Origin: Microcoleus sp.
Lineage (GTDB): Bacteria > Cyanobacteriota > Cyanobacteriia > Cyanobacteriales > Microcoleaceae
Direction of reading: 5' to 3'
Assembly (NCBI GenBank): GCA_042408215.1
Contig: JAYFMW010000006.1
Coordinates: 160,001 to 224,000, forward strand
Length of the DNA: 64,000 nucleotides
The notes under the pieces: generated by a model
What the model saw: the letters and a program-made list of their open reading frames with translations, nothing else
Told to the model about the DNA's origin: nothing
Databases searched by the model: none
In this document: in pieces, positions 1 through 64,000 of the stretch
How positions within the stretch are numbered: the first letter of the stretch is position 1
Layout of the letters: each line of letters starts with the position of its first letter
Made by a program: the position numbers and the translations under genes

Positions 1-7
1 TAAATTT

Positions 8-1000
8 ATGAGTAATGATTCTGTTGGTAAGTCTGAGATCGATCGCAATGGCTTGGTGCTGCGGTGGCTGAGGGCGTTTTGGGAGTTTGCTCGGCCACAC
101 ACAATTATCGGTACTAGCTTGAGTGTTTTGGCTTTGTATGCGATCGCCGAAAGCAATTTTAGGTTGGCAAATCCTTTATTTTTGCCCTTGGCTTTTGCGT
201 GGCTGGCTTGCATTTGTGGTAATATTTATATTGTGGGATTGAATCAGTTAGAAGATGTTGAAATAGATAAAATTAATAAGCCTTATTTGCCGATCGCCTC
301 TGGAGAGTTTGAGCGGAAGACCGGAGAATTAATTGTTGCCACCACTGGTATTTTAGCATTTTTAACTGCTCTTTGTCAAGGGCCGTTTTTGCTGGCTACG
401 GTTGGGGTGAGTTTGGCGATCGGGACTGCTTATTCTCTGCCGCCAATGAGGCTGAAGCGGTTTCCTTTTTGGGCGGCGCTGTGCATTTTTACGGTGCGGG
501 GCGCTATTGTAAATTTGGGGTTATTTTTTCACTTTAATTGGGTGTTGGGTTTGGGAAGGGCGAAAAGTGTTTTTTCGGGCTGGGATTTGGAGAGTTTGTC
601 TTTGGCTATTCCTGGGGAAGTTTGGGTGCTGACGGTGTTTGTGGTGGTGTTTACGTTGGCGATCGCCATTTTTAAAGATATTCCTGACATGGAGGGCGAT
701 CGGCAATACAATATTACCACATTTACGCTAAAAATTGGTAAGCCAGCAGTCTTTGATTTATCTCGCTGGGTGTTGACGGTTTGCTATCTAGGCGTAACTT
801 TGGCGGGAGTGTTAATATTGCCAAATGTTAATTTAGGATTTCTGGCGGTTACTCATGTGGTGGCTTTGGGTTTGATGTGGTTTTGGAGCACGAAGGTTGA
901 TTTGGAGGATAAAATAGAGATAGCTCAGTTTTATCAGTTGATCTGGAAGTTGTTTTTTTTCGAGTATATCATTTTTCCAGCAGCTTGTCTGTTGGGATGA
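8..1000 (+). CDS. hpt: Homogentisate phytyltransferase (UbiA family, tocopherol synthesis)
   Basis: Motifs RPHTIIGT, YIVGLNQLEDVEIDKINKPYLPIASGE and IAIFKDIPDMEGD; multi-pass hydrophobic. Confidence 0.9.
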   Translation: MSNDSVGKSEIDRNGLVLRWLRAFWEFARPHTIIGTSLSVLALYAIAESNFRLANPLFLPLAFAWLACICGNIYIVGLNQLEDVEIDKINKPYLPIASGEFERKTGELIVATTGILAFLTALCQGPFLLATVGVSLAIGTAYSLPPMRLKRFPFWAALCIFTVRGAIVNLGLFFHFNWVLGLGRAKSVFSGWDLESLSLAIPGEVWVLTVFVVVFTLAIAIFKDIPDMEGDRQYNITTFTLKIGKPAVFDLSRWVLTVCYLGVTLAGVLILPNVNLGFLAVTHVVALGLMWFWSTKVDLEDKIEIAQFYQLIWKLFFFEYIIFPAACLLG

Positions 1001-1054
1001 AGGAAGGCAATACACGGATTTTGACACGGATACACGGATTAATTAAAGATAGCT

Positions 1055-4000
1055 ATGGCTTCTCAAAATAAATCACGAAAATTTGTCAGTGAATTGAGTG
1101 CGGAAGACTCTTTGAAAAGAGCTTGGGAATATCACCAAGCGGGGCGTTTGTCAGAAGCTGAAAGTCTATATAGGCAAATAATAGAAGTGCAGCCGGAGTC
1201 TGCTAATGTGCTGTGTTTGTTGGGAATAGCTGCGAGACAGCAGGGGAAAATTGCCGAGGCGATCGCCTTTTATGAACAAGCGATCGCCCACAAGCCGGAT
1301 TTGGTGGAAGCGCATTTGAATAAGGCTCATGTTTTGCTGGATATTGGCGAAAATCAAAGGGCGATCGCCTGTTACGAACAAGTCATCAAACTTGCTCCAA
1401 ATTCCGCACTAGCACACAATAATTTGGGCTGGCTCAAACAGCAGCTAGGCGAGACAGATGCGGCAATTTTCTACTACCAAACAGCGCTGCAACTAGACCC
1501 CAGCCTGCTCGAAACTTACCATAATTTAGCGAATCTATTCAAAGCAAAAGGTCAATTTAACGAGGCGATCGCCTCTTACCGAAACGCTTTACAAATTAAT
1601 CCCAACTTAACAAATACTCTCATCGCTTTGGGAACAGTATTGCAACAGCAAGGTCAATTAATCGCAGCCCTAAACTGTTACCAGCAAGCAGTTAATCTCG
1701 ATCCAAATAATGCCGAGGCTCTTAACAATGTCGGAGCATTATACCACGAACAAGGTCATACACAAGCAGCAATATCGCATTACCAACAAGCATTAAATTT
1801 AAAACCAGATTTCCTAGATGCGATTAATAATCTCGGACACGCTTTTGTCGATCTAGGACAATTTCAATCAGCACTTTCCTGTCACTATCGAGCCTTGGAA
1901 TTGCAGCCAGAAAACAGCACAGCACATTTGGAATTTGCCCTCACTTTGTTATTGTTCGGAGATTTCCGGCGCGGTTTCGCTGAATATGAATGGCGGTGGC
2001 GCACTTCCCAACTACAACCCAGACAATTTGCACAACCAGTTTGGGATGGTTCAAGTTTACAGGGAAAAACTATTTTACTACACGTTGAGCAAGGTTTGGG
2101 TGACTCGATTCAGTTTATTCGTTACGCGCCGATTCTGTCGAGTCAAGGGGCGAAAGTGATTGTGGCTTGCTATCCAGAATTGATGCGGTTATTTGGAACA
2201 GTTGCTGGTGTTGAATATTTGTCAGTTAGTTTTGAGAATTTGCCGGCCTTTGATGTTCACGCACCGCTGATGAGTTTGCCCTATATTTTGGGGACAACTT
2301 TGGAAACAATCCCGGCCAATATTCCTTATTTGGCTCCGCCTGCTGAGTGCAAGTTTGCACTTTCTTCTGATGCTAAATTGAAGGTAGGAATTGTTTGGGC
2401 GGGAAATCCAAAACGCCGAAAAGATGCTCAACGCTCTTGCAATTTGAGCGATCTTATGCAATTTTTAGATGTGCCTGGAATCGCTTTTTACAGTTTACAA
2501 AAAAACTTGTCCGATGGCGATCGCACTTTATTACATCAACACCTAATCCCGGATTTGAGCCCCCATCTGAATGACTTTGCTGATACGGCTTCTGCTATCT
2601 CTCAACTGGATTTAGTCATCAGCGTCGATACCGCTGTTGCACATTTGGCTGGTGCTTTGGGAAAACCGGTTTGGGTGCTGCTTTCTTTTGCTCCTGACTG
2701 GCGTTGGCTGTTAGATAGAGAAGACAATCCTTGGTATCCGACGGCGAGACTGTTTCGCCAAACTCAGCCGGATGCTTGGGAAGAATTATTTGAGGAAGTG
2801 AAAGCGGCTTTGAGTTTATTGGTTGCTACTAATATAGAAGCACAATTGCAGCAAGCAGAATCCTTAATGGAAATCGGCGATCGAGAAGAGGCGATCGCCC
2901 TTTACGAACAAATCATATCTCTTGCGCCAAATTGCGTTCAAGCCAGAATTAATTTAGGTTTTCTCCAGCAAGAAAAGGGAGAATTAGATGCAGCCATCCC
3001 GCACTACAGGGAAGCTTGGAAAATTGACCCCAATATTCCTCAAACAGCTTACAACTTAGCCAAAGTTTTTGAGGAAAAAGGTCAATCAAAAGAGGCTATC
3101 GAACATTACAAACAAGCTCTTGTCGCACAACCAGATTTCGTACCTGCACTGATCAATTTGGCCGTGGCGCTACAAGAAAATGGCGAACTTTTAGAGGCGA
3201 TAAACCTCTATCGGCGAGCGCTGGAAGTTCAACCCAATAGCTGGGAAGCTTTAAACAATCTGGGAACCGTATTGCAAGAACAGGGCCATTTAGAAGATGC
3301 GCTCGAATATTACCACAAAGCTCTAGAATTGCTGCCGGATTTTGTCGAAGCTATCAACAATTTAGGTCGGACTTTTCTCGAAAAAGGCGCGGTAGAAGAT
3401 GCGATCGCCTGTTATCGACGAGTGATATCTTTGAGTCCCGAACACGCTAGCGCTCACCTGAATTTGTCCCTGGCTTTGCTGTTAGTGGGAGAATTAGAAA
3501 ATGGTTTTGCTGAATACGAATGGCGGTGGAAAATCAAAGAATTTCACACTGGTCATTCCTGTTTCTTGACGGGGCCGGATAATACAGTTTCGGCGAGAGA
3601 ATACCGACCGCTTTGGGATGGTTCAGATTTGCAAGGAAAGACGATTTTACTCCACGCTGAACAAGGTTTGGGCGATTCTATTCAGTTTGTGCGCTATGCT
3701 GCGATCGTCAAAAATAAAGGTGGTAAGGTAATTGTGGGCTGTTATCCGCAATTAAATCGCTTGTTTTCCACAGTTGATGGCATAGATTTATTAATAGTTA
3801 AAGGCGAACCAATCCCGGAATTTGATGTGCAATCGCCCATGTTAAGTTTGCCGCATATTCTCGGTACAACTCGGTCAACAATACCGGCAAATACTGCTTA
3901 TTTAACAGCGCCTGCGGATTGTCAATTTGCCCTTTTGCCCGATCGCAAATTCAAAGTCGGAATTGTTTGGGCGGGGAATCCCAAACATCGCAAGAATATG

Positions 4001-7000
4001 CAGCGTTCTTGCAGTTTGAGCGCATTTATCCCACTTTTGGACGTTTCGGGGGTGAGTTTTTATAGCTTGCAGAAAGAGCTTTCAGAGGCCGATCGCGCGT
4101 TGTTACATCAAACGTCGATCGTCGATTTGAGTCCGCATTTTGGGGATTTTGCTGATACTGCGGCTGCGATCGCCCAACTGGATTTAGTGATTACCGTCGA
4201 TACCGCTGTTGCCCATTTGGCGGGCGCTTTGGGCAAACCGGTGTGGATTTTGCTGGCGTTTTCCCCCGATTGGCGCTGGCTTTTGGAGCGAGAAGATACT
4301 CCTTGGTATCCGACGGCGCGACTGTTTCGTCAGTCGATAAGGGGCGACTGGGAGGGCGTTTTCGAGCGGGTGGCGCAGGCTCTTGGGAGCGCGGTTTCCC
4401 AGGAGTGCGCCCAGGCTGATGAGGCGGATGCAGCATTGATCCGGGGGCGAGATTTGCAGCAGCAGGGCGAGTTGCGAGGTGCGATCGAATGCTACGAACG
4501 GGCGATCGCGATCGCTCCCAATTACGCGATCGCATACAGCAATCTGGGCGTTGTCAAACAACAAATCGGCTTGCTCCCAGAGGCGATCGCATACTACCGC
4601 CAAGCCCTAGCCATTGAGCCGAATTTGGCGGAAACTCTCAGCAATTTGGGGAGTGCTCTGGCGGATGCAGGGGAAACAGCAGAGGCGATCGCAGTCTACG
4701 ATCGCGCTCTGAGTTTAAACCCCAATTGCGCCGAAGCTTGGATTAATTTGGGGCTGGCGCGGGAAAATCAAGGGGATTTAGCGGAGGCTATAAACTGCTA
4801 CCTGAAAGGGATTCAGCTTAATCCAAATTCTGCCGAAGCTTACTTGAATTTGGGCATTGCTTTGGAAAAACAGGGGGACAAGGAAGGGGAAGCGAGGGAG
4901 TTTTACGAACAGGCGATCGCAAATTATGAACGGGCGATCGCAATTCACCCTAATTATTTGGAAGCCTTGCAAAACCTAGCATACGCTGCAATCCGACAGG
5001 GAAAAATTGCCGATGCGATCGCCTATTACGAGCGAGCGACTGCACTGCAACCGGATTTAGCCGCAACTCTGATTGGTTTGGGGAGCTCGCTACAACAGCA
5101 AGGAAAGTTAGATGAGGCTCTAGCCGTTTGTCAGCAAGCGATTCAGAAATTGCCCGCTAATGCTGAGGCTCACTGTAATCTGGGAATTGTGTTTCACAAA
5201 CAGGGAAAAATTGCCAATGCGATCGCCTGCTATCAGCAAGCTTTGAGCCGGAAACCAGACTTTCCAGCAGCTTTGAACAATCTCGGTAAGGCTTTTGAGG
5301 AAGAGGGAAAAATGGCGGATGCGATGGATTGTTACCATCGGGCGATCGAACTTCAACCTAATAATATTAATTCCTGCAATGGTTTGGGAAATGCTTTACA
5401 GCAACGGGGAGAATTTGCCGATGCTGTCGCCTGTTATAGTCAAGGAGTTGAGTTCAATAGGACTCACCCGGAAGCTCACTTAAATCTCGCTTTAGCTTTG
5501 CTGCTAGTGGGAGATTTTGAACGCGGTTTTTCCGAGTACGAATGGCGGCTGCTGGTTCAAGAAAAACAGTTTCCAACTAATAATTTTATGCAGCCGCTTT
5601 GGGATGGCAAAGATTTGGATGGAAAAACTATTTTGCTGTGCCCAGAACAGGGTTTAGGCGATGCGATTCAGTTTATCCGCTACGCAGATTTAGTTAAGCA
5701 AAAAGGCGGCCAAGTAATTGTTTGGTGTCAGCCCCATTTACAGCGCTTATTTGAACAGGTTTCGGGCATCGATCGATTAATAGTTAGTCCAGAATCAGCG
5801 CCGGATTTTGATGTGCGCGCCCAATTAATGAGTTTGCCGCATCTTTTGGGCACAACTTTAGCAACTATACCCGCCCAGGTTCCCTATTTAGCACCGCCAC
5901 CAGGCCTAGAATTTACTCTTCATGCAACTTCCAATTTAAAAGTAGGAATTGTCTGGTCTGGAAATCCTAACAATTCACAAAATAACCTGCGTTCATTTCC
6001 GTTGAATTCCTTGCTCAAACTGTTAGATATTCCGGGAGTAGAATTTTACAGTTTACAAAAGGAAATCTCAGAGGAAGAAGCTACTTTATTAGAGCAAATG
6101 TCAATCGCAGATTTAAGTCCTTATTTGCATGATTTTGCTCATACAGCGGCGGCCATTTCGGCTCTGGATTTAGTGATTTCTATGGATACTTCTGTGGCGC
6201 ATTTGGCTGGTGCTTTGGGTAAAACCGTGTGGATTTTGCTCTGTTTTACCCCCGATTGGCGCTGGATGTTGGAGGGGGAAGAGAGTCCTTGGTATCCGAC
6301 GGCGAGGTTGTTTCGACAGGAGAAATCGGGGGATTGGGAAGGTGTTTTTGAGCGGCTGGCTTTGGCGCTGAAAGCCAAGATTTGCGAGCATCAGCCAGAG
6401 GAGATGATCGTCGGAAATCAGCCGAATTTAGAGTTGGCTCAAAAACAGTTTAATCGGGGAAATATTCTGAAATCGCAAGGAAAATTTTCGGAGGCGATCG
6501 CCTATTTTAAAAATGCTTTAGTTTATCAGCCAGATTTGCTCGAAGCTGCAACTAATTTGGCGGTGACGTTGCACCAAATAGGCGATTTTACCGAGGCTGC
6601 AACATATTATTTGCGATCGATCCAAATCGATCCAAACTCCGCTCCAGCGCACAATAACCTGGGCATTTTGCGACAAGCTCAGGGGAATATCGCTGAGGCT
6701 GTATCTTGTTTTCAAAAGGCGATCGCCCTGAATCCACTCTATGTCAAAGCTCTTAACAATCTCGGCGCAATCCTCCAGCAGCAGGGGGAATTGCCAAGTG
6801 CGATCGCTTATTTTCAGCAAGCGCTTTCTGCCACGTCAAATTGCGTACCCGCCCTGATAAATTTGGGCGTGGCGATGGAAGCAAAATGTCAGCCAGAAGA
6901 GGCTAAACGCTTTTATCAACAGTGCATTGAACTAGAACCTGACAACCCGAAAGGATACTATTATTTAGGTACTTTGTGCTTAAAAATACACGAATTAGAA

Positions 7001-10000
7001 CAGGCAATTTCTCACTTAGAAACAGCCTTAGTTTTGCATCCTGATTCTGTGGAAGACTTGAATAATTTAGGCAGTGCTTTGGAAGGAATTGGCGACATCC
7101 CCAGAGCAATTTCCTGTTATAATCAAGCCTTGACTATCGATGCAAAATGTGGTAAAGTTCATTTCAATTTAGCCTTAGCATTGCTATTGAGTGGAGACTT
7201 GCCGCGCGGTTTTGCCGAGTACGAATGGCGATGGGAAACAGATCAGGCAAAAAAATTGCAGTGGTTTCATTTAGCACAGCCAGTTTGGGATGGTTCTGAC
7301 TTGAATGGAAAAACTATTTTGCTCCGCTGCGAACAAGGTTTGGGCGATGCAATTCAGTTTGTACGCTACGCGCCAATTGTCCAGCAAAAAGGTGGCAAAG
7401 TAGTTGTTTCTTGCTATCAAGAACTCAAGCGTTTATTTAAAGCAATTCCTGGGATTGAACAAGTCGCAGTTAGAGTAGAGGAGTTGCCGGAATTTCACTT
7501 GCAAGCACCGCTGATGAGTTTGCCATATATTTTGGGGACAAATTTAGAAAATATCCCGGCAAATATTCCTTATTTGTCACCTCCTGCTGGCTGGAATTTT
7601 TCCCTGGATTCAAATCATAATTTAAAAATAGGGATAGTTTGGGCGGGAAGTTCGGAACATTTGAAGGATTTTATGCGATCGACTGATTTAAGCTATTTTC
7701 TGAAATTGTTAGATATTCCAGGGGTAAGTTTTTACAGTCTTCAGAAAGAAATTTCGGCTGGCGAGCGCACTTTGTTAAATCAAATTCCAGTCACAGATTT
7801 AAGCGACAATTTAAACGATTTTGCCGATACCGCAGCGGTGATATCGCAATTGGATTTAGTAATTTGTGTCGATACCGCTGTCGCCCACTTAGTCGGTGCT
7901 TTGGGAAAACCAGTCTGGATTTTGCTATCTTTTGTACCCGATTGGCGGTGGATGTTGGAGAGAGAAGACAGCCCTTGGTATCCGACGGCGCGCCTGTTTC
8001 GCCAGCAAAAACCGGGCGATTGGGAGGGAGTATTCGATCGCCTAAAAACAGCCTTGCAAGAGATGGCCCGCACGCACCTTCCACAAGACAGGGCGGGCCT
8101 GGGGGCACAAGACAGGGCGGGCACGGGGGCACAAGACAGGGCGGGCCTGGGGGCACAAGACAGGGCGGGCCTGGGGGCACAAGACAGGGCGGGCACGGGG
8201 GCACAAGAGAGGGCCCCCACGCACCTTCCACAAGACAGGGCGGGCACGGGGGCACAAGACAGGGCGGGCACGGGGGCACAAGACAGGGCGGGCCTGGGGG
8301 CACAAGACAGGGCGGGCCTGGGGGCACAAGACAGGGCGGGCCTGGGGGCACAAGACAGGGCGGGCCTGGGGGCACAAGACAGGGCGGGCCTGGGGGCACA
8401 AGACAGGGCGGGCCTGGGGGCACAAGACAGGGCGGGCCTGGGGGCACAAGACAGGGCGGGCCTGGGGGCACAAGACAGGGCGGGCACGGGGGCACAAGAC
8501 AGGGCGGGCACGGGGGCACCGCCCCTACAGTCTAATTTATTATCACCAGCGCAGGTAGAATTTCACATAGCAAATGCCCTCAAAAAACAGGGTAAAAAAG
8601 AAGCAGCGATCGCCCGATACGAACAAGTAATTACTATTCATCCTCAGCACGCAGAAGCCCATAGTTATTTAGGCTATCTCAAACAACAAAATGGGCTAAT
8701 ATCAGAGGCAATTTCCCATTATCAACAAGCGTTAGAAATTAATCCCAATCAGGGTGAAACTAACTTATACTTAGGTTGCGCTCTCGAAGAACAGGGAAAA
8801 GTTGCAGAGGCGATCGACTATTACGATCGAGCAATTCAACAATCTTCAGACTCACCGAATACTCATTTTAGACTAGCCTTAGCCTTGCTCTTAACCGGCA
8901 ATTTCCCGCGCGGTTTTGCTGAGTATGAATGGCGCTGGAAAACTCAAGAATTGGAACCCAGATATTTCGCCCAACCGCTTTGGGATGGTGCTGATTTGCA
9001 GGGAAAAACAATTCTGTTGCATCCCGAACAAGGTTTAGGTGACACCATTCATTTTATCCGTTATGCAGCTTTAGTTAAACAAAAAGGTGGCAAAGTTATT
9101 GTTGCTTGTCATCAATCACTGAAGCGTTTGTTTGAAGGAGTTGCAGGGATAGATCATGTAGTATCAAGACCGAAGGATTTGCCGGATTTTCAAGTACAAT
9201 CGCCGCTGATGAGTTTGCCACGAATTCTGGGTACAACTTGGGAAAATCTACCCGTTAATATTCCTTATTTAGCTCCTCCCCAGAATGCTAAATTTTTGAT
9301 ACAATCCAGTAATCAACTAAAAGTTGGGATTGTTTGGGCGGGCGGCCCGCTGCACCGAAAAAATAATGATAGATCGTGTAAATTGACCAATTTTATGCAA
9401 TTCTTAGATATTCCGGGAGCAAGTTTTTATAGCCTTCAGAAAGATTTGTCACCGGGCGATCGCAGTTTATTAAATCAACAGCAAATATCAGATTTAAGCC
9501 AAGAGTTAGGAGATTTTGCGGACACCGCAGCCATTATTTCCCAACTGGATTTAGTAATTTGTGTAGATACTGCTGTCGCGCACTTAGCCGGTGCTTTAGG
9601 AAAACCAGTCTGGATTTTGCTATCTTTTGTACCCGATTGGCGGTGGATGTTGGAGCGTGAAGATAGCCCTTGGTATCCCACTGTGCGCTTGTTTAGGCAA
9701 CAAAAAGCCGGTGATTGGGAGGGAGTGTGCGATCGCATAAAAACAGCCCTACAAGACACAGTAAGCACGGGAATACAAGAGAGGGCGGGCACGGGGGCAC
9801 AAGAGAGGGCGGGCACGGGGGCACAAGAGAGGGCGGGCACGGGAATACAAGACACAGTAAGCACGGGAATACAAGACACAGTAAGCACGGGAATACAAGA
9901 CAGGGCGGGCACGGGGGCACCGCCCCTACAGTCTACTTATTATCAGGATCAGCCTCAAATTCAACCCCCAGAAACTCCCCCAAAAATAACAGGAATTGGC

Positions 10001-10219
10001 ATCACATGGCCAGTCAGCGTCACCAGCGGCTGGGGAATTTACGGCATCAATTTAACACTGCAACTGCTGCGAAATCCCGCCTGGGAAGTTGCACTTTTAG
10101 CACCACCTTCCATCTCAGAAATTAATCAATCCGCTGCACAAAGCGCTGTTATTACCCTTAGTAGAAAAACAGAAACAGTTTCAGGAATTAGTCAGCCGCC
10201 AATTCAGACAAACAGATAA
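1055..10219 (+). CDS. Giant TPR-repeat protein with five GT-B (GT9-like) glycosyltransferase modules; probably continues into 10274..11170
   Basis: Five copies of GF(A/S)EYEWR...EQGLGD.IQF.RY...GIVW(A/S)G...DLVI..DT..AHL.GALGK..W...DWRW...PWYPT.RLFRQ, each preceded by TPR arrays. Confidence 0.9.
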   Translation: MASQNKSRKFVSELSAEDSLKRAWEYHQAGRLSEAESLYRQIIEVQPESANVLCLLGIAARQQGKIAEAIAFYEQAIAHKPDLVEAHLNKAHVLLDIGENQRAIACYEQVIKLAPNSALAHNNLGWLKQQLGETDAAIFYYQTALQLDPSLLETYHNLANLFKAKGQFNEAIASYRNALQINPNLTNTLIALGTVLQQQGQLIAALNCYQQAVNLDPNNAEALNNVGALYHEQGHTQAAISHYQQALNLKPDFLDAINNLGHAFVDLGQFQSALSCHYRALELQPENSTAHLEFALTLLLFGDFRRGFAEYEWRWRTSQLQPRQFAQPVWDGSSLQGKTILLHVEQGLGDSIQFIRYAPILSSQGAKVIVACYPELMRLFGTVAGVEYLSVSFENLPAFDVHAPLMSLPYILGTTLETIPANIPYLAPPAECKFALSSDAKLKVGIVWAGNPKRRKDAQRSCNLSDLMQFLDVPGIAFYSLQKNLSDGDRTLLHQHLIPDLSPHLNDFADTASAISQLDLVISVDTAVAHLAGALGKPVWVLLSFAPDWRWLLDREDNPWYPTARLFRQTQPDAWEELFEEVKAALSLLVATNIEAQLQQAESLMEIGDREEAIALYEQIISLAPNCVQARINLGFLQQEKGELDAAIPHYREAWKIDPNIPQTAYNLAKVFEEKGQSKEAIEHYKQALVAQPDFVPALINLAVALQENGELLEAINLYRRALEVQPNSWEALNNLGTVLQEQGHLEDALEYYHKALELLPDFVEAINNLGRTFLEKGAVEDAIACYRRVISLSPEHASAHLNLSLALLLVGELENGFAEYEWRWKIKEFHTGHSCFLTGPDNTVSAREYRPLWDGSDLQGKTILLHAEQGLGDSIQFVRYAAIVKNKGGKVIVGCYPQLNRLFSTVDGIDLLIVKGEPIPEFDVQSPMLSLPHILGTTRSTIPANTAYLTAPADCQFALLPDRKFKVGIVWAGNPKHRKNMQRSCSLSAFIPLLDVSGVSFYSLQKELSEADRALLHQTSIVDLSPHFGDFADTAAAIAQLDLVITVDTAVAHLAGALGKPVWILLAFSPDWRWLLEREDTPWYPTARLFRQSIRGDWEGVFERVAQALGSAVSQECAQADEADAALIRGRDLQQQGELRGAIECYERAIAIAPNYAIAYSNLGVVKQQIGLLPEAIAYYRQALAIEPNLAETLSNLGSALADAGETAEAIAVYDRALSLNPNCAEAWINLGLARENQGDLAEAINCYLKGIQLNPNSAEAYLNLGIALEKQGDKEGEAREFYEQAIANYERAIAIHPNYLEALQNLAYAAIRQGKIADAIAYYERATALQPDLAATLIGLGSSLQQQGKLDEALAVCQQAIQKLPANAEAHCNLGIVFHKQGKIANAIACYQQALSRKPDFPAALNNLGKAFEEEGKMADAMDCYHRAIELQPNNINSCNGLGNALQQRGEFADAVACYSQGVEFNRTHPEAHLNLALALLLVGDFERGFSEYEWRLLVQEKQFPTNNFMQPLWDGKDLDGKTILLCPEQGLGDAIQFIRYADLVKQKGGQVIVWCQPHLQRLFEQVSGIDRLIVSPESAPDFDVRAQLMSLPHLLGTTLATIPAQVPYLAPPPGLEFTLHATSNLKVGIVWSGNPNNSQNNLRSFPLNSLLKLLDIPGVEFYSLQKEISEEEATLLEQMSIADLSPYLHDFAHTAAAISALDLVISMDTSVAHLAGALGKTVWILLCFTPDWRWMLEGEESPWYPTARLFRQEKSGDWEGVFERLALALKAKICEHQPEEMIVGNQPNLELAQKQFNRGNILKSQGKFSEAIAYFKNALVYQPDLLEAATNLAVTLHQIGDFTEAATYYLRSIQIDPNSAPAHNNLGILRQAQGNIAEAVSCFQKAIALNPLYVKALNNLGAILQQQGELPSAIAYFQQALSATSNCVPALINLGVAMEAKCQPEEAKRFYQQCIELEPDNPKGYYYLGTLCLKIHELEQAISHLETALVLHPDSVEDLNNLGSALEGIGDIPRAISCYNQALTIDAKCGKVHFNLALALLLSGDLPRGFAEYEWRWETDQAKKLQWFHLAQPVWDGSDLNGKTILLRCEQGLGDAIQFVRYAPIVQQKGGKVVVSCYQELKRLFKAIPGIEQVAVRVEELPEFHLQAPLMSLPYILGTNLENIPANIPYLSPPAGWNFSLDSNHNLKIGIVWAGSSEHLKDFMRSTDLSYFLKLLDIPGVSFYSLQKEISAGERTLLNQIPVTDLSDNLNDFADTAAVISQLDLVICVDTAVAHLVGALGKPVWILLSFVPDWRWMLEREDSPWYPTARLFRQQKPGDWEGVFDRLKTALQEMARTHLPQDRAGLGAQDRAGTGAQDRAGLGAQDRAGLGAQDRAGTGAQERAPTHLPQDRAGTGAQDRAGTGAQDRAGLGAQDRAGLGAQDRAGLGAQDRAGLGAQDRAGLGAQDRAGLGAQDRAGLGAQDRAGLGAQDRAGTGAQDRAGTGAPPLQSNLLSPAQVEFHIANALKKQGKKEAAIARYEQVITIHPQHAEAHSYLGYLKQQNGLISEAISHYQQALEINPNQGETNLYLGCALEEQGKVAEAIDYYDRAIQQSSDSPNTHFRLALALLLTGNFPRGFAEYEWRWKTQELEPRYFAQPLWDGADLQGKTILLHPEQGLGDTIHFIRYAALVKQKGGKVIVACHQSLKRLFEGVAGIDHVVSRPKDLPDFQVQSPLMSLPRILGTTWENLPVNIPYLAPPQNAKFLIQSSNQLKVGIVWAGGPLHRKNNDRSCKLTNFMQFLDIPGASFYSLQKDLSPGDRSLLNQQQISDLSQELGDFADTAAIISQLDLVICVDTAVAHLAGALGKPVWILLSFVPDWRWMLEREDSPWYPTVRLFRQQKAGDWEGVCDRIKTALQDTVSTGIQERAGTGAQERAGTGAQERAGTGIQDTVSTGIQDTVSTGIQDRAGTGAPPLQSTYYQDQPQIQPPETPPKITGIGITWPVSVTSGWGIYGINLTLQLLRNPAWEVALLAPPSISEINQSAAQSAVITLSRKTETVSGISQPPIQTNR
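8084..8528 (+). repeat. In-frame 24-bp tandem array (17 QDRAG(L/T)GA units plus one variant) ending in a REP-like CCGCCCCTAC
   Basis: Unit CAAGACAGGGCGGGC(CT/AC)GGGGGCA read directly. Confidence 0.95.
9752..9929 (+). repeat. Second in-frame 24-bp tandem array (7 units; QDTVSTGI and QERAGTGA variants)
   Basis: Same unit family and same terminal CCGCCCCTACAGTCTA as the 8084 array. Confidence 0.95.
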
Positions 10220-10273
10220 ATTGCAACTTTCCCAGCACTTTACGCCCTCGGCAATAATTTAGTATCATCTGGT

Positions 10274-11170
10274 GTGGAAAATCAAATTACCAGTGCTTGT
10301 CAAGTAGGAGTCATCTTTTTTGAAGACACCAGAATCACAGCAGAAGCACTCGAAAAAGCCAAAAAATATAGTGTGATCGTCGCCGGTTCTAACTGGAATG
10401 CCGATGTTTTGAGAAGCTACGGCTTGACTAATGTGGCGATGGTAAATCAAGGAATTGACCCCACAATTTTCCATCCGGCACCTAAATCTAATCTATTTGG
10501 CGATCGCTTTGTCATCTTCTCCGGCGGCAAACTCGAATATCGCAAAGGTCAAGATATTGTCATCGCCGCTTTCAAACAATTTCGCGCCAAACATCCCGAA
10601 GCATTATTACTAACAACATGGCATAACTTCTGGCCTCAGTATATGCTGGGAATTGAACAAACCGGAAACGTAGCCGGACTTCCCAATATTAACCGCGACG
10701 GAAGTTTAGGAATTTCCCAATGGTTAGCAGCTAACGGTTTACCCGTGGAATCTTTTATCAATATCGGCTTAATTCCCAATCACCTCGCCGGACAAATATT
10801 GCGAGAAGCCGATGCTGCTGTTTTCACCAATCGCTGCGAAGGCGGCACTAATTTAGTCGCAATGGAAAGTATGGCCTGCGGAATTCCTACTATTTTATCA
10901 GCAAATACTGGTCATTTAGATTTGATTCACAGCAATAATTGCTATCCTTTATTAAGTCAGCGACGAGTTAAACCGACTGCTCATTTTCCTGGAATTCAAG
11001 GCTGGGGAGAGTCTGATGTTGAAGAAGTTATTGAGGCTTTAGAGCAAATTTACACTAATCGTGAAGAAGCCAAACGTCGGGGTTTAGCTGCGGCTAATTT
11101 TATGCTTAATTGGACTTGGGAAAAACAGGTTAATCGTTTTCTGAATATTATTGGCGGGCTATATACATAA
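10274..11170 (+). CDS. GT4-family glycosyltransferase domain; likely the frameshift-separated C-terminus of the giant TPR protein
   Basis: GKLEYRKGQD and EGGTNLVAMESMACGIPTI motifs; same reading frame as 1055..10219, no stop between 10220 and 10274. Confidence 0.8.
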   Translation: MENQITSACQVGVIFFEDTRITAEALEKAKKYSVIVAGSNWNADVLRSYGLTNVAMVNQGIDPTIFHPAPKSNLFGDRFVIFSGGKLEYRKGQDIVIAAFKQFRAKHPEALLLTTWHNFWPQYMLGIEQTGNVAGLPNINRDGSLGISQWLAANGLPVESFINIGLIPNHLAGQILREADAAVFTNRCEGGTNLVAMESMACGIPTILSANTGHLDLIHSNNCYPLLSQRRVKPTAHFPGIQGWGESDVEEVIEALEQIYTNREEAKRRGLAAANFMLNWTWEKQVNRFLNIIGGLYT

Positions 11171-11176
11171 TTCCCG

Positions 11177-11455
11177 TAGGGGCGGGTTCATCAACAATAA
11201 TCGCCCCAAAACTAACAATTTCAAAAACCCGCCCTCTCACCCAACAAACAATATTAATGTACATTCAGATTTACGGTGGGGCGGGGGCGGGTTTATATTA
11301 ATTGTCGGTGATTATTATGTATGGTTGGCGAACCCGCCCCTACAAATAAAATGTAGGTTGAAATTACAATTTCAATCCACCGATAGATACTGTAGGGTGC
11401 GTCGCACTCGACAATCTGCAATTAAAATCAAAAATATAGCAGCGACGCACCCTAC
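11177..11455. repeat. Cluster of GTAG-type REP-like hairpins between convergent genes
   Basis: GTAGGGGCGGGTT...AACCCGCCC, GGGGCGGGTT...AACCCGCCCCTAC and GTAGGGTGCGTCGC...GCGACGCACCCTAC; related copies near 15837, 25027, 28726 and 28803. Confidence 0.8.
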
Positions 11456-11468
11456 CAGATAAAAAAGA

Positions 11469-14027
11469 TTAATTTGCGATTGATTCCAATAGTTTGTTAG
11501 CACTGTTTACACTTTCAATATCGTATAGTTCTGGATTGTAAGAAACAATTTGTGCTACCAATTTGTGATGGTATTGTTGAGCTTTTTCATTCCTAGAACC
11601 ATGAGCGCGACGATAATTGACAACGACTTCTCTAGTTCCCAAAAAAGGAATGCTGTGCTTGTGACAATTAACCCAAAACTCCCAGTCTTCGTAACCCTCT
11701 TTCATCTCAGATTTGTAACCCCTGACCAAATCCAAAACGGATTTGTGATAAAGTGAGGACGGGTGAATCATGTTAGATTGCTTGATATTTTCCGGCGAAT
11801 ACAAATCGTAACTGGGTACGGTGCGATTTTCAGTGCCAAACAGTTGATAAGAACCAAATGCTACGCAAGGTATCTTTGATTTTAGACATATTTCTAAAAG
11901 ACAAATCAAGGCATTTGCAGCTAAGATGTCATCGGCATCCAAGGGCATGATATATTCGCCCTTTGCTGCTGCTGTGCCAGTATTTCTAGCCATTGATATC
12001 CCTTGATTAGCTTGTTCTACTAGCCGAATTTGATATTGGGGATTTGCTGCTATCAATTTTTTGGCTACTGTGCTGGTAGTATCTAAACTGCCATCATTGA
12101 CAATGATTATTTCCCAATTTTTGTAAGTTTGATTGATAACGCTAGTTACTGCTTGCGACAAAAAATGAGATTGATTGTAACAGGGAATAATCACAGATAT
12201 CAAAGGTTGACTTTCAAGTTGTGGGGAAGCTGTTACTTGCTTGACACTTTCGGGATGGTTTGAGCGTGCATTTTGGGTGGAGTTTCTAGCAGCTTGTAAG
12301 CTGGAAAAAAAAATATTTGGATGGACGATCGCTAATTGATTCAAATCAGTGTTTAGATACTCGTTATTGCTAATATTATACCCTTGCAAATGTGCTGGCA
12401 ACTCCCAGGAAATATTGGGATCTGGTTGATGTTTGACAGGCTCGACATTGCCCCGCCAAGCAGCACCCATAATTTGCATTGTTTGATAAATTATAGTATG
12501 CCATCCCCTTTGTTTCAAGTAATCTAAACCTTTAGCAACATCGGGAGCAGTTAAATCATGAAATAAAATTATCGCATCTTTTTCGGCAAATTTATCACAA
12601 ACAATTGCGTCATTTAATGGCCCGTCACCTTCGTGTTCTCCGTCAATAAAAATTAACGACCATTTGCGGTTAAATTGAGCGGCAAATTCTTCTACTCTTT
12701 GGGGGCTGTAGCCCGGTATTAGCTCGACGGTTGTTTGAACTCCCGACGCATCAAGAGCGCCTTGAATTGAATCGATTACACTTTGTCTGATGTCATCTCT
12801 TTCTAATAGCGGATCGATGACATCTAATGCAACTCCTGCGAGGGCTAAATGACAGGCTGACCAACCCAGCCAGCAACCTATTTCTAAAGCTTTTTTACCT
12901 TGAAATTGTCGGGCTGTATTGTAAAGGATGTGGGCTTCGTCGCGACTGAGAAATCCGACTGAGGGCGCTCGCCGATCGACATACCAATTGTGAGGAATTT
13001 CTCGACGTAGATAAGGCCACGGACAAGTCTGAGTATCGCTGACAATCATGTTGGGAAAGTAGGCATCAGGGAGGATAATTTTAAATCCTGGCGAGATGTA
13101 ATCTCCTGGGGGCAATAAAGTATTATTTGTGATTTCTGACTGTGCTGGTACTGTCATTTTTTGCTCTTGAATGGGTTGGTAGCGGAGGCTTATTTCTATT
13201 GTATCCCCATCAGTTGTTGCCAATTTTACCAAGTCGTGTTTGTGACCGGTCATGTGCAGAATGCCGATCGCCTCCTGTGGCAAATACGGCTCCACAAAAC
13301 AACCTCGCTGCTTGTCCCACACGGGCAAACCAAAGTTACAACTCCAGTTACACCAAGCCGGCAGCATCTCTGTTTTCTCAAATAATTCAGTGCCGTAAAC
13401 CAAGCGATTTAAGGCAATTTGGTCCGTCATCAAAGAGACGTGTTGCTGCAATCCCTGTGCCAAATATTCCGCCCAAAGTTCCCAGTGCAGAGCATCTTTG
13501 TGCAGCGCAAAAACACCAGCATTTATGGTAGGATAGCTGTGTAACTCTTGGGCTACTTTTTCCCCAAAAGCTGCTTGATAATCGCGATAAACAAATTCGG
13601 AGTACCAAGGCAGTTTGCCGTAAGCTAAATAATAACCACGATCCAGTTCTGGCACAACTGCTAAACCTCGCTTTGCCGCTCCTTGAACTAATAATCTAAC
13701 GGCTTTCCAATCTTGTAGCCAAGCATCAGCATCTATCCACAGATAGATGTCAAAATTTGGGAAGTATTGGCGCAAAAACGGACGTGCTAAAAGTCCTTTG
13801 AGGTAGTGAGGAGCTTCATTTCTGCCAGGAAAGTCAAAGTCCCAATCGGGTTTTTGAATGAAATTAACTTGTGTTTCTAGCCACTGTAATTGATCGGGAG
13901 TGCAGCCGAGATCGAAAAAGCCGATCGCCACATTTTCACTTTCTGGTTTTTGCCGCACCGATAAAATAGTGCCTCGCACCAGTTCAAAGTAATTTGCATC
14001 AGCGGCCGTAATGATGATAAGCTGCAT
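11469..14027 (-). CDS. Three-domain protein: GT-A glycosyltransferase + class I SAM methyltransferase + GT2 glycosyltransferase
   Basis: YLWIDADAW (DxD); [11 protein letters not shown] and [18 protein letters not shown] and IMPLDADD. Start moved to MQLIII because the longer N-terminus is translated STRR. Confidence 0.85.
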
Positions 14028-14050
14028 AAATATAGGATTTTTGGTTAAGG

Positions 14051-14109
14051 ATTGGGCATTGGGCATTCGGCATTGGGAATTGGGAATTGGGCATTGGGAA
14101 TTGGGCATT
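14051..14109. repeat. STRR heptamer tandem repeat (ATTGGG(C/A))
   Basis: Visible tandem heptamers. Confidence 0.9.
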
Positions 14110-14206
14110 GTTTAAATATTTCCCTCTTCATGACCTCCGTTACATCCGTTACATAATCCGTTGCCGAACTTCCTTCTTCCTTAAATTATACTATCGAGGA
14201 GGACTT

Positions 14207-15805
14207 ATGAAAAACCCAAAAGGGAAAGTTTACCTAGTCGGTGCGGGGCCCGGAGATTGTGACTTGATGACAGTGCGATCGCACAAATTGCTATCCCAAG
14301 CCGAAGTCTTAATCTACGACGCTCTAGTCGATATCCCCCAACTCGAATTAATCCCAGTAACTTGCCTCAAAATCGAAGTCGGAAAACGCGGTGGCAAACC
14401 TTCTACTCAACAACAAGAAATCAACCGTTTGCTAGTAGAACACTGCCACAGAGGCAAACAAGTAGTACGCCTCAAAAGCGGCGATCCGTTTATTTTTGGA
14501 CGTTCTAGCTCCGAAATTCAAGCATTAATAGCAGCCGACTGCGAGTTTGAAGTAATACCTGGAATTTCATCTGCATTCGCCGCACCATTGTTAGCAGGAA
14601 TTCCCCTCACAGATCCGGTAATGAGCCGCTGTTTTGCAGTGATGAGCGCCCACGAACCAGATGCTCTGGAATGGGAAGCATTAGTGCACATAGACACTTT
14701 GGTAATATTGATGGGAGGGCGCAATTTAAGTGAGATTATCTGGCAATTACAAAAACACGGATTATCGAGCCAAACTCCGATCGCCATTATCCGAGATTGC
14801 GGCCGCCCCGAACAACAAATTTGGCTCGGCAATCTCTCTGATATTATACATAAAACAACAGGTGAATCTCTGTCACCTTGTGTGATAATTATTGGGGAAG
14901 TAGTAAGATTACGCGAATATTTAATCCAGCCACAAAGCACCAACATGATCGATATAAATGTCCCTCTTAATAACAGCCAATTGCCACTAGCAGGAAAAAC
15001 TATTTTAGTCACCCGTGCAGCTTCTCAATCTGGTCAATTTAGCGATCGCCTCCAGCAACAAGGAGCCCGCGTTATCGAAATGCCCGCCCTAGTAATTGGC
15101 CCGCCTTCCACCTGGGAACCATTAGACAGTGCGATCGCCCAATTGTCAAGTTTTCACTGGTTAATTCTCACTTCCCACAACGCTGTAGACTGTTTTTTTG
15201 CCAGACTAGAAACCAGCGGCAAAGATTCCCGCAGCTTGTTCGGCATCAAAATTGCAGTTGTCGGCAAAAAAACTGCCGAAAGTTTGCGATCGCACTCTTT
15301 GCAACCTGACTTTATTCCCCCCAACTTTGTCGCCGATTCCCTAGTCGAAAACTTCCCCTGGGAGGGCGTGGAGGGCGAGCACGGGGGCATCGCCCCTACG
15401 AACTGCAAGATATTATTTCCGAGAGTAGAAAGCGGTGGGAGAGAAGTTTTAGTCAAAGAATTCACCGCCAAAGGAGCGCAAGTAATCGAAGCACCAGCCT
15501 ATCAATCTTGTTGTCCCGAAAGTATCGACCCGATCGCCCTAGCAGCACTGCAAAATCGGGCAGTGAATATTATAACATTTGCCAGTTCCAAAACCGTACA
15601 AAATTTTTGCAAACTCATAGAACAAAGCCCCGAATTGTCCAGATCGCAGGATTGGTTAAAAAATGTTTGCATCGCCTCCATCGGGCCGGAAACTTCCAAA
15701 AGTTGTTATAATTTATTGGGTAAGTTAGATGTAGAAGCCAAAGAGTATACCTTAGATGGATTGACAGAGGCGATCGTTCAATGGGTTTCAGAAAATCCAA
15801 CATAA
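14207..15805 (+). CDS. cobA: Fused uroporphyrinogen-III C-methyltransferase / synthase (CobA-HemD)
   Basis: VYLVGAGPGD, VVRLKSGDPFIFGR, then GKTILVTRA...ITFASSKTV...IASIGPETS; GAGGAGG RBS before ATG 14207. Confidence 0.93.
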   Translation: MKNPKGKVYLVGAGPGDCDLMTVRSHKLLSQAEVLIYDALVDIPQLELIPVTCLKIEVGKRGGKPSTQQQEINRLLVEHCHRGKQVVRLKSGDPFIFGRSSSEIQALIAADCEFEVIPGISSAFAAPLLAGIPLTDPVMSRCFAVMSAHEPDALEWEALVHIDTLVILMGGRNLSEIIWQLQKHGLSSQTPIAIIRDCGRPEQQIWLGNLSDIIHKTTGESLSPCVIIIGEVVRLREYLIQPQSTNMIDINVPLNNSQLPLAGKTILVTRAASQSGQFSDRLQQQGARVIEMPALVIGPPSTWEPLDSAIAQLSSFHWLILTSHNAVDCFFARLETSGKDSRSLFGIKIAVVGKKTAESLRSHSLQPDFIPPNFVADSLVENFPWEGVEGEHGGIAPTNCKILFPRVESGGREVLVKEFTAKGAQVIEAPAYQSCCPESIDPIALAALQNRAVNIITFASSKTVQNFCKLIEQSPELSRSQDWLKNVCIASIGPETSKSCYNLLGKLDVEAKEYTLDGLTEAIVQWVSENPT

Positions 15806-16108
15806 TATCAAGTCCGATAGATTAACCATGATTCTCGTAGGGGCGGGTTCACCAACAATAATTGCCAATAATCGACAATCTCATAAACCCGCCCCCACCC
15901 AACGACAAATCATCATCTAAGAAGGCGAGATAAGTAGTAAACTGGTTGTCAGATAATTAGAGGGAATTGAGGAACAAAATAGCCAGTAAAATTATCAACA
16001 ATAACAAAACCCGTGCAGTCTACGTCAAGCAAATAATAGACATCTCCCAAAAAGCCTGTCAAGAACAGGCAGGATGCCTGTTCCACAATAAACTAATTAG
16101 CAAAAGCC

Positions 16109-17290
16109 ATGAATATAAATTTTTCTCGTTTCGACACCTTAAGCAGCGTGCTAGCAGGAACCAGCGTCGCCGCCTTAACCATAATCATCAGCCAACCGGC
16201 GATCGCCAAAACGCCCCAAGCAGTCGCCAACATTGCCGGCCCGCTGACAGTACAAATTAACAGTTCCCTAGGAGACGGTTCCGGCGTAATTATTGCCAAA
16301 AACGGCAAAACTTACACAGTTTTAACAGTCAACCACGTAGTAGAAAAAGCCGACGTCAAATACACGGTTCGCACTTCCATCGGCAAAAACTATCCAGCAA
16401 CCTCCGTCACCCGCTTGCAAATAGCCCAAACCGACGCGGATTTAGCCGTAGTCAAATTTGAAAGTCCAGAAGAATATCCAGTGGCGACGATCGCCGATTC
16501 CGATCAAGCCGTCATTGGCACTCAAATCTTCGTTTACGGCTATCCCGCTACCGGAGGACTTTTTGGGGCAGAAAGAGAACCAGAACTCTCTCCCGGACTC
16601 GTTACCAGCCGCCCCCACAATCGCCCGGAAGGTTACACATTGCGGTATCAGGCCGTAACTTGGAGTGGCATGAGTGGCGGGCCAGTTTTCGACTCCGAAG
16701 GCCGAGTCATCGGCTTACACGGACAAGGCGAATTCGGTTTCGCGCAAACCAGTTCCGGTGAAGTCGCCCCGATTAAAACAGGATTTAACGCAGCAGTTCC
16801 GATCAATACTTTTATCGCAAAACTGGTGGCGGCGGGAATGAACAAATCCGAGTTGAAAGTAGACAATACTCCCGCAATCCAAGGCCCCGTATCCAGCGCT
16901 AATCCTCCAGATGCCCAAGCCTATTATTTTCGCGGACTTTCGCGGTTAGATCAAGGAGATGCTTGGGAGGCGATCGCCGATTTCAACAAAGCACTTGCTT
17001 CCAAGTCCAACTACACTCCCGAATTGTACTTCAACATCGGCAATGCCCGCACTCTCATCAGCAGCGTCGATTCAACCCGTGGGCCCAGCGCTATTCAAGC
17101 ATACACGCGGGCGATCGAAGCCAATGCCGGCTTTGCCGACGCCTACTACAACCGCGCGTTAGCCCATCTCGAAAACAAAGACAAACCCCAAGCAATTGCC
17201 GACTTTCAGAAAGCAGCAGAACTGTACAAACAAGGAGGGAGAACGAGTGCGTATCTAGACGCGCGTAAAAGAATCGAACAGTTGCAGTGA
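16109..17290 (+). CDS. Secreted trypsin-like serine protease with C-terminal TPRs
   Basis: Signal-like N-terminus; catalytic triad motifs LTVNHVV, DLAVVKF, GMSGGPV; TPR-like AYYNRALA. Confidence 0.88.
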   Translation: MNINFSRFDTLSSVLAGTSVAALTIIISQPAIAKTPQAVANIAGPLTVQINSSLGDGSGVIIAKNGKTYTVLTVNHVVEKADVKYTVRTSIGKNYPATSVTRLQIAQTDADLAVVKFESPEEYPVATIADSDQAVIGTQIFVYGYPATGGLFGAEREPELSPGLVTSRPHNRPEGYTLRYQAVTWSGMSGGPVFDSEGRVIGLHGQGEFGFAQTSSGEVAPIKTGFNAAVPINTFIAKLVAAGMNKSELKVDNTPAIQGPVSSANPPDAQAYYFRGLSRLDQGDAWEAIADFNKALASKSNYTPELYFNIGNARTLISSVDSTRGPSAIQAYTRAIEANAGFADAYYNRALAHLENKDKPQAIADFQKAAELYKQGGRTSAYLDARKRIEQLQ

Positions 17291-17330
17291 AATTTGAAGT
17301 TAGTAGTTCTGGACTCATATCAATTCCGGT

Positions 17331-18112
17331 AACACCAATTTAATGGGTCGTTGCATAGATCTCGATCCCCCTAAATTCCCCTTAATAAGGGAGACTTTGA
17401 GCAGAATCTTGTTCCACCCCCTACTCCCCTTATTAAGGGGGGTTAGGGGGGATCAGATTCTACGGGGCCTCATAAAAAACTGGTGTTACACCGGAATGAT
17501 ATAGAGGAGACGGCTTGGCCTTAGTCCCTACCCAAAATAATATTGTAGGGACACTCCAGGAGCCCATTGGTGTCAACTTAAGCCTGAAAGCCCTGAGAAA
17601 TCTGGTTTTTACCTGAGTCTAGATCCCCCTAAATCCCCCTTAAGAAGGGGAGTAGGGGGTGACTTTGATCGGACTCCTGTCCCCCCCGACCTAAGGGGGG
17701 TTAGGGGGGATCTGGCCTTAATCGTCAAACAGTAGTCTGTGACAGGGTTTGGCCTTAAGTTGACACCAATGGGCAATGCCCTCTCCTAATTTCGGCAATA
17801 ATTCCGAATCCTATAATTGTTTATGAATGATTTAACCTTTCTAGGGCGCAGAGGGCGCGGAGGAAGAGAGGGTTATTTTGGGGTAGGGAAATGAGATTAT
17901 TGGTGATTGGAACCAACAAATAACCAATCACAAATAACAACTAACAAATAACCAATAATACCAATTTAATTTGAAGTTGCATATATTCCGATCCCCCTAA
18001 ATCCCCCTTAATAAGGGGAGTAGAGGGTGACTTTGACCACACTCTTGTCCCCCCCTTATTAAGGGGGGTTAGGGGGGATCAGATTCTATGCAGCCTCATA
18101 AAAAATTGGTAT
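17331..18112. mobile_element. Stack of three MITE-like elements (17331-17487, 17563-17773, 17958-18112) sharing an internal CCCCCTAAATCCCCCTTAA(T/G)AAGGGG core
   Basis: Terminal inverted repeats A(C/T)ACCAATT...AA(C/T)TGGT(G/A)T and CCCATTGGTGTCAACTTAAG...CTTAAGTTGACACCAATGGG. Confidence 0.8.
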
Positions 18113-18131
18113 AACAAATAACCGATCGCAA

Positions 18132-23294
<5,163 letters not shown>

Positions 23295-23500
23295 AAGGTT
23301 TGCCTGAGTCTAGCCTTAATTCGAGTTGAGAATTGAGATTTTAGGTAAAACAGAGCAGATCGCACCCTCATCCTGACTATTTCTAACCTAGCTCGCGGAT
23401 CGCCAAATCTCAAATTTTAAGTCGAATTTTGAGTGTGTCACCAACATAGCAAAGACTGCCGATCAGTGTCGAAACACAGAAAGTCAAAACAGAGAAAATT

Positions 23501-24130
23501 ATGAGCGATCGAATTGTGCGGATCATCGGTTTGACTGGGGGCATCGCTACCGGTAAAACCGCTATATCTAATTATCTGGCCGATACTTACAAATTTCCGA
23601 TTTTAGATGCCGATCTTTACGCCCGCGAAGCTGTGTACCCAGGTTCGCGAATACTGAATTCTATTGTAGAACGCTACGGCCCTAGTATTTTGCTTTCCGA
23701 CGGCAATTTAAATCGGTCGGAGTTGGGAAATATTATTTTTTGTAACCCAGCCGAACGGCAGTGGCTAGAACAACAGATTCATCCTTATGTCCGCCGCCGC
23801 TTAATTGAGGCAACTGAAAGCTACATTTCTCGATCGAGTCTGGTATCTACAAGCACGTTGACTGTGGTTTTGGTAGTGCCGCTGCTGTTTGAAGCTAACA
23901 TGACTGATTTGTGTACAGCCATTTGGGTTGTTTACTGTTCGCCCTCTGTGCAGTTAGAACGGCTTATGCAGCGAGATGGCTTGAGTTGCGATCGAGCTTT
24001 GGCCCGTATTAAAACTCAGTTGCCGCTAGATCAAAAGTGTCAAAAAGCTGATGTTGTTTTAGACAACTCGTCAACCCTCGACTCGCTGTTTATGCAGGTA
24101 AATGCGATCGTCAGCCGATTTGAGATTTGA
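23501..24130 (+). CDS. coaE: Dephospho-CoA kinase
   Basis: IIGLTGGIATGKT P-loop, DADLYAREAV, LEQQIHPYV, VPLLFE. Confidence 0.95.
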   Translation: MSDRIVRIIGLTGGIATGKTAISNYLADTYKFPILDADLYAREAVYPGSRILNSIVERYGPSILLSDGNLNRSELGNIIFCNPAERQWLEQQIHPYVRRRLIEATESYISRSSLVSTSTLTVVLVVPLLFEANMTDLCTAIWVVYCSPSVQLERLMQRDGLSCDRALARIKTQLPLDQKCQKADVVLDNSSTLDSLFMQVNAIVSRFEI

Positions 24131-24526
24131 GATTACTCCCACCTGAATCTGCGAAGGAATAAATCCGTTCCCAGGTTTAATTTAGCGCCAGATCGATAAA
24201 TTATTAAGGTAATCTGAAGCATTTAAAAAAATTACAATTTAGGATTTTCTTTCGCGTTTTTTGGCGGTTGCTATATATAGCGGTTTTCAACCGCATGAGG
24301 TACAAGCCGATCGATGCCCTATGCCCACGGAGGCCTATGCCCTATGCCCAATCTCCAATCCCCAAGCGTACCTCATTGAACAGAGAAGCGGCTATATAGC
24401 AACCGTCAAGGCAGTTAGGATGTTTTAAATTGCTGAAAGCATTGATTTTATTCCTGATTCCTGATTCCTGATTCCTGATTTCTGATTCCTTCAACATCCT
24501 GCTCTAAGTGAACGCGCAACCAGAAT

Positions 24527-24543
24527 GAGGGGTGTCACCCCCT
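24527..24543. promoter_or_regulatory. HetR-binding-site-like palindrome (GGG-N5-CCC)
   Basis: GAGGGGTGTCACCCCCT, 13/17 identical to the hetP-promoter HetR site GAGGGGTCTAACCCCTC as recalled; about 110 bp upstream of the PatX-like ORF. Confidence 0.6.
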
Positions 24544-24652
24544 ATTTACGGAAGTCAAAAAAGTTGCAATTTTGGCAAAATTGCATTTTTTTACCCTGAT
24601 AGCAGAGTACAGGCTGCGTATCAAGAAGTGGAAACTACAAACACCGAACTTT

Positions 24653-24853
24653 ATGATGCGCGTTTACTCTTCTATCCTGATGCCAAGCCTGTTATTGAGC
24701 AGCACCGCAGTTAACGCTCAAAGCTTTGAAACTCGATCGACCTTTTTCTCTCAATCCAAATCTGTTCCCGAATTCTTAACAGCTCAAGATGACAATTCGA
24801 CTTCTTCAGATAACGATCAAGATTCTGAGCCAGAACGAGGAAGCGGAAGATAA
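24653..24853 (+). CDS. patX: PatX-like small secreted protein ending in ERGSGR
   Basis: 66 aa; hydrophobic signal-like N-terminus MRVYSSILMPSLLLSSTAVNA and C-terminal EPERGSGR-stop. Confidence 0.75.
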   Translation: MMRVYSSILMPSLLLSSTAVNAQSFETRSTFFSQSKSVPEFLTAQDDNSTSSDNDQDSEPERGSGR

Positions 24854-25144
24854 AGCCAAAAAACGGATATTTTTGCCAAAAAGAAGCGAAAAATACAGAA
24901 TGATTATTTTTGTGATTTTTGCTTCTTTTTTTTGCGGAAACTCAGGAATTCAGATATTTTTGATGTTTTTTAAGTATCGGCGGAGCGGGTTTACAGGAGC
25001 GATCGGAGCATTGTCAATAAGCCCTCCGGGGCGGGTTCACCAATAGCTTTAAAGGATACTCAAAGACTAAAAAACCCGCCCCCACCCCGCGCGAGAGTCC
25101 TTTATTGACAATGGTGCTTGATGTGAATTTAACCGGACTTGATA

Positions 25145-26551
25145 TCAATCCTCAGCAGCAGCTTCACCACCAACAACTACATTGCGAATCCGCAAACTAG
25201 GGCCGCCGCAGCCCACAGGTAAACCGCTTTGTCCACCCTTGCCGCAGCCGCCGGATTCATCCCAATGAAAATCGTCGCCGATCGCCTCAATATCGGCTAA
25301 AGTGCTGAAAACATTACCCGAAAGAGTAACATCCCGCACTGGTTCGGCCAATTTGCCATTGCAAATCATCCAAGCTTCGCCGGCACTGAAAGTAAACATT
25401 TCGCCGTTAGTCATGCCGCCCTGCCAATTGCGCGCATAAACACCTTCTTCGATGCCAGAAAATAAGTCAGCAACCGGTGTTGTACCCCGTTCGATCCAAG
25501 TATTGGTCATGCGGACGATCGGCGGATAATGATAATTCAAACAGCGAGCATTCCCAGTAGGCAATTCTCCCAATTTCCCAGCAGTCTCGCGGGAGTGCAG
25601 CCGCCCGACTAAAGCACCATCCTTAATTAACTGAGTAGTAGTAGCCGGAGTGCCTTCATCGTCGTAGAAATAACTGCCGCGGTGTCCCTCTGGTGCCGCA
25701 CCGTCGAAAATTTGCAACTCTTTGGGGCCGAACTGGCGGCCGAGGGTCATAACTTCCAAGATGTCGGGATTTTCGTAGGCCATGTCGGCTTCTGAGAGGT
25801 GTCCGAAGGCTTCGTGGACGAATAATCCGCTGAGAATTGGGTCAATGACGACGGTGTAACTGTTGCCTTGGACGGGGGGTAAGGCTAGGGAGTCTACGGC
25901 TCTCTGGGCGGCGCTGCGAACTTGAAGATCGAGATCGGTTAAGTCTTCGTATGCTTTGCGGGAACCGGTGGTTTCGCGGCCGGTTTGTACGGTTTCCCCG
26001 CTGCGGGCTGTGGCGGCAAAGCGCATTTCCATGTCGGCCCAACCTTGTTCGAGCATTGTGCCTTCGGAGGTGGCGAGGATGATGCGCTGGGTGCTGTCGC
26101 CGTAGCGGACGGAGACGGTGGCGATGCAGGGGTCTATGCTGCGGAGAATGGCGGCGTAGCGATCGCACAATTGCTTTTTCTCGATCAGGGGAACCAGACG
26201 GGGGTCTGTTCCTGTCAGCGGTAGGAAGCAAATGTCCTGTACGGGGCTGACGGTTGCGAGAATTGTTTCTTCCTCGCCGATTAGTTTGGCGGCGGCGATG
26301 GCTTCTTCAATTCTTTCGGCGAGGGTGGAAAGTCGGTTAAAACTGGCAAAGCCCCAGCCGCCTTTGTGACAAGCTCGAACTTGGCCGCCAATGGAGACTC
26401 CTTCGCTGAGGGTTTCAATTTTTTCGCCCCGCAGCAGGATGTCGGTGCCTTCGGCTTCTTCTAGACGAATTGCTAGATAATCTACCTGGTTGCGGTAGCG
26501 TGCCATTAAGTCAGACAGCAGATTTTTGGAGTCAGCGATCGAGGTGGGCAT
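25145..26551 (-). CDS. tldD: TldD/PmbA family metalloprotease
   Basis: HEAFGHLSEAD, RMTNT and CGKGGQ motifs; start placed at MPTSIAD. Confidence 0.9.
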   Translation of the reverse strand: MPTSIADSKNLLSDLMARYRNQVDYLAIRLEEAEGTDILLRGEKIETLSEGVSIGGQVRACHKGGWGFASFNRLSTLAERIEEAIAAAKLIGEEETILATVSPVQDICFLPLTGTDPRLVPLIEKKQLCDRYAAILRSIDPCIATVSVRYGDSTQRIILATSEGTMLEQGWADMEMRFAATARSGETVQTGRETTGSRKAYEDLTDLDLQVRSAAQRAVDSLALPPVQGNSYTVVIDPILSGLFVHEAFGHLSEADMAYENPDILEVMTLGRQFGPKELQIFDGAAPEGHRGSYFYDDEGTPATTTQLIKDGALVGRLHSRETAGKLGELPTGNARCLNYHYPPIVRMTNTWIERGTTPVADLFSGIEEGVYARNWQGGMTNGEMFTFSAGEAWMICNGKLAEPVRDVTLSGNVFSTLADIEAIGDDFHWDESGGCGKGGQSGLPVGCGGPSLRIRNVVVGGEAAAED

Positions 26552-26905
26552 GGGGAAAGCAGGGTGTTTAACTGCATCCATTTTGCACTTTTTCCAGGGC
26601 GATCGGTCTAGTTGATGAAAAATATCGGCCCAAGCGCGGAGATTGCGACTTGTTTGGTACGGTTTGCCAATATCGCGAATTGACAAAGGTAGATATGCTG
26701 TGAGTCAGGAGGAAGGCGCAAGAATTCAGCGGGTTTTTTTAATCCTTTTGCTGCCTGAATCCTAACTCCTAAACTTTCATATTAACAATAAATACTTCAT
26801 TCTTGAGGGATCTGAAAATGGGTTTATATAGCCACCTAAATAAGTAATTAAGACTTGTTTAATTACTAAAACTATTGATTGTCTTCTGTCTTTCTACCGT
26901 GAGTC

Positions 26906-26964
26906 CTTCGACCCTTCGACTACGCTCAGGGTACTGCTATTGGGTCCCTGAGCGTAGTCGAAGG
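26906..26964. repeat. Dispersed hairpin repeat CTTCGACTACGCTCAGGG...CCCTGAGCGTAGTCGAAG
   Basis: Perfect inverted arms; related CTGAGCGAAGC(C)GAAG words near 37191 and 37330. Confidence 0.75.
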
Positions 26965-27097
26965 GTATTCTTCCTTCTTCCTTCTTCCTTCTATCCTTTA
27001 CATCCGTTACATAATCCGTTGCCGAACTTCCTTCTATCCGTTACATCCGTTACATCCGTTACAAAATCCGTTGCCGAACTTCCTTACTTATATAACT

Positions 27098-28714
27098 GTG
27101 AATACTTACTTTTTACCGACAATAAGCGAGATTTTAGCCTCCGAAGGCAGAGAAAATGACCTCAGTCCCTTGGATGGGAGGTTAGCAGGAGAAAATAGTC
27201 GTCATCGGTGTCCAGGGAGCCGTGGGGCTTTCCGGCTGAAAGCGGAACAGGAATGGTATGGGGCGATCGCAACTTTGAATCAAATGCTCGATCGCCAAAA
27301 ACAGGGACAAAAAACAGATATCTTGGGAGCAAATAGTCGATCGACTCTTCCCAATTCCTGTCAGGGATTGGTGTTGTCGGGCCCATCTTCCGTTTTAACA
27401 GACCCCGCTTTAGCTTCCGGGTTGGCCAATTGGATTTTCACCAGTATTCCAGACAATGATGCAGCTTTGTGGTCTTTTCGGGCCAGACAAACTTTAGCTT
27501 TACTCCCGGCTGCTGATGTGCAAATATCAGTGCCTGCTGCTGCGCCTGCGCTGGCTTTGGCGATGGGCGATCCTTTAGCCAACGAGCAGTTTTGTTTGGT
27601 TTTAACGGCTAGTTTTAGCCTGGTGATGGTTTTAGGCGAAAATGCTGTCGGCCTTCCCGCTTTTCTATTTTCTTTCGATCCGCAAGTAGTCGCTTCATCT
27701 TGGGCGGTTTTGCGGCGCAGGGTGACTGACAGCGAAGGTTTGCTGACCAATTCTGACGGCGGTATAAATCTGGCTGTTAGTCAATTAACTAATAATTCTA
27801 CTAAATTAGATGCACTTTTCCAGCAGTTTTCGCCGGTCGAGCCAAATTATAAAATAGTCACGCAGTTCAGCCGCTTGTTGTTGAATAATTTGCCGGTTTG
27901 GAAAGAGGAAACAGGCAGAGTTAAGGATGAAAGAATTGATGATAGTTTGAGGGGAAGGCCTGAAAAGTTACAGGCTAAGAATCTCAACTGTAAATCTCCG
28001 ATTCCTCACGCTACTAAAGAGGTGGAATTGTTGCAGGCGATCGCCCACGAAGTCCGTACTCCTTTGGCTACTATCCGCACTCTGACTCGACTGCTGCTGA
28101 AACGCCCGAAACTCGATGCGGTGGTCATCAAGCGTTTGGAAATGATTGATGCTGAGTGTACCGCTCAGATCGATCGCTTCGGCTTAATTTTCCGGGCCGT
28201 AGAAATGGAAATGTCCCAAGCGAAAAATTCCGCTGTACAGCTAACAGCAATGTCCCTCGGTGAAGTGCTGCTTCATAGCATTCCGCGCTGGCAAAAACAG
28301 GCCTGTCAGCGGAATCATACTTTGGAAGTAATTGTCCCGAAAAAGTTGCCGGCGGTTGTCAGCGATCCGACTATGTTAGATCAGGTTTTAACTGGTTTGA
28401 TTGAGAATTTTACTCGGACTTTGCCGGCGGGGAGTCACATTAAAGTGGGGGTGACTTTGGCGGGCGATCAGTTAAAGTTGCAGTTGGAATCGGAACATTT
28501 ATCTGAAGGTAATGGCCAATCGACTTTCGCAGCTAATACTAATGCTCCTTTGCGATCGATCGGACCTTTATTGATGGTGCAACCGGAGACAGGAAGTTTG
28601 AGTTTAAGTTTGAGCGTGACTAAGAATTTATTTCGGGCGGCTGGGGGAAAGTTGGTGATTCGTCAGCGGCCTGAAAAGGGTGAGGTGATGACGGTGTTTT
28701 TGCCCCTTCAGTAG
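27098..28714 (+). CDS. Sensor histidine kinase with atypical HATPase domain (resembles the conserved cyanobacterial Hik34 type)
   Basis: IAHEVRTPLATIR H-box and LDQVLTGLIEN N-box; canonical DxGxG missing; probable GTG start at 27098. Confidence 0.8.
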   Translation: MNTYFLPTISEILASEGRENDLSPLDGRLAGENSRHRCPGSRGAFRLKAEQEWYGAIATLNQMLDRQKQGQKTDILGANSRSTLPNSCQGLVLSGPSSVLTDPALASGLANWIFTSIPDNDAALWSFRARQTLALLPAADVQISVPAAAPALALAMGDPLANEQFCLVLTASFSLVMVLGENAVGLPAFLFSFDPQVVASSWAVLRRRVTDSEGLLTNSDGGINLAVSQLTNNSTKLDALFQQFSPVEPNYKIVTQFSRLLLNNLPVWKEETGRVKDERIDDSLRGRPEKLQAKNLNCKSPIPHATKEVELLQAIAHEVRTPLATIRTLTRLLLKRPKLDAVVIKRLEMIDAECTAQIDRFGLIFRAVEMEMSQAKNSAVQLTAMSLGEVLLHSIPRWQKQACQRNHTLEVIVPKKLPAVVSDPTMLDQVLTGLIENFTRTLPAGSHIKVGVTLAGDQLKLQLESEHLSEGNGQSTFAANTNAPLRSIGPLLMVQPETGSLSLSLSVTKNLFRAAGGKLVIRQRPEKGEVMTVFLPLQ

Positions 28715-29057
28715 TTATTAGGTTCCGGGGCGGGTTTTACCAACCATAACAGCCCAAAATAAACATCTCATAAACCGCCCCCCCAAGCCCAAAAATCGGT
28801 TCCGGGGCGGGTTTTACCAACCATAACAGCCCAAAATAAACAATCTCATAAACCCGCCCTGGGCCGGGGGGATTCTTCTTCGCAACAGACAGGTAAATAT
28901 AGACTTTGAAAACACGCCCTAGACTGTTAACAAGTAATGAACCCGAAAGGTATTTCTGGGCATAGCTTTTGGAGCTTTGCAGCCAGGCCAGAAATTTTTA
29001 CGGGTTCAACTTTCAGCCGCCGATCGGACTTTCTGAGACTACTGCTGTCGATCGAGA

Positions 29058-30072
29058 TCAAGCATTCGGAAAAACTTCCGCTGAAAACATACGGCGCAGA
29101 ATCTCATAGAAGGGTTCACAATACTTTGCTTGTTCAGGTGACAGACAAGCACAAATTTCCTTCCGCAGTAAGTGAGTCATTTGGCTGACAAGTTCCCAGC
29201 TAACATTTAGTTTGGGGTAAATCATCACGCACAGCGGAAACAGTTCCGTCTCTAGGGCGTGCAGATTGCGTTCGAGCAGACATACCCACATATACACTTG
29301 GAACATCTCGACATCGCGGATACTAGATGTGCGGATATGTGGACTGTTGAGAGGCCCAGAATGACAACGATAGCGTGGATATAGTTGATTTACGCGATCG
29401 ACTACCCGTTCAGAAATCTTGGTCATCACCGGAATCAGCACCCGTACAGATTGCAGTGCTATCGAATCCAATGGATACTTCGCCGCGGCTTGGTAGGCGC
29501 GTTGCAGAGGGCATATACAGATGATCGTCGAGAATCTTGACATAGTTAAGAAAGTTCTCCTGCTCGCCTTCGGGAAGCAAGTCCATCAACTGCATTCCAG
29601 TGTAGTGATACTGCATGGCCACAAAGCCCAGGACGCGGGGATCAATTGCTGTGACTTGCTTTCGGACTTCCCCGAGGACTGGGCTAACTTTGTTGACAAT
29701 ACTATAGGGTGGTAGTTGCTGAGCATAGGCTTCGATCGCAAACTTGTAGACTTTATGAATGCCGCCAGAAATCTGCCAGGGATCAATGAGATCGCCATCA
29801 ATTCCGTGATTAACTAACTCTTTAGCCAGAAAATCATCGGTTCTAGTCCAGGATTTTGCGCTCACAGAACGCAGCGAATCTAACATTTTTTTTGCCATTC
29901 CGGCCCGGCGTCGTTCGACAAACTGATCGTCCACACCAGCCGCCACACCGCCTTTCATCTGCTCCATATATTTTTGGGCAAAGGAAACAGATAAGTCTAC
30001 CGAAGGTGACAGAGGATCAAATGATGTGGAGTCAACCAAAAAGGGATAATTAGTCATGGATCTAGTGTTCAC
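29058..30072 (-). pseudogene. Cyanobacterial hypothetical protein split by a +1 frameshift near 29510 (real lesion or sequencing error)
   Basis: ORFs 29410..30072 and 29058..29543 join as ILDDHLYMP-LQRAYQAAA if one C is removed from ATGCCCTCTG. Confidence 0.75.
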
Positions 30073-30354
30073 TGCGAAGAGTTTGATAATGATGGTTTGT
30101 TGGTTACATCTGTGATTTATGCGATCGATTATAATGATGTAAGTACCTGAGTGGATGTGATCTAGAATTTGATATCGAGTGATTTAGATCGTAGCGATCG
30201 CTATTCTTTGTAAAAGTGTTCTATATAATTATAATGGTGCCCGTCAGATTGTATCTAAGTCTAATGACTGATTTGTTATGTATTGAATATTATTTGTTGG
30301 GTGTTATTGGTTATTTTTATTACTTGTCAATAACCAATAACCAATAACCAATAA

Positions 30355-31860
30355 TTAACGGCTAACCCGATTCATTCTTTCTTTCAGGGCATTTCGGGCT
30401 TGTTCTCGATCGTCAAAATGGACTTTTTCAGTGCCCAAAATCTGATAATCTTCGTGTCCCTTTCCTGCGATCAGCACGCCATCTCCGGGTTTAGCTTCCA
30501 TAATCGCAGTGCGAATTGCGGTAGCTCGATCGCACAGGACGATCGGCTTGACTTCCGGCCCAATTCCTGCTAGGACATCCTCCAAAATCCGCTCAGGAAC
30601 TTCAGTGCGCGGATTGTCGGAAGTAACAACAGCTAAATCGGCCAATTCTGCCACGATTTTACCCATGATTGGGCGTTTCGTGCGATCGCGATCCCCACCG
30701 CAACCAAACACACAAATCATCTGACCCGGAATAAACGGCCGCGACGCCTTCAACAAGTTTTCCAAACTGTCAGGAGTGTGCGCGTAATCCACAATTACAC
30801 TAATATCTTGGTCAGGACTAATTTGCACCCGTTCCATCCGTCCCGGAACTCCCGAAAACTCCGATAATTTGTCCACAATTGCCGACAAATCCAAACCTAA
30901 CTCCAAAGCAGCACCGACAGCAGCCAGCATATTTGATAAATTGAACTGACCGACTAAAGGCAAAGCAAAAGCAGTTTTTCCCTTGGGAGTATGCAAGATT
31001 CCTTTAACTCCATTGGGCTGATATTGTAAATCATCAGCATACAAATCTGCGGTTTTATCGCTAGTGCTGTAACTCCAAACTTGCTCAGAATTGAGACTTT
31101 CAACTATCCGCCGTCCGTAGGCATCGTCAATATTAACGACCGCCCGACCTTGGAGATAATTGGGACTAAATAACAGCGCTTTCGCATTAAAGTAATCTTC
31201 CATATCCCTATGGAAATCAAGATGGTCTTGAGTCAAATTTGTAAACACTGCAACTTCAAAAGCACAGCCCAAAACTCGCTGCTGTACCAAAGCATGAGAA
31301 CTGACTTCCATCACAGCATATTTGCATCCAGCCGCTACAGATTCTGCTAATTCTTTTTGCAGTTCTACAGCAAAAGGTGTGGTATAAAGTGCGGTTTTTT
31401 CGTAGCCCGGCCAGCGCGTATAAAGCGTGCCGAAAATAGCGGCAGGCCACTGCATTTGATTGAGCAAAAATTCAATTAAATGAGTAGTTGTAGTTTTGCC
31501 GTTGGTGCCGGTAACGCCGACAAGTTTTAATTTGCTGGCTGGATTGCCATAAAATGCGGTTGCTATTTGAGCGCAAACTTGGGCCATATCCGTCGCTGGA
31601 ATGACGCAAGTACCCCCCTCTTGGGAAGGGGTTTTTTGGGCTGCTTGGGTGGAAATTATGGCGGCTACAGCACCAGATTCGATCGCACTTTGCCAAAAAT
31701 CTCCCCCATCTACCCGCGTTCCCGGCATTCCCAAAAATAAATCCCCCGATTGACAAGCATGGGAATTAGTCGATAAACCCTTGACTTCAGCGTCGAGGGC
31801 GGGATGTTTGGCATCAAAGGAAATGCTGGGAACCGCTGCTAATAATTCTCTCAATTTCAT
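30355..31860 (-). CDS. murE: UDP-N-acetylmuramoyl-tripeptide synthetase
   Basis: GVTGTNGKTT, MEVSSH, NLTQDHLDFH, DYAHTPD, DNPR, AGKGHE. Confidence 0.97.
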   Translation of the reverse strand: MKLRELLAAVPSISFDAKHPALDAEVKGLSTNSHACQSGDLFLGMPGTRVDGGDFWQSAIESGAVAAIISTQAAQKTPSQEGGTCVIPATDMAQVCAQIATAFYGNPASKLKLVGVTGTNGKTTTTHLIEFLLNQMQWPAAIFGTLYTRWPGYEKTALYTTPFAVELQKELAESVAAGCKYAVMEVSSHALVQQRVLGCAFEVAVFTNLTQDHLDFHRDMEDYFNAKALLFSPNYLQGRAVVNIDDAYGRRIVESLNSEQVWSYSTSDKTADLYADDLQYQPNGVKGILHTPKGKTAFALPLVGQFNLSNMLAAVGAALELGLDLSAIVDKLSEFSGVPGRMERVQISPDQDISVIVDYAHTPDSLENLLKASRPFIPGQMICVFGCGGDRDRTKRPIMGKIVAELADLAVVTSDNPRTEVPERILEDVLAGIGPEVKPIVLCDRATAIRTAIMEAKPGDGVLIAGKGHEDYQILGTEKVHFDDREQARNALKERMNRVSR

Positions 31861-31891
31861 CTGAAAAACTCCTCACTTGGATGTCTTGAAT

Positions 31892-32200
31892 CTATTCTGA
31901 CTGATCTGTTTGCAAATATTTCTGTAACAGTTGCTTCAATTGAGCGACTGTGCAGCGGGGAGAAGGGCGGGGCAACAATTCTTCAGGGGAGAATACAGCA
32001 TCGCCGGCAGAATTTATGCCCTCTTGTTGCACTTTAGACAAAACTGGCACTTCGTACTGGTAAGCTTGAAACCAGTCATCGCGATCGGTAATGTCTCGTA
32101 CTTCTAGTTGAAATTTGAGGCTTTCAATCTGTTCGAGTTTTTCTTGCAGCCCTTCGCACAGGTGGCATCCGGGTTTGCTGTACAAAATCAATCGTATCAT
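31892..32200 (-). CDS. Glutaredoxin-like protein (DUF836 type)
   Basis: LYSKPGCHLCEGL CxxC and YQYEVPVL. Confidence 0.85.
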   Translation of the reverse strand: MIRLILYSKPGCHLCEGLQEKLEQIESLKFQLEVRDITDRDDWFQAYQYEVPVLSKVQQEGINSAGDAVFSPEELLPRPSPRCTVAQLKQLLQKYLQTDQSE

Positions 32201-32402
32201 CTGGTAAAATTACACTCGATATTCAATGCTCAAACCTGCGATCGTAAGTTAGGGAACCAGACTTTGCAAGAAGCAAGTCATGGCATCATTGACCTCAATG
32301 CGCGATCGATGTTATCTTAGCATTGACGGCGAACCAATGACTGCGCTTTGCCGTCCAAACGCAACTACAAGCCCATCAAACCATAAACTCTGTCAGCAAA
32401 AA

Positions 32403-33458
32403 ATGCAAATCACCCCTGAAGTCTCTTGCAGAATTAAACTATTGCGTCTGCCTCTAATTATTGGCATAGTCACTATTCATTCATCTATAGTTTCTTTGGG
32501 TTCTACTGACAAATTTTTCCAGACTTTTATTGCCGGAACTTGGGGCGGTTCTTGCGTGGCTTTTTTGTTTATTCTTTCAGGATTTTTGTTTTTCAGGAAT
32601 TTTAATTTATCGTTAAATTCTTACTTAGAAAAACTTAAATCTCGGTTTGGGACGCTGCTGGTTCCTTATCTATTTTGGAACTTAGCTTTGTTGGGGATGG
32701 TCTTAATAGTCTTGAACGTACCAGCGACAAGTTCAATTATTCAAGGGCATTACAAGCAATACATCGGAGACTACAGTTTAGCCAATTTTATAGATTGTTT
32801 GACTGGCTACAAAAGCGGCTACCCGATCGCATTTCATTTCTGGTACGTCCGGGACTTAATCACGATGGTAATTCTATCTCCGGTATTTTTACTGGTAGCT
32901 AGAAAGATACCATATATAGGTTTGGCTTTATTTGCCGCGCCTTGGCTGCTGCGATTAGAACTAGGTTTTATTAACATCCAGTGGTTGGGGCCGTTGTTTT
33001 TTTATTTGGGATGTCTCATCGCTGTTAAAAACTTGGATCTAACTTGGCTCGATCGACAAAAAAGTTTGATAATAGGCATATATTTAGCGATGGCTGTAGT
33101 ATTGACAGCAATGGAAACGGCAGACATTCAAACTTTCAAACACCTGTTTGAATGCTGCACGAGAGTCGTAGGTACGGCGGCTATTTGGTGCGCTTCCGAT
33201 TTGGTAGCTGGGAAGCTGCAAAAGCTGCTGTTAAATCTTTCGGGATTAGCATTTTTTGTTTATGCAGCCCACGAACCAACGGTAACAGTTTTGAAAGAAG
33301 TTTTTGACAAATTGTCAAAGCCTTCAAATTCGATAACTGTGATAATCTACTATTTATTGATAGCGACACTTGCCACTTTAGTAACCCTGGCGGTGGGTAC
33401 GATTTTGCAAAGGTATGCACCTAAGTTTTTCCAATTAATTACAGGTGCAAGGGGATAA
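32403..33458 (+). CDS. Acyltransferase-3 family membrane O-acyltransferase
   Basis: FLFILSGFLF, KSRFGTLLVPYLFW, HFWYVRDL, FFVYAAH; multi-pass hydrophobic. Confidence 0.85.
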   Translation: MQITPEVSCRIKLLRLPLIIGIVTIHSSIVSLGSTDKFFQTFIAGTWGGSCVAFLFILSGFLFFRNFNLSLNSYLEKLKSRFGTLLVPYLFWNLALLGMVLIVLNVPATSSIIQGHYKQYIGDYSLANFIDCLTGYKSGYPIAFHFWYVRDLITMVILSPVFLLVARKIPYIGLALFAAPWLLRLELGFINIQWLGPLFFYLGCLIAVKNLDLTWLDRQKSLIIGIYLAMAVVLTAMETADIQTFKHLFECCTRVVGTAAIWCASDLVAGKLQKLLLNLSGLAFFVYAAHEPTVTVLKEVFDKLSKPSNSITVIIYYLLIATLATLVTLAVGTILQRYAPKFFQLITGARG

Positions 33459-33550
33459 TCATTCGTTACCCGAAATACCGCCGGGACTTAAGTCCCAGCC
33501 TGCGATTTTGCCCTGCTTGTTAACGCCAATGAATAATGTTGCATCTTTAC

Positions 33551-33579
33551 TTGACTAATGAATCAAAATTTTGTATAAT
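33551..33579 (+). promoter_or_regulatory. Near-consensus sigma70 promoter for the ligase gene
   Basis: TTGACT-N17-TATAAT, followed by GGAGG (33601) and ATG (33610). Confidence 0.7.
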
Positions 33580-33609
33580 GTGAAAATGGCCCTACAAAAA
33601 GGAGGCAGT

Positions 33610-34887
33610 ATGGACTGCACCGAATACGCAGAAACCAAGCGAAAAGCAGCTAAGAAAATCAGCGCTGACATTCGAGAACGCTGGAACAATCGCATTGTCC
33701 AGCGAGAATTACACTTGATGGGTGAAGCGGGTGCCGTCCAATATTTAAGTGATTATGGGCGCGGAATTGGTACGGCAAAAGTGATTAGTTTTGCACTGTG
33801 TGCGGAGTCGGAAGGATACCCGGAAATGGCGATCGGCTTTTGGAAAAGAGCCTTTGAATTAGAAACTGGAGAAAAGCCGATCGCACTCAATGCTCAAAAC
33901 AATTCTACCACCCATCTCGCGACTGCTGCAAAATCAACTTCCGCTGCCAAAAATGAGACTCTGAACAATCCCATAGTTGCCGAATTGCCTCCTCACTTGC
34001 AGCCGGGAAAGATTGTCACAATGCAACCGGTTGACGCGCCAAGTGAACGTTCTTATTACATCGAAAATCCCGATTATTGGGGACAGCCGAAGCGCGACGG
34101 CAATCGAGTAGTTGCGATCGCGACTAAAGACAAAGTATACTACCAATCGCGATCGACTAATCTACGACAACAGCCATCTATTGAAATCGAGGGAGCATTA
34201 ATTGAGACAGCCACTAAAATTGGCACTTTTGTTTTAGACGGCGAATTGTATTACAAAAGCTGTACCGGCAGCGAACACCGCACAGGTGCCCAAGCTGCTA
34301 CAGTTAATATTGAAAGCGGTTTGCCCACAATTCAGCCCAGCGCAATTTATGCCATTTTTAAATCTTTGTTTTTTCAAGGAAATGATTTAACTAAAGTTGC
34401 GGAATCAGCCCGAATTGCAGCGGGAGTTGAAGTTGGCGAAATCCTGGCGAGTTTATCTAAACAATTTGAAGTTTTACCGACATTTTGCACCGCAGCCGAA
34501 AAACTTTTACTGGCAAATCAGCAGGAATCAGAAAATAGAGAAGGCGAAGTTTGGGTTTTGCATAACTGCCGCTATGTGGGCGGTAAAGATGTTAAGAAGT
34601 TCCCGATAGTGAGGACTAAATACTGTCAGGAACTAGACTTGTTTATTGTCGGATTGACTCCGACAAAGGTTGCGGGACGCCCCTTTAGTGCGATCGAAGT
34701 TGCTCAAGAAATTGAGGGCAAATTAGTGCCAGTGGGAACAGTGGGAACGGGGTTTAGCGGGGAGGAAATGCAGGAAATTGCCCGACTCTACGAGGCTAAC
34801 CCTAAAAACGTCAAAATTAAAGTGCGATCGCAGGGTTTGACAGAGAGTGGCAAACTGTGGCACGCACGATTTTTGGAGTTTTGTTGA
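33610..34887 (+). CDS. ATP-dependent DNA ligase-like nucleotidyltransferase with an unrecognised N-terminal domain
   Basis: KRDGNR (motif I), LDGEL (III), EG (IV), OB-fold GTVGTGFS. Confidence 0.8.
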   Translation: MDCTEYAETKRKAAKKISADIRERWNNRIVQRELHLMGEAGAVQYLSDYGRGIGTAKVISFALCAESEGYPEMAIGFWKRAFELETGEKPIALNAQNNSTTHLATAAKSTSAAKNETLNNPIVAELPPHLQPGKIVTMQPVDAPSERSYYIENPDYWGQPKRDGNRVVAIATKDKVYYQSRSTNLRQQPSIEIEGALIETATKIGTFVLDGELYYKSCTGSEHRTGAQAATVNIESGLPTIQPSAIYAIFKSLFFQGNDLTKVAESARIAAGVEVGEILASLSKQFEVLPTFCTAAEKLLLANQQESENREGEVWVLHNCRYVGGKDVKKFPIVRTKYCQELDLFIVGLTPTKVAGRPFSAIEVAQEIEGKLVPVGTVGTGFSGEEMQEIARLYEANPKNVKIKVRSQGLTESGKLWHARFLEFC

Positions 34888-34908
34888 ATTTGTAGGGAAA
34901 CGGCAGTG

Positions 34909-35154
34909 CCCATTGGTGTCAACTTAAGACTAAAACCCTTGATAAATCTCGTTTTTACGCTAAGTCTAGATCCCCCTAAATCCCCCTTAATAAGGGGGAC
35001 TTTGAGAAGATTCTTGTCCCACACCCCCTACTCCCCTACTCCCCTTATTAAGGGGAGTAGGGGTTGAGTAGGGGGCAAGAAGACGGGGGGATCTAGATTT
35101 AACGATCAAACAGCAGATCGGTACTACATTTGATGTTAAGTTGACACTAATGGG
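34909..35154. mobile_element. MITE with CCCATT(G/A)GTGTCAACTTAA termini and a 5-bp target duplication CAGTG, inserted in a REP-like palindrome
   Basis: CAGTG at 34904-34908 and 35155-35159; empty site GTAGGGAAACGG-CAGTG-CCGTTTCCTAC; sister copy at 17563-17773. Confidence 0.85.
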
Positions 35155-35226
35155 CAGTGCCGTTTCCTACCCTGGTATGCAAATATTAACAAATATTATC
35201 AAATACAAAAATTGGAGGAAACATCA

Positions 35227-35802
35227 ATGTTTGTCAGCAAAAATAATTTCTACATCTCCCCAGAAGATTACCTAGAAGGCGAGGGAGTAAGCCCCATAAA
35301 ACACGAGTACAGACGCGGACACGTTTATGCAATGACGGGAGCAAAAAAACCTCACATTATCATTACTAGCAACTTAGTAAGACGACTGGGAAATCATCTA
35401 GATGACACGGGCTGCATCATTCTACCGTTAGATGTAAAAGTCAGACTGGAAGCAGCAAATTGCTATTACTATCCAGATGTAGCCGTGACTTGCGATGAAA
35501 GGGATGTAACTTCTACGGAAGACTTCATTCTCTATCCATCTCTAATTATTGAGGTGCTATCTCCTTCAACAGCAGCTTTCGATAGAGGCGATAAATTTGC
35601 AGATTACCAAACTTTATCGAGTTTGCAGGAATATGTACTAATCACTCAATCAGAAATCAAAATAGAGTGTTTTCGCCTCAATGCTGAAGGAAATTGGCTT
35701 TCTCAGACTTACAGAGAAGGAGATGAGTTAGAGTTAATGAGTATAAATTTTAGATGTGCGATCGCCCAAGTTTATCAAAAAGTCCCTGGCATTATATTGT
35801 GA
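35227..35802 (+). CDS. Uma2 (DUF820) family endonuclease-like protein
   Basis: KHEYRRGHVYAMTG, YYYPDVAV, IIEVLSPST, DRGDKF. Confidence 0.92.
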   Translation: MFVSKNNFYISPEDYLEGEGVSPIKHEYRRGHVYAMTGAKKPHIIITSNLVRRLGNHLDDTGCIILPLDVKVRLEAANCYYYPDVAVTCDERDVTSTEDFILYPSLIIEVLSPSTAAFDRGDKFADYQTLSSLQEYVLITQSEIKIECFRLNAEGNWLSQTYREGDELELMSINFRCAIAQVYQKVPGIIL

Positions 35803-35952
35803 TATGTGAAACAAAAATTTTAGGAGTCAACTCCTCTCATCTTTACCTTGGCAAAAACATTAAACCAATTTCGTAGTAAGGACTTTAGTCCTTAAAATGA
35901 GGACTAAAGTCCTCACGACAAACTGAAATGATAGCTAACAATAGAAAAAACA

Positions 35953-37194
35953 ATGATTAAAATTCTGCATCTTTCGGATATCCACATGGGAAGCGGGTTT
36001 TCCCACGGGCGCGTCAATCCAGAAACAGGTTTAAATACACGCTTGGAAGACTTCGCGAACACGCTGAGCAAATGTATTGACAGAGCGATTTCTGAACCTG
36101 TAGATTTAGTCATATTCGGCGGCGATGCTTTCCCCGATTCCACGCCGCCACCGTTTGTAAAAGAGGCTTTTGCGGGTCAATTCAGCCGCTTGGTTGATGC
36201 ACAAATTCCGACTGTTTTGTTAGTAGGAAATCACGATCAACATTCCCAGGGACAAGGTGGCGCGAGTTTGGGTATTTATCGGACTTTGGGGATACCTAAG
36301 TTTATTGTAGGCGATCGCCTGGATACTCACCGCATCGAAACCCGCAGCGGGCCGGTACAGGTGGTAACATTGCCTTGGTTGACGCGATCGACCTTAATGA
36401 CGCGATCGGAAACTGAAAACCTGTCTATGGGCGATGTTAACCAATTATTAACCGAAAAACTGACGATCGCCCTAGAAGGAGAAATTCGTCGCCTCGATCC
36501 AAACATCCCCACCATACTTTTAGCACACTTAATGGCAGATAAAGCGATTTTGGGTGCCGAACGTTTTTTAGCAGTTGGAAAAGGCTTTAATATCCCCGTT
36601 TCGATGCTAACTCGCCCTTGTTTTGATTACGTTGCTCTCGGCCATGTTCACAAACACCAAAACCTAAATTTATCGAACAATCCGCCCGTAATTTATCCCG
36701 GAAGTATCGAACGGGTTGATTTTAGCGAAGAGAAAGAAGACAAGGGTTTTGTGTTAGTTGAGTTGGAACGGGGGAGAGCAGATTGGGAATTTTGCACTTT
36801 ACCTGTGCGAGTATTTCAGACTATTAAAGTGAAGGTTTATGACTCAGAAAATCCCCAATCAGAGTTAGTTAAAGCTATTGGGAAGACAGAGATACAAGAC
36901 GCGGTGGTGAGATTAATTTACCAATTGCGATCGGAACAATTGGATTTAATTGACAACGCAGAATTGCACGCACTTCTGGGTGAAGCACACAGCTACACAA
37001 TTCAACCGGAATTAGTCAGTCAGTTAGCAAGACCGCGATTGCCGGAATTGAACGCTAACAATAGTATAGACCCGTTAGATGCTTTGAAAACTTATTTAGC
37101 AAGTCGCGAAGATTTGAAAGATCTTGCTGAGAGTATGTTGGAGGCCGCGCAGGGTTTGTTGGGCGGCGACGAGAGCGAAATTATGTCATTCTGA
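35953..37194 (+). CDS. sbcD: Exonuclease SbcCD subunit D
   Basis: LHLSDIH, FGGDAF, VGNHD, ALGHVH, YPGSIERVDFSE. Confidence 0.93.
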   Translation: MIKILHLSDIHMGSGFSHGRVNPETGLNTRLEDFANTLSKCIDRAISEPVDLVIFGGDAFPDSTPPPFVKEAFAGQFSRLVDAQIPTVLLVGNHDQHSQGQGGASLGIYRTLGIPKFIVGDRLDTHRIETRSGPVQVVTLPWLTRSTLMTRSETENLSMGDVNQLLTEKLTIALEGEIRRLDPNIPTILLAHLMADKAILGAERFLAVGKGFNIPVSMLTRPCFDYVALGHVHKHQNLNLSNNPPVIYPGSIERVDFSEEKEDKGFVLVELERGRADWEFCTLPVRVFQTIKVKVYDSENPQSELVKAIGKTEIQDAVVRLIYQLRSEQLDLIDNAELHALLGEAHSYTIQPELVSQLARPRLPELNANNSIDPLDALKTYLASREDLKDLAESMLEAAQGLLGGDESEIMSF

Positions 37195-37479
37195 GCGAAG
37201 CGAAGAATCTCAAACCATTGCAACACCCTGACAATAAGTAAGTCCTGTTACATAAGTCAGGGCTTACGCACGTAATACGATTTACTGTCATTACGAACGT
37301 AGTGAAGCAATGTTTCGACGGAGTTTATCCTGAGCGAAGCCGAAGTTTCGGAGACCATGTGAATTCCAAAAATCTCCGTATAAACCCTGTATCCCGATCC
37401 AAATATTTATGATAATTTTATTACATCAGTTCAAGTGTTAGCTATCAATTCATTGATCGGGGAAATCGAATGAATAGTT

Positions 37480-37803
37480 ATGAACTACGGCGAAAAACAT
37501 TACTGCGACAAATCTCACTGTCCTCACCCTCAAAAGCTAGCTTGCAATCAGTTTTGTATCAGTTGTAGTCGCACAATTGGGCCCCATCGCACCAGGGAAG
37601 TGAAATCTGAGTTTGTGCAGGTAACGAAGAAGGAACTTGCTCCCCAAGAACGCTTACCTCCTCGTTCAAAGCTGAATTTAACTTACGGTGATCTCCCCAG
37701 TAGACTGCGGAGTACGCCAGACGATTATTGGTCAAAACCTTCTCATTCTTGGCAGAGTTCTGCACCACAGAAGAATGATTTTCAGCGTGTATTGGGATAT
37801 TAA
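37480..37803 (+). CDS. Hypothetical small protein with a Cys/His-rich N-terminus
   Basis: ATG ORF with C-x4-C-x7-C-x3-C-x2-C; no family recognised. Confidence 0.45.
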   Translation: MNYGEKHYCDKSHCPHPQKLACNQFCISCSRTIGPHRTREVKSEFVQVTKKELAPQERLPPRSKLNLTYGDLPSRLRSTPDDYWSKPSHSWQSSAPQKNDFQRVLGY

Positions 37804-37930
37804 AAGTATACTTTCGTTGAACATCCCGGAGAGTCGAGTGGGAGTTGGAGGAAATTATTTTGGCCGATCGTAATTGGTGCGGCGTTGTGGTTCTGGTTTT
37901 TCCGCTGATTCTTTGATAATTGAGAGGGTG

Positions 37931-39187
37931 ATGAAGTATTTTTTGCTGTTTTTATTTGCTTTAGTAATTTCGGCGCTCCTGGTAATAACCTATGGGAGTA
38001 GAGAAGCAGTTGGAAATAAACATTCAAGAGTTGGAAGGATAGCAAACATGACATCTCAAGGATCGAATAACAGCAATAAAGTTAAACAAGATGGCCTCCT
38101 ACTTGAAATCAGAGAGCCACAAATTATTGCACTAGCCATCCCAGAAAACAAGCCCAATGCCACGGCTCCAGTAAAGCTTGCTGTTGTCGTTACCAATAAT
38201 ACACAAACCTCAATTCCCTTCAGAATCTCTGGCGCTTTAATACCAGAAATTGTCGGGTCTGATGGTCAAGCACTGCACCGAAAAGAACCGAAAAATCGGC
38301 AAGTTGGGGTTGGCAAATATGATTGTGTATTACTTGGGGTCGGAGAACAAATAGGCATCTCTTTGGACGCAAGACTCTCTTGGCAGAATAACTTACTTCA
38401 ACTCGTAGTACCTAATAGCCCAGACTACTGGCAAATTCCTACTAATTTCGATAACTCTTGGTCTTTTGATACTCTTGGGTCTGGGGAATATCAGGTTCGA
38501 TTCTCTTATGACAGCCCTGTTGGGAATGTCTTTTGCTTAGACCCACAAACTGGACAAGAAAAGATAATAGAAGTAATCGAGACAGGTAAGTTGACAACTC
38601 CCTTCGCTAATCTTCGCCTAATTCAACCTGTTGGATTTAATAACAATGCAGTGGAAGTTGATGGCATTCATTTTGAAACCTTGATGCCGGAGCCAGTTGT
38701 TAACCGTGCTCAACAAGCAGGCGCAATGCAGAAAGTTCTGTACAGATTGGTATGCGGATTACCAACAACACACCAACCCCATTTTACTTCAGCTTTTATG
38801 GCACTTTTACTCCAGACCTTGTAATGCCAGATGGTCAGGTACAGCGGGGAGGCTACAATACCGACTGGATGAGAGGGCCTGAAGAATCTGACTTTCTGTT
38901 AGTCACACCTGGAAAAAGTCTGACATTCTTTCCAGCATCAGCCCTGTCTTTGAGGAAGCGCGAGCCAACTTTTCCCTTCTTGTCTACTAATGGATATGGT
39001 GGTTCATTGCCCTTTTGACTCACTCAAGCCAGGTATATATCACTTCCGCTTCCAGTATTACAATACGAGTGATACCATACCGAAGAAAAATCTTGCTGGG
39101 GAGTCGATTGAAAGTCGGCCAATAGAAAAAGTTTGGACTGGGCGGGTGGATACTCCCTTTGTTGAATTTAGCATAGTCCAGCCTTGA
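37931..39187 (+). pseudogene. Secreted protein with two tandem Ig-like domains, broken by three +1 frameshifts
   Basis: Signal peptide MKYFLLFLFAL; internal duplication (VTNNT...PEIVGSDGQ...GEYQVRFSY...TPF versus ITNNT...PDLVMPDGQ...GIYHFRFQY...TPF); extra bases near 38697, 38720 and 39013. Confidence 0.7.
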
Positions 39188-39649
39188 AATGAATGAGGAA
39201 TGATTCAAGGCGGTGTGGTTCTGGTTTTTTCGCTGATTGTTCGGTAATCCAGAGGGACATGAGGTGTTTTTTTCGGTTTTTAGTTTACTACTTTCCCACG
39301 AAAAACAGTATCCATTGAAACTTTTTAGCTACAGAAGTCAAGATTTTCTCTGAAATCTTCCTTTAGGCATAACTAATATTACTGGGTAAAATTTGATTTC
39401 CTTCTCTGGATGTTACTAAAGTCAGTAAATTTTCGGATGTGGTCAGCATTTGTGCTGTGATAAAATTCGGAAATAATCTCACCAAACTTCTTTTAAATCA
39501 GCGTGCTACTGCTACAGTTTTTATTGTTTTAAACGTGACCATCCAGAACATCAGGATTGAGGCAAGAGGTTGGCGCTGCTTTTAGTAGCTGGCTTCGTAT
39601 TGCGTTGGGATTATTTAACTAATCATCAGGCTAAAAAATAGCCCAGATT

Positions 39650-40456
39650 ATGAAGCATTTTTTCCTGTTTATGTTGGCTTTAATCCTTTCTGTGACAATG
39701 GCACTAGGCTCTGTTTTACCTGGAGTTACTGCCTATAACGAGGGGGAAATAGAGAGGGTAGCTGACTTGAATCGAGGCAATACAGTATCAAACAGTCGCT
39801 ACTCTGTCAGTGGCTCACGCAATGGCATTGTTACTGTCAAGGATGCTGTTTCTTCTGAGGTGATTCGTACCTTTCAAATGGATGCTGGAGTGGTTGTCAG
39901 AGAGACTTTTCTTTTGGAGGGTGGTAAGACAGTTGCTGCTTCGCAAAAAGACCATGCTGTTTTCTGGGAGTTGGCGACAGGTAAAGAAGTTCGCCGTTTT
40001 CCTCAAAGGATTTATGGCTTTTCCCACGATGAAACCAAGTTTTTTACTTACGAACTTCCGCAAGGGATAATATTCCTGCACAGCTATCCCAGCTTTACAC
40101 TTGTCTGCAAATGGGAAAAAGGAGCTCCCGGGCCTGTGCAGTTTCGCTTTTCGCCAAACGATCGCTTTTTGAACATCACATTTGGTAACGGATATCCCCC
40201 GATCGATGAAAATTATCCTCTACCGGATCGGAGTGGAGGTCCGGTGAATTACGCGCGACTTTTTGACATCGAAACTTGTCAGGAAATTAAAGAATTTTCT
40301 CAGCTTGATTTGCTATCTATAGGCGAGTTTTCTGCCGATTCAATTTTTTTAGTGACGCCACGATATATCTACGTCGATGTTAATAGCAATCGATTTGTAC
40401 GGACGTTGTGGCGTTTCAATCTCAAAACTTACCAAGTTGAAAAACTTGCTGATTAG
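39650..40456 (+). CDS. Secreted WD40/beta-propeller-like protein
   Basis: Signal peptide; FWELATGKEV, FSHDE, FSPND, LFDIETCQEI and FSADS blade-like repeats. Confidence 0.7.
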   Translation: MKHFFLFMLALILSVTMALGSVLPGVTAYNEGEIERVADLNRGNTVSNSRYSVSGSRNGIVTVKDAVSSEVIRTFQMDAGVVVRETFLLEGGKTVAASQKDHAVFWELATGKEVRRFPQRIYGFSHDETKFFTYELPQGIIFLHSYPSFTLVCKWEKGAPGPVQFRFSPNDRFLNITFGNGYPPIDENYPLPDRSGGPVNYARLFDIETCQEIKEFSQLDLLSIGEFSADSIFLVTPRYIYVDVNSNRFVRTLWRFNLKTYQVEKLAD

Positions 40457-40493
40457 GATTTAATACACTTTCAAGTAAATAGGAGTCAAGGCT

Positions 40494-41924
40494 ATGTCAC
40501 ACCGAAATACTAGCACAACATACATATGTGCGATCTCAATAGCTGCATTTTTTGAAACCATTTCAAGCGGGGCAGTTTGTGCAGCACAACTGACTTTTGA
40601 TGTAATCGTCAAAAATGAAGTTTTAGGTAATATTAGCCTGGAGAAAGAAACCAGGCCTGTCCCAACAGGAACCGAAGATGCAATTGTCGGTCAATTCGTT
40701 GCTACTAAAAATGACTGGAAAAATTTTCTCGGCGTCGATCATCTCAACTGGCTTCAAATAGTAACGCAAGATTCAAATCCACCCATACCTATTGACCCCC
40801 GCTTCGCCAATAACCCCCTAAAAGTCCCATATATAGATACCCCACCATCTGGTTATCTTAGTGGATGGGCTGACCAGGAACCTTGGTACTGGAATGAATA
40901 CAGAATTCCAGAAGAATTAGAACCATTTCTACCCTGGAGTGAATATACCCAGCTAGCAGTACAGAGTCAAAACAATGGTCAGATTTTAAAATTCTCTGAT
41001 GTACCGAGTGGTTCTCAAGCCAATAATCTCAAGTTTGAGACATTTTTGGTAGGTGATTTCGGCAACAAAACCTACGATTTTTTAACAAGTTTTTCCTGGT
41101 CAATTTCCCTCACTGGAGGCACTTCAAGTATCACAAATATCGAAAAAGGTGCAACATTTACCGAACAGTATGCCAACCTAGTTGAGGAACAGTTTGGGTA
41201 CAAAAAGGTTGACCTACTCCCCACCTATTTATTTTCCAGTGCCTTATCTCCTGGCAAGGTGGATTCTTTTACAGAATCTGGACTTCAAGCATCAGCACCT
41301 TTTGTCGCCTGGACTAATAACTTTCCCGGTATCAATCCACCCAAACAACCAGACACAATTTTAGGAGCGTTTAACCAATCGGGAAATTTGATTGCGGTGA
41401 ATGACGACGGTGGGCCGTTTGGGAGCAATTGGGGTTCAGGGATTAAAAGTTCTGTAAACAATGACGGTTCTCTCAAACTCAAGGTGAGTGGCTACAACGA
41501 CTTCAACTTTGATGAGCGTAATGACTTTAGTGGCGACCCATGTAACGGCGGTAGCGGTGGTGGTGGATGTGTACGCAATGTACCACATCCTCAAGTTGGA
41601 AAATATGACTGAGCTGTCAAGATGTATCAAGATTATCTTCCTTCTCGCAGTAGCGTTTCTACGTCTGCGAGTAACGTTTATACGAATACAAGAACCTTGG
41701 CTGCTAGGAATATAAACCAGGAAATGTCTTTTTCCGAAAGCAACGTTTCTGACATAGCAAGCCTTTACAGCAACGAATCACCAAACGAAAAAGCCTCATC
41801 TGAAAAAGCCGAGGAGGATGCCCTCGCGGCAGAAGCTGTGCCCGAACCAACCACCGGATTAGGAACTTTATTAGCCCTAGCTATATTGCCTGTAATTAAA
41901 AGACTTAAAAATAGAAAAAATTAA
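40494..41924 (+). CDS. PEP-CTERM-sorted surface protein interrupted by a single in-frame TGA at 41610-41612
   Basis: 40494 and 41622 ORFs share a frame (GKYD*AVKMYQ); signal peptide, PPC-like DTILG...NDDGG segment, C-terminal VPEPTT-TM-KRLKNRKN. Confidence 0.8.
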
Positions 41925-41929
41925 GAGTA

Positions 41930-43243
41930 ATGAAAACCCTCTACACCCTGCTATATGCCCTCAGCATCATCCTCATCAACCCGTGGGGAAGCAGCCGGGG
42001 CATCATCTGGACTTCCCCAAAAGTGTTCGTTATTTGGCTAATAGTAGGAGTCAATCTCGCCCTCTTGTGGGAACAAAGAAAAGCCATAACCATTCCCAGA
42101 CAATGGAAAATCTCGCTAATACTTTGGACAATATTTCTATCAATCGGAGCTATCTCGACTCTACAAAGTCCTTTTCCCTTAACCTCTTTCTTCGGTCAAG
42201 ATCAAATGGGAGACGGCTGGCTCTACTGGCTGTTAATTGCCGCCTTCACCCTCAGCAACAGCTTACTCCTAATCGTACACCCGCAACTGATTAATTCCCA
42301 ATTCCAAGGACTGCTAATTGGTGGCATCATTCTTTCTCTTAGTATCTTCCCCCAAATCATCGATTGGCGGATCGACTATACCGCGACAATGGGGCAAATT
42401 ATCAGAGCTGATGTCCTAGCCAGCAGTATTTTTCAAGGACAACAACCAATAGGATTGTACTCCCACAGAGGCCATGCAGCTATAGTTTTAGCATTAATAG
42501 TAATTACTACTATTGTGGGCTGGATTGGGAGATTTACGACAACTAAATTAACTGCAATTACTTTGATTTTAACTGTTCCTGCACTGCTGCTAACTTCTAC
42601 CCGAAGTGCTATTTTAGCTTGGATTGTGGCTAGTGCCTATTTGCTCAGAGGCAAATATTATAAAATCCTTGTAGGAATTGTTCCGATCGCCATAATCGCT
42701 ATTGGCATCATGACTGTCAGCAGACCCCTAGATTGGAGCAAACCGACCATCGCACAAATCATGTCTAGCCGATCGCCAATGTGGACACTCTCAGTGCGTG
42801 GCCTCAAAAAACGCCCGCTATTTGGATGGGGATTTGACGGTTTTGGCATTGCCTATCCCTACATCAGAAATCCTCAAGTAACTCCGATCGTTGTAAATTT
42901 AGACGAGTTTACTTACGACTATATTAACATAAAAGGTGAAATCAGCACTAGAGAAATTTCTACTTACAAAGCTCACAATTGGATTCTGGATACAACCCTA
43001 TCAGTTGGCATTTTAGGGCTGCTTGCTGCTATGGCACTTTGGGGATATTATGTGTGTTTAGCGCTGAATTATTCTCTGGGTGGCCTTGAGGCAGTTGTTA
43101 TTGCTTATTTGATTTTTACGTTCACTTGGTTTGACTGCGCTCAATACGCACAGATTGCCTGGTGGACGATGAGTTTCGCTGGAGTTAGATATCCTCATGC
43201 TCTGGGGCTGGAGAAGAGAAGATTAATTTTATACAAAGTTTAG
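41930..43243 (+). CDS. O-antigen ligase / O-oligosaccharyltransferase family membrane protein
   Basis: TSTRSAILA, R..MW......KRPLFGWGFDGF, KAHNWILD motifs. Confidence 0.85.
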   Translation: MKTLYTLLYALSIILINPWGSSRGIIWTSPKVFVIWLIVGVNLALLWEQRKAITIPRQWKISLILWTIFLSIGAISTLQSPFPLTSFFGQDQMGDGWLYWLLIAAFTLSNSLLLIVHPQLINSQFQGLLIGGIILSLSIFPQIIDWRIDYTATMGQIIRADVLASSIFQGQQPIGLYSHRGHAAIVLALIVITTIVGWIGRFTTTKLTAITLILTVPALLLTSTRSAILAWIVASAYLLRGKYYKILVGIVPIAIIAIGIMTVSRPLDWSKPTIAQIMSSRSPMWTLSVRGLKKRPLFGWGFDGFGIAYPYIRNPQVTPIVVNLDEFTYDYINIKGEISTREISTYKAHNWILDTTLSVGILGLLAAMALWGYYVCLALNYSLGGLEAVVIAYLIFTFTWFDCAQYAQIAWWTMSFAGVRYPHALGLEKRRLILYKV

Positions 43244-43363
43244 TATTAGATCGAGTCCGGGTTAATTAACCCCTTGATTACTCGGCGGTTAAAACCGCTA
43301 CTATACAAACTTTCGTCCCTCTCTAAGAGACTAAGAATAAAATCGACTATTTAGAGGTTATTT

Positions 43364-44377
43364 CTAACCTTTAACTTCCACACCCCCAAAAACTTCGCCC
43401 ACAGCCAACCGAGTTCCGTTCGCAAAATCCACCCCAGACTGCACCTTTTTCCCGGCCAACTGCACCTCCCGCAATAATAATAAACCATTGCCAGTTTGGA
43501 CGATCGCCCCCAAGCCCTTCACAACCTTAACAACAGCCCCATTCTCCCCCGACAACTGCGACAAAACAGGCCAATCGCGCTCCAAAACCCTCAAATCCGG
43601 CGGCATTTGCAGCCAATATTCCGGCGCGACGGGCACAGTCGCCATCACCTTCAGAGAATTGCCGCGAAAACTGGTGGTACAATCCGGGTAAAAACCCCTA
43701 ACTTGATTGTGAAGCGCGATCGCACTTTTCGACCAATCCAACACAAAATCAGCACCCTTAATCATCGGCGCATAACTCGCCTGGGCCTCATCTTGAGCAA
43801 CAGCTTCAATTTTCCCATCCCTCAATTTTATCAAAGTTTCTACCAACAAATCCCCCCCAATTTCTGACAGCCTATCCCCCAAAGAATCAGCATTATCCAA
43901 CAGCGAAATACCAGCAAAAGCCTTCAACAACATCGCCCCAGTATCCATCCCCGCATCCATCAGCATTGTGGTAATTCCGGTTTCCTTTTCCCCGTCATAA
44001 AAACACCGCTGAATCGGTGCCGCACCGCGATACTTCGGCAAAATCGAACCGTGAACATTGACGCAAGCTAAACTAGGAATATCCAAAATTGCTTGAGAAA
44101 GAATCTGGCCATAAGCTACCACTACAAAAACATCGGCTGACGCTTCCCGCAATTTGGCAATTGTTTCTGCATCTTTCTTAATTCGCTGCGGCTGCAAAAC
44201 CGGGAGATGGTGATTTAAAGCCGCCATTTTTACCGGTGAAGCCATCAACTGATTGCCTCTTCCCCGGCGTTTATCCGGCTGAGTGACAACAGCCACTACC
44301 TCGAATTCGGGATGGCTTAGCAGACTGGATAAGGTAGGAACAGCAAATTCTGGAGTGCCAAAAAAGATTATTTTCAT
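43364..44377 (-). CDS. fmt: Methionyl-tRNA formyltransferase
   Basis: MKIIFFGTPEFA, VVTQPD, NVHGSILPKYRGAAPIQ. Confidence 0.97.
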   Translation of the reverse strand: MKIIFFGTPEFAVPTLSSLLSHPEFEVVAVVTQPDKRRGRGNQLMASPVKMAALNHHLPVLQPQRIKKDAETIAKLREASADVFVVVAYGQILSQAILDIPSLACVNVHGSILPKYRGAAPIQRCFYDGEKETGITTMLMDAGMDTGAMLLKAFAGISLLDNADSLGDRLSEIGGDLLVETLIKLRDGKIEAVAQDEAQASYAPMIKGADFVLDWSKSAIALHNQVRGFYPDCTTSFRGNSLKVMATVPVAPEYWLQMPPDLRVLERDWPVLSQLSGENGAVVKVVKGLGAIVQTGNGLLLLREVQLAGKKVQSGVDFANGTRLAVGEVFGGVEVKG

Positions 44378-44452
44378 ATAAATTGGTAATTGGGCATCGG
44401 CCAAAGAGGGCATCGGGAATTGGGCATTGGTTATTAGTTATTATCACCAACC

Positions 44453-44601
44453 AATAACTGCTAACTAATGACTAATAACTGCTAACTAATGACTAATAAC
44501 TGCTAACTAATGACTAATGACTAATGACTAATGACTAATGACTAATGACTAATGACTAATGACTAATGACTAATGACTAATGACTAATGACTAATGACTA
44601 A
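44453..44601. repeat. STRR heptamer array (GACTAAT)n
   Basis: Long tandem run; shorter copies near 56197-56232 and 57978-58010. Confidence 0.95.
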
Positions 44602-45545
44602 TAACTAATGGCAACTTCAATGCGGCGATTGCGCTGCCGGTTGGCATCGGAACTGTTGTCCACCGAAGGGCGACTTTCTCCATAGCCGATCGCCACCCAA
44701 TGATACTTCTCCCCAAGCACATTAGACAAATACCGCGTCACAGCCTCAGCCCGCGCAAAGGACAAATTGCGATTTTCCGCCACTTCCCCCACATTATCAG
44801 TGTGGCCCGCCACCCGCACAGTCGCGCCCTCGTAATTTCGCAAATCCGCCACCAAATTGTCCAAAATCGCATTAGTTCCCGCGCGGAAGGAAATGCTGCC
44901 AGTATCAAACAAAACATCGCTAGGTAAAGTCACCATCAGCGCATCCCCTGCAAACACGGGATTTTTATCACTTGGTTGCGCCCTAGTTACAGGCTGTGGA
45001 GTCGGAGTGCCGCCGATCGCAGGTAAAGCCGGAGTGGGGCTGGCCACTGTTTCCGGTGATGCCAATTCCCGCGACATCAATTGCAATCGCTTTTCCAAGG
45101 TTTCCGTCGGGCGACTGCTACCTAACTGACTCTCCAAAGCCGCCGTGCGGCCAATTAGGGCGTTTAACTCACCCTGCAACTGTCTCAAATCTGACTGCAA
45201 CTTCTGTTTCTGGGCGGGATTGACTTGCGACTGCCGACTCGGTGTAGCGATTGTCGGTAGCGCCGGAATTTGCTTTGCTGGAGCGCGTTTCCTATGGGGG
45301 GTCAAATTTTGAGTTTGACGCAGCAATCTCTCGGCGATCGGCATTTCTGTGGCGGTAGAGGGGTGAATTTGGGCGATCGTCATACCCAAAACCCAGGCAA
45401 AACCGCTGCCTACCCCCAGCAGCAACAGCCGAAAAATCAGCGATAGTACGAAAACACCTTTTCCCCGCGACTTGGGGGTGCGAGTTGGGGGGATTGCAGG
45501 TTTTTGGTTAAAAGATGCCGTCACGGTTTCTCCCTCTCGGTGCAC
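44598..45545 (-). CDS. OmpA/MotB C-terminal domain protein with N-terminal membrane anchor and coiled coil
   Basis: LPSDVLFD, VAGHTD, NLSFARA, GYGESRP, NRRIEV. Confidence 0.9.
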   Translation of the reverse strand: MHREGETVTASFNQKPAIPPTRTPKSRGKGVFVLSLIFRLLLLGVGSGFAWVLGMTIAQIHPSTATEMPIAERLLRQTQNLTPHRKRAPAKQIPALPTIATPSRQSQVNPAQKQKLQSDLRQLQGELNALIGRTAALESQLGSSRPTETLEKRLQLMSRELASPETVASPTPALPAIGGTPTPQPVTRAQPSDKNPVFAGDALMVTLPSDVLFDTGSISFRAGTNAILDNLVADLRNYEGATVRVAGHTDNVGEVAENRNLSFARAEAVTRYLSNVLGEKYHWVAIGYGESRPSVDNSSDANRQRNRRIEVAISY

Positions 45546-45569
45546 TTACCATATTACTTTCGATACTAC

Positions 45570-45669
45570 AGGACTTAAGGGCGTGGGACTAAAAACCCGG
45601 TTTCTGCCTCAATATATCGGAGAAATGCACAATTTTTCGGAGAAACCGGGTTTTTTTGCGTAAGCCCTA
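45570..45669. repeat. AGGACTTACGCA-type small inverted-repeat element with an internal AAACCCGGTTTCT...AGAAACCGGGTTT stem
   Basis: Related copies at about 55941-56031, 57000-57100 and partial ends at 37237-37270. Confidence 0.7.
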
Positions 45670-45766
45670 TACTATCCTAACTGCTAGACTTTGTGCTTTG
45701 GGTTTTGTTTCTCAAGCCAACATACAATTTGTTAGATAATGCAATATAACTTTTGGCAAAAAACCC

Positions 45767-46438
45767 ATGAACGACCCTTTAAATAGCTCTTATCCTGTTC
45801 CTTGGGAATGGATCACCGCTACTCATGCTAAAGTTAGCTCGACTATGGGCACTGGTCTCCGTTACTATCGTAGTCCTTCCCTAGTTTCGACGAATGGTCA
45901 ATACGCAGCTTACAGTCGAATTGAGTTGCAGGTACAGCCGGAATTCTCCCGCTGTCGAGTTAGTAGTGTCATGTTTGTGGAAAATCTCAAAACGGGGGAA
46001 CTGCAAACCGTGGCGGCTGCTTCACCGCTGGCTGAAAGCGGGTTTTATGCTACTGACGAAACAGATATGTCTGGGACGATCGCCATTTTAGTACCAGTTG
46101 CTTGGAATCAAACGGGTTCCCGGGTTCTCGCCCGCGAATTTGAAGCCATTTTCAATTCTTCGGATATGTCCGACTACGCTGTCATCTGGGACAGAAATGA
46201 GAATTACAGTTATACCGTTGCTCCGGCTCGCAGTCTTTACACTCATGCTGTATTGTTGGGTTGGAGTCAAGTTTGTCCGGGACAGGTTCTGTTCCGCGCT
46301 GGCAATTTGGGCGATCGAACTTGGCCTCTTTGTGCAGTCGATCAGAGTGGCCAAACGGTAGCTGTCAGCGACGATCAACCCCTGGTTTTCGGCAGTCAAG
46401 CCAGCACTGACTGGAGCGAACCTAAAACTCGTTTTTAG
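45767..46438 (+). CDS. Cyanobacterial hypothetical protein
   Basis: 223-aa ORF with YYRSPSLVS...AAYSRI...LAREFE; function not recognised. Confidence 0.7.
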   Translation: MNDPLNSSYPVPWEWITATHAKVSSTMGTGLRYYRSPSLVSTNGQYAAYSRIELQVQPEFSRCRVSSVMFVENLKTGELQTVAAASPLAESGFYATDETDMSGTIAILVPVAWNQTGSRVLAREFEAIFNSSDMSDYAVIWDRNENYSYTVAPARSLYTHAVLLGWSQVCPGQVLFRAGNLGDRTWPLCAVDQSGQTVAVSDDQPLVFGSQASTDWSEPKTRF

Positions 46439-46448
46439 ATCTTATATT

Positions 46449-48533
46449 ATGGCGGTATCTTTTTTTGTATTGCCCCAAATTATCCTACTGTCAGGTCAAT
46501 CTTTTGACCAGTGGATTTTGGGTTTGGGGCTGATAATTTTGACTGTTATTTTTGGTCTAACAACTTTTATTTTTATTCGGATTTTCATCAATTGGTTGCA
46601 GGCGATAGCGGAGCCAAAGCGCCAACTCGCCAAAAACAGGGCGATCGCCGAAAATGACGGCTATTCAACTAATCCTATTTCAGGGGATAAAAGCGCTATC
46701 TTAGAACCGGTGTTCGTAGAAAGTGACGGGGATTTAACTACTTCTCTTTTTGGGGATCAAACCGATGTTGCAGAAGTAATTCAGCAGCCGATAATAATCT
46801 GCGAAGATCCCGTTGCACTTGCTCAGCTTTATCAGCCGATCGCTCTTTGGCAAGGACGCTTAATTTTGCCGACCGACGACCAGCGAAAACCCTACGGTTC
46901 GGTGTTTTTGCAAGTGATAAATACACCTAAAAAATATCGAAAATTAATCGGAAAAACTGCGACATTAAACTTTAGCACTCACCGCAAAAATCAGTTTTTT
47001 GTCCACGCTGTTACCCAAGATATCAAGTTCACCAAACAAACTGAAAACAGTAAAAAATCCGGTAACATCCATCCCGATAGATTGAAGGGCTGGCGCAAGG
47101 TCGGCCCTTTAGAAACTCTAGCAGGGAGTAGACTCGAAGACAGCGTGACAGTGATGCTGCGGCGGCCAGTCAATGTGATAAATTATGGCAGTAGCGATCG
47201 CCATGAATTAATACTCGATCGAGAACCAGTACAAATTACAGGAAGTTGGTGTGCCCTCGTCTCAATTTTACAGCGACAAGAACCGGAGAGCGACAAATTT
47301 ATTGTCCGCCATTTCAACAAAACATCTCAACAATTTGACGGGCTAGCTGAAATAATTAGGATTCCGCAAGTCAAGCCAGACAAAAATGGCGTAGCGAGGT
47401 CTACAAATTACCTCATAGAAAAATCGCCATTAAATCCAGACGGCTGGTACATTTACGGCGAAAAAGGCGAAGACAATATTTTTAGAGTCCAAGCAATCGA
47501 GCCCCGAAAAATTGCCCAATTAATCCCAGATGAAACACATTTGGGACTGAAAAAATGTCTCGATTATTTAAACTGCGAAAATTGGCAAAATACACCGAGT
47601 CAAAAAGGGCAAGCAAAAATAGTCTTATTATCGCCTTCGGAAGAACCAGAAAACGCATACATCTCTCCTTGGGAAGAAGGAGACATCGGCATAGTGATTC
47701 ACTGTTTCGGCGGGATTGGCGGCAAAAAAGCAGAACCCGCACCGCTGGGAATTGTCACCGGACATTTTGCTTTGGGAATAGCAAAAGTAGTGCGCGATCG
47801 CTTTACCGGCGAACTGCGTTTTGATATAGAATACAAACAAGTGTACGCCCACAATCCCGATGGAATTGTCGCCGGATCGAGCAAATGGCAAAGTTACATG
47901 GGAGACTTGGAGCGCGGCTTGTTGGGCGATCGCCCGGTTTGCGATATCATTTGTAAATTAGATTGCGTGTGTCGTGACTACAACTTTGACGGCATCCAAT
48001 TGTCGCCCTTAGACGAATTAAACCAGCAATTAGATATTATGATGGCCCGTTACCGCAGCGGAGACGGTACCGGAGCAAGTTTAGTCACCCCTGCGACTTC
48101 CTGCGTCCAAGATTCCAGTCAGGCAATTTACGCTACCATTAAAAAAATCACTTCAGAAATTGAATCAAATCCTCAGATTCAAGAATGGCTAAAAACCCAT
48201 CCCACCGACGCACAAACTCAAAGATTTCACCAGTTAGTAGCTTTAGGACAAAGTTTAGAAAAAGTATTAATTCCCCTGGGCATTGTCCGTCCAGATTGGC
48301 GCAAAAATGCTAAATTAGCGGGGATTGATTCCCACCTCAAACCAAGTTTATTTGCGATGATAGCTAACCCCATAACAGCGGCTATTAGCTACCGAACAAT
48401 GCTACCCAGACGCACTCAAGATGCCATAGCCAAAATTTTCTTAAAACAGGGAGCATTTTTGTGGGTAATTCGGACAAATCAAGTCGGGGGATTTGATGCA
48501 AATATTGAGCCGATCGCACCTACAAGACTTTGA
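46449..48533 (+). CDS. Membrane-anchored cyanobacterial protein resembling the large soluble domain seen with Abi/CPBP-annotated proteins
   Basis: N-terminal TM; VGPLETLAGSR, HCFGGIGG, TGHFALG, YAHNPDGI, MMARYRSGDGTG, SCVQDS, RTNQVGG. Confidence 0.65.
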   Translation: MAVSFFVLPQIILLSGQSFDQWILGLGLIILTVIFGLTTFIFIRIFINWLQAIAEPKRQLAKNRAIAENDGYSTNPISGDKSAILEPVFVESDGDLTTSLFGDQTDVAEVIQQPIIICEDPVALAQLYQPIALWQGRLILPTDDQRKPYGSVFLQVINTPKKYRKLIGKTATLNFSTHRKNQFFVHAVTQDIKFTKQTENSKKSGNIHPDRLKGWRKVGPLETLAGSRLEDSVTVMLRRPVNVINYGSSDRHELILDREPVQITGSWCALVSILQRQEPESDKFIVRHFNKTSQQFDGLAEIIRIPQVKPDKNGVARSTNYLIEKSPLNPDGWYIYGEKGEDNIFRVQAIEPRKIAQLIPDETHLGLKKCLDYLNCENWQNTPSQKGQAKIVLLSPSEEPENAYISPWEEGDIGIVIHCFGGIGGKKAEPAPLGIVTGHFALGIAKVVRDRFTGELRFDIEYKQVYAHNPDGIVAGSSKWQSYMGDLERGLLGDRPVCDIICKLDCVCRDYNFDGIQLSPLDELNQQLDIMMARYRSGDGTGASLVTPATSCVQDSSQAIYATIKKITSEIESNPQIQEWLKTHPTDAQTQRFHQLVALGQSLEKVLIPLGIVRPDWRKNAKLAGIDSHLKPSLFAMIANPITAAISYRTMLPRRTQDAIAKIFLKQGAFLWVIRTNQVGGFDANIEPIAPTRL

Positions 48534-48534
48534 G

Positions 48535-48762
48535 GCATGGGGCATGGGGCATGGGGCATGGGGCATGGGGCATGGGGCATGGGGCATGGGGCATGGGGCA
48601 TGGGGCATGGGGCATGGGGCATTGGGCATTGGGCATTGGGCATGGGGCATTGGGCATTGGGCATGGGGCATTGGGCATGGGGAATCGGGAATTTGGAATC
48701 GGAAGCCCCAAGCGAATAACCAATAACCAATAACCAATAACCAATAACCAATAACCAATAAC
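48535..48762. repeat. STRR arrays (CATGGGG)n, (CATTGGG)n and (TAACCAA)n between convergent genes
   Basis: Visible tandem heptamers. Confidence 0.95.
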
Positions 48763-48765
48763 AAT

Positions 48766-49965
48766 TTACCAAGGACTCACTTGAACAGTGCCGCCTGGTG
48801 CAAAAACTACCCGGAAATCAGCCAGCGGTTCCGCAGATGGCCTGCTACCCACAGGCTTGTAAAGCAACTCAGAGAAAAGTGTATCCCCGATGCGATCGAC
48901 TGTTTGAGAATTCTCTGACTTGTAACCGACAATCGCACCGTCTTTAGCCACGCTTACCCGATAAATCAACTCCCCATTAACAGCAGACTGATTCTTCAAA
49001 ACTCCGTCAATTTGCTCGGAAAGCTTTCCCCTCAACAGCTCAATTTCCGCTGGATCGGTAATCGCGACAGCTACCCCCGAACTCTGCAAACCTTCAGAAA
49101 CAGGTGTGGGAGTAACCGACGGCGAAGCATCAGCAGCCGGAGTTGGACTCGAAGTTTGACTGGGAGTTTGACTGGGAGTTTGACTGGGAGTTTGACTGGG
49201 AGTTTGACTGGGAGTTGGCGCAGGCGATATAGCCGACTGAGTACGATCGCCCGGTAGCAAACCGTCAGCCGCCGGCGTTGGATTGGGATTCGGTGTCCCC
49301 GCACCCGGATTCGGCGTGTCGATATTCTGGCCCGTAGTATTGGGTTGACGAATCGGATCTCTGGGGCGCTGGACTTCCGGCACCGGCACCAAGAAAAACG
49401 CCATCGCAGCCAAAGCTAAACTCGACACCCCTATTACCCCTGGTAAAGCCCGCTGGGCTACCGGTTCGGCTGACTTGATATAACGCTTGGACACTGGAGT
49501 TAATTGCAGTGATAACTCTGGTAACGTTTGCGTGTCGGCAAAAAATTGGTCGATCGCCTCCACTAAGTCAAATAGCTGTACCGTCGTTAAATCAACCTCT
49601 GCCGAGAATTGGGTTTTTTCGGCGATTTGGACTCCGCTGTCTGATGAAGCGGGTAGAATCGTCAACCGGTGCGTATTCCCGTCAATTCTGTGCAACTGCA
49701 CCAAGCCCGAATCATGGTCCTGGCGATCGGGATAATGGACTCCGCTCATAAATTCTTGAGCGTAGCTGCTGACAACCCTCACCAAGCTTTCAAAAAAATC
49801 CCTTCCCCCAGTTAGGGGCTCGGCGAGACTGCTCAAATAGCATTCAGCGCTCATTAGTATCGAAAGCACCGGCCGTTTTTCTAACTGGCTGGCTGCTGAG
49901 CCATCGCTTAACCCTTCGAGAACCAGGGTGCAATTTGGCAAACTGTACTGACGCCTAATAGTCAT
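48766..49965 (-). CDS. DUF4335 domain protein
   Basis: MTIRRQYSLPNCTLVLEGL, LTTVQLFDLVEAIDQF, one TM segment, (PSQT)n linker. Confidence 0.85.
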   Translation of the reverse strand: MTIRRQYSLPNCTLVLEGLSDGSAASQLEKRPVLSILMSAECYLSSLAEPLTGGRDFFESLVRVVSSYAQEFMSGVHYPDRQDHDSGLVQLHRIDGNTHRLTILPASSDSGVQIAEKTQFSAEVDLTTVQLFDLVEAIDQFFADTQTLPELSLQLTPVSKRYIKSAEPVAQRALPGVIGVSSLALAAMAFFLVPVPEVQRPRDPIRQPNTTGQNIDTPNPGAGTPNPNPTPAADGLLPGDRTQSAISPAPTPSQTPSQTPSQTPSQTPSQTSSPTPAADASPSVTPTPVSEGLQSSGVAVAITDPAEIELLRGKLSEQIDGVLKNQSAVNGELIYRVSVAKDGAIVGYKSENSQTVDRIGDTLFSELLYKPVGSRPSAEPLADFRVVFAPGGTVQVSPW

Positions 49966-50399
49966 AAAAAAGTTCGGTAAGTGGGAAACGAGCGAGTCTT
50001 TAGACCTGAGAGGGAAACGACGCGGGTGGTTTTAACCACCGTGAATCTTTTTTCCATTACCGCCTTGGAATTGCTTGACGGGAGTGTACTTTTGTAATGC
50101 ACTTTCGATGGGACAATTACCATTTCAAGCCTTGCAATCCTGTACGCATAATGGTTGCCTTTGTTGGGCCTCCCTTGCGGGGTAAAGTTCGCTTCGTCAA
50201 TGTTATTTGGGCTTGTTAAGGTAGTAGCACTATAAAGCGTGACTTTAGAATTGTTTAACTAATACCGACAGAGCAAGAAACTAGCGTCGCATTTCAGGGT
50301 GTCGTGACCCAAATAACGTAGCCAATTAAGGCTTAGACTGGTCAGGATAGCTCACAATTTCTTGCAAGCTCAGTGGCGTTGACTCCCTGAGTTCCTGAC
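49966..50399 (-). mobile_element. Non-autonomous HEARO/omegaRNA (IscB-type IS200/IS605) element 1
   Basis: Minus strand begins GTCAGGAACTCAG, contains TGACCAGTCTAAG, CTACGTTATT, GACACC...ATGCG..GCTAG...GCTCTGTCG, TTAAAC, AACATTGACGAAGC; ends in a hairpin-rich end followed by ATGA; no intact ORF. Confidence 0.85.
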
Positions 50400-51005
50400 T
50401 TACTCAACCTCTCCATCAAACAGGCTAACCCAGAAGCGCTGCATTCCGGCAGTGCCTGTACAAAATAGCAGTTTGCTCAATAAGTTCAAAGCTAGTTCAT
50501 CGAGCTTGTCGTCGGAGTCGTAAGCTGCTACTAGCGATCGCTTGGGGTTCATGCGCGATCGAAAGTGAGCTCGAAAGCGTTCTAAATACTCGGCCAGCGG
50601 TAAGTGCTGGTTGAAGGGGATATTTCTCGATCGCGACTGCTGGGAGTCTTGCAGCAACTGGCGAATTGTCGCTGTTAGCTTGCGCGCCAAATTGCAGGCG
50701 ATCGCCACCAGCGCTTTTGCCTCCAGCGCGGTGAGGGAGCGACGCTGGGTATAGCGACGCAGCGGGTTAGTATTACGCAGCAGCCAAAGGGCAACCCGAT
50801 TTTTGATAATTGATTCCAATTCTAGTTCCTTTGACACTGCCAGCATTTCTTCAGCACCTCCGAGATACAAGGCTTCGATCGCCAACAACATCAGGTCAAT
50901 TTGCAATCTGGCGCGACGGGGACATCCGTCATCGGAGGGCGACAAATCTGGCAAACTGTCTAAAATCAACGGGTTTGACTCGGTAAGCGAAGTTTCTAAC
51001 GGCAT
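50400..51005 (-). CDS. DUF3038 domain protein
   Basis: IDLMLLAIEAL, IKNRVALWLLRNTNPLRR, LLFCTGTAGMQRFWVSLFDGE; start uncertain (51005, possibly up to 51077). Confidence 0.85.
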   Translation of the reverse strand: MPLETSLTESNPLILDSLPDLSPSDDGCPRRARLQIDLMLLAIEALYLGGAEEMLAVSKELELESIIKNRVALWLLRNTNPLRRYTQRRSLTALEAKALVAIACNLARKLTATIRQLLQDSQQSRSRNIPFNQHLPLAEYLERFRAHFRSRMNPKRSLVAAYDSDDKLDELALNLLSKLLFCTGTAGMQRFWVSLFDGEVE

Positions 51006-51112
51006 TACGATCACGGCAACATATATTCCAAAAAAACTATACGGACACAGAGGGGCTCCAGCATGAGAAATTCTCAACCAAGGACTCCTCTGAGATACTT
51101 GATTTTTATCAT

Positions 51113-51487
51113 CCGAAAATTGGGCGGAGCGTAGCGGAGGGTTGAAACCCCGTCCTTTTAGGACGGCTTTGCTTGATTTGATAAATTAGTTGCCTACCTC
51201 TTGCTAGGTGGAGGGGTATGGTTACCCCCTCCCTTGGAGATCTGGTTGTCGACCGCCCCTTTCGGGTGATGTTAGCGCGCGCCTTTGTTATAAGAGCTTT
51301 TTAAACCTGCAACACTGTTCCAGTGACTTTAGAACTGTTTAATTACAGACGACAGAGCCCAAAACTAGCTTCGCATTCAAGGAGTGTCGTGACTCAAATA
51401 ACGGAGTCAGTGAAGACTTAGGCTGGTCAGTACAGCTTGCTTCGATCGCTCTAACAAGCTCAGTCCCTTTAGGGCTGAGTTACTGAC
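51113..51487 (-). mobile_element. Non-autonomous HEARO/omegaRNA (IscB-type IS200/IS605) element 2
   Basis: Minus strand begins GTCAGTAACTCAG, colinear with element 1 over about 230 nt; ends CCGTCCTAAAAGGACGGGGTTTCAACCC...AATTTTCGG then ATGA. Confidence 0.85.
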
Positions 51488-51565
51488 TCACTTTATTGTG
51501 TATTTTCAATCTAGCAGCAAGCGGTCATTGCAGGCGATCGAGTGCCAGAGTAGCAGAGTCCCAGA

Positions 51566-52075
51566 TCAATGTCCTTGATGCTCCTGTTTCGTCACCACTA
51601 CTCTTTGGGCCGTAAAATCAGTAGCCGCGGCATTCTCAACCAGACTAATTTTTCCTTTCAAGCTTTCTCCCTCCACAATTCCTCGCAGTTTCACCACACT
51701 CTTTTGACTACCGCTGCTTGTTGACTCGCCGCAACCTGTTAAATTGGGAACCACACCGGATAAATTCAACCCTTGAATTTCCCACTTGCCAATTAGAGAA
51801 GGTTTCTCCTCAGCAGTTTTTTTGCCATCCACAGGGCTGTTGTCTGACTTCAAATTACCGCTCAAATAAACCCCTGATTGCTCAATTGTCAACACCAACG
51901 AGTCAGATTTCAAACATTCTGGCCAATTTTGAGCATCAAAGCGATAACTTCCGGCAATTGCAGGAGCAGCTTTCAAATTTGTTTCGCCGTAGGCAGTTAC
52001 TACCTTAAAAAGTACGGCAACGAAGGCTATCGCAATTCCGTAAAATGCCAATGACTTGAGGTTGAAATGACTCAT
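51566..52075 (-). CDS. Hypothetical membrane-anchored protein downstream of the antiporter
   Basis: Start [16 protein letters not shown] after discarding the STRR-encoded extension; one TM segment; [10 protein letters not shown]. Confidence 0.75.
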
Positions 52076-52079
52076 AATT

Positions 52080-52394
52080 TTGGGAATGGGGAATGGGGAA
52101 TGGGGAATGGGGAATGGGGAATGGGGAATGGGGAATGGGGAATTGGGAATGGGGAATTGGGAATTGGGAATTGGGAATTGGGAATTGGGAATGGGGAATG
52201 GGGAATTGGGAATTGGGAATTGGGAATTGGGAATGGGGAATTGGGAATGGGGAATTGGGAATTGGTAGCAACTCACAAATAACCAATAACAAATAACCAA
52301 TAACAACAGTCAACTAACAACAGTCAACTAACAACAGTCAACTAACAACAGCCAACAGTCAACTGTCAACAGTTAACAGTCAACTGTCAACTAA
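52080..52394. repeat. Compound STRR arrays (GGGAAT(G/T), AATAAC(C/A), AACAGTCAACT)
   Basis: Visible tandem 7- and 14-mers. Confidence 0.95.
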
Positions 52395-54599
52395 CTACAT
52401 TTGAGGAAGTATCGAAGCCAGGTGCGATCGCACTTTAACGTAACACCGCGCAATCAGCAGCGAAGAGTGACACCGAACTGCCAATTCATCAGTATATTGT
52501 CCCAAAGTTTGGCGCTCAATTCCCCACTCCCGACTCGTACCCGCAATAGTCAAATCAGCATTAGCAGAAGCCGCGACTACTGCTTGAATTGGCTCCGCCG
52601 CCTCCACAATCGGGGTTTCAATGCGCGATCGCACCTCCACCGGCAACTGCTCGATTACCCGCCGAAACTCGTAACTGAGCTCATTTTCAGCTTCACCGTC
52701 AACTGCCACCCGCAGCACCGTCAAACGGCGTTCCTGGCTATTAACTAACAGTCTTAGTGCCAATTCTAATCCCAAATCGTCGTGAATATTTGCCGCGTAA
52801 GGCACTAACAAATTATTCAACCGTTCCCGGCCTCTGTCAACAAAAATTGCTACATCCACTTTAGCAGTGCTCAAAATCTGACCGACACGTCCTCCCAAAC
52901 GGTTGCTGCTAAAAGTAGGTCTGTGCCATCCTACCAAGATTAAATCCGCGCGATCGAGTTCGGCAATTTGTGCAGTTTCCCGCGCTACGTCATTAGTAAC
53001 ACGAATAATGGGATGCACCAAGTTCCGAGCTTCTGGAGGCTGCAAACTCTCAATCAACTCTGATAATTTCCCTAGGCGCTCTTGGATAATGCGATCGGCT
53101 TCCGCAGGCGTACTTTCAAAGGCATAATCCTCACTTAATTCTATCAAACTCAGAGGATGAACCGCCGCCGACTGCAAATCGCTACCACCCATACCCGCAG
53201 CCGGCTGCGCCAGCGATACCGCCAGTTGCAGCAAACCTTTCTGGGTGCTGGGATTAGCAACTGGTACTAAAATTCGATAAGTTGGCAGCAATTCCTTATT
53301 GGTTTCTTTGAGATCGCCAGCACTTTTTGAATCTTCTAATTCTGAATCATCAGAGCTAAATTCTGAAATATCTAACCGAATCAGCCGTTTCGGATAAGTC
53401 CACTCCAACAGCGGCGAAGTCATAAAAGTTGTCACCAAAGCCATAATCACTAACATTGTAAATAAAATCGGCGAAATTACCCCCAGAGAAAGACCGATAT
53501 TCAGCACAATTAATTCGGTCAAACCGCGAGTATTCATCATCCATCCCAGGGCTGAAGCTTCGCGGTTGCTTATGCCACAAACTCTAGCAGCCGCGTAAGT
53601 ACCGACATATTTCCCAATAATTGCTACTCCTAAAACAGCGGCGCATAGCAACCACAATTCTGGACTATTTAGCAGGCCAATTTGAGTCCGCAAACCGCTG
53701 TAAGCAAAAAATATTGGCAGCAGAAATATTAGTACAAAGTCTTCGGTTTTTTCAGCTAATTCTCTGGTTAATCCCGCATTTTTGGGCATGGCCGCTCCCA
53801 GCAAAAATGCACCGAAGATTAAGTGAATTCCAATCCATTCAGTAATTAAGGCAGATGCTACAACTCCCATGTAAATTCCGGCCAGGACTAACTGAGTTAA
53901 TCTGCCGGTGCGGTTGTAGTGTTTGGAAAGCCGCTGCAAGAACCAGCGGACTACAGTCAGCATGAAAGCGATATAAATTAAAGATGCAAAAATTGTTGGC
54001 AAAGCGCCGATCATTGAATTAGTGCGAGTAACTGCGATCGCCACTGCTAACAAACACCAAGCTGTCACATCGTCTACCGCCGCGCAAGTCAGGGCTAACG
54101 TCCCCAATTTGGTATTCTGCAAGTTGTGTTCGGTAATGATTCTTGCCAGTACCGGAAATGCTGTAATTGACATCGCCGCCCCCAAAAACAGCGCAAAGGC
54201 AGTAAAAGAAACGCTGTTGTTTGAGACAATCGGATACAGCAGCAGTGCTAGCAAACTTCCCAGGGAAAATGGCACTAAAATGCTGACGTGGGAAGTCAAA
54301 ATTGCTGTGTCTAAGTTGTTTTTGAGGTACTTCGGATTCAGTTCCAAACCGATCAAAAACATGAAAAATATCAGCCCAATTTCCGATAGCACCTCCAGGA
54401 AAGGGACGGCCTCGGCTGGAAAAACTGCTGCTGCTAAATCTGGGGCTACCAAACCAAACAGAGACGGGCCGAGCATAATTCCGGCTACGATTTCTCCAAT
54501 GACTTGGGGTTGCTTGATCCAGCGGAATCCCAAACCGACAAGTCGGGACAGTGCGATGACAATTAGAACTTCAACTAGAACTAGAATGGCGATCGGCAT
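52395..54599 (-). CDS. CPA2 cation/H+ antiporter with C-terminal USP-like domains
   Basis: QPQVIGEIVAGIMLGPS, SITAFPVLARII, AAVDDV, MNTRGLTELIV, RILVPVANP. Confidence 0.92.
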   Translation of the reverse strand: MPIAILVLVEVLIVIALSRLVGLGFRWIKQPQVIGEIVAGIMLGPSLFGLVAPDLAAAVFPAEAVPFLEVLSEIGLIFFMFLIGLELNPKYLKNNLDTAILTSHVSILVPFSLGSLLALLLYPIVSNNSVSFTAFALFLGAAMSITAFPVLARIITEHNLQNTKLGTLALTCAAVDDVTAWCLLAVAIAVTRTNSMIGALPTIFASLIYIAFMLTVVRWFLQRLSKHYNRTGRLTQLVLAGIYMGVVASALITEWIGIHLIFGAFLLGAAMPKNAGLTRELAEKTEDFVLIFLLPIFFAYSGLRTQIGLLNSPELWLLCAAVLGVAIIGKYVGTYAAARVCGISNREASALGWMMNTRGLTELIVLNIGLSLGVISPILFTMLVIMALVTTFMTSPLLEWTYPKRLIRLDISEFSSDDSELEDSKSAGDLKETNKELLPTYRILVPVANPSTQKGLLQLAVSLAQPAAGMGGSDLQSAAVHPLSLIELSEDYAFESTPAEADRIIQERLGKLSELIESLQPPEARNLVHPIIRVTNDVARETAQIAELDRADLILVGWHRPTFSSNRLGGRVGQILSTAKVDVAIFVDRGRERLNNLLVPYAANIHDDLGLELALRLLVNSQERRLTVLRVAVDGEAENELSYEFRRVIEQLPVEVRSRIETPIVEAAEPIQAVVAASANADLTIAGTSREWGIERQTLGQYTDELAVRCHSSLLIARCYVKVRSHLASILPQM

Positions 54600-54931
54600 G
54601 GTGTTTTTAGATTGGGGATTTTTGCTAATGTTAAGAGCGACAAGTGCAAAGGGCAAAATTGGCGATCGAGAAAAATCGCGATCGGGCCCGATCGAAGATA
54701 GAAAGCACTGGAGACAACACCAACAAGGCAATTGTGTCACGATCAACTCAGCCTTGACAATCTTAAACCTGGATTTTTGATTTTGATGCCGCAACCAAGC
54801 CGGCGAAAATAAAGTTTTGATCGATCGCTTCTACATAAGTCCCTTCTACATCAGCGCCTTCTGCCTTCCCAATCTAAGATAGTCAGACAAAGTGGCGCAG
54901 GCTGTGATAAGCTAGAAAAGTTGTTTAAATT

Positions 54932-55012
54932 CGCACATCCGGGTTTTCGGGTGTTTCTAAGGCGCAAACCTTCAGAAATACGACCGGGTGGAGGATTAAC
55001 CCGAATTAGGAG
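54932..55012 (+). promoter_or_regulatory. Probable structured 5' leader of rpsB
   Basis: CACATCCGG...CCGGGTG stem, GGAGG and AGGAG just upstream of rpsB; S2 autoregulatory leaders occupy this position in many bacteria. Confidence 0.5.
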
Positions 55013-55023
55013 TTAAAAATACC

Positions 55024-55845
55024 ATGCCAGTAGTCAGTTTGGCTCAAATGTTAGAGTCAGGAGTTCACTTCGGACACCAAACCCGTCGGTGGAACCCGAA
55101 AATGGCTCCCTACATTTTTACAGAGCGCAATGGGGTTCACATCATCGACCTCGTGCAAACCGCTCAGCTCATGGAAGAAGCCTACGAGTATATGAGAGTA
55201 GCCTCGGAAAAAGGCAAAAAGTTTCTGTTCGTGGGTACGAAGCGCCAAGCGGCCGGGATTGTGGCACAAGAAGCCCAGCGCTGCGGCGCTTACTACGTCA
55301 ACCAGCGCTGGCTGGGGGGAATGCTTACCAACTGGACGACAATTAAGTCGCGGGTGGAACGCCTCAAGGATTTGGAGCGCCGCGAGGAAATAGGCGCTCT
55401 CGATTTGCTGCCGAAAAAAGAAGCTTCGGTGCTGCGGCGGGAAATGGCCAAACTCCAGAAATATCTGGGCGGAATTAAGTCTATGCGGAAGATTCCCGAC
55501 GGAGTGGTGCTGGTAGACCAACGCCGGGAGTACAATGCTGTTTTGGAATGCCAAAAATTGGGAATTCCGATCGTATCTTTGCTGGATACTAACTGTGACC
55601 CGGATTTGGTGGACATTGCGATTCCCGCTAACGACGATGCCATTCGATCGATTAAGCTAATTGTGGGCAAGTTGGCTGATGCCATCTACGAAGGCCGTCA
55701 CGGTCAGCAGGAGGGTAACGACATGGATGAAGACTACGACTACGAAGGTGCTTACGAAGGTGCTGAATATGACGTAGAAATCGAAGAGTTGGATGACCCC
55801 GACTATGTAGATCCCGACGCCGAAGGCGAAGCCGACGCAGAATAA
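55024..55845 (+). CDS. rpsB: 30S ribosomal protein S2
   Basis: [39 protein letters not shown]. Confidence 0.98.
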
Positions 55846-56264
55846 ACCCAGCAATAGTAGGCCGCTGGGAATTGAACACCGGGCAATTAAAAATTAAAAA
55901 TGTCAAATTAAAAACGATCATTTTTAATTTTTAATTGTGATAGGACTTACGCACAGACTCTACTTGTAAGACGATGCACAACGCACCTTACTACTATCGT
56001 GTAAAAATTGACTCATGCAGCGTAAGTCCTGTGTGACTGACATTGGTCTCGGTCATTAGTAGACTTCCTGCAAAAGCATTCATTGCGTCAGCGCCAGAAT
56101 AAATTCTGGCGCTACACATACAAAGTCCCAATGGTGCGGGGAATAAAGATTTTGCAAGAAGCCCAATCATCAATATCAGATTAAAAACTAATAACTGATG
56201 ACTAATGACTAATGACTAATGACTAATGACTAAATAACTAATTTTGATTGGGAACAGAGAGAAG

Positions 56265-56924
56265 ATGGCGGACATATCTGCAAAACTTGTTAAAGAACTG
56301 CGCGACAAAACTGGCGCCGGCATGATGGATTGCAAAAAAGCCCTCATTGAAAATGAAGGCAATATGGAAATATCCATTGAGTGGCTGCGGAAAAAAGGCC
56401 TGGCCTCCGCAGGCAAAAAAGCGGGACGTGTTGCTTCTGAAGGACTCGTAGGTAGCTACATTCATACCGGCGGCCGCGTTGGGGTGTTGGTGGAAGTTAA
56501 CTGCGAAACCGATTTTGTCGCCCGCCGCGAGGAGTTCCAAAGTCTGGTGCGGAATATTGCGATGCAAATTGCAGCTTGTCCGAATGTGGAATACGTGAAA
56601 GTTGAGGATATCCCAGCGGAAGTTGTCGCAAGAGAAAAGGCAATTGAAATGGGTAAGGATGACTTGGGCAACAAGCCGGAAAATATCAAAGAAAAGATTG
56701 TTCAAGGGCGGATTGATAAGCGTTTGAAAGAGTTGTCTTTGATGGATCAGCCTTTTATTCGAGATCAAAATATCTCGGTGGAAGAGTTGGTAAAACAAAC
56801 CATTGCTCAAATTGGCGAAAATGTCCAAGTGCGCCGCTTCGTGCGTTTTGTGTTGGGCGAAGGTATTGAGAAGGTAGAAGCTAACTTTGCCGATGAAGTG
56901 GCGGCCCAAATGGGTGCTCAATAA
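56265..56924 (+). CDS. tsf: Elongation factor Ts
   Basis: [28 protein letters not shown]. Confidence 0.98.
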
Positions 56925-57124
56925 TCAAAGATTGAGATTGAGAATTAAGAATTAAAAATGTCAGAATAGTTTTTGGCATTTTTAATTTTTAATTTTTACA
57001 GGACTTATGCACTGTAGCAAAAACCCGGTTTCTCACCAGTATTTAACCGAGAGTCAGACAATTTGTGGCAGAAACCGGGTTTTTTTGCCCGCAGGTTCTA
57101 TTCTAATTTTACACGGGAGATAGG

Positions 57125-57979
57125 GTGGGAGCAAGAGAGCGCATAGAACAGGATTTGACAGAACTATCCGAGGCGATGGCAGCCTTGAATTTGGAGTTTC
57201 GCAGCACCTACAAGGCTTATTTAACTGCTTTGGGACAAGCGGTGCGGCAGCAGTTAATTTTGGCTTGCTATCACCTTTGCACTCAAGCGGCGCCGGAGTC
57301 GTTTCTCAAGTTGTCTTTTGATGGGCGACAAAAAATGCAGCATTCGGTACGCAGTTTGGCAATGGCATCTCAAGAAAAATTGCGATCGCTGGTGACACAA
57401 TCAGAGTCAGAGTCAGAAATCGAGTCAGAGTCAGAGTCGGAAATCGAGTCAGAGTCAGACTTTTTCGCCATTAATTTTCAATTTCCAGCGAGAAATAACC
57501 AGTTGTCTATGGCGAATTCCCCCGAAAGTTGGGCGCGCTGGCAAGAGAGTATTGAAAAGTCGATCGCTAATATTATCAAGCTGCTTTCTCGTGACACAAA
57601 CCGCTTGTTGAAACAGGTGGGAATCTTGCCGCATCAATTGCCGGAACCTGTTTTATTAGCAGCTTCTCAAGCTGATTCATCCGGCGACAGTGTTGCAGGG
57701 CCTCCTAATTTATTAAACTTAATTATTGAAACCAATGACTCCTCAGAATCGGAAAGCTTGGGAGAAACCAGAGGTACTACTGCCATCCAGATTACAGCGA
57801 TTAAGCTCCGGTTGTCGGAAATAGAGTTTGCTGATGCGGACACCTCGGCTTGGCGTCAGCAAATTCGCAACCTCTCTGTGCGGTTAAATGCGATCGGGCG
57901 CGATTACCAGAAAAAGCAGCGGGAATTAGCTGTAGTGGAGGCTGAGTCGGCTTGGCGAGCGAGTTGGTTTGAAGATTAA
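57125..57979 (+). CDS. Cyanobacterial hypothetical protein between tsf and recG
   Basis: QLILACYHLCTQ, LRLSEIEFAD, AESAWRASWFED; coiled-coil character. Confidence 0.75.
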   Translation: MGARERIEQDLTELSEAMAALNLEFRSTYKAYLTALGQAVRQQLILACYHLCTQAAPESFLKLSFDGRQKMQHSVRSLAMASQEKLRSLVTQSESESEIESESESEIESESDFFAINFQFPARNNQLSMANSPESWARWQESIEKSIANIIKLLSRDTNRLLKQVGILPHQLPEPVLLAASQADSSGDSVAGPPNLLNLIIETNDSSESESLGETRGTTAIQITAIKLRLSEIEFADADTSAWRQQIRNLSVRLNAIGRDYQKKQRELAVVEAESAWRASWFED

Positions 57980-58119
57980 TTAGTCATTAGTCATTAGTCA
58001 TTAGTCATTAGTTGTTATTTTTTTTGGTTATTTTTGGGTTAGAATAGGCAATTATCAATCACCGATCACCCATAACCAATAACTCATTTAAAATCTCAAA
58101 TCTCAAATCTCAAATCGAT

Positions 58120-60615
58120 ATGACTAATAACCAACCAGAATGGCGGCGATGGCAGAAAGCTCTCTCAGTAGAAGCCGATCGCGGATTTAATGACTTACAA
58201 GGCAGTCAATACCGCTTTAGCGAGTTTCTCAGTGTCAGCTTGAGGCAACTCGCAGGTGTGTTGCCGGCTCATTTGCGCGATCGCTCGCGACAACTAGCTG
58301 CCGAATTTGACATCTACCCAGAGAAGGATATCGAAGAACGTCAGCATTTGCTCGCCATCACGGGTAGTTTTTTGAGCCAAATGCAGCGAGTTTGGGAAGC
58401 AGAAAGCAGCCAACAGGGGGAACCAGAAAGACCAGAAAGACCAGAAAGACAAGATCCGCCAATTTCCACTCCCCGAACAGCACCTCTGAGTTCAGCATCT
58501 GTACCGCTGAGTCTGACTCTTCAGCAAGAGTTGACTCGCGTCACGGGAATCGGCCCTGGGAACGGTAGCCGCTTGGCAAAATTGGGTTTATACACTGTAT
58601 ACGACTTGCTTTACTACTATCCCCGCAACCATATTGACTATGCCAAGAAAGTGCAAATTCGGGACTTAGTAGCTGGGGAAACTGTCACTTTGATAGCAGA
58701 AGTAAAGCGCTGCAATTGCTTTTCTAGTCCGAAAAATAAGAAGTTAACGATATTAGAATTAATTTTAAAAGACCGCACCGGCGAAATTAAAATCAGTCGC
58801 TTTTTTGCGGGGCCACGCTACAGCAATCGCGGCTGGCAAGAATACAAAAAACGCGAGTATTGTACGGGTGCGGTGCTGGCTGCTTCGGGGTTGGTGAAGC
58901 AGGGGAAATATGGCATTACTTTAGAAAATCCTGAATTAGAAGTATTGGATGACTCAGGAAGTGCGATCGAATCTATGAAAGTGGGCCGCCTGATCCCTGT
59001 TTATCCGCTGACGGATGGGGTGGATGCGGGTGTTGTGAGGCGGGGGATTTTGACTGTGATGCCTGCGGCTACGATGTTGTCGGAATCGCTGCCGGCCGAT
59101 TTGCGAGATCGCTACGGTTTAATGGGTATAGCCGATTCTGTGACTAACATTCACTTTCCAGTCGATCGAGATTGTTTAGCCGCCGCCCGCCGCCGCTTAG
59201 TTTTTGACGAGTTTTTCTATCTGCAATTAGGACTTTTGAAGCGCCGTCAAACGCAGCGAAAAGCTCAAGCTAGCGCCATTATTCTGCCTAGTGGCAAGTT
59301 AATCGAACATTTTTATGAAATATTACCTTTTGCTTTAACTAATGCTCAGCAAAGAGTAATTAACGACATTCTCAATGATTTAGCATCGGCGGAACCGATG
59401 AACAGATTGGTGCAAGGAGATGTCGGTGCTGGTAAAACAGTGGTAGCCGTGGTGGCAATGTTAGCAGCGATTCAATCTGGTTATCAAGCAGCTTTAATGG
59501 CACCGACGGAAGTGTTAGCAGAACAGCATTACCGCAAATTGGTAGGTTGGTTTAATTTGATGCACTTGTCAGTTGAATTGTTAACTGGTTCGACGAAAGT
59601 AGCCAAACGCCGCGAAATTCACAGCCAGTTAGAAACCGGAGAATTGCCTGTTTTAGTGGGAACCCACGCGCTAATTCAAGATACGGTAAATTTTCATAAA
59701 TTGGGTTTGGCAGTAATTGATGAACAGCACCGATTTGGGGTGCAACAGCGCGCTAAATTGCAGCAAAAAGGCGAATCTCCTCACGTTTTGACGATGACTG
59801 CTACTCCCATTCCTCGGACGTTGGCGCTGACTTTGCACGGCGATTTAGATGTGAGTCAAATTGATGAGTTGCCACCGGGAAGGCAGGCGATTCAAACGAC
59901 TGTTTTGTCTTCAAAGGAACGTAGTCAAGCTTACGATCTGATTCGGCGGGAAGTGGCAAGCGGGCATCAAGTTTATGTGGTTTTGCCGCTGGTGGAGGAG
60001 TCGGAAAAGCTGGATGTGCGATCGGCAATTGAGGAACAGGAAAAACTGCAAAAAAGTATATTTCCTGAGTTTAGGGTTGGTTTGCTGCACGGCAGAATGA
60101 GCAGTGCCGATAAGGATGAGGCAATTACTAAGTTTCGGGACAAAGAAACTGATATTTTGGTATCTACTACTGTTGTGGAAGTTGGAGTAGATGTGCCGAA
60201 TGCAACGGTGATGTTTATCGAGAATTCTGAGCGTTTTGGATTGTCACAGTTGCACCAGTTGCGGGGTCGAGTTGGTCGGGGAACCAGCCGTTCTTATTGT
60301 TTGTTAATGCCCGGTTCTAAGGCTACGGAGGCGATGCAAAGAATGAAGGTTTTAGAGCAATCTCAAGATGGCTTTTTTATTGCGGAAATGGACATGAGAT
60401 TGCGCGGGCCTGGTCAGGTTTTGGGAACTCGTCAATCGGGTTTGCCGGATTTTGCTTTGGCGAGTTTGGTGGAGGATCAGGAGGTTTTGGAGTTGGCGAG
60501 GGAGGCGGCTCAAATGGTGATTGATAGTGATGAAAGTTTGAATCAATGGCCGGTGGTGCGGGATGAGTTGGAACGGAGATATCAGCGGATGATGAGTGGG
60601 TCGATTTTGACTTAG
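58120..60615 (+). CDS. recG: ATP-dependent DNA helicase RecG
   Basis: QGDVGAGKT, DEQHRFG, MTATPIPRT, QLRGRVGRG. Confidence 0.97.
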   Translation: MTNNQPEWRRWQKALSVEADRGFNDLQGSQYRFSEFLSVSLRQLAGVLPAHLRDRSRQLAAEFDIYPEKDIEERQHLLAITGSFLSQMQRVWEAESSQQGEPERPERPERQDPPISTPRTAPLSSASVPLSLTLQQELTRVTGIGPGNGSRLAKLGLYTVYDLLYYYPRNHIDYAKKVQIRDLVAGETVTLIAEVKRCNCFSSPKNKKLTILELILKDRTGEIKISRFFAGPRYSNRGWQEYKKREYCTGAVLAASGLVKQGKYGITLENPELEVLDDSGSAIESMKVGRLIPVYPLTDGVDAGVVRRGILTVMPAATMLSESLPADLRDRYGLMGIADSVTNIHFPVDRDCLAAARRRLVFDEFFYLQLGLLKRRQTQRKAQASAIILPSGKLIEHFYEILPFALTNAQQRVINDILNDLASAEPMNRLVQGDVGAGKTVVAVVAMLAAIQSGYQAALMAPTEVLAEQHYRKLVGWFNLMHLSVELLTGSTKVAKRREIHSQLETGELPVLVGTHALIQDTVNFHKLGLAVIDEQHRFGVQQRAKLQQKGESPHVLTMTATPIPRTLALTLHGDLDVSQIDELPPGRQAIQTTVLSSKERSQAYDLIRREVASGHQVYVVLPLVEESEKLDVRSAIEEQEKLQKSIFPEFRVGLLHGRMSSADKDEAITKFRDKETDILVSTTVVEVGVDVPNATVMFIENSERFGLSQLHQLRGRVGRGTSRSYCLLMPGSKATEAMQRMKVLEQSQDGFFIAEMDMRLRGPGQVLGTRQSGLPDFALASLVEDQEVLELAREAAQMVIDSDESLNQWPVVRDELERRYQRMMSGSILT

Positions 60616-60807
60616 AAATTATGATGATTTGTTGAGCATGAAAATTTAAGTTTTCGGGCGGGAAGGATGCCAACCCCTACTCCTCACAAGAGATAGATTA
60701 ATAGTTAGCTTTTAAACCCATCGCACAGGCGGGACGCCCGTGCCACGATGGATGGGGAGGGATTAAGGGCGATCGCACTATAGAAAAGTTAAAAAGTTAT
60801 TTTTTAG

Positions 60808-61155
60808 CTATAAATTCAAAAGAATGCGTAGTCTTTCTTCTACCATCATCAATGTTGTTGAAGAAACAGTACCCCACAGTTCAAAAAATCTGTCTATACT
60901 GATCGATCGCACATCTTCACATTTAATGAAACTTCGCTGTCTAAGTCCTCCTTCTGGGGGGTTAACTTCAACGTGCCAGGGAATTCCTTTATCTTTGGAT
61001 GTGACTGGCACCACAACGACTAATCCTGACGCACCCTGATTGAATAAATCTACAGATATCACCAGACAGGGACGCTTTCCAGCCTGTTCTCGCCCTCGTA
61101 TTGGGTTCAAGTCAATCAGCCATATATCACCCCGTGATGGTTTTGCTGAGGTCAT
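60808..61155 (-). CDS. mazF: MazF/PemK family toxin
   Basis: RGDIWLIDLNP..GREQAGKRPCLVIS, VVPVTS; ATGA overlap with the antitoxin stop. Confidence 0.9.
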   Translation of the reverse strand: MTSAKPSRGDIWLIDLNPIRGREQAGKRPCLVISVDLFNQGASGLVVVVPVTSKDKGIPWHVEVNPPEGGLRQRSFIKCEDVRSISIDRFFELWGTVSSTTLMMVEERLRILLNL

Positions 61156-61397
61156 TCTAAACCATCCTCTAAAGTGATATCCCAAGCTTCGCGTTCTTCA
61201 AGTTCTTCTTGCCAAGCTTCTGGGCGATCGCGTAAGGTCAAATAAGCCTGGTTGGCTGCTTCTAAAAACTGTTGTCTTCGGTATTGTTCGATTGCTTGTT
61301 CGAGGACTGTTTGGATTGGTTTTCCTGAGCTTGCAGAGAGTTCTGCGAGGGTTTGATAAGATGTATTGCTGATTGTAACTGTAGAAGTTTGATTCAT
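61152..61397 (-). CDS. Ribbon-helix-helix antitoxin paired with the MazF toxin
   Basis: 81 aa, STVTIS...LAEL...VLEQAIE, acidic C-terminus EAWDITLEDGLE. Confidence 0.8.
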   Translation of the reverse strand: MNQTSTVTISNTSYQTLAELSASSGKPIQTVLEQAIEQYRRQQFLEAANQAYLTLRDRPEAWQEELEEREAWDITLEDGLE

Positions 61398-61645
61398 GTT
61401 AGTTTTTTACCTACCACAATGTTACCCAACTATTATACCTTACAAGCTTGATGTTCGTACTTTTTTCGTTCGCAGGTACACGCTGATGGATGTAGTGGGG
61501 ATTAAGGGCGATCGCTCTTTTTGTCGTAAGGGCGATCGCCGCAGCTCGTCGCGGACTTGTATCCCTGTAGGATGAGCCATAATAGACAAAGCTGCAACCC
61601 TTGTAGCCCGATCGATTAACCAGCAACTATTGGAGTGTTTGATTT

Positions 61646-61846
61646 ATGCTAATTGAGAAGATCGTTCAAGAACTACAAGACATTCCCGAAGACAAACTCG
61701 CAGAAATCTATGACTTGATTCACTATTTTCGCCTCGGATTAGGACGAGAACAGCCACAGCCTCGCACCCCTGGTTTACTGACGGGAAAACTCGGTGATGC
61801 TTTTTTTGAACCCCTACCATTCGAGGAACTGGAAAAATGGGAATAA
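61646..61846 (+). CDS. Putative antitoxin (DUF2281-like)
   Basis: 66 aa; IPEDKLAEIYDLI...RTPGLLTG...FFEPLP; overlaps a PIN gene. Confidence 0.75.
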   Translation: MLIEKIVQELQDIPEDKLAEIYDLIHYFRLGLGREQPQPRTPGLLTGKLGDAFFEPLPFEELEKWE

Positions 61847-62235
61847 GCTACCTCATTGACACCCATATCCTGTTGTGGTGGCTCTTTGACGACCCCAAAC
61901 TCAATGCCCAATGCCGCGACATCATTCGCAACCCCGATTTTAATATCATTGTCAGCACTGTTTCAGCCTGGGAAATAGCCACCAAATATCGCATCGGTAA
62001 ACTTCCTGAAGCCAAACAGATTGTGGAGGAATATTCGCAAATTCTCCACCGAGCCAAATTTATTGAACTAGCTATAACTTCAGCCCATGCCCTCCGCGCT
62101 GGCAGCCTGCCGATTGCCCACCGTGACCCGTTTGACCGGATGATTATGGCACAAGCTGAACTCGAAAATTTGCCAGTTATTACCTACGATACAGCTTTTC
62201 ACACGGGGCTAATTCAAGTTATCCCCACCGCCTAA
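61837..62235 (+). CDS. vapC: PIN-domain VapC toxin
   Basis: YLIDTHILLWW, SAWEIATK, HRDPFDRMIMAQA, ITYD. Confidence 0.9.
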   Translation: MGISYLIDTHILLWWLFDDPKLNAQCRDIIRNPDFNIIVSTVSAWEIATKYRIGKLPEAKQIVEEYSQILHRAKFIELAITSAHALRAGSLPIAHRDPFDRMIMAQAELENLPVITYDTAFHTGLIQVIPTA

Positions 62236-62357
62236 TCAAGAGCATGAGCATCGGAAGGGCGATCGCACTTTTTGTCGTAAAGGGCGATCGCCTGTGGAAC
62301 TAAACCGATTATAATTGCTAAAATAAAACTGAACTGCTCTTTATCTATAATCAGATT

Positions 62358-62609
62358 ATGACTGTTATTGAACAGATTTATGCGATCGTCAAAACTCTTC
62401 CCCAAAATCAAGCTAGCGAAATTCTCACTTTCGCACAGTTTATTCGTGCCAAGTACCTGAATGGGAATCAATCCACCGATACAGTAGATGCTTTAATTCC
62501 TTGGACGGAACTGGTTTATTCCCTAGCTGGAACTTGGGCAGAAGACTTTCCTACTCTGGAAGAGATTCGTGCTGAGTCGGGGGAAGACATTTTGCGGGAG
62601 AGCTTTTAG
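62358..62609 (+). CDS. Putative antitoxin (DUF2281-like)
   Basis: 83 aa; LPQNQASEILTFAQFI...LAGTW.EDFPTLEEIR; stop abuts the next ATG. Confidence 0.75.
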   Translation: MTVIEQIYAIVKTLPQNQASEILTFAQFIRAKYLNGNQSTDTVDALIPWTELVYSLAGTWAEDFPTLEEIRAESGEDILRESF

Positions 62610-63002
62610 ATGTATATTTTGGATACAAACACATTAATTTACTACTTCAAAGGACAAGGACAAGTTGCCCAAAATTTTGCCAATGTATCTCCTGAAGAAA
62701 TTGGAATTTCCACGATCGTCCTATTTGAATTGCAAGTGGGTATTGCTAAATCTACTTCGCCTGCAAAGCGTACCCAACAACTTCATCAACTTTTGAGCCG
62801 AGTTAATCTTATTCCTTTCGATCGCGATTCTGCTGTTGCTGCTGCCACAATCCGCGCCCAATTGGAGCAACAAGGTACTCCGATCGGTCCGATGGATGTT
62901 TTGATTGCAGGGACAGCCTTAGCTTTGCAGGCAACTCTTGTTACTCACAATGTCAAGGAGTTTGCGAGAGTTTTTGGACTTGCGATCGCCGATTGGTATT
63001 GA
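62610..63002 (+). CDS. vapC: PIN-domain VapC toxin
   Basis: MYILDTN, VLFEL, GTPIGPMDVLIAG, LVTHNVKEF. Confidence 0.92.
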   Translation: MYILDTNTLIYYFKGQGQVAQNFANVSPEEIGISTIVLFELQVGIAKSTSPAKRTQQLHQLLSRVNLIPFDRDSAVAAATIRAQLEQQGTPIGPMDVLIAGTALALQATLVTHNVKEFARVFGLAIADWY

Positions 63003-63118
63003 ATGTCTGGCATTAAGTGTGACTTGTCTTTGGTCAATGGTTTGAGACAGTAAATTTAGCATAACAGAAGGGCGATCGCACTTTGTGTGTTAAGGGCGAT
63101 CGCACTAATCCGATTATC

Positions 63119-64000
63119 CTAAATCAGTGGCAGATTGATGGGGACAAAACTACCGCTTAACTGACTCGGTGATACACCGACAACAAGACCTAAGATTTGA
63201 TTCGATCCGGCAATCTTGATGACAGTATTTCCCTGATCGAAGTTCAGCAGTAAGTTCGATTCTGTTAATCCTTCTGTCAGTCCAATTTTATCTGCACCTA
63301 ATTGGAAGTCTAAGATAGCATCTGGCAGAAAATCACCAGTTACGGCCGCATTTTTTGGTAGGACAAAGGTATCACTGCCGGGGCCGCCAAATAAGATATC
63401 TCGACCTAAATCGCCGCTGAGGGTGTCATCGCCTTCGTTCCCTTTGAGGCGATCGTTGTCAGTACCTCCTAGGATTAAATCATTGCCTCGGCCGCCAAAA
63501 ATATTGTCATTTCCGCTGTTGCCGGTGAGGATATCATTGCCTTTATTGCCGTAGATGATGTCATCTCCGCCAACTCCGGCAAGGGTGTCATCACCAGCGA
63601 AACCAGCAATGCTATCTGCTGCGTCTATGCCAACTAAATTGTCGTTTTCAGGAGTTCCTAAAACTTGACGCAGTGGAGGACGAGGTGGTGTGGGTGTGGG
63701 TGTTGGTACAACATTATTTGTTGTCGATTCAGTACCGTCATTTGTGACTGTAGTGCTGGCGAAATCGACATCATTTGAGATATCGGGGTCGTATGTTTTA
63801 CTCGTTATGCTAGAGGTACCGGTGATGTTTCCAGTTGTCGGCGCGGTAACGGTAATGCTAACAGTTGAAATTTGACCTTTGGCTACATCGCCGAGGTCAA
63901 AAGTTAGTTCATTTCCTGACTGTTTGGTGGGGGCGATATTAGCCGAAACAAATTTAGCACCCTCTGGCAAGGTTTCGGTGAGGATTGCACCTTTAGCGTT
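63119..64000 (-). CDS. C-terminal part of a secreted protein with a DUF11-like domain and RTX Ca-binding repeats (5' end outside the window)
   Basis: LPEGAKFVSA...FDLGDV...DPDISND; GGDDIIYG, GNDILTG, GNDLILGG nonapeptides. Confidence 0.85.
   Translation of the reverse strand, partial: NAKGAILTETLPEGAKFVSANIAPTKQSGNELTFDLGDVAKGQISTVSITVTAPTTGNITGTSSITSKTYDPDISNDVDFASTTVTNDGTESTTNNVVPTPTPTPPRPPLRQVLGTPENDNLVGIDAADSIAGFAGDDTLAGVGGDDIIYGNKGNDILTGNSGNDNIFGGRGNDLILGGTDNDRLKGNEGDDTLSGDLGRDILFGGPGSDTFVLPKNAAVTGDFLPDAILDFQLGADKIGLTEGLTESNLLLNFDQGNTVIKIAGSNQILGLVVGVSPSQLSGSFVPINLPLI

Follow-up and report, generated by a model that had tools for sequence, protein, structure and literature searches.

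The 64,000-nt stretch of Microcoleus sp. DNA analysed here (the window; G000:C6:160001-224000, from a 7.36-Mb genome in 30 contigs) contains a protein-less element of 434 nt lying exactly between the stop codon of a DUF3038 gene and the start codon of a DUF4335 gene. We think it likely that this is a non-autonomous IscB (ISC)-type IS200/IS605 element, moved and retained with TnpA and IscB supplied in trans. The element class and its N|ATGA target are already known and the junction is explained by the known target rule; the open interest lies in a bias with which such elements dock at start codons, and in a portable RNA module, M1, that occupies the place of the lost open reading frame.

Organization of the locus

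Direct reading of the sequence agrees with the layout given in the preliminary description: on the minus strand DUF3038 ends GAG TAA at 50400, a 434-nt insert opens with GTCAG, and ATGACT, the start of DUF4335, lies at 49965, with both genes recognized by Pfam. Its assignment of the insert to the HEARO/omegaRNA family is supported by a covariance search, in which RF02033 matches 50182-50399 over its full length with 140.5 bits against a cut-off of 83; the model ends at 50182, and M1 lies outside it. The parts of the locus are as follows.

49966-50399, minus strand: protein-less IS200/IS605 (ISC-type, PATE-like) element, 434 nt, with ends fixed by the empty allele of X11 and X14 and by sister copies
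50182-50399, minus strand: HEARO/omegaRNA scaffold (RF02033) including the transposon right end, with 5' GTCA, a hairpin at 50391-50369 and the DNA-guide tetranucleotide CAAG at 50365-50368 (plus strand)
50168-50181, minus strand: 3' hairpin and purine run, common to iscB-bearing copies, where iscB begins shortly after; homology breakpoint with the C23 copy
50053-50156, minus strand: M1 module, a structured RNA of ~104 nt in the ORF position, which includes the frame at 50149-50117 that was earlier called a stub
49966-50049, minus strand: transposon left end, with two hairpin-plus-GTTTCCC units and a U-rich tip; DNA-guide GAAA at 49985-49988 (plus strand)
49962-49965, minus strand: target/TAM ATGA, which is the DUF4335 start codon (N|ATGA target as in Kapitonov 2016)
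50400-50415, minus strand: predicted guide, the last codons and stop of DUF3038, positioned by the IscB rule and containing a Shine-Dalgarno site at 50414-50407
50400-51077, minus strand: DUF3038 gene (PF11237), start codon uncertain
48766-49965, minus strand: DUF4335 gene (PF14233), start matching relatives
51113-51487, minus strand: second protein-less HEARO element, 375 nt, with a middle cassette M2 and another left end (RF02033, 126.9 bits); precise empty site in G005

No open reading frame of at least 60 aa is present within the 434-nt element and the RRXRR profile has no match there. It carries the sequence-level features of non-autonomous ISC / IS200-IS605 PATEs and is classed as one on that basis. 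A MITE was considered and rejected, the termini being GTCAG and TTTTTT and a target-site duplication being absent. A promoter scan was uninformative: its single match (9/12) falls within the scaffold at 50257-50229, and no terminator turned up on the strand of the element.

The element is a mosaic. Its first 231 nt, the scaffold, are identical to an iscB-bearing copy at G000:C23:24418, the middle is as in C5:490873, and the distal left end is as in C8:73201 and C23, with the 84 nt of the left end identical to G000:C8:73201-73284. This make-up suggests cassette exchange between copies at common breakpoints. At G000:C8:71500-73284 the identical left end abuts an ARMT1-like start codon and is joined with a serine-recombinase/tnpB pair, IS607-like and located on the opposite strand.

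The second HEARO element lies within the DUF3038 leader in the same orientation, 690 nt from the first, and its M2 cassette, present 22 times in the genome, contains hairpins with a repeated CAACCAUA loop. Two elements of the same orientation thus flank DUF3038, and composite movement would be possible in principle. Elsewhere in the window, short tandem repeat arrays with 7-nt units (48441-48772 and 52005-52313) give rise to spurious low-complexity ORFs.

Filled and empty alleles

In contigs of X11 (a DNA run) and X14 (an RNA library) position 49965 is connected directly to 50400, so that exactly 434 nt are skipped; the joint is unambiguous, with 255 nt on either side and flanks 97-99% identical to the window. 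Contigs of the DNA run X5 cross both filled junctions. The anticipated TAA|ATGA junction, lacking spacer and duplication, therefore exists as an exact joint in DNA, seen only in near-identical strains (~97-99%). More distant species differ: at 29 loci in relatives, TAA and ATG are separated by 2-3 nt in 27 cases and overlap as TAATG in one, and the remaining locus, in G008, is filled by the element. A repeat of the comparison gave a like picture, with G005 filled and three overlaps. The G008 copy has no mismatches over ~240 nt of the element apart from a 25-nt insert, and its flanks are 94% identical; a DUF3038 match is absent from this genome, which is 83% complete. As G008 is filled with flanks at 94% and X11/X14 are empty at 97-99%, presence does not follow flank divergence, and the pattern would fit horizontal spread, repeated insertion or precise loss alike. 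The second element is separately polymorphic, with G005 empty and X11 retaining at least its left end.

The X14 contig that covers the locus is the empty allele, and contigs carry neither strand nor level. Because this contig derives from an RNA library and skips exactly the 434 nt, it could also be read as IStron-like splicing of the element from the mRNA, which would restore DUF3038-DUF4335 coupling and return a strong Shine-Dalgarno site; the presence of M1 in group II introns (see below) points the same way. We regard such removal at the RNA level as very improbable, however, given that the same joint is found in the DNA run X11, that the flanks of the X14 contig show 18 differences from the window, which makes it the empty allele of another strain, and that none of the group I and II intron models has a match in the element. 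IStrons (PMC4227781, PMC13565253) resemble the element in combining an IS200/IS605-type DNA element with an extra structured RNA inside host transcripts; an IStron was nonetheless rejected, as no group I intron core was matched in the element. In the X14 and X16 RNA libraries element contigs are deeper than host-gene contigs, but these contigs pool all copies and cannot rank expression.

The HEARO family and its candidate helpers

The genome contains 70 HEARO matches, 64 of them above the cut-off, together with 31 RRXRR and 20 Y1 transposase profile matches. Both ends were mapped for 46 HEARO elements (42 protein-less and four with iscB); the counts exclude the remaining 24 of the 70 matches, which have no mapped end and are for the most part iscB elements whose ends differ. 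ATGA follows 42 of 45 mapped left ends, the TEM TGAC occurs with CAAG in 39 of 45 copies, and GAAA is found 14-21 nt inside TCAT in 40 of 45. DNA-guide tetranucleotides pair with TAM and TEM by a set rule, which those of most copies fit.

The trans-encoded IscB that the preliminary description invoked has candidates in this genome, where both an intact IscB (NF040563, 468 bits) and a Y1 TnpA (NF033573) are present. RuvC and HNH motifs are found in about 11 of 16 long IscB frames. An intact IscB on contig C8 (423 aa, NF040563, HNH) shares the end type, and its scaffold, ~81% identical, is the closest beside an intact iscB. The tnpA/tnpB elements of C13 and C30 have an intact-looking Y1 TnpA, the same left end as the 434-nt element and an ATGA target. 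The copy on C23 (G000:C23:22798-24418, L118) is an iscB element before the start codon of a response-regulator gene, and its iscB is broken in the assembly by 23-27 extra-base and 0-3 missing-base events, which looks more like long-read or assembly error than decay; no close intact orthologue of it was found in 79 genomes of the genus. On the same contig rpsL also appears split.

Four composite elements (G000:C28:196605, C30:557465, C4:3521 and C30:230698) carry an extra 98-nt unit, which has a frame of ~33 codons whose stop seems to be the TGA within the outer ATGA; the tip of the unit often carries GAGG.

Docking at start codons

In 35 of the 46 mapped HEARO elements (76%) the ATGA opens a host gene, 32 of these genes having a Pfam family; among them are those for ribosomal S16 (rpsP) and L19 (rplS), EF-G, signal peptidase, PetL, PetM and Psb27. 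The other 11 copies sit away from start codons. With genes called by a home-made gene caller, starts make up 14.7% of all ATGA sites that are non-coding or at a start. Their share rises to 40% for sites within 200 nt of a same-strand start and to 53% for those within 100 nt, both still lower than the observed 76% (binomial p=7e-7 and 0.001). The 434-nt element is the only one of 45 copies to touch an upstream stop codon, a consequence of the zero spacer at the operon junction into which it is inserted. M1-bearing elements of other genomes, where an end could be mapped, open a long frame in 46 of 66 cases, several of these being orthologous sites.

A control family is provided by nine protein-less copies derived from the C13/C30 tnpA/tnpB element, which share the left end and target but have a TnpB-type end; only two of the nine are at starts, against 35 of 46 for HEARO (Fisher p=0.004). 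In a wider control set, non-HEARO, mostly TnpB/TnpA-type elements with an ATGA target, four of the 23 being without confirmed TnpB type, are at starts in 6/23 cases versus 35/46 (p=1e-4), and adding eight unclassifiable remnants gives 13/31 (p=0.004). With the most cautious scoring, in which the four composites are placed at their inner end, the comparison becomes 32/46 versus 13/31 (p=0.02). One left-end match, C16:20046, was dropped, its ATGA not being adjacent.

No description of the docking of IscB-type but not TnpB-type elements at start codons was found in the literature searched, which included few subscription papers. The difference between the two types serves as a within-genome control for the idea of retention where the host supplies the guide. 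The simplest cause of the docking would be that IscB elements, as already published, depend on host transcription, together with selection against in-gene insertions.

An account without IscB, in which the element is a passive PATE moved by TnpA, its omegaRNA is an unused relic, and docking reflects purged in-gene insertions or TnpA access to transcribed DNA, seems to us unlikely. The TnpB-type PATEs that share its left end and target are at starts in 2/9 cases, near the 14.7% baseline, and the HEARO and M1 structures are kept in protein-less copies across many genera. Passive behaviour would nevertheless accord with a scaffold whose identity to the omegaRNAs of intact iscB copies reaches only ~81%, and with a filled/empty polymorphism that can arise by excision or repeated insertion alone.

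Bare left-end tips are found at G000:C6:923549, C20:689447, C7:260397 and C14:104257, before hisG, GH57, SET-domain and dehydrogenase genes. At the GH57 site related genomes hold a whole HEARO-M1 element, so decay may leave the tip as a new leader.

The predicted guide and translation of DUF4335

The predicted guide, whose length we take to be about 16 nt, is formed by the end of DUF3038. In the empty allele the Shine-Dalgarno site for DUF4335 lies within the last DUF3038 codons and hence inside this predicted guide, and the element does, as had been proposed, remove the initiation context of DUF4335: the Shine-Dalgarno duplex is -7.1 kcal/mol in the empty allele versus +0.1 in the filled one. 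A replacement Shine-Dalgarno site from the element was rejected, with +0.1 kcal/mol here and a site of -4.4 kcal/mol or stronger supplied by the left end in just one of 31 copies, versus seven of the 31 displaced flanks; about a quarter of 300 sampled genome starts have such a site. Accessibility of the start region is unchanged (0.52 versus 0.50, p=0.46). Coupling through an element ORF that ends on the TGA of the ATGA was also rejected as a general mechanism: sister copies have 1-85 open codons in this frame, and neither iscB nor tnpA ends on that TGA. The 434-nt copy has 98 open codons in the TGA-ending frame, with an ATG at 50123 giving 53 codons, and coupling is possible for this copy. 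The likeliest route is initiation of DUF4335 without a Shine-Dalgarno site. More generally, the docked copies raise the question of how essential genes are translated after 350-500 nt have been wedged between the ribosome-binding region and the start codon.

A different view is that the host has adopted M1 or the left end as a 5' region that regulates in cis, or enhances the translation of, DUF4335 and the other downstream genes. The copies that precede rpsP, rplS, EF-G, signal peptidase, petL and petM (by Pfam) are in keeping with this, as are an insertion before the GH57 gene that persists in several members of the genus and bare left-end remnants that open genes at seven of eight unclassified sites. 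We nonetheless consider an adopted leader improbable: the site is polymorphic among near-identical strains, the downstream genes have no common function, M1 also occurs inside group II introns with no gene following, and the left end supplies a Shine-Dalgarno site less often than the flanks it displaces.

There is no perfect guide-plus-ATGA site of at least 10 nt in the genome that would lead to self-targeting. The best off-site match to the guide lies within a gene on C26 (minus strand, position 209727 of the reversed contig), with two mismatches in 16, one of them 3 nt from the TAM, followed by ATGA; it is probably due to chance.

Proposed mechanism and relation to known systems

In the mechanism that we favour, with TnpA and IscB in trans, a Y1 transposase from elsewhere would move the element by peel-and-paste into N|ATGA sites, the ends and target being those observed. 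Read-through from DUF3038 to DUF4335 would yield an omegaRNA with the end of DUF3038 as its 5' guide, IscB would load this RNA in trans and cut the empty allele, in which ATGA comes directly after the guide sequence; with the filled allele as template, repair would then restore or spread the element. We lean towards this succession of operon-derived omegaRNA, cleavage by a trans IscB and spread through repair as a probable one. Gathering at starts could arise because no other kind of site combines transcription in the right direction with an intact host reading frame as often as an ATGA start does. DUF4335 would be translated without Shine-Dalgarno site and coupling, probably starting from the U-rich tip of the element, and cutting out of the guide would leave the DUF3038 mRNA without a stop codon. 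Stand-alone omegaRNAs have reportedly (Altae-Tran, in 2021) been seen acting in trans. The site offers a natural pair of filled and empty alleles in near-identical strains, and with it a direct test of trans homing by a protein-less omegaRNA.

Three features count against the use of IscB here. The scaffold closest to the element beside an intact iscB is that on C8, at ~81% identity; the iscB next to the 100% identical scaffold is broken as assembled; and the Geobacillus IscB, as tested in the published work covered, needs TTCAT, i.e. ATGAA, where the sequence here is ATGAC.

ISC transposons are described as inserting at N|ATGA, an example being ISC1-1_MA of Microcystis aeruginosa (Kapitonov, Makarova, Koonin 2016, PMC4810608). 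As characterized in that paper they resemble the 434-nt element in the 5' GTCA terminus, insertion before ATGA without target duplication, a left end common to TnpB-bearing IS605 elements, and a Y1 transposase acting in trans; they differ in that the 434-nt element is without iscB and has a structured RNA in the ORF position. The phrases 'start codon' and 'translation' have no occurrences in the main text of that paper.

That the guide of IscB must come from a host transcript is a published rule (Meers et al., bioRxiv 10.1101/2023.03.14.532601), and the idea of a guide taken from the host transcript is therefore not new. The ISGst5 element of Geobacillus and its protein-less PATEs, as presented by Meers et al., share with our element a right-end HEARO, a guide from the host flank, the need for host transcription, protein-less derivatives, a TAM that equals the insertion motif, and cut-and-copy retention. 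They differ in having a 5-nt TAM (TTCAT) and in a reported orientation bias of upstream genes; the text covered mentions neither start-codon docking nor an ORF-replacing RNA module.

The M1 module

An iscB stub was earlier proposed to remain within the element. A frame of ten codons plus stop does exist at 50149-50117, but it lies inside M1 and is unrelated to iscB: sister copies have anything between 4 and 34 codons in its place, its ATG forms part of a helix in the M1 RNA, and in GTCAG-type copies iscB starts MSNF.., unlike this frame. An iscB deletion derivative was likewise rejected, as the M1 profile and covariance model match 22 places in the genome and none in an iscB gene. In locus L198, M1 is followed by the last codons of iscB, as expected if M1 replaced the gene. 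Judged from these sequences, iscB has not merely been deleted but replaced by M1.

The fold of M1 consists of a closing stem, a conserved internal loop, a long stem and a three-way junction with two hairpins whose loops kiss. Compensatory change is seen in 16 of 26 nested pairs among 57 sequences, a count that relatedness inflates and that none of 500 shuffles equals; many G-U pairs point to the sense strand. The alignment used (A1) comprises 56 of 58 stretches and the window, with L157 omitted for an insertion and L162 because it equals the window, and its columns 48-78 were set by the search pattern, so that invariance there is circular. For the kissing pair a second alignment (A2) was used, with 30 more divergent rows that were picked for divergence and fitted to the model. 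Covariation is seen there in 23 of 29 pairs, again with inflation by relatedness, and the loop-loop pair changes without exception from U-A (25) to C-G (5). Folded as a single sequence, M1 does no better than shuffles (z +0.18 and -0.46), and it is thus covariation on which the structure rests.

Rfam gives nothing for M1 on the element strand besides HEARO at E up to 10, and nothing in six further loci at E up to 1. There is likewise no Rfam ribozyme match, and the junction, compared by eye with the consensus of the hammerhead core, lacks that core.

A degenerate 31-nt core of M1 is found exactly in at least 114 genome stretches (80 of them fetched) from Microcoleus, Scytonema, Nostoc, Dolichospermum, Calothrix, Tolypothrix, Spirulina and other genera. 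HEARO lies directly upstream of M1 in 64 of the 70 loci with enough flank, in all 20 of the loci checked by Rfam, and in 64 of 69 metagenome or viral loci. The M1 model has matches in 21 of 151 phylum genomes and 34 of 151 order genomes, as well as three in viral contigs, all with HEARO upstream by profile, and one in plasmids.

M1 is not confined to HEARO scaffolds. It also follows another scaffold that elsewhere precedes RRXRR proteins of 344 aa without HNH, i.e. of IsrB type, and in one locus (L367) it precedes a TnpB-type right end. In group II introns it occurs with no ORF between M1 and domain V (L449, L452, L457) and, in L455, inside domain VI. The ORF-less TeI3 group II introns of Thermosynechococcus (Mohr et al. 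2010, PMC2882425) are similarly protein-less derivatives served in trans, and are reported to have a covarying DIVa1-DIVa2 loop-loop pairing that resembles the M1 kissing loops. The paper, in contrast, treats this structure as what a deletion has left of domain IV of the intron itself. A kissing-loop module that replaces the lost ORF in several unrelated mobile RNAs was not found described in the literature searched, whose figures and supplements may already show M1.

As to function, M1 might stabilise the untranslated RNA or mark the site at which it is cut out of host mRNA, a suggestion that we offer tentatively. Equally speculative is a broader scheme in which M1 would be a portable 'ORF-replacement' domain taken up by unrelated parasites as they lose their protein gene, in which it would either capture a protein made in trans or protect the RNA or cut it out, in the latter case perhaps acting as a self-cleaving ribozyme of a new kind; IscB-type mini-elements with M1 might then turn host ribosome-binding regions into guides and spread between lineages by start-codon homing.

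Divergent M1 copies are present at L453:1501-1602 and L456:676-778, and the host sequence in L453 looks like an interrupted group II intron. A degraded HEARO-plus-M1 element full of small repeats, missed by the Rfam search of the genome, lies at G000:C6:981325-981696 (L134).
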